Shown here: positions 1 through 20,319 of the stretch, in pieces
Layout: each line of letters begins with the position of its first letter
How positions within the stretch are numbered: the first letter of the stretch is position 1
IMG/VR virus record: IMGVR_UViG_3300037418_002559
Location: 79,999 to 100,317 of that record
Source of the DNA: a virus
Lineage: Duplodnaviria > Heunggongvirae > Uroviricota > Caudoviricetes
Direction: 5' to 3' (one strand)
Length of the DNA stretch: 20,319 bases
The notes under the pieces: model-generated
Told to the model about the DNA's origin: nothing
Databases searched by the model: none
The model's input: the letters and a program-made list of their open reading frames with translations, nothing else
Program-made: the position numbers and the translations under genes

Positions 1-827
1 ACCAATGGCGGCAGTTGAACTTTTAAACGCGGATCCAGCAATACTGTGAAGATTACGCCAAAAGGTGTTTGACGCGGAGTGCCGATGATGCTTTGCGTGG
101 TGCCGCTGGGAAGATTGAGGTTTGTGTTTGGCGGAAACGGCGGGCTGTAAATTAAATTTGGCGTAGGCGCCACGGAACCGTCTGATATCTGCGACATATA
201 CGCCTTGCTGCCGTCGCGCCAAGTGGTCATGAATTGATCGTCGGCTATCTGCGATAGATACTTGCCAGTCTTACCAAATACTGTGTTGCCACGCGGATAC
301 TGCTTTGCAGACAGAGCCTGAGCAGCGTAGTTGCTGAGCGTGCCGTTGGCTGCTGATATGGCCGGCAAGCCAGTCTCTGCGGCCATCTTAGCTACAAGCT
401 GGGCTTGACTGGAAAACGGTCCCATGGAAAATCCGATAATATCGTCCATGACAAGCGGGTTGGCAACGCAATGCAGCGTGATTCTAAAGTCGACAACCTG
501 CTCACGATCAAACAGCACTTGCAGTATAGGGCCGTCCCAGATGATAGAAGACAAAGTTGGCCCAGTCTGGAATCCAGCCTTTAGTGTCACCCATGTAGCA
601 TTCAGAAGTATGTTCTGTATGGCAATTGTATCCAGATTGTACACGACAATGTCGGCATACCACCAAGGTGACGGCAGCATAGACTGTACGACATCGAAGG
701 TCATGCGCAGTGCTTCCGGTTCCCATGCGTTAGCTGTCAGCACGGCGCTTTGCACGCCTGAGGCAGTCTGGTACTGCACAGTTAGCTCCCAAGCTTGGCC
801 GAACAAAGGTATGATGGAAGTGTTCAA
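1..827 (-). CDS. Baseplate hub protein (partial, runs off the left edge; absent from the ORF track)
   Basis: Manual translation is open for 275 codons from a TTG at 827 that overlaps the upstream TGA (TTGA): MNTSIIPLFGQAWELTV...YADIVVYNLD...LKAGFQ...IIGTPRQTPFGVIFTVLLDPRLKV. It follows the Dit-like and plug genes, as hub genes do in this myovirus architecture. Confidence 0.8.
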   Translation of the reverse strand, partial: MNTSIIPLFGQAWELTVQYQTASGVQSAVLTANAWEPEALRMTFDVVQSMLPSPWWYADIVVYNLDTIAIQNILLNATWVTLKAGFQTGPTLSSIIWDGPILQVLFDREQVVDFRITLHCVANPLVMDDIIGFSMGPFSSQAQLVAKMAAETGLPAISAANGTLSNYAAQALSAKQYPRGNTVFGKTGKYLSQIADDQFMTTWRDGSKAYMSQISDGSVAPTPNLIYSPPFPPNTNLNLPSGTTQSIIGTPRQTPFGVIFTVLLDPRLKVQLPPL

Positions 828-1159
828 GCCGTGTCACCCCATAGCAAAGAGAAGCTCGTCAAATCGTTCTGTCCTGGGTAATCATTGCCGCTGGAACCAG
901 TGCGTAGCAGAAACAGGCTGCCTATTTTCAGGTAGCCGTACTGCGCCAGTATGTTGGCGCCTGGATACCAGCCCGTAATCAAGGGCAGGGATGCCACCAG
1001 CATGACATTCTGCGCGTTTGCGATGCTCAATTGCCACCAGCCCGACATAACCGAGTAGCTCAGTGTCAGTCCCAGTGTCAACGGTGCTCCGTCTACTGTG
1101 AGCTGCACAGCAAACATCTGATTTGGTGCTTGTACAAGCGGTACTATCTGCGTCGACAT
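824..1159 (-). CDS. Small baseplate protein (plug/DUF6983-like)
   Basis: 111 aa, QIVPLVQAPNQMFAVQL...YSVMSGWWQLSI...LPLITG. Lies between the Dit-like and hub genes. Confidence 0.7.
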   Translation of the reverse strand: MSTQIVPLVQAPNQMFAVQLTVDGAPLTLGLTLSYSVMSGWWQLSIANAQNVMLVASLPLITGWYPGANILAQYGYLKIGSLFLLRTGSSGNDYPGQNDLTSFSLLWGDTA

Positions 1160-1161
1160 TC

Positions 1162-1998
1162 TTATGGACTCGGCAATTGCTGCAGACTGTTAGTGTTTAC
1201 GGAAGAGAAATTACCAGCACCAGGAACGTTCACGCCCGTTGGATGGCTTTTCAGAAATGTGAGTAAGTTGGCCGGTCCAGTGCCCAAGTCTCCTGGCGCA
1301 TCCTTCACGTTGAACTGTGTGTCTATCGTTGGAGAAGGCTGCTGCACATTTACCGCTCCAAGGCCGGTGCTCTGTGTGTCGTTGGGCCGCGCGCTGATCG
1401 GGTTGGCTTGCGTGTTGGCAATGAACAGCTGTTCGAACGAGACGCGAAACCGCGCGCCGGTTGTTGTCTTGTCATCCTCTCTTGGAGAAATCTTGAGAAT
1501 GAGCATGTTGTAGTACGTACGCAAACGGGTTGTTACGGTGAGCGGGATACGCGCCGACTGCAACGTTAGCATCTGCTGATACGCAGAAACGCTCTTAGAG
1601 GGGTTGCCTGCCCACTTTTGCACATAGGGCGGCGCAGTCTGGTTGCTGATCGCGTATTGCGGCGTAACGTCCGACATCAAAACGTACAGGACTAGCTGCG
1701 CTGGCTCGATGTAGGCGTGGCTGGAAACGGACGCTCCGGTCTGCACCGGATGTGTCGTCTTCGTCAGCTCTTGATCGTGCTCGGCGGCCAGCACCGCGTC
1801 GAATACGTAAGAAGTTGCAGCTGTAGGTTTTACCGAGATGGTGCCTACGCCGTTGGCGTCCGTCGATATTGGCGTGTTGTCAGGCGTGTCGGTCGTATAT
1901 CCGGCTGGCACCGTAACCGAGATCATTGCTGGCTTGGACCACTGTGGCGGACGCCAGCCGGATGTTGCGGTGGGTTTTCCTCTGATTATGGCATCCAT
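1162..1998 (-). CDS. Dit-like baseplate/tail-tube initiator protein
   Basis: FDAVLAAEHDQELTKTTHPVQTGASVSSHAYIEP and LTVTTRLRTYYNMLI motifs. Directly after the tape measure, with a GGAG SD. Confidence 0.8.
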   Translation of the reverse strand: MDAIIRGKPTATSGWRPPQWSKPAMISVTVPAGYTTDTPDNTPISTDANGVGTISVKPTAATSYVFDAVLAAEHDQELTKTTHPVQTGASVSSHAYIEPAQLVLYVLMSDVTPQYAISNQTAPPYVQKWAGNPSKSVSAYQQMLTLQSARIPLTVTTRLRTYYNMLILKISPREDDKTTTGARFRVSFEQLFIANTQANPISARPNDTQSTGLGAVNVQQPSPTIDTQFNVKDAPGDLGTGPANLLTFLKSHPTGVNVPGAGNFSSVNTNSLQQLPSP

Positions 1999-1999
1999 G

Positions 2000-3640
2000 T
2001 CAGTAGCTCCAGCTCACTCCTTGAAATTCTGCTAAGTTGCGCTGTACTTTTTTATCTTGCATGGAGCGCAATCTGGCGACTACTGCGTTGCCAACGTCTT
2101 CATTGGTGGCGTTCGGTTTGTCGATGTGGATCGTGATCGATCCAACTTGCACGTCACCATGACCTCCAGCGCCACGCATTACCTTGGCTACTTCGTCCCG
2201 CGCCTCCGATGACAGCGTAGCGCGCCCTGCCAGGATGGCGTTCATCTTGGACTCGCCTTCGTGGTACGCGGCAATGGCCGTTGGCGCATCGCCATGGTAC
2301 TTCTGCAGAAGGTGCGCGAACAGCGTCATGCCGCCCTTTACGTTGTCTTCGGCGTTAGTACGGTCGACGCCCAACGCGCGTGCCGTAGCTCCGGTCAATT
2401 GCATAGCCCCCATTGCGCCAGTGGCAGAGGTAATCACGCCACCGCCACTGCCGAACTGCCGCATGCCGCTTTCTTGCATGGCAAGAGCTTGCGCCAGCCT
2501 TGGGTTTACGCCGAGCTGCGAAGCGTAGCGCTGCACAAGGCCACTAATGTTTGCGTCGCTGCCTGCGCTCGACGGGGTGCCGCCGAATGCCTTGTCCATA
2601 ATGTTGGCGCCGATAGCTGCACCACCTAGCGCACCAGCACCTGTGCCAATCGGGCCGGCAACGCTGCCCAGTATTCCTCCCGCAGCGCCGCCAATGACGC
2701 CGCCGACAGCCTTAGCAGTGACGTCGTGGAACGCAGCGCCTAGTTCTGCCGCCGCGCCAGAGAAGTTGCCACTCGCAACTAATACTAGCGCGCTGACTAG
2801 ATGCGCCAGCATGCCCTCTACGTTGGCTATGGCCTCCGCGAACACGGCAAATCCGTGCACAATATGCACCACCGCCCCTGCAAACTTCTCTAGATTAAAC
2901 GTAGTGCCTTGTATGGCGTGGTCGCCGGTGAGCAATCCGACTAAGTTTGTGAACTCTACGCCCATTGCAGAAGCTGCTTCGGCGGTAGCACCGAATACAT
3001 CTTTTACGTCTTTCCACACTGGCAGAAACAGGGTTACGATTCGCTCAGAAATTTGCGGCAGGCTGTGAGTTACCCAGTCGTTGAAGTGCTGTAGCTTCCT
3101 CAACAATTCATCTGGACCGAAGCCAAGCGCTTTCATAAAGTCGGTAACGACGTGCATGGCCAGATACTGGCCTTCCACTTCCATACGAGTGAACTCAAAT
3201 CGTATGTCGCGTACTTTCCGCATCTGGGCATCGAAGTCACCATTTGGCGCCATGGCCCTTTGATCCACGATTAGCTGGTGTGTACGTTCCCGCAGCTCTT
3301 TGTCCCAGGTCAGGTTTTCTAATGGTTCGCCCAGCGCGTCCATAGCCACTTTGAGGCTGCGCGCGGCTTCTTTCGACATATACATGTGCAACGCGAACAG
3401 ACGGTAGCTTTGATCGGCCATGCTAATCTTGTCTACAAGACCAAGCGCCGCGCTACCAATGGCAGCGAAGCCACTAACGATTTCTGTCTGTGCCTTAAAG
3501 AACGCACCAGCAATGGAAGCCGCACTGCTGTCAGCGACAGTAGCCGCCTCACGCAATGCTTGGTGAAATCGATGCATACCGCTCTGATCTACGGATGCAC
3601 CGAGTTTCACCAAATACTCGTCGATGTAGTTAGTCGACAT
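2000..3640 (-). CDS. Tape measure protein with C-terminal lytic transglycosylase (SLT) domain
   Basis: Helical Ala-rich N-terminus and a Gly-rich hydrophobic segment. SLT motifs MQES (E390), GAMQL and AYHEG at aa ~364-488. Follows the tail chaperone. Confidence 0.9.
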   Translation of the reverse strand: MSTNYIDEYLVKLGASVDQSGMHRFHQALREAATVADSSAASIAGAFFKAQTEIVSGFAAIGSAALGLVDKISMADQSYRLFALHMYMSKEAARSLKVAMDALGEPLENLTWDKELRERTHQLIVDQRAMAPNGDFDAQMRKVRDIRFEFTRMEVEGQYLAMHVVTDFMKALGFGPDELLRKLQHFNDWVTHSLPQISERIVTLFLPVWKDVKDVFGATAEAASAMGVEFTNLVGLLTGDHAIQGTTFNLEKFAGAVVHIVHGFAVFAEAIANVEGMLAHLVSALVLVASGNFSGAAAELGAAFHDVTAKAVGGVIGGAAGGILGSVAGPIGTGAGALGGAAIGANIMDKAFGGTPSSAGSDANISGLVQRYASQLGVNPRLAQALAMQESGMRQFGSGGGVITSATGAMGAMQLTGATARALGVDRTNAEDNVKGGMTLFAHLLQKYHGDAPTAIAAYHEGESKMNAILAGRATLSSEARDEVAKVMRGAGGHGDVQVGSITIHIDKPNATNEDVGNAVVARLRSMQDKKVQRNLAEFQGVSWSY

Positions 3641-3643
3641 TTA

Positions 3644-4323
3644 TCAACCTCTTTCAACGGAAGCGCGCTGACGGCGTTCGTTTTCTTCTTTGACGTCTAG
3701 AAATTCTAGAACTTCTAGAAGATCACCGACATCGTACGTGCCGTCAAACAGCTCATGCTGACGCCACAAGCCAGCGGCCACTGGTCGCCACAGTAAAGCG
3801 TTCAGTGTTGGAAATGTAACCACAGTGAAGCTTACCGTGTCAGTATCGACGTCTATGCCCCAGTACCGCTCGTGTCGAAAAAATCAGCGAAGCAAAATAT
3901 CAGCACTTCGGTTGTAAGCTGCATGATCAAACCCACATTCTCAGCCACTGGCGCGCCGTCAGCAGTCCACACTCCTTCGTCAGTTACAATCGGCATCGGG
4001 AATTCGTTGCCAGCATGTTCCTTCACGATGGACACTACCTTCATACAGCTATTCTGTATGAACTTGAAGTCATCGAAGCTGACACCACCAGAGAATACGC
4101 TGAACGCGAGTGCACGAACTTGCATTTCTCCGTTTATTTTCTCAGATGCTACGGGTGGTGCAGCCTGCTCGGACTCTGCTTTCTGCGCTACAGGCGCGGC
4201 ATCGGCGCTGCGCATGCGTACGCCAATCATGCGCATGAGAATAAAGCTGCCGACCTCAGGCGGCAGCCTGCGTACATGAAATTTATTTCCGGAAAGATCC
4301 ACGACCTTGCTTCGTGTTTGCAT
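3644..4323 (-). CDS. Frameshifted tail assembly chaperone (G-T fusion, ~226 aa) via -1 slip at 3877-3883
   Basis: The -1 frame is open for 79 codons starting exactly at T TTT TTC: FFRHERYWG...LLWRPVAAGLWRQHELFDGTYDVGDLLEVLEFLDVKEENERR...RG*. It ends TGA TAA directly before the tape measure ATG. Confidence 0.8.
3853..4323 (-). CDS. Tail assembly chaperone (G product)
   Basis: 156 aa between tube and tape measure, GGGAG SD, ends ...FADFFDTSGTGA. Confidence 0.85.
   Translation of the reverse strand: MQTRSKVVDLSGNKFHVRRLPPEVGSFILMRMIGVRMRSADAAPVAQKAESEQAAPPVASEKINGEMQVRALAFSVFSGGVSFDDFKFIQNSCMKVVSIVKEHAGNEFPMPIVTDEGVWTADGAPVAENVGLIMQLTTEVLIFCFADFFDTSGTGA
3877..3883 (-). other. Programmed -1 ribosomal frameshift slippery heptamer TTTTTTC
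   Basis: X XXY YYZ heptamer in the correct phase (GAT TTT TTC). The -1 frame has a TGA immediately 5' of the site and a chaperone-like ORF after it. Confidence 0.8.
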
Positions 4324-4338
4324 CTACAACTCCCTTGC

Positions 4339-4794
4339 TTACGTATTGATAATGTTGGCCGCCAGCAGCTTCCAGGTCATTTTTTGACCATTAGCTTCGT
4401 ACGGCTTGTCTGGAATTTTGTCAAAGCTGACACCGGTGAGCACGTGCGTGCTACCGTCGATGAGCAGCGTGAACGAGATGGCAGTAGCCGCCCAGCCGTT
4501 CACGTCTTCATTGTTAGCAGCCAGTACGCATAGGTTGTACAAAGACAATAGCGCGGTATGGATTGCCGAAGTCTCCTGCACCTGTATGTCGACCTCGCCG
4601 TTGTCGCCTGCTATGTAGGACGGCATCACGGTGCCGTCGGCTGCAACATCGTGCGTAGTACGCGTCGTGTTCATGCGCACAGTGATGCTACCAATACCAA
4701 TGCTGCCGCCCGTAAGCGGGATTGTGATACCAAAGACGGGATTTGTCAATACGCCCGTCAAAGATTTGAATGAGTAAGTCCTGCCCTGTCCCAT
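4339..4794 (-). CDS. Tail tube protein (DUF3277-like)
   Basis: 151 aa right after the sheath. YSFKSL...GIGSITVRM...VAADG...GEVDIQVQETS...KMTWKL. GGAGG SD. Confidence 0.85.
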   Translation of the reverse strand: MGQGRTYSFKSLTGVLTNPVFGITIPLTGGSIGIGSITVRMNTTRTTHDVAADGTVMPSYIAGDNGEVDIQVQETSAIHTALLSLYNLCVLAANNEDVNGWAATAISFTLLIDGSTHVLTGVSFDKIPDKPYEANGQKMTWKLLAANIINT

Positions 4795-4813
4795 CTACAT
4801 CCTCCAGTAGTTA

Positions 4814-6214
4814 TTACAGTTGCGTGTACACGCCGATGACAAGGCTTTGGACCGCTCCTGCCGTCGTGATGAACGAGTAGATTGGCATGGCCTTACCCGC
4901 GTTACGATCAGCCGTGGACTGTTGCGAATACGGCTGCGCAAGATTTAAGAACCCTGACGGAATCGCTTGTCCGTTCGTAATTGACAAGCCGGTGATGTTG
5001 ATTGAAGCACCCTGCCATATACCATCGGCCAGGAACCCGATTTCGTTCATGGTTGTACCGGCGTTGTTGGCACCGTGTAGCAATTGCTGCTCGCCCGCGT
5101 TGTTCTGCGGTACTGCAGGATTTGCCTGCAATACGGCCATCTCCTCGCTCTGCAGCAGCGCTACATAGCGTGCTAAATTGAGCCAAAGGTACGACGGTGA
5201 ACCATCGGACATGAAACCCGGCTCTTCCAGCTGGTAGGACTGGAACGTGCTGTACACGTTGAAGCCAGAACCTTTTATGTTCGTGTACTGAGTCTGCGTC
5301 AGAGGCTCTGGTGCAATACCAATCAGAGTTTTGTGCGCTGTGGTGAAGAAGCTGCCGGCCAGTCCAGTATTGAGCCCCATTTCAAGGCCCATCAGTGCTG
5401 CGGCTGCGTAGATATTGTTTGGATACAGGCCGTTCTGCGTGGTAGCGTACTGGCCCAGCACGCGCAACTTCAACGCCTGAAGCTGCAGCGCGATGTTGTT
5501 AGCTGTCCCCGACGGGACGGCTGCGTCACTTGTGAATGGGTAGTACCGCGTTGTCTGCCAGATAGGATCTGCCCACTCGGAGATCGCCAAGTTGTCCGCG
5601 TCGGCAGGCGCGTTCACCGCCAAGCCATACCACAGACTACTCGCCACACGGCACGCAGTAGCAGCCTGCAACAGCGTTTCACCGATGGCAGTAATGTCTA
5701 CCGTCAGACTGACGCCAGTAGAAGGACTCACGGCGGTAGTCGTTAGACCGGAGGCCACTGCGTAGCCGGTTCCCTGGCTGCCGTCGACAATGCCAATGGC
5801 GCTTGGTACGCCGCCAGTGGCAGCCAGCACAACGCCAACGCCATAGTTAGCGCCGCCCTGCACGATGTTGAACTGATCGCCAACAGCCCAGCCAGTTCCG
5901 GGCGCGTCGATGGCAATCGTCTGCAGCGCGGTAAGGTCTTGTCTGCCGATGGCGATCTGGAACGCTGCTTTCGACTGTGAGAAGTAAATCTGCGCGGCCA
6001 GATATTCCGGGTCATCGGTTGTGAACCCGTCGCTGAGCATGGCGGTTGTGCTGGTGTACAGCCTTACGCGCGCGTTTGCCCCGTAGGACGGTATGACTGC
6101 GCTTGGTCCAATAAACAAGCCAACATTAAACGAATTCGTAGAAGCCGCCGTCGGCGACACCTGGACCGTAATATCTACGATATTGGAAAGCGAAAGAGGC
6201 GGTATTTGCGCCAT
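4814..6214 (-). CDS. Contractile tail sheath protein (DUF3383-like)
   Basis: LSLSNIVDITVQVSP...EYLAAQIYFSQ...IAIGR, and C-terminal VPQNNAG...YSQQSTADRNAGKAMPI. GGAG SD. Confidence 0.9.
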   Translation of the reverse strand: MAQIPPLSLSNIVDITVQVSPTAASTNSFNVGLFIGPSAVIPSYGANARVRLYTSTTAMLSDGFTTDDPEYLAAQIYFSQSKAAFQIAIGRQDLTALQTIAIDAPGTGWAVGDQFNIVQGGANYGVGVVLAATGGVPSAIGIVDGSQGTGYAVASGLTTTAVSPSTGVSLTVDITAIGETLLQAATACRVASSLWYGLAVNAPADADNLAISEWADPIWQTTRYYPFTSDAAVPSGTANNIALQLQALKLRVLGQYATTQNGLYPNNIYAAAALMGLEMGLNTGLAGSFFTTAHKTLIGIAPEPLTQTQYTNIKGSGFNVYSTFQSYQLEEPGFMSDGSPSYLWLNLARYVALLQSEEMAVLQANPAVPQNNAGEQQLLHGANNAGTTMNEIGFLADGIWQGASINITGLSITNGQAIPSGFLNLAQPYSQQSTADRNAGKAMPIYSFITTAGAVQSLVIGVYTQL

Positions 6215-6227
6215 GGTAAATTGGCTC

Positions 6228-6833
6228 CTATGAGGTTATCGTTACGTCGGCAATTGGGTCGTCAACCGATCCATCGTAGACTCTAACTTCTACGCTGGAA
6301 ACTGTTGGTGTCTGAATTGTTTCTGTTATCTGTTCGTAAAACACACAGCTGAACTGCGTGGCATCGTACCATTGTGCGTTATGCTCAATGGGCAAGCGTG
6401 TCGGCTCAGCAGGCTCTAGAACAGGATAGAGATTGCTTAACGCGAACTGGTCATTGAAGTAGTCCTGGAACAAGGCAGAATGAATCTGCCTTGCGCGGTC
6501 AAAGCTGTTAGGCCCATAAGTGTTCCACGCAATGCGCCAACCGCGCGTGTACACCCACGTCTCAGTGACGCCGTCCGTACCAGCTAGCGTGCGGTCACGA
6601 ACTCTGGAGTAGTCTACATCTTGCAGTACGCAGCTGATGTAGCAGCTATCTTGGCTGGGCAGCGAAACATCTGGTTGTCCCTGCGGCTGCCAAGCGACAC
6701 GTACTTTACTAGGATCAACGGGTACAATACCGAGCATGCCGCACGTCTGCTCTTGCACAACAATGTTTATTTCTTGTACAGTCAGCGCCGTCGACGTCAG
6801 GACCTGGCCGTTGGGATACGTGGTCGTCGTCAT
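6228..6833 (-). CDS. Neck/tail terminator (tail completion) protein
   Basis: Probable start ATG 6833 (TGATG coupling with the upstream gene). VRVAWQPQGQP...WNTYGPNSFDRARQI...EQITETI. Lies directly before the sheath. Confidence 0.7.
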   Translation of the reverse strand: MTTTTYPNGQVLTSTALTVQEINIVVQEQTCGMLGIVPVDPSKVRVAWQPQGQPDVSLPSQDSCYISCVLQDVDYSRVRDRTLAGTDGVTETWVYTRGWRIAWNTYGPNSFDRARQIHSALFQDYFNDQFALSNLYPVLEPAEPTRLPIEHNAQWYDATQFSCVFYEQITETIQTPTVSSVEVRVYDGSVDDPIADVTITS

Positions 6834-7408
6834 CAAGCCGCCGCCAGTCTGGTTCCCAGCGCCTTCCAATAACCACCGCCAGGATCGTAGTACGTCTGAA
6901 GTATGCGGTATTGCTCATCGTCGTATTCTAGAATGTCGCTGGCGCTCGCTTCCGAGTTAACCGTTATCTGCCACACTACGTAGGGCGGCTCCGGCGGAGC
7001 AACATTAAATGTCAGCGTGCTGCCTGTGAGCGTGTAATCCACACCTTGCGGCTGCAGCAACAGGCCTGCCGAGTACACGTCAACCGCACCGCTGGGCGAC
7101 GCGCTCAGAGTGTAGACAGCCCCGGAACCTTGTGGCGTTTCTCCGTACACACCTGGCACTGGCGCGTAGCCGCGCGTGGTGTACACTGGCCTAGTGCACC
7201 AAAAGGAGAAAATGCTGCCAATGCGGTCAGCTTCTTGCAGCATGGATAGTTCCTTGTTGTTAGCCTGCTGCACTGGGCCAAACATTGGGATGGACGTGGT
7301 CGTGGATTCGAAGCCGCCGAGTACAAATTTGCCCGTACTGCGCAGGATCGTGAACGGCTTGGGAGCAATCATGTCTGGATCGACTACGACCTCGAATACC
7401 GAGATCAT
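6833..7408 (-). CDS. Head closure / head-tail joining protein with an inserted beta-domain
   Basis: PFTILRSTG..., GPVQQANNKELSMLQEADR, and SDILEYDDEQYRIL...WKALGTR flank an insert at aa ~83-150. ATGA overlap with the upstream gene. Confidence 0.7.
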   Translation of the reverse strand: MISVFEVVVDPDMIAPKPFTILRSTGKFVLGGFESTTTSIPMFGPVQQANNKELSMLQEADRIGSIFSFWCTRPVYTTRGYAPVPGVYGETPQGSGAVYTLSASPSGAVDVYSAGLLLQPQGVDYTLTGSTLTFNVAPPEPPYVVWQITVNSEASASDILEYDDEQYRILQTYYDPGGGYWKALGTRLAAA

Positions 7409-7641
7409 TTCTGTTTCACCGTGTACGTCGGCACCTGCACGATGCCCCTGCCCGGTGCGGTGAAGGTGCTCCAGCGAACCGTCACCTTAACTTCTTGACC
7501 TTCTTTCCTGCACTCATCAGCGTACTCAAACGCTTGTTTCTTGAGCAGTTTCAGCGCCCGCTCTGAAAAAGCCGCGTGCGAGGTGAATTCGCGGGGCAGC
7601 TGACCGTCACCAACCGGCAGCACTTCTCGACTCCTCAGCAT
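7405..7641 (-). CDS. Hypothetical 78-aa protein with N-terminal SREVLPVGD motif
   Basis: GAGGAG SD 7 nt before the ATG, and the stop overlaps the next ATG (ATGA), so it is likely a real gene. Function not recognised. Confidence 0.65.
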   Translation of the reverse strand: MLRSREVLPVGDGQLPREFTSHAAFSERALKLLKKQAFEYADECRKEGQEVKVTVRWSTFTAPGRGIVQVPTYTVKQK

Positions 7642-7644
7642 GAA

Positions 7645-8211
7645 CTACTCCTCTCGTACAACGCCCACGATAGACGCACGCAGTGCACCTGTGTCGATCA
7701 GCGGTTTGTCGCTGCCTTTTGCCTTGATGGTTCTTGGTGCGTTGGGTGCCCAGCCATTGCGGCTGTCCGTGAACCATTTGCGCGCGGCATTTTGCCCAGC
7801 CAAGGCGGCGCGCAGCATTTTTTGCTCGGCCTTGTCCTTTTCGCCGTCCAGTGTGGCCTTGATGGATGCTTCCAGCTCGTGGCTTATAGCCTGCTTGTTA
7901 CCGTCAGCCTTGATAGACGGATCCAATACGCGGCGTGCCGGTATGTGATTGATGGGGCTTCCGTTTTCCTGTATGAACAGCAACTCGGCGTTGTTAATGT
8001 CCTGCTTGGCAGCTTTTTGCAGCTTGGCCTTCTTCTTTTTACTGTTAGTTTTGCCGGCCATGTCCAGCAGCTGCTTCGTGCGCGCGTCGCGCCCAGCGGC
8101 TGGCACACCAACATAAGCGCTCGTCTTGCCAAGACCGGCCATTCGAGCAAACAGCACTGCTGCACCAGATTTGCGCGCTATTGTTATTTGCGGCCCGGTT
8201 CTAGTGGCCAT
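7645..8211 (-). CDS. Neck/tail-completion protein (HK97 gp10 / Mu gpG-like)
   Basis: AYVGVP..., NNAELLFIQENG...IPARRVL, and PNAPRTIKAKGSDKPLIDTGALRASI motifs. Confidence 0.8.
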   Translation of the reverse strand: MATRTGPQITIARKSGAAVLFARMAGLGKTSAYVGVPAAGRDARTKQLLDMAGKTNSKKKKAKLQKAAKQDINNAELLFIQENGSPINHIPARRVLDPSIKADGNKQAISHELEASIKATLDGEKDKAEQKMLRAALAGQNAARKWFTDSRNGWAPNAPRTIKAKGSDKPLIDTGALRASIVGVVREE

Positions 8212-8605
8212 GGCGCCACACCTCTATGGCCCACATCATGAGAGAAACCACAGCAAGGGCTTGCCAGCGAAATTTCTTCATGATATCCATGCCGCTCTCC
8301 AATACACCGAGCCTACCTTCGCCGGGTTGCCCATCGCCTACTATGCTTTCCAGCAGCGTGTTGTGCCTGTCCACTTTCTTGTCAAGGTCAACGTGAGCTA
8401 GAAATTGCTTATTAATTGATTCCTGAAATATGTTGCGCTGCTCGTTCATAGCAGCGGCGAAAGTTTGCTGCTGCGCCAGCAAGGCATTACGGAAAGCGTC
8501 TCTGTCTTCTTGCTGGCTTTTTTGATTTGCCGCGTGCTGCCTGTCGGACTTATCGGACAGGTCTTTTATCTCTCTGCGCAGTATCGCGACTTCGCCGTCT
8601 GACAT
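8201..8605 (-). CDS. Coiled-coil protein with a C-terminal hydrophobic helix (holin/XhlA-like, tentative)
   Basis: 134 aa, heptad-rich body, then RWQALAVVSLMMWAIEVW near the C-terminus. Overlaps the downstream gene start. Confidence 0.5.
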   Translation of the reverse strand: MSDGEVAILRREIKDLSDKSDRQHAANQKSQQEDRDAFRNALLAQQQTFAAAMNEQRNIFQESINKQFLAHVDLDKKVDRHNTLLESIVGDGQPGEGRLGVLESGMDIMKKFRWQALAVVSLMMWAIEVWRHGH

Positions 8606-8638
8606 TATATCTTGGCCCCATCTTTCATGTATTGTTGC

Positions 8639-9634
8639 TTACCAAATCACCATTGGGCCAGCCCCTACGACTTTGGCCATGGTGGCCAGCTGTTGCCCGT
8701 AGCTTGTCAAACCCCACGCCGCCCAATCTTCCAATGCAGTCAGAGCTTGGTAGCCAACACTCACATCACCAACCGACTTAGACGTCTGTATCCCACCAGC
8801 CAAGCCTTGCGCGGCTATCTGCGCGCCATTAGGAGCGTTGGCTGTAAATGTCTGTGTTTGAACTGGCCACACGGCGTAAAGAGTGTCGTTTGCTATGGTA
8901 GGCGCGGCCAGTGTAATTGTTGCTCCGCTCAGCGTGTAATTAATGCCAGGAGTTTGGAACAAGCCATTCTTAGTTAATGCCTGCAATGCTCCGCCCGGTG
9001 GTGCAGAACTGAGCGTGTACACACTACCCGGCGTAGTGCCCATAGGCACTTCTGAATGCATCGTGGTCTGCAGAGTCTCGAACACTTCGCTGGCGTCAGA
9101 CCGCGCGTACAGTGTGCAGTAATGCGCTATGAACCAGCCCATGGCCACGAACCACTGCTCCTGCCAGCGTGCCTGTACAAGCGATGCGTACGCAAGATTC
9201 AGGTACATCAAAATAACGCCGTTTGGTATGGGAGAAGCTTCGAACACCATGAGTGTGGCGTTGGCAGTGGTCAAAAGCGCCGCGTTGTTGAGCGTAATGG
9301 TGTTGCTTCCAATATCGGTGACTACGGTGCCTTTCGGGAATACGCCCATTGCCTGCACGAATTGGCCGTAGTCCAAGCCAAGTACAGAAGGCACTGTGAC
9401 AACGTTTGATCCTATGACAGTCGCGCAGCCACTTAGCGCCGTCGGCAGCCCAAAGAATTTGGGATAGATGCTTCGGAAGTCGTCTAGATAGTAAGGAGGG
9501 TTCTGACCGAAAACTAAATTCGTCGCGCTGTAGAACGCTCCACAAACAACGCCGAACTCAGCCCCTGCGCCCCACGCGGTCTGCAGCCATGCGTTGAAAT
9601 TTGGGGTGTTCAGATTATTGCAGAAACCGCCCAT
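8639..9634 (-). CDS. Head-tail connector/adaptor (DUF4054-like) with two inserted beta-domains
   Basis: DDFRSIYPKF, GWFIAHYCTL, TSKSVGDVSVGY and W-x-LTSYGQQL core motifs. Probable start is ATG 9634 (AGGAG SD) rather than 9691. Confidence 0.85.
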   Translation of the reverse strand: MGGFCNNLNTPNFNAWLQTAWGAGAEFGVVCGAFYSATNLVFGQNPPYYLDDFRSIYPKFFGLPTALSGCATVIGSNVVTVPSVLGLDYGQFVQAMGVFPKGTVVTDIGSNTITLNNAALLTTANATLMVFEASPIPNGVILMYLNLAYASLVQARWQEQWFVAMGWFIAHYCTLYARSDASEVFETLQTTMHSEVPMGTTPGSVYTLSSAPPGGALQALTKNGLFQTPGINYTLSGATITLAAPTIANDTLYAVWPVQTQTFTANAPNGAQIAAQGLAGGIQTSKSVGDVSVGYQALTALEDWAAWGLTSYGQQLATMAKVVGAGPMVIW

Positions 9635-9657
9635 CAGAGTATCTCCTGTAACAGCGC

Positions 9658-9700
9658 TAAATTCCGCCGGAGCGCAGACAGCAGAGCGCATCCGGCGGAA
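9658..9700 (-). terminator. Possible weak intrinsic terminator or attenuator hairpin
   Basis: 10-bp inverted repeat TTCCGCCGGA (9662-9671) / TCCGGCGGAA (9691-9700) plus an inner GCGC/GCGC stem. Followed on the minus strand by only TTT. Begins 5 nt after the stop of the 129-aa gene. Confidence 0.4.
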
Positions 9701-9705
9701 ATCAC

Positions 9706-10095
9706 TTACTTATTACCGCCACGGCCACCGGCAGCGCGCACGCTACCAACTTTTGGGGCAGGCGCTACTGGCGTCATGGGTTGGCCGCCGAATGGAGCTT
9801 GCGGCACTTCCTTCTGCTCCACTTCTTCGCCTGCCGGATCCTGCGGGCCGACAACATCGGCTGGCTCGTCAGCCACGTCATCAGCCTTGGGATGAACATA
9901 GCCGGGCATCTGTGCTGGTGGCGTGAGGTTGACAATGCTGCCGTCCTTGACCCCGCGCTCGAATGTTGCCGTGCTGGCAACCCAGAAAGGCACTGGCTGC
10001 GGACTGGGTCCTGGCTGGGCCAGGAACTTGCGAGTGCCGTTGTCGTCGCTCTGGACGAAGCACTTCGCACGTTTGAAATATAGTGTCATTGGCAT
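9706..10095 (-). CDS. Capsid-adjacent hypothetical protein (small folded N-domain plus acidic Pro-rich tail)
   Basis: AAGGAG SD. PVPFWVASTATFERGVKDGSIV resembles small proteins encoded just after DUF2184 capsid genes. Confidence 0.6.
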   Translation of the reverse strand: MPMTLYFKRAKCFVQSDDNGTRKFLAQPGPSPQPVPFWVASTATFERGVKDGSIVNLTPPAQMPGYVHPKADDVADEPADVVGPQDPAGEEVEQKEVPQAPFGGQPMTPVAPAPKVGSVRAAGGRGGNK

Positions 10096-10132
10096 TACGG
10101 TATACTCTCCTTGCTACTTTTGGTTGTAGTGC

Positions 10133-10202
10133 TGTGCGGGCAGTAGTCCGCTACACGCCGTTGGCAAGGATCAACGTAGTGTAGCTTCGAACTGCCCGCA
10201 CA
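10133..10202 (-). promoter_or_regulatory. Long interrupted intergenic RNA hairpin after the major capsid gene
   Basis: Nested inverted repeats: 12 bp (10133-10144/10191-10202), 7 bp (10150-10156/10179-10185), 5 bp (10159-10163/10172-10176), with an 8-nt loop and no U-tract. Confidence 0.6.
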
Positions 10203-10224
10203 ACCTCGCTTAGACGGCTACAGC

Positions 10225-11271
10225 TTAGATACCGTCCAAGTAGTAAGCGGTGGTGGTCCGCTTGTAAATGACCTGGCTGATGCAACCGGCGAACATTGTT
10301 TCGTACGCACCGCCTGCGCGGGTCGTCGGGACGGAGAGTGCCTGGATCATCGGCTGTGGAATCTTCAAGTACACCGATTTCTTGGAGTTCTTGTAGAAGA
10401 AGCCACGGTCAAGTCCATTACCGCCAGTGGGGGACCCTGGCGGCAGCGTGTTACCACTACCAGTACCACTGATCCATGGGTTGGGGAGGAAGTTGATCTT
10501 GAAGTCAATCCCGTTATGCGCTGCAACGCAGTTCTTCTCCACGTACTCAATGGTGCTCATTGCAACAGGCGAGCCGCCGATTGCGATGGGCTGAGTAAGT
10601 GTAGCGAACTGGGTGTACGGAATCAGCAAGCGATCGGCCATACCCTCAGCGGCGGAGTAACCGGAGTTCTCCACAGTCTGATTGAGCGCAAAGTTGATGT
10701 CCGCAAGAATTTCCTGCGGCGTCTTTCGCGCCCAAGTGGACGACCCAGCAGCGCCGTTCGGCGCTACCGACTCGAAGATGTTCGGGTTGTTGATCAGTCC
10801 GGGATCGCCAAGGAATCCGGCGTAGACGACGAAGTCCAGCGCCTTGCCCCAGGTGGTCTCGACCGACTCCTCGTAAAGCTCTTGCAAGCTGAACGGGGGA
10901 GCCTGTCCGGTGCGCAGTGCGGTCTCCATGCGGCGCAGGTCAATCCAGGTGATGGTCATTCCCATCGCCCAGTTGTACGTGCGCCAGATGCCCTTCTGGA
11001 TGTCGGCCTGCGCTTCGGGGATCTCCGTGTTGTTGGTACCCTGCAGCCCGTAAAATTGGGTGCCGGTGGATGCGTAGTTGGAAGCGAACGCCGAAATGAA
11101 TTCCGGGAAGCCTCCGCCTACTTCAACAGCGATGTCACGTTTGTGCGTGACAGCCTGCAACGGACGAACTAGGTCCGTGTCGATGAGTTCCAGCTGGCTT
11201 TGGAGGAACGCCAGACCGGATGCGCCCGACGCGTCGAAACCGCGCGAACGATTTGGAATAGTACGCTTCAT
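10225..11271 (-). CDS. Major capsid protein (DUF2184 / encapsulin-like HK97 fold)
   Basis: RGFDASG...LAFLQSQLELID; ALDFVVYAGF...GLINNP; WARKTPQEILADIN...ADRLLIP. AAGGAG SD. Confidence 0.92.
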   Translation of the reverse strand: MKRTIPNRSRGFDASGASGLAFLQSQLELIDTDLVRPLQAVTHKRDIAVEVGGGFPEFISAFASNYASTGTQFYGLQGTNNTEIPEAQADIQKGIWRTYNWAMGMTITWIDLRRMETALRTGQAPPFSLQELYEESVETTWGKALDFVVYAGFLGDPGLINNPNIFESVAPNGAAGSSTWARKTPQEILADINFALNQTVENSGYSAAEGMADRLLIPYTQFATLTQPIAIGGSPVAMSTIEYVEKNCVAAHNGIDFKINFLPNPWISGTGSGNTLPPGSPTGGNGLDRGFFYKNSKKSVYLKIPQPMIQALSVPTTRAGGAYETMFAGCISQVIYKRTTTAYYLDGI

Positions 11272-11285
11272 TGTCTGTGCTCTCC

Positions 11286-12089
11286 TTAGGCCGCGTTACG
11301 AACCTTGATGGTGATTTCGAGGATGTTGTTGCTGTCCAGATGGCCGGTACGTGCGACGACATTGGGCAGCGCCACGAGGTTGCTGAGCGTGATGGGCGTT
11401 CCGCCCGGGATGATAGCCGTGGTGTTCTGGTTGAGCACGATGGCAGTCGTACCGCCACCACTGACGATGTAGCTGCCAGGAGCGATGCCGAAACCGGTCA
11501 CGACCTGCCCATTCTGCGTATTGGCTGCAGAAGCAAGCGTAACCGCAGTACCAATAGCGGCTGCGGTGGCCGTAGTGCTAAACAGGTCGGTGGCAGCTGG
11601 ATTGGTTTCCCAATCTCCGATGACACCAGCAGGCACAGCTCCGTTGAGAACGACGCGTGTGTAAACCTGCGCCTCCGCCAGTGGCGCACCAACGCTCAAC
11701 AGAATGGTCCCATTACCGCGCTCCAGCACTTCGGACATCTGCTCGTTGGCGTAGTAGCCAACTTGCTGGATGCCTGGCTGCTGTCCAGCCGGGTAGGTGA
11801 GCTGAGTTTTAACCTCGCGCACTGCCATGCCAGCGAACGCCGAAGCGACGAGCGCAATGCCAGCAGCCGAATGTCCTACGAGGTCGGCCACCGAGGTAAC
11901 TGCACCGCCGCCGTTGCCGACGCCGGGAAGGATGACCGCAGGGTCTCCGAAGTTAAGATTGTTGGTTGCGGTGTACGGAATGAACTGACGCGCCATGATG
12001 ACGCGCTCGCCGAAGCGGCTAACCGTACCTTGGAAGCCGTTATTCGGCCCTGTCACATTGATGACTTGGCCGAAGCTGAACTGTGGCAT
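11286..12089 (-). CDS. Capsid decoration/cement protein with an inserted beta-domain
   Basis: Lies between scaffold and capsid. NNGFQGTVSR, LNFGDPAV, FAGMAVREVK and VLERG motifs. TAATG coupling with the upstream gene. Confidence 0.75.
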   Translation of the reverse strand: MPQFSFGQVINVTGPNNGFQGTVSRFGERVIMARQFIPYTATNNLNFGDPAVILPGVGNGGGAVTSVADLVGHSAAGIALVASAFAGMAVREVKTQLTYPAGQQPGIQQVGYYANEQMSEVLERGNGTILLSVGAPLAEAQVYTRVVLNGAVPAGVIGDWETNPAATDLFSTTATAAAIGTAVTLASAANTQNGQVVTGFGIAPGSYIVSGGGTTAIVLNQNTTAIIPGGTPITLSNLVALPNVVARTGHLDSNNILEITIKVRNAA

Positions 12090-12985
12090 TATTTGCCTCC
12101 TTTATGGGCGGTGTTGTAGAACTCCTGCATCTTGCTGATCGGATCTGCCTTGCCAGCGTCCGTAGCGCGAGTGCGGTCAGTGGGATTGGGACTACGGCCA
12201 GCTTTGTCACGCGCACGTGCCGAGGAGGCAAACGCACCGTAACTTCCGGTCGAAGTACGGCTAGACTTCTTTACAGAATCGAGCGCGCGGTTGAATGTAG
12301 CCTGGAACGCCTTGTCGTTGGAGCGAGCTGCGAAAGGACGAATCATGCGCAGTACGGCTGTGGCCGCGTCTGCCGCACGTGCACGATCGGACGCCTTACC
12401 CTTGTCACTGGCTACTTCCACGTCCTCCTGATCATCGTCGGAGTCGGGATCTGGGCTTTCGCCCTCCTCATCCATGGCCTCTTCGCCGCTGGCTTCCATT
12501 GACTCGCCGGGGCATTCCTCACCGTCGTGCGCCTTGCCACATTCTGCGCACGGCTCTTCGTCGTCCGCCTCGCCAGCAAGTACAGCTTCCAGCTCCGACG
12601 GATCAACTTCGGGATCGTCGTCATTCGCAGCATGCTCCGCCTCGCCTTCTTCCTCAGAAAGGAATTCGTCGAGAAGAGTTTTCAAAGCCTCGATGTTGGC
12701 GTCCTTGGCTTTCGCATCCTTGGCACGCGCGTCCAGAGCACGATCCAGCGCGCGCGCCAGTGCATCGTGCGCCCGATTGCTGTCCTCTGCTTTGAACTCA
12801 TTTTCCTTGAGCGCAGCCGGCACTTCGCCGTCCTTGCTGCGCGCATCTTCGGCGTTGGGTTCTTCCGGCTCGTGCAGAGCCTCCGCCGCCTCCATGATCT
12901 TCTCAGGGTCGGCATCCGTGGCTCGCGCCATCTCGATGATATGCTTTCCCATGAAAAGACGAAGCAGTTTGTTGGGTTTTGCCAC
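12089..12985 (-). CDS. Putative nested in-frame scaffold protein (298 aa) from an internal GTG
   Basis: TAAGGAG (12995-13001) lies 9 nt before an in-frame GTG at 12985 (codon 250), at the linker/scaffold boundary. Confidence 0.6.
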   Translation of the reverse strand: MAKPNKLLRLFMGKHIIEMARATDADPEKIMEAAEALHEPEEPNAEDARSKDGEVPAALKENEFKAEDSNRAHDALARALDRALDARAKDAKAKDANIEALKTLLDEFLSEEEGEAEHAANDDDPEVDPSELEAVLAGEADDEEPCAECGKAHDGEECPGESMEASGEEAMDEEGESPDPDSDDDQEDVEVASDKGKASDRARAADAATAVLRMIRPFAARSNDKAFQATFNRALDSVKKSSRTSTGSYGAFASSARARDKAGRSPNPTDRTRATDAGKADPISKMQEFYNTAHKGGK

Positions 12986-13732
12986 GGGTTGCTTCTCCTT
13001 ATTTGGTTTGAAATTGATTGCTATTGGTGGGTACGCTGGAAGGGCTTCGATAACTTCCGCCACTGGCGCAGGTTGTACATCTATTGGTAAACTTGTGTTG
13101 TCCTCGGGCGCAGCGTCTTCGATGCGCACAAGATCACCCGCGCGACCGCTCGGCACCACGGCATTGTGGTTCCCGAGCATGTTGCACTGGATGATTTTTT
13201 CGCCGTCGCGTTCAATGCCGAAGTCGTAGCCAAGACTGAGCTCGCGCGCCGCCTTGCTGCGAACCTTGCCAATGAGCGGCTCAGCGCTGATAACGAGATC
13301 GGCGATGATAGGCCATTCACCGTCCTCCAGCGGCTCCGTGCCCTTGCGGACATTCTGGATGTGCCCCTTGGCGTACTTGTTGAAGTTCTCTGGATCGACG
13401 AACTCACCACCGGGCGGGTGACCGTCGGTGATGGGCTTGCCGTTGAGCGAGGCCAGGAACTCTGGGTTGAACACCTCGCTCGCAGGTCGGTAGAGCTCGA
13501 TGGACGCCTCCGGGTTGCTGATGTCCACACCAAGATCGGCGGCGCGCTGCTGCGGCAGATCCTTGACGGCGTACTTCTGCCAGCCGGTGCGAGCTATCGG
13601 GCAGCCGACGACGACGAGGTAGCCCTCGTCCGTCATGTGGATGTTGTCGGTGAGCGGGCTGGCGAGGTAGCCGTGCGGGCTGCGCGTCGCGGGCAGCACC
13701 TCCAGGTCTTCCAACTCCTCGGTGTCGATCAT
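12089..13732 (-). CDS. Prohead maturation protease (DUF2213-like) fused to a scaffold domain
   Basis: GYLVVVGCPIARTG, PITDGHP (H105), RELSLGY (S166), NHNAVVPSGRAG, followed by an acidic/helical scaffold. ATGA overlap with the upstream gene. Confidence 0.92.
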   Translation of the reverse strand: MIDTEELEDLEVLPATRSPHGYLASPLTDNIHMTDEGYLVVVGCPIARTGWQKYAVKDLPQQRAADLGVDISNPEASIELYRPASEVFNPEFLASLNGKPITDGHPPGGEFVDPENFNKYAKGHIQNVRKGTEPLEDGEWPIIADLVISAEPLIGKVRSKAARELSLGYDFGIERDGEKIIQCNMLGNHNAVVPSGRAGDLVRIEDAAPEDNTSLPIDVQPAPVAEVIEALPAYPPIAINFKPNKEKQPVAKPNKLLRLFMGKHIIEMARATDADPEKIMEAAEALHEPEEPNAEDARSKDGEVPAALKENEFKAEDSNRAHDALARALDRALDARAKDAKAKDANIEALKTLLDEFLSEEEGEAEHAANDDDPEVDPSELEAVLAGEADDEEPCAECGKAHDGEECPGESMEASGEEAMDEEGESPDPDSDDDQEDVEVASDKGKASDRARAADAATAVLRMIRPFAARSNDKAFQATFNRALDSVKKSSRTSTGSYGAFASSARARDKAGRSPNPTDRTRATDAGKADPISKMQEFYNTAHKGGK

Positions 13733-15417
13733 ACCGGCAGCACCTCCCTGCTGTCCTTTGCGCGCGCCCTATCCTTCAGCTCGTGCTTTATGTCTTCGAT
13801 GTCTTCCTCTATTTGGCGCGTGTTGCCGCCGTACTGCGGCTTTCCCATCGTCCGCGCGTCCTTCAGCGCTTTTTCAAGGTCGACAAGGGTGCTGCGCAGA
13901 GCGGACTCGCTCCATTCGCGAGTATTCGCTATGTCCTTGGCACGTCCAGCAGCGGCCTTCTTGGCCATGCCAGCAGCGCCGTACTTCTTGCGCCCGATGG
14001 AGGCCGCCAGCGCGCCGGGCTCGGCGACGCCCTTCTCATGACTGAGTTCGCCCTTGAGCTTGGCGAAGCCCTCGTGTTCGTCGGTCGCCTTTCCATTGCG
14101 GTACAACTTCGCACATTTGGGGCTTTTGTCTAGGTGCGCTTGTAGCTGCTTCGAGTCTGCAAATACTTTCGAGCACCCAGCGCATTGTACGCGTGCGTAG
14201 CTGATGTCGCCGATGCGCACTCTACCCGGCAGCACCTTAGTTCCGCGCACCGTGACCGATTCCCCAGCCCTTGTGCGCTCGATCGCCACGCGAATCGCGG
14301 TGTCCGCTGAGTCGCAGACGCTCACCTTGCCGCGACCGGGATGCGTGTACTGCTGCGCGAACCTGGCCTGACAGGCCTCGATGCCGTCGCGCGCCTTGGT
14401 CTCGTTGGCGGCGTCACCGGCGCGGCGGTAGCCGGAAGCGGCTGCGCGGTAGCTGTCCAGCGCGCGCGCGCGGTCGCCCGCAATCTCGTACTGGACGGCC
14501 CGCGTCATGTGGTCTTGCGGCTCGGAGCCGGAGGTCTGTAGCGGCAGCGTGGCGATGTTGTCGCCAGCCTTGGCGAATCTACCTCGGTCGCGCGCGCCGC
14601 GCGAAGCGTAGGTCGCTTCGCCGTTCTCCGTCGGCAGCGGCACCAGATTGCTGGTCTTGACGGCTATGGGTAGCACGTCCTTGCCGCGCCGCTTCAGTGC
14701 CTCGCGCGCTTTCTCCTGCCGCGCGTTCTTGTCCAATTTAGCCCAATCGGACTCGCTGATACCGAGCGCCGCGCGAACCTCGTCCGCCTGTATGTCCTTC
14801 GCCTTCATGTCTGCAGCCTTTCCAGCGCGCTCGAAGAACGCGCAAACGTCGTGCTCGTGTACTATAGGCAGCCCTGCACCGTTCTTGGGCTGCTTGCTGC
14901 TTTTGACCATGGTTGGTTGGTCGCAGCCACTGTCCTTGGCCATGTATTTGCAGTGCTCGCAGTCGCGCGCGCCTACTCCGCCGCCCTTCTCGAACCCGGT
15001 GACCGGCTCGGCGGAGTCCTGCGACTTGGTGACTCCAGCCTCGTGCTTCTTCAGCGCCACGGCGCGCTCCGGGTCGCCGACAGGCTGGAGTTCGTCCTTG
15101 GTGCGCGCTGCCTCGTAATACGCCAGTATCTCCTTGGCATTGACCGGATCAGCCGCCTTGACGAATTCCGCGAACGTATTCTTACGGCCTGCCTTTAAGT
15201 ACGCCGCCGTAAGATCTTTGAGGCTTCGCGCCAGGGCTGCGCTGGTTTTCGAACCGCGTGGATTCTTCGGCCCGAAGCCCTTGAGCTTGGTGTAGTCGAA
15301 GTCCCTGCCCCGCGCCTTGCTCAACGCGATGGCTACGGCCTGCTTGTGAGGCTTGCCAGCCGCCTGCTCAACCTCAATGTTGTGGCCGATGTTCTTCTTA
15401 CCCGCCAGTAGCGGCAT
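13729..15417 (-). CDS. 562-aa multi-module head-associated protein (candidate polyprotein)
   Basis: Probable start ATG 15417 (GGGAG SD). The N-terminal NIGHNI...GKPHKQAVAIALSKA peptide resembles a small domain common in phage head modules. It is followed by a 4-Cys module, helical modules and a C2HC zinc-finger-like motif. Confidence 0.75.
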   Translation of the reverse strand: MPLLAGKKNIGHNIEVEQAAGKPHKQAVAIALSKARGRDFDYTKLKGFGPKNPRGSKTSAALARSLKDLTAAYLKAGRKNTFAEFVKAADPVNAKEILAYYEAARTKDELQPVGDPERAVALKKHEAGVTKSQDSAEPVTGFEKGGGVGARDCEHCKYMAKDSGCDQPTMVKSSKQPKNGAGLPIVHEHDVCAFFERAGKAADMKAKDIQADEVRAALGISESDWAKLDKNARQEKAREALKRRGKDVLPIAVKTSNLVPLPTENGEATYASRGARDRGRFAKAGDNIATLPLQTSGSEPQDHMTRAVQYEIAGDRARALDSYRAAASGYRRAGDAANETKARDGIEACQARFAQQYTHPGRGKVSVCDSADTAIRVAIERTRAGESVTVRGTKVLPGRVRIGDISYARVQCAGCSKVFADSKQLQAHLDKSPKCAKLYRNGKATDEHEGFAKLKGELSHEKGVAEPGALAASIGRKKYGAAGMAKKAAAGRAKDIANTREWSESALRSTLVDLEKALKDARTMGKPQYGGNTRQIEEDIEDIKHELKDRARAKDSREVLPV

Positions 15418-15428
15418 TGTCGTTCTCC

Positions 15429-15737
15429 CTAGACTGCTGCGGTCAGTGCGCCGGTTGCGAGGTTGACGGTGGACGTGTTGCCCGGCCCTCCCGCCGCTAC
15501 TCCGGCGATGTTGGTGGCTCCGCTCACGGTGAGCCATTCTGTCTGTCCGGCCAGGATGGTGACGCCGGTGGACTGCGTAACGGTGGTTGTGCCGTCACCC
15601 AACATGACCGTGATGTGGCATGGCCCCAGGTTGGCTACGCGCAGCACCGCGCCGGAGCCGGGAAGTGCGATGTTGGTGGACGCGAAGCCGAAACTGGTGC
15701 CTTGCGCGGCGCTTACGCTGAAAGATCCTGCTGCCAT
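15429..15737 (-). CDS. Small all-beta protein, probable minor virion/capsid surface protein
   Basis: 102 aa, AAGGAG SD, alternating beta pattern (LRVANLGPCHITVMLG...GVTILAGQTEWLTV), Gly/Thr/Ala-rich. Confidence 0.55.
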   Translation of the reverse strand: MAAGSFSVSAAQGTSFGFASTNIALPGSGAVLRVANLGPCHITVMLGDGTTTVTQSTGVTILAGQTEWLTVSGATNIAGVAAGGPGNTSTVNLATGALTAAV

Positions 15738-15739
15738 GA

Positions 15740-16411
15740 CTAAGTTCTCCTTGCCTTATCTAAATGCTCTATGGCGGTGCGCAACAGCTCGGTCTTTTGG
15801 CTCTCCGTGCGCCGCATGTATTCTTTGATGTCTATCCCCAACGCATCCAGTATCTTGTGCATCGGATACCGATTGAGCGGCAGACTACCGTCGAACGCCC
15901 TACGCCTCGGCTTGTATTCTGCCAGGTTGTAAGTATGGCAGCTGGTAGCCACTTTGCGCTCCTTGTACCAAGCCAACAGCGCCGCCAGCAGCAGCGCGCG
16001 GCTCAAGACGCCGTCTTTAGCTTGCCCGCGTTCAGTTGGCTCTAACAATCCGTAATAACGCGGTTCAAGTAACCCGCGCCCGGTGCCATCCAGTGGATGT
16101 GGATCGTGCACCAACTTGCCGTCGTAGGCTACACAAGCATGTAGGCCACCGCGTGGGCTTATACCTTCAATCGTGCTGTAGCCGCTCGGCTTACTACCAC
16201 TAAGCGGCACGCGACGATACCGTAGACCGCGCTCGCCGAGCCAACCTTGTACGTTGGCCCAGTAATCGTCAAGCTCGGTAGCGTTATGCATGTATTTGCG
16301 CGGCCCGTCGAAGTCGACAACGTCGGACTCCGGTACGTCAAAAATGGAGGCGATACAAGAGCGAAAGCAAGTGCCGTTATCACCTACGCGAGACTGCGTC
16401 ACTAAGCGCAT
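15740..16411 (-). CDS. Papain-like (C39-like) cysteine peptidase domain plus C-terminal modules
   Basis: Q6...NGTC15FRSCIASIF, GGLH91ACV and VHD103P give a Gln/Cys/His/Asp arrangement. The C-terminal ~90 aa are separate modules. Confidence 0.7.
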   Translation of the reverse strand: MRLVTQSRVGDNGTCFRSCIASIFDVPESDVVDFDGPRKYMHNATELDDYWANVQGWLGERGLRYRRVPLSGSKPSGYSTIEGISPRGGLHACVAYDGKLVHDPHPLDGTGRGLLEPRYYGLLEPTERGQAKDGVLSRALLLAALLAWYKERKVATSCHTYNLAEYKPRRRAFDGSLPLNRYPMHKILDALGIDIKEYMRRTESQKTELLRTAIEHLDKARRT

Positions 16412-16602
16412 AAGAATAACTGCTCCTGTGCTTCAACCTGCGCATCTTCGAAGAACTTGCTGTCTATCATATCGACGGCATCTTGCTCTCTTGAAAATCG
16501 CATAGCCTCACAGATTTCTGTACTGTAAGTGAACTCGCCCAAATACACAGTAAACCAGCACGGCCTATTCAGGTCTGTTCTTGCAATTATCCACGCTACC
16601 AT
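16402..16602 (-). CDS. Hypothetical protein (66 aa)
   Basis: GGAGG SD, overlaps its neighbours, lower-GC segment. Confidence 0.55.
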   Translation of the reverse strand: MVAWIIARTDLNRPCWFTVYLGEFTYSTEICEAMRFSREQDAVDMIDSKFFEDAQVEAQEQLFLCA

Positions 16603-16777
16603 TTCCTGCCTCCAGCCGATTGCGTAGTAGCTCCAACTGCTGCGCTTCCAGGAACATACTGTGCGCTAGACTCGCGCACTTATTTTCCATGAAGCAACGA
16701 TCGGCTGCTTTTGTCGGATCCATACGCATGTAATGCTCAAAGATGCGCTGGCGTTCTTGCGTTGATACGAGCTCCAT
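16565..16777 (-). CDS. Hypothetical helical protein (~70 aa)
   Basis: Follows the portal stop. Probable ATG 16777 with GGAG upstream; the ORF track starts at GTG 16795. Confidence 0.45.
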   Translation of the reverse strand: MELVSTQERQRIFEHYMRMDPTKAADRCFMENKCASLAHSMFLEAQQLELLRNRLEAGNGSVDNCKNRPE

Positions 16778-16802
16778 AACCAAGGCTCCGTTCACAGAAC
16801 AA

Positions 16803-19379
16803 TTACCGCTGTACAGCAGGGCTACAAGGCGCAGTCATATCTGCCGTAGCGATCCACCGACGAAACATTGGCATGGTGAACGGCGTTATGGCTGCGAACG
16901 TTTTCTTTGATAGGTGATGGCCTAACATGTAGTCTTCCAGCGCCGACTCTTGCGTGTGGTAGCCGAGCATCACCTTGTGCTCGTCGAATCGCTTTCCGTT
17001 GATATCGTACTGGTCCACGACGTAGACGTTGCTCGACTCCGGTGCAGGGCCAATGTAGCAGTCTAGGCTGTCCTCATCGGCCGCAGGTGCGCCATCGATA
17101 AAGCCGTAGTCTGCTGGCATGTTGACGCTCCACGACCTGCCGTCTGGCGTGATGCCGGAGCGCACCGTGCCCTGCCGCGACTCAACGCGTACTGGCATGG
17201 CGTGATAGAGCTCGAAGTCAATGGCGCGCTGCGTCATACTGGAAGCGCCATCGTCGTCGGTGGCGCGGTCACGTTCCATACACTTACTACATTTTTCTGT
17301 CTGCGGAAGTCGTGCCCATTCTTCCGCAGTGGCAACCAATAGTGTGCCACCGCGCCTAGCTGTTGCACCACACTTCGACTTACTGGTGTTGGTTTGACTG
17401 GGTGCGTGGAACTTCTGTGCGGAGTCGGTGGCTTTAGTCCTGCCAGTAGCTGGAACCCTCCGCGTCGGATAGTTCAACGAGATGAACTGTTCGACGCCGT
17501 CTTTAGGGTCGACGGCCTTTTGTTTGCCAGTTTTCTTTAGTGTCAAGTACTCAGAACCAAACCGCCAAAGGAAATGTTCTCCAATTGCCAGGTCGCGGAA
17601 CAATACAGATTCCTCCGCATCCTCCGCATCCTCCGCATCCTCCGCACGCACCTTCACGTCCTTGTTCGGACGGTAGGCGACGATCTCGCCGGTGTCGAAC
17701 AACACCTGTACGGTAGGCTCTCCAAATAAGTCCGTCGTACCAGTGGTGACCTTCCGCACGGTCAGCAATTTGCCGTTGACCAGCACCTTCTCGCCTGCAC
17801 TGAGACCAGACGGTAGTGTGTCCATGGCTGGCGCTGTGTCCTGCGCTTCCCCGGCCTTTGCAAGCAGCTGCTTCTTCGCGTCCTCCTTGCCTTCTTCGTT
17901 CTCAGCTTTGATAGCCTTGCCGGGGCTATCCGCCTCGTTCAAGCCAGCGCCTTCACCGCCGAACAGACCATCACCCAGCTCGCCCTCCGATTGAACGTCG
18001 TCACTGAGCTTAGCGATGAACTCGTCATCGAGGTTGGTGCCGATGCCGGTAATGTCGCTGGACTGCTTAACTTCCTGCGCCACCTTGCGCGGCGACATAA
18101 TACCGCCGTTGAGGTACACAGTAGTGGTGTCGGCCACGGACTTGGCCAGCTCGGCCTTCTCCTTCTCGTCCAGCACGCGTATAGAAGGGCAATTCAGATC
18201 CAGATCGTCTGGCACTTCGCCCAACTCCGACATGCACACTACTGGGTACAGCTTCTCCAGTTGCGGAACCATGTAGGTGGATTGATCTGTAGCTATCTTC
18301 TCCTCGTAGATGCGCTCGTCGCCATCTCCGGCCTGCCCAAGTCCGCTGTACGTACGTCCGAACAGACGCGTCACCGGCATCTGCGCCGCTCCCGCCAAGT
18401 TCAACTGGAACAGCTGCAGGACGTCGCTCAGCCCGCCGAAGCTGTACTGTGTCGACTCAAGACCGCCGTCGGCTGGCAGCGGAATCAGCGAGTTGTTCGA
18501 CATGAGGTGATTGACGGCGGACATGCGCTGCTCGAACTTCTGCGAGGCCAGCTGCGACGATCCGAGCCCGGACAGCAGTTCGGCCAGCTGTGGGAACTTC
18601 ATGCCGAGCAGGTTGGCGCGGAAAGAAAGCGACAGGATGTTCCAGTACATGTTGTCCAGCATGGTGATGGACTCGTACGTCGGCTCCAGCACGCTGATGC
18701 CCCAGTAACTCTGCGCTTCTACCTCCGGCGTCGGTACGGTTGGCCCAAGGAAGCGCAGCAGCCGAGACGCATGCACCTGAAAAGCAGAGCCGCCGTTTAC
18801 GCGCACCTCGTACATCTCCGGCTTGTTGAAATCTAGCGGGCGATTTATGTCAGTGCACACATCGCCGACAGGCGTGATGCCTGCCCAGCGATCAAACGGG
18901 ATAACACCCTTGTACGCACCGATGCGAATGGACTCTAAATCCAATGGCTGGTCGAGTTCATTCTCCTGCCCATCAATAACGATGAGCGCGCCCGCGCCAC
19001 CAAATAGACGGCCCCAAGTGAGCCCGGTCAGTACGTTGTTCTTAGTGTTCGTACGCCGAATGGCGCGATCGACGCGCGTGAGATCCTTCGGCTCGAGATC
19101 GCTGGTCAGCTTGGGCCAAGCCTTGACCATGTCTTGCGCTGGTACTTCGACAATACGACGACTAATCCAGTGATTGCGGAACAAGGTGATCAGCTGCCAG
19201 TAATCGTAGCTGATACGCACCATGGTGTACTCAGCGCCCTGCCCCAACGACGGCGTACCAAATCCCATACGTGCTGCCGCATTGGTGAACATATCGGCAG
19301 CGGTGGCCGACGTGGCGCCGTGTACCCCCATGGCTTGCTCGAATGGGTTGGCGTGCTTACGTTTGCGCGGCTTCGGCAT
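16803..19379 (-). CDS. Portal protein (DUF1073-like) with a C-terminal multi-domain extension including an inorganic pyrophosphatase-like (InPase) domain
   Basis: Core motifs RRIVEVPAQDM, WGRLFGG, VHASRLLRF, WGISVLE, AAQMPVTRLFG in aa 1-~465. InPase-like motifs VESRQGTVRSG...W...ADYGFI...ADEDSLDCYIGP...FDEHKVMLG in aa ~720-850. Confidence 0.92.
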   Translation of the reverse strand: MPKPRKRKHANPFEQAMGVHGATSATAADMFTNAAARMGFGTPSLGQGAEYTMVRISYDYWQLITLFRNHWISRRIVEVPAQDMVKAWPKLTSDLEPKDLTRVDRAIRRTNTKNNVLTGLTWGRLFGGAGALIVIDGQENELDQPLDLESIRIGAYKGVIPFDRWAGITPVGDVCTDINRPLDFNKPEMYEVRVNGGSAFQVHASRLLRFLGPTVPTPEVEAQSYWGISVLEPTYESITMLDNMYWNILSLSFRANLLGMKFPQLAELLSGLGSSQLASQKFEQRMSAVNHLMSNNSLIPLPADGGLESTQYSFGGLSDVLQLFQLNLAGAAQMPVTRLFGRTYSGLGQAGDGDERIYEEKIATDQSTYMVPQLEKLYPVVCMSELGEVPDDLDLNCPSIRVLDEKEKAELAKSVADTTTVYLNGGIMSPRKVAQEVKQSSDITGIGTNLDDEFIAKLSDDVQSEGELGDGLFGGEGAGLNEADSPGKAIKAENEEGKEDAKKQLLAKAGEAQDTAPAMDTLPSGLSAGEKVLVNGKLLTVRKVTTGTTDLFGEPTVQVLFDTGEIVAYRPNKDVKVRAEDAEDAEDAEESVLFRDLAIGEHFLWRFGSEYLTLKKTGKQKAVDPKDGVEQFISLNYPTRRVPATGRTKATDSAQKFHAPSQTNTSKSKCGATARRGGTLLVATAEEWARLPQTEKCSKCMERDRATDDDGASSMTQRAIDFELYHAMPVRVESRQGTVRSGITPDGRSWSVNMPADYGFIDGAPAADEDSLDCYIGPAPESSNVYVVDQYDINGKRFDEHKVMLGYHTQESALEDYMLGHHLSKKTFAAITPFTMPMFRRWIATADMTAPCSPAVQR
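17611..17646. repeat. Perfect 9-bp tandem repeat (TCCTCCGCA)x4 encoding AED-AED-AED-AEE in the portal extension
   Basis: Read directly from the sequence. Confidence 0.95.
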
Positions 19380-19402
19380 CTGCCAACGTCCTTTCTACAC
19401 TG

Positions 19403-19633
19403 CTAAATTTCAACGTCTTGTTCCTTGAGTATGTCGGACTCGGCCATCCAGATGACTTGATCCTCCGAGTAGGGCACGGCGCGAACGGTGTCGCCGTCAC
19501 GCATGAAGGCCCAGAGCAGGCGGCTGTTGGTTTCCATAATGGCGTCCAGGACACCACGATCCAGCTCCATGCCCTTGTAGACTAATACATCCATGGCTTT
19601 GAGTTCGACGCGGCGCTGCGAATTGCTTGCCAT
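19403..19633 (-). CDS. Hypothetical protein (76 aa)
   Basis: AAGGAG SD, tight packing upstream of the portal. Function not recognised. Confidence 0.6.
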   Translation of the reverse strand: MASNSQRRVELKAMDVLVYKGMELDRGVLDAIMETNSRLLWAFMRDGDTVRAVPYSEDQVIWMAESDILKEQDVEI

Positions 19634-19648
19634 GTAACCACTCCTTGC

Positions 19649-20319
19649 TCACTTCGTGGTTGCTGGGCCTGCCCACGAGGTGTTTCCCAGCACCGACAGG
19701 TGCGTGTTCGGCGGGTTGTTGAACGCGCCAATATTCCACGGCACGGTCGCGACGTTGCCGTCCATGTCTACGTCGATAAAGCCGTCGCTGGTAAGCGTTT
19801 TTCCAACACCATTGAGTACTGTGGACAGACTACTGAGATGGAAGTTGCCGCTCGCGATGTTCACGAATGGGTTCTGCGTACCGGGATTGAAAGTCAGAGA
19901 ATGCGTTTCACTTGATGGCCAAGAGAAACCACCATAGGTGGTGTAACTGTAAGCGTTGTAGTCGCTGGCTTCCCCGGCGCTGCCTGATATTGCATTGGCG
20001 ACATAGTAGAAGACATTGTTGTAAACCTGGACTCCGGTCATGGTACTGCCGCCGTCGTAGACGGCTGCGCAGTTACTGGAGCAAGGCCCAGTGGTCGACG
20101 CGAATACGTTGTTGTACAGCAGGATCGGCCCGTAAGTTCCAGGTGCTTTAGTAGTCAACAGCGAGAATTGCGACCCGTAGAATACGTTGCGGTAGAATTG
20201 AAAGTTATCCGCGCCGCCGAACTCGAAGAAGATGCCATCGTTGGGCGAGTTGTAAATGGTGTTGTAGCGCCAAATGACCACACCACTTGGTCCAAACGGA
20301 TAGCTGTATACGATGTCCT
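19649..20319 (-). CDS. Right-handed parallel beta-helix (pectin-lyase-like) protein, C-terminal part (runs off the right edge)
   Basis: Repeating IWRYNTIYN / FYRNVFYG / LLYNNVFAS / VYNNVFYY rungs and a C-terminal NPFVN...GNFHL...DMDGN...WNIGAF cap. The frame stays open to position 20319. Confidence 0.75.
   Translation of the reverse strand, partial: DIVYSYPFGPSGVVIWRYNTIYNSPNDGIFFEFGGADNFQFYRNVFYGSQFSLLTTKAPGTYGPILLYNNVFASTTGPCSSNCAAVYDGGSTMTGVQVYNNVFYYVANAISGSAGEASDYNAYSYTTYGGFSWPSSETHSLTFNPGTQNPFVNIASGNFHLSSLSTVLNGVGKTLTSDGFIDVDMDGNVATVPWNIGAFNNPPNTHLSVLGNTSWAGPATTK

Follow-up and report, generated by a model that had tools for sequence, protein, structure and literature searches.

Aspartate-terminated motifs in the head proteins of an uncultured soil phage as probable cleavage marks of a DUF2213 prohead protease

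A four-residue motif ending in aspartate, [KR]-[AGTS]-x-D, recurs in the capsid, portal, scaffold and large internal head protein of an uncultured soil phage, and the stretch of 20,319 nucleotides analysed here (the window) raises the question of what this motif marks. We consider it probable that it is the cut mark of the phage's own head-maturation protease, a DUF2213 domain, with cleavage directly after the aspartate. The core site is likely to consist of a small residue (Ala or Gly), any residue and Asp, then a further small residue, with this clade preferring Lys or Arg one position further upstream. Sites were counted and placed on the translated minus-strand genes, of which the following are central.

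10225-11271, minus strand: major capsid protein, 348 aa (Pfam PF09950, E=5.7e-34; PHROG 264)
12089-13732, minus strand: protease-scaffold protein, 547 aa, with the DUF2213 domain N-terminal
12092-13114, minus strand: scaffold part of the protease-scaffold protein, aa 207-547, with 15 [KR]-[AGTS]-x-D sites
13729-15417, minus strand: 562-aa modular internal head protein, with 14 [KR]-[AGTS]-x-D sites
15740-16411, minus strand: 223-aa protein (PHROG 5845)
16803-19379, minus strand: portal protein, 858 aa (Pfam PF06381, E=2.9e-90, and PF18823, E=3.9e-34; PHROG 146)

The sites that an earlier note had counted by eye are recovered by this placement. The motif fits 14 of the 37 aspartates of the 562-aa protein; the 15 or so sites attributed to the scaffold correspond to 17 in the protease-scaffold protein, 15 of them in the scaffold part; RAED, KATD and RATD lie in the portal extension at 578, 649 and 705; RAFD lies at aa 171 of the 223-aa protein, a peptidase candidate; and RGFD occupies capsid residues 10-13 (nt 11233-11244). 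The same note had proposed a composition-preserving shuffle test, and the counts lie far above the shuffled expectation (17 against 1.7 in the protease-scaffold protein and 14 against 2.3 in the 562-aa protein, p<0.0002 for each), an enrichment that is unchanged when shuffling is confined to blocks of 20 or 40 aa. The version ending in glutamate, [KR][AGTS].E, shows no enrichment (1-2 observed, about 2 expected), nor do other spacings or the reversed pattern. An unbiased scan of all residue pairs at spacings of 1-4 (1096 tests) ranks alanine two positions before aspartate (p=4e-9) and arginine three positions before it (p=9e-9) at the top, both exceeding all other pairs by four to five orders of magnitude, and the motif is therefore not a post hoc artefact. 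Its codons are varied, so the signal lies at the level of the protein and is not a DNA repeat. The sheath, tube and tape measure proteins contain no [KR][AGTS].D, as had been noted, an absence that by itself carries little weight, the three proteins together having an expectation of about 1.2 sites.

The candidate enzyme is encoded in the same polypeptide as the scaffold.

13115-13636, minus strand: DUF2213 prohead protease domain (PF09979, now named Pa193_gp24), aa 33-206, with candidate catalytic residues H105, S166 and H189

The match to PF09979 scores 117.3 bits against a cut-off of 22 (E=8.8e-34) and spans aa 33-206 and profile positions 3-166 of 167. An AlphaFold2 model of the domain (pLDDT 91) has T4 gp21 as its best structural match (5jbl; Z 11.1, 130 aa, rmsd 2.9) and also matches the herpesvirus proteases of VZV (Z 8.5), HCMV (6.6) and KSHV (5.0), the next unrelated entries having Z of at most 4.7; Foldseek alone gives a weak match (E 0.025). 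As modelled, the domain is a prohead protease of the T4 gp21/herpesvirus assemblin fold. S166, H105 and H189 are invariant in an alignment of 74 sequences with 36-82% identity to the window protein and are also kept in PB1 gp22. The window and all fetched loci share a gene order in which the portal is followed further on by the protease-scaffold protein, a 267-aa protein and the capsid protein.

If the motif is a cleavage site, the positions at which leaders meet mature proteins are where it should be most constrained in placement, and two such positions stand out.

11233-11244, minus strand: capsid leader/mature border R-G-F-D, aa 10-13, with predicted mature start A14
19293-19304, minus strand: T-A-A-D, aa 26-29, candidate cut site at the portal N-terminus, immediately ahead of the conserved start MFTNAAARMGFGTP

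R[AG]FD is common to the capsid proteins of all close relatives, and D13 is invariant at 43-93% identity. In each of 21 distinct capsid proteins the FLxSQLE anchor is preceded, at a distance of 9-10 residues, by an Asp, with Ala or Gly at P3 in 20 of the 21 and Ala or Ser at P1' in every one. The capsid leaders vary in length and sequence (approximately 13-32 aa in the window and loci L010-L013), ending in the motif before a conserved mature start. Seven portals from diverged loci have a variable basic leader that ends in [AG]-x-D directly before a conserved block. The portal T-A-A-D site had escaped the earlier note.

An experimental anchor for these borders comes from the PB1-like phages, distant relatives of this phage. 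Edman sequencing of the mature capsid protein of KPP12 places its N-terminus directly after S-A-M-D (PMC3474789), and in the PB1 capsid protein the same Edman sequence is preceded by ...RSGSAMD64; the cryo-EM capsid models of E217 and Pa193 begin at residue 66 (PMC10329688, PMC11456595). When 25 kb of PB1 are read in all six frames, AMDS is found at exactly three places: the capsid site, the portal N-terminus (V-A-M-D76|S) and the scaffold. Neither the map nor LC-MS shows the first 93 residues of the Pa193 portal (PMC11456595). The PB1-like site has Ser at P4, not Lys or Arg, and the four-residue motif is not enriched in the PB1 scaffold (2 against 0.9 expected). The claim that a DUF2213 protease cleaves after Asp is thus well supported by the gp21/assemblin fold, the invariant S166, H105 and H189, the motif at leader/mature borders and the KPP12 capsid N-terminus; that cutting occurs in this phage, which sites it uses and the fate of the fragments are inferred.

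Motif conservation against module turnover, a comparison that the earlier note had also suggested, points in the same direction: across eight related contigs, the orthologues of the scaffold and of the 562-aa protein are motif-enriched without exception, despite the turnover. The scaffold part, which aligns with the Pa193 gp24 scaffolding protein (PDB 9b40), holds the tandem motif run RALDRALDARAKDAKAKD, and RATD 270, RAAD 452, RSND 470, RALD 482, RARD 506 and RATD 522 are kept in scaffold orthologues of 63-70% identity. Enrichment is present in 48 of approximately 123 long, distant protease-scaffold representatives, down to approximately 35% identity, and motif strength tracks DUF2213 clades. 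Family-wide, [AG].D is 1.9-fold enriched, with z>2 in 76% of proteins, and [AG].E is depleted (0.7-fold). Lys/Arg at P4 is a preference of this subfamily, the family-wide core being [AG]-x-D followed by a small residue; capsid sites of close relatives have Gln at P4 as often as Arg, and the portal N-terminal site of the window is T-A-A-D. In three cultured DUF2213 phages (JustaPhage, RHph_N28_2 and the T1-like AHS24) the motif is not enriched and the capsid protein has no obvious leader site, and the rule is therefore not universal for the family. The motif supplies a cleavage rule that can be put to the test in a very large family of proteases, therapeutic Pseudomonas phages included.

The portal carries further sites in a C-terminal extension.

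17205-17885, minus strand: portal extension linker, aa 499-725, with five [KR]-A-x-D sites (RAED 578, KAVD 621, KATD 649, RATD 705, RAID 718)
16851-17204, minus strand: InPase (type I pyrophosphatase-like) domain fused to the portal (Pfam PF18823)

The protein consists of Phage_portal_3 (aa 62-420), the modular linker (aa 499-725) and the C-terminal InPase (aa 726-843). The broad motif is marginal here (5 against 2.0 expected, p ~0.05) and [KR]A.D is clear (5 against 0.6 expected), all five sites belonging to the 227-aa linker that joins the portal domain to the InPase. Immediately ahead of the InPase a site recurs, as RAAD in L010, RATD in L011, where the InPase is a separate ORF, and RSQD in L012. 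The PHROG matches of the InPase part fall in large polyvalent-type proteins, and InPase domains have been described in phage polyvalent proteins and in portal fusions (Iyer et al. 2017; PMC5512222). The portal-fused InPase is probably a released cargo domain.

The two remaining head proteins have sites at or near the borders of their modules.

15301-15417, minus strand: N-terminal 39-aa module of the 562-aa protein (MPLLAGKK...ALSKARGRD; PHROG 2423, E=5e-10)
13732-13752, minus strand: C-terminal heptapeptide SREVLPV of the 562-aa protein, after the last site RAKD, aa 552-555
15890-15901, minus strand: RAFD of the 223-aa protein, aa 171-174, followed by GSLPL

Orthologues of the 562-aa protein are 424-748 aa long (called frames trimmed to the likely start) and contain shuffled modules. 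Homology-block borders of this protein lie within 5 aa of a site in 35% of cases against 19% at random, and in the AlphaFold model 9 of the 14 sites are no more than 5 aa from a border between order and disorder. The 39-aa module ends in the first site and is 51% identical to the N-terminus of the 68-aa PB1 gp20 (E=7e-8). In L012, L017 and L019 a similar module, ending in G-[VI]-D, opens the gene just upstream of the protease; in L010 and L011 that gene begins with a similar MP... module and has no such site at that position. The 39-aa module could be a leader, or else a small virion protein module. The predicted fragments of the 562-aa protein are 5-102 aa long and mostly helical or disordered, no enzyme domain was found in it by Pfam, and three sites lie inside a folded module, observations that leave the earlier proposal of many small independent effectors cut from this protein unsupported. 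The remainder of the proposed cleavage system is supported by the gp21-like fold, the sites at borders, the motif-littered scaffold, the flanked InPase and the KPP12 N-terminus.

The helical character of these proteins raises the possibility that the motif reflects their structure and is left uncut, arising from helix capping, i to i+3 salt bridges or TPR-like or coiled-coil repeats. Helices are predicted for the scaffold and for much of the 562-aa protein, and Asp is a favoured helix N-cap and Lys and Arg favour helix C-ends, preferences that could add to the signal in a helical scaffold. Tandem RALDRALD runs are repeat-like, and RALD 318, RAGD 332 and KARD 341 lie inside a confident TPR-like helical module (pLDDT 78-89), where G-D-x-x-R-A-L-D-x-Y fits the repeat consensus and this consensus accounts for part of the motif. 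These three sites, RAAD 63 and RAGD 197 inside the protease domain (the latter overlapping the invariant GRAG) and KALD 143 inside the folded capsid protein need not be cut. However, salt bridges or capping would allow Glu or i-4 spacing, whereas only Asp at exactly +3/+2 is enriched; the motif also occurs in the non-helical, non-conserved capsid and portal leaders, exactly at the mature border; and the measured KPP12 capsid N-terminus begins right after such an Asp. We therefore regard a purely structural origin as improbable and continue to favor cleavage by the DUF2213 protease.

The Leu-Pro peptides that had been noticed after several sites are real and conserved, with E558, V559, P561, V562, L249, P250 and P112-P116 invariant among seven orthologues. 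An E-[VIL]-x-P-V peptide is kept after several sites and, without exception, closes the orthologues of the 562-aa protein at the C-terminus (seven of seven end in [KR]A[KR]D-xREVxPV), and LEVLPAT is found at the protease N-terminus. This conservation would fit a docking or capsid-targeting signal, composed of motif and peptide, that loads the prohead and is itself uncut; encapsulins are known to use cargo-loading peptides, and T4 internal proteins a capsid-targeting sequence. Pure docking, however, needs neither 15 scaffold copies nor a position at the capsid leader border, and the KPP12 N-terminus shows a cut at Asp, making this reading somewhat less plausible still. Docking and cutting are compatible, with the P-V peptide perhaps serving for targeting and the Asp motif for release.

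The N-terminal approximately 130 aa of the 223-aa protein resemble a C39-type papain-fold cysteine peptidase, a resemblance that we treat as a lead only: its ESM Atlas feature and structure neighbors carry Peptidase_C39, and Pfam at E up to 0.01 assigns no peptidase family to the portal, 562-aa or 223-aa proteins. Conservation among its orthologues is limited to aa 1-125/148, the C-terminal part being variable, and the L001 orthologue has 7 sites in this variable tail. That this domain, conserved beside the portal in L001-L012, or a host protease cuts the sites is the least likely reading, although caspases are cysteine proteases cutting after Asp and a host protease trims the capsid and scaffold proteins of Staphylococcus phage 80alpha. 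No homologue of this second peptidase candidate is present in L013 (contiguous from portal to capsid) or in the PB1 head region, yet in L013 the scaffold is rich in the motif (z 7.7) and the capsid site is there, and in PB1-like phages the capsid protein is cleaved after Asp. In addition, Gly-Gly is the characteristic cleavage signal of C39 peptidases, and motif strength follows the DUF2213 clades.

Under cleavage by the DUF2213 protease, all cuts would take place within the assembled prohead. The protease would trim the 13-residue capsid leader and the approximately 29-residue portal leader, and would then reduce its own scaffold tail to short peptides. The pyrophosphatase-like domain and smaller modules would be freed from the C-terminal extension of the portal, and the 562-aa and 223-aa head proteins would be cut at module borders.

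Such a system resembles that of T4 gp21, with which the DUF2213 domain shares its fold (Z 11.1), a similar gene neighborhood logic and an acidic P1, and in which a single protease inside the prohead trims the capsid protein, degrades the scaffold core to small peptides and removes the targeting peptides of internal proteins. The T4 sites are [LI]-x-E in gp23, gp22, gp67, gp68 and IPI-III; here, in contrast, P1 is Asp rather than Glu, P3 is Ala/Gly rather than Leu/Ile, protease and scaffold form a single polypeptide, and the capsid leader has 13 aa rather than 65. T4-type prohead proteases have an acidic P1 and a small P3, and SPN3US gp245 cuts after A-X-E (PMC10052503). The giant-phage enzymes (phiKZ gp175, that of 201phi2-1 and SPN3US gp245) cut after [S/A/G]-x-E, with a small P3, any P2, an acidic P1 and a small P1' as here (PMC10052503), and, as proposed here, they cut many head proteins, with several sites per propeptide. 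They differ in having Glu for Asp, the Glu version not being enriched here, in having Val where Lys/Arg (or Gln) occupies P4 here, and in the sequence of the protease, PF09979 being a distinct family at that level. Because Asp is enriched and Glu is not, we posit a variant that would work like the T4 and phiKZ systems with a different specificity.

A cultured comparison is offered by the Pbunavirus phages PB1, KPP12, E217 and Pa193, which have a homologous DUF2213-scaffold protein (annotated as 'putative scaffolding protein' in Pa193 gp24 and 'head maturation protease' in PB1 gp22), the genes in the same order (a portal with an InPase tail, then a small MPL... protein, the protease-scaffold, a decoration protein and the capsid protein) and a capsid protein matured by a cut after Asp with Ala at P3. 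PB1 differs in its A-M-D|S site without a basic P4, the few copies of this site, a 64-aa capsid leader and the lack of a 562-aa modular protein. The Pa193 study is silent on whether gp24 acts as a protease and leaves its cleavage open (PMC11456595).

Phage polyvalent proteins are likewise strings of swappable domains packaged in the head, including portal-fused InPase, for which processing into units has been proposed (PMC5512222). This processing was assigned to embedded zinc metallopeptidase domains (PMC5512222), of which none was found here by Pfam; the junctions here carry the prohead protease motif instead. A metallopeptidase (MPTase) domain is frequent in the polyvalent class and is not required. 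Typical effector domains are much larger than the modules of the 562-aa protein. The portal does combine several unrelated domains, InPase among them, in one head-packaged polypeptide, as is characteristic of the class, and the portals of the relatives L010 and L011 also carry a type IB topoisomerase (Top1B).

All genes of the window lie on the minus strand. The features that bear on head maturation are as follows.

19293-19304, minus strand: site T-A-A-D of the portal (residues 26-29), directly ahead of the conserved MFTNAAARMGFGTP block
16803-19379, minus strand: portal, 858 residues, with a Phage_portal_3 domain (residues 62-420), then a linker, then an InPase domain (residues 726-843)
16402-16795, minus strand: two small ORFs of 76 and 66 residues in the 391-base gap between the portal gene and the 223-aa gene, of lower G+C (0.53)
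15740-16411, minus strand: 223-aa protein, PHROG 5845
15429-15737, minus strand: 102-aa protein rich in Ala, Gly, Thr and Val, between the peptidase-like gene and the 562-aa gene
13729-15417, minus strand: 562-aa protein
13732-13752, 14668-14676 and 15082-15093, minus strand: E-[VIL]-x-P-V peptide, also at the protease N-terminus (13687-13704)
12089-13732, minus strand: protease-scaffold protein, 547 residues, with DUF2213 at residues 33-206
Minus strand, between the protease-scaffold and major capsid genes: 267-aa protein
10225-11271, minus strand: major capsid protein, PF09950
Minus strand, after the major capsid gene: neck, sheath, tube and tape-measure genes

The protein of about 100 residues is conserved in the window and in the related loci L001-L007, L010, L011 and L012, and has no family match.

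We think it probable that this module directs a T4-like head maturation in which the protease-scaffold fusion cuts after Asp in [KR/Q]-[AG]-x-D. On this reading the portal and the capsid protein would lose their leaders (A14 is the predicted start of the mature capsid protein), the scaffold would be broken down, and modules would be freed from the portal extension and from the 562-aa and 223-aa proteins. The earlier note had reported a recurrent [KR]-[AGTS]-x-D motif in these proteins, and its enrichment is real: against composition-preserving shuffles, the protease-scaffold protein has 17 sites versus 1.7 expected and the 562-aa protein 14 versus 2.3, and none of 5000 shuffles reached the observed count for either. 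The core form [KR]-A-x-D occurs 15, 10 and 5 times in the scaffold, the 562-aa protein and the portal (about 1, 1 and 0.6 expected). Enrichment is unchanged in block shuffles that keep local composition (20 or 40 residues), is lost when the basic or small residue is moved by one position or the pattern is reversed, and does not extend to Glu in place of Asp (1-2 sites versus about 2 expected); the global and local shuffles and the Glu control rule out a compositional bias toward K, R, A and D as the origin of the motif. A DNA-level repeat is likewise ruled out because codons vary in the 12 bases coding each site. As a guard against a post hoc motif, all residue pairs at spacings 1-4 were scanned in the scaffold part and the 562-aa protein (1096 tests), with Ala at D-2 (p = 4e-9) and Arg at D-3 (p = 9e-9) standing 4-5 orders of magnitude above all others. 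The sheath, tube and tape measure are motif-free, as had been claimed, but this absence is uninformative, given an expectation of only about 1.2 sites for the three proteins together.

The strongest comparative evidence for the predicted cut sites is their position. The capsid site R-G-F-D (residues 10-13) closes a short leader that is followed by the conserved ASGASGLAFLQSQLE... sequence. In diverged loci the leader ranges from 13 to about 32 residues, is unalignable and at times carries two tandem sites, and it always ends in the motif, abutting the conserved start. Among 21 distinct capsid proteins, which are a sample rather than a census because frames were recovered by regular expression in 25 of 72 loci, the Asp lies 9-10 residues ahead of the FLxSQLE anchor in every case, P1' is Ala or Ser in all 21, P3 is Ala or Gly in 20, P2 is mostly Phe, and P4 is Arg and Gln equally often. 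A phmmer search with the capsid protein found no relative in the PDB, and a literature search found no relevant published N-terminal sequence matching the conserved mature start. The portal has the same arrangement in all seven diverged portals compared: a basic leader of variable length, then [AG]-x-D, then the conserved MFTNAAARMGFGTP block. In the window this site is T-A-A-D, which the earlier note had missed because it has no basic residue.

The PB1-like phages share with the window the gene order and a small MPL... protein, and they provide an experimental anchor. The PB1 capsid sequence reads ...R-S-G-S-A-M-D64-S65-N66-F-T-A-P..., and in the PB1-like phage KPP12 the first 20 residues of the major virion protein were read by Edman sequencing (PMC3474789); this places the mature KPP12 capsid start immediately behind Asp64, and P3 is Ala. 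In E217 and Pa193, the cryo-EM capsid models begin at residue 66. The string AMDS occurs only three times in the six frames of 25 kb of PB1: at the capsid site, at the portal N-terminus (V-A-M-D76|S, the counterpart of the window's portal site) and in the C-terminal part of the scaffold; in Pa193, the first 93 portal residues are absent from both the map and the LC-MS data. That the motif is a docking signal, itself uncut, is a weaker explanation, against which the KPP12 start right behind one such Asp speaks. Searches of the literature on Bcep781, SU10/Kuravirus and cryo-EM in general found no further capsid N-terminus for a DUF2213 phage. In the PDB the protease-scaffold protein has a single relative, Pa193 gp24, which is entered there as a putative scaffolding protein (9b40, chain G) and after which Pfam PF09979 (DUF2213) is now named. 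Residues 286-326 of gp24 are bound inside the capsid, and the authors leave its cleavage undecided (PMC11456595). That paper does not mention a protease, though the conserved domain has a prohead protease fold with invariant Ser and His.

An alignment of 74 DUF2213 sequences has invariant H105, S166, H189, R48, R82, R197 and D206. The AlphaFold2 model of the domain (pLDDT 91) best matches the T4 gp21 prohead protease (Z 11.1, 130 residues, rmsd 2.9), followed by the varicella-zoster, cytomegalovirus and KSHV assemblins (Z 8.5, 6.6 and 5.0), with unrelated folds at 4.7 or below. A Foldseek search of the PDB with this model gave weak matches (best E 0.025) that nevertheless point to herpesvirus and T4 proteases. 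The T4 prohead protease cuts after [LI]-x-E. The SPN3US gp245 prohead protease cuts after A-X-E with Ser at P1' (PMC10052503). In both, P1 is acidic and P3 is small or hydrophobic; the window motif is the Asp counterpart. Sites that lie within folded domains are probably left uncut (RAAD 63 and RAGD 197 in the protease, KALD 143 in the capsid protein); RAGD 197 overlaps an invariant GRAG. Cutting by another protease is again a weaker alternative. A candidate within the module would be the N-terminal region of about 130 residues of the 223-aa protein, whose Atlas neighbours suggest a resemblance to C39-type papain-fold cysteine peptidases; this domain seems unlikely to be the cutter since it is missing from the diverged locus L013 and the PB1 head region, where the sites are present all the same. 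The C39-like domain stands alone (123-128 residues) in L010, L011 and L012, and carries variable, site-rich tails elsewhere.

In eight related viral contigs, capsid proteins are 91-93% identical and scaffolds 63-70%, and the orthologues of the 562-aa protein span 424-748 residues (called frames trimmed to the likely start) with shuffled modules. The scaffold is enriched in all eight (12-16 sites versus about 2.3 expected), as are the 562-aa orthologues despite the shuffling (5-13 versus 2.2-3.0); the Glu form is enriched in neither protein in any contig. Several scaffold sites are retained column by column amid diverging surroundings. Among 1.84 billion representative proteins, relatives of the DUF2213 protein form 4812 representative clusters (E up to 0.001). 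In a sample of about 123 long relatives with pairwise identity of at most 50%, the Asp motif reaches z >= 4 in 48, down to about 35% identity, and relatives without the basic residue are still enriched in Ala or Gly at -2, Phe or Met at -1 and Ala at +1 of Asp. Because [AG].D is 1.9-fold enriched over the scaffold parts of all 123 (1608 versus 848; z > 2 in 76% of proteins) and [AG].E is depleted (0.7-fold), small-x-Asp is taken as the family-wide core and Lys or Arg at P4 as a clade preference. However, neither the four- nor the three-residue motif is enriched in three cultured DUF2213 phages, JustaPhage, the Rhizobium phage RHph_N28_2 and the T1-like AHS24, and no clear capsid leader site was found in them; for this reason the rule is not extended to the DUF2213 family as a whole, and it fails in some clades.

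In the 562-aa protein, 35% of homology-block borders among orthologues lie within 5 residues of a site, versus 19% at random. Order/disorder borders lie within 5 residues of 9 of the 14 sites in an AlphaFold model that is poor (pLDDT 52) and was used for such borders only. That the motif is a purely structural helix feature is a weaker explanation. Sites 318, 332 and 341 fall inside a confident TPR-like helical module, and its repeat consensus partly explains them. The earlier suggestion that cutting turns this protein into many independent effectors finds no support, as the predicted fragments are 5-102 residues long with no detected enzyme domain; they resemble T4 internal peptides more closely than effectors. 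With 101 Lys+Arg and 75 Asp+Glu, the protein is net basic. Its first 39 residues (15301-15417) share homology with the entire N-terminus of the 68-aa PB1 gp20 (7277-7483 of the PB1 locus L009; 51% identity), so PB1 would have the leader alone and the window phage the leader plus cargo. A match to this module also opens the gene that lies immediately upstream of the protease in loci L012, L017 and L019, with an x-D site after each. The E-[VIL]-x-P-V peptide follows several sites (KD|ELQPVG, KD|VLPI), recurs as an invariant C-terminal xREVxPV in all 562-aa orthologues and as LEVLPAT near the protease N-terminus, and its role may lie in docking or targeting.

All five portal [KR]-A-x-D sites fall in the linker between the portal domain and the InPase domain, and a site directly ahead of InPase recurs in three diverged loci, one of which encodes InPase as a separate gene. 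In relatives, a type IB topoisomerase also lies in the portal between such sites, with the following coordinates.

L010, 1841-5107: portal fused to a bacterial-type topoisomerase IB (PF21338, PF01028) and InPase
L011, 1946-4381 and 4368-5000: topoisomerase-fused portal, and InPase

In L011 the InPase part is encoded on its own, by a gene whose start is just upstream of this same junction site.

Only tentatively, and with some doubt, we propose that three short signals make the head module a programmable cargo system: an N-terminal leader of about 39 residues (PHROG 2423, which the small protein PB1 gp20 shares), [KR/Q]-A-x-D sites at which the DUF2213 protease would release cargo, and E-[VIL]-x-P-V as a docking peptide behind the sites and at the C-terminus. 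Whatever module or enzyme stands between them would enter the prohead, be cut loose and be delivered together with the DNA. Candidate cargoes are InPase, the type IB topoisomerase of relatives, the C39-like peptidase, and mini-domains of zinc-ribbon and TPR-like type. If true, such a system would explain the fast module turnover among related phages.

Systems of this kind are known from T4, phiKZ, SPN3US and polyvalent proteins (PMC5512222); new here are an Asp-specific rule for the DUF2213 family and the use of this rule where cargo is joined to the portal. We found no statement of a cleavage rule for this family in the literature open to search, where DUF2213 is mentioned only incidentally and without specificity data. 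DUF2213 proteases are very common and include those of therapy-used, cryo-EM-solved PB1-like Pseudomonas phages, where the protein is called only a putative scaffold. Cutting after Asp in [AG]-x-D would permit prediction of mature capsid, portal and internal proteins from sequence alone, and would aid the reading of unexplained densities and missing termini in cryo-EM maps and the discovery, in uncultured phages, of cargo packaged in the head, for instance pyrophosphatase and topoisomerase domains fused to the portal. It would also add Asp to Glu as an acidic P1 residue known for T4-type prohead proteases, so that the basis of P1 choice in this fold becomes testable. A Cys pair, C-x-E-C-G... 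E-C-P-G, is conserved between the window and its relatives in the acidic middle of the scaffold (residues ~385-403; 12524-12580) and may bind metal.

Follow-up and report, generated by a model that had tools for sequence, protein, structure and literature searches.

A mosaic multi-module protein encoded beside the DUF2213 protease gene of an uncultured phage: a putative capsid-loaded polyprotein

The locus and its head genes

The window analysed here, a 20,319-nt stretch from an uncultured 100-kb phage with a PB1-like head module, contains on its minus strand an open reading frame for a 562-aa protein (pI 9.5, net charge +26). A sequence-only reading had proposed this gene and its coupling, through an ATGA overlap, to a protease gene; both were confirmed. 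The main features of the locus are:

13729..15417, minus strand: whole coding sequence, 562 aa plus TGA (P0001), its ATGA overlapping the ATG of the next gene
15425..15430, minus strand: Shine-Dalgarno-like AGGGAG, 7 nt upstream of the ATG, overlapping the stop codon of an upstream 102-aa gene
12089..13732, minus strand: DUF2213 head-maturation protease (aa ~20–215) fused to an acidic/basic scaffold part; the presumed processing enzyme
11233..11271, minus strand: start of the major capsid gene (13 codons), which encodes a short, variable propeptide with the conserved end R-G-F-D/A-S-G (alignment of capsid proteins; the slash marks the boundary)
17256..17267, minus strand: RATD (portal aa 705–708), immediately ahead of the C-terminal inorganic-pyrophosphatase (InPase) domain (motif)

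The start codon was placed at the ATG at 15417–15415 (minus strand). An alternative 602-aa reading from 15537 overlaps the upstream 102-aa gene and was unsupported; the shorter form was preferred because at least 45 relatives begin MPL. The gene is flanked by the portal(+InPase) gene and by the DUF2213 protease/scaffold, decoration and capsid genes. This order is kept in all related loci that take in neighbouring genes (L002–L013), and the pairing with a DUF2213 gene recurs in those that include the downstream gene.

The downstream product matched DUF2213 (PF09979, E 8.8e-34 in Pfam), a family that PHROGs labels 'head maturation protease' and that was matched in 580 records of cultured phages, including Pseudomonas, Klebsiella, Vibrio and Burkholderia phages. 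Residues H105, S166 and H189 were invariant in 44 DUF2213 sequences, among them those of the cultured phages PB1, BcepB1A and MTx. The likeness to T4 gp21 rests on a note in the MTx record reporting HHpred similarity to PDB 5JBL; when a DUF2213 profile was run against PDB sequences, only Pa193 gp24 (9B40), called a 'scaffolding protein', was recovered, and not T4 gp21 (5JBL). The literature searched yielded no demonstration of protease activity for the DUF2213 family and no cleavage specificity or substrates for its head proteases, and the papers on phiCbK, 7-7-1 and Bas63 gave no usable cleavage data.

Modules, relatives and the leader

The 562-aa protein is made up of about ten small modules of 26–118 aa strung together. 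All eight of the modules first recognised were found again, although one of them, a TPR-like hairpin (300–352), is only the front of a larger conserved 105-aa module (296–400). That the modules are mutually unrelated was borne out by self-BLAST, which at E ≤ 10 returned the identity match only and no internal repeats. AlphaFold2 predicted separate blocks with high confidence, yet a pTM of 0.35. The modules are:

15301..15417, minus strand: module 1 (aa 1–39), the leader, a helical hairpin with pLDDT 90–97, ending RGRD (phrog_2423, E 5.3e-10)
15094..15249, minus strand: module 2 (aa 57–108), three-helix, ending RTKD (AlphaFold2; in 14 of 80 relatives); aa 40–56 form a disordered linker ahead of it
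15016..15093, minus strand: module 3 (aa 109–134), ELQPVG-DPERAxALKKHEAGxTKSQD, with an invariant SQD end (40 of 80 relatives)
14818..15015, minus strand: module 4 (aa 135–200), a probable zinc unit with four Cys (C153, C156, C165, C193), poorly predicted by AlphaFold2 (lone homologues of 73–121 aa)
14677..14817, minus strand: module 5 (aa 201–247), helical, pLDDT 89–95, ending RGKD (AlphaFold2, relatives)
14560..14676, minus strand: module 6 (aa 248–286), extended and disordered, LPxxxKTSNLVPxP...YA, with Asp sites GARD277 and KAGD286 (AlphaFold2, alignment)
14206..14559, minus strand: module 7 (aa 287–404), a TPR-like three-helix front plus a small alpha/beta part, ending RIGD404 (61 of 80 relatives)
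14080..14205, minus strand: module 8 (aa 405–446), C2HC zinc-finger-like beta-beta-alpha (C411, C414, H427, C434), ending KATD (sub-threshold zf-C2H2)
13933..14079, minus strand: module 9 (aa 447–495), EHEGFAKL...IGRKKYG...AAGRAKD, basic and helical (frequent alone and at the C-termini of other proteins)
13753..13932, minus strand: module 10 (aa 496–555), a helical hairpin ending RAKD (12 of 80 relatives)
13732..13752, minus strand: C-terminal tail SREVLPV (aa 556–562), with the conserved end D-x-[KR]-E-V-x-P-V-COOH, kept regardless of the preceding module

No module matched a family of known function or an effector family in the Pfam, PHROGs and structure searches, which leaves the DNA-binding and anti-defence roles suggested earlier without support. 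The whole protein matched nothing among PDB sequences at E ≤ 1, and with Foldseek its full model gave no PDB match at E ≤ 0.001, only local TPR-like ones. When PHROGs was searched module by module, nothing fell under E 0.02 except module 1, whose match to phrog_2423 spans aa 1–36. The Pfam scan gave no TPR match, no peptidase family and a single sub-threshold hit, that of module 8 to zf-C2H2 (PF00096; E 0.0028, 18.4 bits against a cut-off of 25.2). The proposed C2HC finger has the ligand pattern (C-x2-C-x12-H-x6-C) and a predicted beta-beta-alpha unit (pLDDT 87–91) in its favour, but not an accepted family match. Module 7 is the most widespread core, with invariant E311, H359-P360, R381-T382-R383 and G385-E386. 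VIA-align placed its front against TPR proteins with Z 9–10 and an rmsd of 1.4–2.4 over 57 residues, a range common among helical models; in the VIA-align and ESM Atlas shape searches the match of this core was confined to the TPR-like front, with none for the alpha/beta part. For module 1, Pfam reported no DUF6496 match at E ≤ 0.1, and the nearest ESM Atlas cluster, in which only 15% of members carry DUF6496, is a lead only. An ESM Atlas cluster auto-named 'Antitoxin family protein' (0.89) was not relied upon for module 9; the feature search otherwise gave only unnamed viral clusters for it, at <0.9.

Among 80 relatives, the ten modules occurred in 41 presence/absence patterns, and all ten were found together in only two proteins. 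The related proteins range from 97 to 1270 aa; most keep the 39-aa leader and the D-x-K-E-V-x-P-V tail around variable content, and, at the median, 60% of a relative's length is without counterpart in the window protein. Searching the modules separately revealed stand-alone small-ORF homologues for three of them (1, 4 and 9); module 9 occurs alone in proteins of 60–135 aa, and among its many matching proteins 33 are ≤140 aa long. Comparison of the relatives showed clean cassette differences: in P0015 and P0010, module 1 is joined straight to the LQPVG module, where the window protein has residues 40–108, and P0002 has additional cassettes bounded by GKD/...SKD/ and GD/...ATD/. Judged by these alignments, the protein is a true mosaic in which whole modules are gained or lost between Asp sites, as the idea of an accreting cassette had anticipated. 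The local GC content that had been offered in support of that idea was counted correctly (45/60 and 31/60), but the 60-nt counts have a standard deviation of 4.2 within the gene, 4.1 window-wide and 3.8 under a binomial; the spread is therefore within noise and provides no evidence of separate module origins. Recombination via DNA microhomology was also considered and set aside, since the sites share only AAGGAC/CGCGAC (14 of 14 Asp codons being GAC), which is too short to argue for such a mechanism. When the whole protein, or module 9 alone, was compared by tblastn with 50,697 phage records, no match was obtained. Only module 1 was found in cultured phages, relatives of the whole protein coming so far from uncultured phages only. 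A search for longer proteins returned polyproteins of 993–1270 aa, with no protease fusion in this clade among the longer forms searched.

Module 1 appears in three contexts: as lone ORFs of ~41–71 aa, at the N-terminus of DUF2213 proteases, and at the head of these polyproteins. The small virion protein of Pbunaviruses (PB1 gp20, SCUT-S1 gp22, KPP22M3 ORF084) and BcepB1A gp26 have this N-terminal module in common with the window protein (51–66% identity over 36–37 aa) and occupy the same head-operon position. In the Pbunavirus form the module is followed by a [KT]-A-K-D motif and a single short helix, for a total of 68 aa; BcepB1A gp26 has TAQD instead, and brings leader, NUDIX, DUF2213 protease and scaffold together in one chain, the leader being fused to the protease itself. 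Unlike either, the window protein has nine further modules and the EVxPV tail. SCUT-S1 gp22 (68 aa, 7.46 kDa), a stand-alone homologue of module 1 from a Pseudomonas phage, was detected in purified virions by 7 peptides giving 77% coverage (PMC6521218), and KPP22M3 ORF084 is annotated as a 'virion protein'. This coverage means that, if the KKAKD site of gp22 is cut, both halves stay in the virion; otherwise the protein is uncut. The earlier suggestion of virion-delivered peptides finds partial backing, as regards virion association, in this homologue, which does not extend to the packaging or delivery of the 562-aa protein itself. In phiEap-2, a stand-alone module 1 is present and a scaffold gene is annotated, with no protease gene in the stretch viewed; the role of module 1 is therefore not purely that of a protease tag.

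The zinc-finger-like and TPR-like elements, together with the origin of the relatives in uncultured phages, might suggest a late regulatory or host-directed cytoplasmic protein that is merely located in the head operon. This is very improbable given the fixed position between portal and protease genes with a start/stop overlap, a leader that recurs both in a proven virion protein and at the N-terminus of DUF2213 proteases, and a site motif (below) that recurs in structural head proteins.

An Asp-ending motif at the module junctions

The junctions between modules bear the motif [KR]-[AGST]-[KRTQ]-D. In agreement with the initial remark that most boundaries coincide with such motifs, the 562-aa protein contains 11 copies of [AGT][KRT]D, compared with 2.42 ± 1.45 in shuffled sequences, and eight junction Asp residues (39, 108, 134, 247, 277, 286, 404 and 446) lie at or next to the start of low-pLDDT linkers. 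Over 81 family members the motif occurs 660 times against 188 expected; AKD is the top over-represented tripeptide of the family (285 vs 41, z 38), and P4 is K or R in 55% of sites even though this position was outside the search pattern. The Asp-ending form is 10–70 times commoner than the Glu-ending one: 433 vs 40 in the family, and, for 120 DUF2213 proteins, 566 vs 8 in the scaffold parts, even though these contain Glu more often than Asp. Site density is very uneven: scaffold parts have 1.47 per 100 aa and the polyprotein family 0.88, as opposed to 0.02 for protease domains. Genome-wide (30.9 thousand aa), 17 of the 22 strict sites fall in the target, the scaffold, the portal extension and a second polyprotein-like gene; the scaffold part in the window has six [AGST][KRTQ]D sites, or five by the stricter [AGT][KRT]D. 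BLAST similarity breaks ≤2 aa from a site in 14–17% of cases (8% by chance), and indels of ≥20 aa have both ends at [AGST]xD in 6% (against 1.1%).

Related boundaries are found in two other head proteins. Capsid proteins start with a variable leader of 13–19 aa followed by a conserved R-[AGV]-F-D/A; in the PB1 capsid the boundary reads ...AMD64/S65 and the Pa193 capsid model begins at residue 66; solved Pbunavirus capsids begin one to two residues past the motif boundary. The Asp site at the portal/InPase junction is kept in five of five related portals. Because the motif is strongly Asp-specific and common to scaffold, portal extension and capsid propeptide, it behaves like a sequence-specific protease site rather than a linker bias. 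The literature searched on DUF2213, Pbunavirus protease cleavage and phage polyproteins contained no description of the site or of the protein.

Some copies of the motif are less easily accommodated. Three (152, 162 and 344) are located within folded modules that are conserved, and are not necessarily sites, and three junction copies (208, 495 and 555) fall within predicted helices; the regular expression must therefore over-count, or some sites are not used. Such copies, and the peptide coverage of the SCUT-S1 homologue across its own KKAKD in virions, would also suit an uncut protein, namely one flexible multi-domain minor head or internal protein in which [KR]-A-K-D is a linker habit or a binding motif for DNA, the capsid interior or the portal, cleavage of the window protein being inferred. 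We nevertheless regard this as unlikely: the preference for Asp over Glu points to specific recognition, the motif is nearly absent from the protease domains, it recurs at the capsid propeptide boundary just ahead of the first modelled residues and at the portal/InPase junction, and the family combines cassette indels bounded by Asp with an unvarying tail right after a last site.

When the protease domain was modelled together with the C-terminal 48 residues of the target, the predicted complex scored 0.32, the best control scoring 0.00, and the runs have ≥89% of contacts in common, with a partner pLDDT of ≥55. The benchmark for this score comprised 80 solved complexes and 110 mismatched pairs, of which 58 and 2, respectively, reached the mark; with scores of ≤0.60, it was reached by only 7 of the solved complexes and by both mismatches. 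The model weakly supports this C-terminal stretch as a possible partner of the DUF2213 protease domain.

Proposed capsid loading and comparison with known systems

Taken together, the mosaic architecture, motif statistics, conserved ends and synteny, and the presence of the leader's stand-alone homologue in virions of a cultured phage, suggest that the protein is probably a polyprotein loaded into the capsid, where the prohead protease would cut it after Asp and the pieces would be kept. It would be a head-internal precursor composed of the 39-aa N-terminal leader, a string of exchangeable modules and a conserved C-terminal end, [KR]-[AG]-[KRT]-D-x-[KR]-E-V-x-P-V. Co-produced with the DUF2213 protease-scaffold protein, whose gene lies just downstream and overlaps its own, it would be built into the procapsid, where the protease would cut after the Asp of [KR]-[AGST]-x-D at the module joints and, in the same step, trim the capsid propeptide, detach the pyrophosphatase from the portal and break down the scaffold. 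The freed pieces (modules of ~3–12 kDa, mostly basic, two of them putative Cys/His metal-binding units) would stay with the DNA inside the head, and some of them at least would probably reach the next host. With cassettes added or lost between sites, the gene could act as an evolvable loading rack.

Processing need not imply cargo. The protein could serve assembly or the core only temporarily, as a filler or auxiliary scaffold whose fragments exit the head before or during DNA packaging and whose modules have no role in the next host. Its site type and translational coupling are common with the scaffold-protease gene, T4-like and phiKZ-like phages lose most propeptide fragments from the head (PMC10052503), and no module matches an effector family. 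A pure filler, however, would need neither folded, predicted Zn-binding modules nor a core module with invariant E/H/RTR/GE residues in 61 of 80 relatives. Exchange of modules at this pace (41 patterns) is seen more typically in conflict-related cargo than in components for assembly, the mostly basic fragments favour retention with DNA, and the module-1 homologue is retained in mature Pbunavirus virions. A non-cargo role thus appears rather unlikely.

If the capsid-loaded polyprotein is real, a single gene could bring an exchangeable set of small proteins into the capsid, and its module repertoire would be a large catalogue of uncharacterised, probably injected, mini-proteins. A simple Asp-ending rule would let mature protein ends be predicted in DUF2213 phages and help to explain unassigned density inside solved capsids, e.g. 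that of Pa193. A broader and more tentative possibility is a portable capsid-loading code, shared by the uncultured phages of a large clade and, in its simplest form, by the (therapeutic) Pbunaviruses and BcepB1A: a 39-aa leader, Asp sites read by DUF2213 and a D-x-K-E-V-x-P-V docking/cleavage tail, such that any cassette between two sites might be packaged, released in the head and delivered. On that reading the gene would be a rapidly evolving rack of injected effectors, and a cleavage rule (P1 = Asp, small P3, basic P4) would be available for the first time for one of the most widespread head proteases of phages. Should leader, sites and tail direct loading, they would amount to a compact, natural means of packing small proteins of any kind into capsids, of relevance to the phage delivery of early counter-defence factors and to the laboratory loading of proteins into phage capsids.

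In T4, the internal proteins IPI, IPII and IPIII, Alt and the core proteins are processed by the prohead protease gp21. The T4 internal proteins, reviewed in PMC9026906 and discussed in PMC10052503, resemble the proposed modules: they are small, a short signal at one terminus directs their loading into the prohead, and the protease trims them behind an acidic residue. In T4 they then stay with the DNA and are injected, a fate only proposed for the window protein. Their loci differ strongly from one related phage to the next, and anti-defence factors are among their products. In T4, however, they are encoded by separate genes, each product having one [LI]-x-E site and ~10 aa of capsid-targeting sequence, whereas the window protein has many unrelated modules in one reading frame, [KR]-[AGST]-x-D sites, a 39-aa leader ending RGRD rather than a short [LI]-x-E signal, and a fixed tail; the presumed protease belongs to DUF2213, whose likeness to gp21 was not recovered by the PDB profile search. 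In giant phages (phiKZ gp175, SPN3US gp245; A/S/G-x-E sites; PMC10052503, PMC5694885), a small P3 and an acidic P1 are likewise seen, many head proteins are cut, including portal and ejection proteins, and long propeptides are cut repeatedly. There, however, P1 is Glu, the protease family differs, and the parts cut are mainly N-terminal propeptides of paralogous inner-body and ejection proteins, not shuffled unrelated mini-domains. The Dar proteins of phage P1 (DarA, DarB, Hdf, DdrA/B, Ulx; PMC12810830, PMC9024508) are anti-restriction proteins built into the head and ejected with the DNA, some after processing by the head protease, but they are separate large products with an ordered loading hierarchy, without a common leader/tail code or a multi-module polyprotein.

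Polyvalent proteins (Iyer et al. 2017, PMC5512222) also combine several unrelated domains in one polypeptide encoded beside virion genes, as the window protein is among the virion and portal genes, and have been proposed to be packaged, delivered and released by proteolysis (PMC5512222). They are large, with recognisable enzymatic or conflict domains, and usually have their own embedded metallopeptidase. The window protein has modules of 26–118 aa, none of the domains of that conflict repertoire (MPTase, ART, SNF2, methylase, ParB-like, InPase and others), of which polyvalent proteins have at least two, and no embedded self-processing peptidase, the candidate protease being the separate head-maturation enzyme of the next gene. 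With these hallmarks absent, the description of the protein as a miniature polyvalent protein is retained as an analogy of concept only. The same study notes a portal–InPase fusion for BcepF1 (PMC5512222), and the same fusion is present in the window.

The target gene and the mosaic family of its product

The virus record spans 100,317 bp (completeness 100%, CheckV) and ends with the 20-kb window, where the target gene lies in a minus-strand head operon.

Head genes of the window (a slash in a motif marks the presumed cut after Asp)
16803-19379, minus strand: portal (PF06381) fused at its C-terminus to an inorganic pyrophosphatase domain (PF18823, aa 726-843)
15740-16411, minus-strand head operon, portal side of the target: 223-aa protein, phrog_5845
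After the 223-aa protein and before the target, minus-strand head operon: 102-aa protein
13729-15417, minus strand: target gene, 562 aa (P0001)
12089-13732, minus strand, next after the target: DUF2213/PF09979 protein with PHROGs matches labelled 'head maturation protease' and a long charged, scaffold-like C-terminal half
Between the DUF2213 protein and the capsid gene, minus strand: 267-aa protein in the decoration-protein position
11233-11271, minus strand, start of the major capsid gene: presumed capsid propeptide of 13 aa, ending RGFD/ASG
Last in the operon, minus strand: major capsid protein (PF09950)

A related locus, L002, bears the same families under the newer Pfam names Pa193_gp24 and E217_gp27; the head module is therefore of the PB1/Pbunavirus type. 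The target starts with the ATG at 15417-15415, with AGGGAG 7 nt ahead, and its stop codon shares an ATGA with the start codon of the gene that follows. A longer reading of 602 aa was unsupported, since the N-terminus of at least 45 relatives reads MPL. The GC content of the gene is ∼63% (genome, 55.9%), and Asp is encoded by GAC at all 14 candidate sites (window 13729-15417).

AlphaFold2, run with a fragment alignment, modelled the target as confident blocks (residues 1-38, 57-107, 116-126, 188-247, 292-403, 408-443 and 448-557) separated by low-confidence linkers, with a low global pTM (0.35). The whole protein has a pI of 9.5 and a net charge of +26, and self-BLAST found no internal repeats. 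The sequence elements from which the sequence-only reading had assembled its string of unrelated modules are all present, although the TPR-like hairpin is only the front of a larger conserved module of 105 aa (invariants E311, H359-P360, R381-T382-R383 and G385-E386). The C2HC finger gave a sub-threshold zf-C2H2 match. The 4-Cys unit was poorly modelled; its stand-alone homologues are 73-121 aa long.

An exhaustive search returned 404 proteins at E ≤ 0.001, and 74 proteins of near-query length were found (query included). The gain and loss of modules expected by the earlier reading was evident among these relatives: when 80 were mapped on the query, its ten modules occurred in 41 presence/absence patterns, all ten being shared by only two of the 80, and a median 60% of a relative's length had no counterpart in the query. 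Module order varied too (in P0049 the C-terminal hairpin directly follows module 1, the leader at aa 1-39), the IGRKKYG unit (module 9) is duplicated in P0059 and in P0062, and small stand-alone ORFs exist for modules 1, 4 (the 4-Cys unit) and 9. The smallest members, of 97-135 aa, are composed of module 1 and the IGRKKYG unit (P0090, P0097, P0117); the largest, P0194, has 1270 aa. This mosaicism rules out a single integrated fold with conserved full-length orthologues. Sub-threshold matches to HTH_38 (E 0.0011) and to a DnaJ-type CxxCxGxG zinc motif were seen at aa 579-602 and 1051-1082 of P0194, in modules without equivalent in the window protein; they give a weak hint that some family modules might bind DNA or metal.

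An Asp-ending motif and the head protease

In the best-supported reading, the target is a polyprotein that is loaded into the capsid and cleaved after Asp by the prohead protease with which it is co-expressed. Cleavage would yield roughly ten pieces, mostly basic. Less likely readings are a processed protein that lacks a cargo function, a protein that is never processed, and one that does not belong to the virion. Head-internal proteins processed by a protease are well known in T4, phiKZ/SPN3US and P1. Packaged multi-domain proteins are likewise an established concept, that of the polyvalent proteins (PMC5512222). Four features appear to lack a prior description in the literature searched: mini-modules, unrelated and shuffled, strung together in one reading frame; a site ending in Asp; a frame of leader and tail; and the assignment of such sites to DUF2213 proteases.

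The strict motif [AGT][KRT]D occurs 11 times in the target (2.42 ± 1.45 in shuffles) and 660 times in 81 family members (188 expected). Among the tripeptides of the family, AKD shows the strongest over-representation (285 versus 41, z 38), outranking the words of the conserved modules, and P4 is K or R at 55% of the sites, a position left free in the search pattern. The form [KR][AGST][KRTQ]D outnumbered its Glu-ending equivalent 433 to 40 in the target family and 566 to 8 across 120 DUF2213 scaffold halves, despite Glu being the commoner residue; such discrimination would not be expected from a compositional bias of linkers. In DUF2213 proteins the motif reaches a density of 1.47 per 100 aa in the scaffold halves, against 0.02 in the protease domains. 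Genome-wide, 17 of the 22 strict sites sit in four proteins.

Eight junction Asp residues of the target (39, 108, 134, 247, 277, 286, 404 and 446) coincide with, or adjoin, the residue that opens a low-pLDDT segment. The alignment of relatives points to cassette exchange at such positions: P0015 reads SKARGKD/DLQPVG where SKARGRD/ in the window protein is followed by residues 40-108, up to ARTKD/ELQPVG, while P0002 bears extra cassettes, one bounded by GKD/ and SKD/ and another by GD/ and ATD/. For BLAST similarity between relatives, 14-17% of the break points fell no more than 2 aa from a site, compared with 8% at random positions. Of the insertions of at least 20 aa, 6% were bounded on both sides by [AGST]xD (versus 1.1%), a test limited by alignment fuzziness. 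Pattern matches at 152, 162 and 344 fall inside conserved modules and those at 208, 495 and 555 within predicted helices, and junction status does not apply to every match in the target.

Module 1 is kept in 45 of the 80 relatives. Most of them end in [KR]-[AG]-[KRT]-D-x-[KR]-E-V-x-P-V-COOH regardless of the preceding module, and 24 aligned tails show no variation at D, E, P or V; in sub-lineages other fixed tails follow the last Asp (LPLPVKVTKHA, SVLRRVEV, CIYS..). Since about a quarter of the internal sites precede a similar [LV]-x-P-[VI], the D-x-[KR]-E-V-x-P-V tail resembles either a docking peptide or the primed side of a strong site. When the protease domain was modelled together with the C-terminal 48 residues of the target, the predicted complex scored 0.32 (best control, 0.00), which lends weak support to contact between them. 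Among 80 solved complexes 58 attained the mark, as did 2 of 110 mismatched pairs; only seven of the solved complexes, but both mismatches, attained it at 0.60 or under. The runs shared at least 89% of contacts, with a partner pLDDT of at least 55.

In the DUF2213 protein, H105, S166 (SLGY) and H189 (GNH) are invariant across the window clade, PB1, BcepB1A and MTx. The order of these residues is consistent with a His-Ser-His serine protease like those of T4 (gp21) and herpesviruses (assemblin). The MTx record notes HHpred similarity to 5JBL (T4 gp21); a profile search of PDB sequences with the DUF2213 domain returned Pa193 gp24 only. The closest described specificity is the A/S/G-x-E rule of giant-phage heads (PMC10052503), from which the proposed rule differs by an Asp at P1 and a basic residue at P4.

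Asp-ending sites elsewhere in the head

Capsid proteins of five related phages have a variable leader of 13-19 aa followed by a conserved R-[AGV]-F-D/A-[AS]-G. Those of PB1 and BcepB1A read [FS]-A-M-D/S-N at residue 64, and residue 66 is the first one modelled by cryo-EM in the near-identical Pa193 protein (PMC11456595). In the window portal, KATD (aa 649-652) and RATD (aa 705-708) precede the PF18823 domain; because an Asp site directly ahead of the pyrophosphatase is kept in five of five related portals, cleavage there may free the enzyme within the head. In two other loci (L010:4234-6036 and L011:136-2202), relatives of the 223-aa protein are extended, reaching 600-688 aa, and contain ten Asp sites, and therefore more than one head gene can act as a module carrier. 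Outside the window, the same phage has a second polyprotein-like gene (G000:C1:5083-7125 = L041:1084-3126, minus strand) of 680 aa with nine [AGT][KRT]D sites, most of which precede VAPVG, AGPLG or AEVKPV (e.g. GKD/VAPLG, AKD/AEVKPV); neither a Pfam family nor a module-1 leader was found in it.

Module 1 in cultured phages

Module 1 was matched in 83 phage records. In PB1, SCUT-S1, KPP22M3 and Serratia phage MTx it forms a protein of 68-69 aa that occupies the same slot as the target, in the order portal, MuF, module-1 protein, then further genes and the protease, and in phiEap-2 it likewise lies within the head module. The translated PB1 and KPP22M3 sequences have KKAKD or KTAKD after it. Of the module-1 proteins, SCUT-S1 gp22 (7.46 kDa) was detected in purified particles by 7 peptides with 77% coverage (PMC6521218, Table 1), and KPP22M3 ORF084 is annotated as 'virion protein'. 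Pa193 gp20 and gp21, one of which is presumably the homologue, were also found in virions.

BcepB1A gp26 (L005:5001-6737), annotated as 'head maturation protease', joins in one chain module 1, a NUDIX domain (aa 46-118, E 5.6e-17), DUF2213 (aa 167-337) and a scaffold; the head protease is thus joined to an enzyme that hydrolyses nucleotides. One ESM Atlas cluster holds 118 DUF2213 proteins with the module-1 fold at the N-terminus. In PB1, the ∼550 bp that separate gp21 from the protease gene (L004:6345-6895; record 12620-13170) bear no annotated feature, and the protease ORF has an alternative ATG 39 nt upstream of its annotated start.
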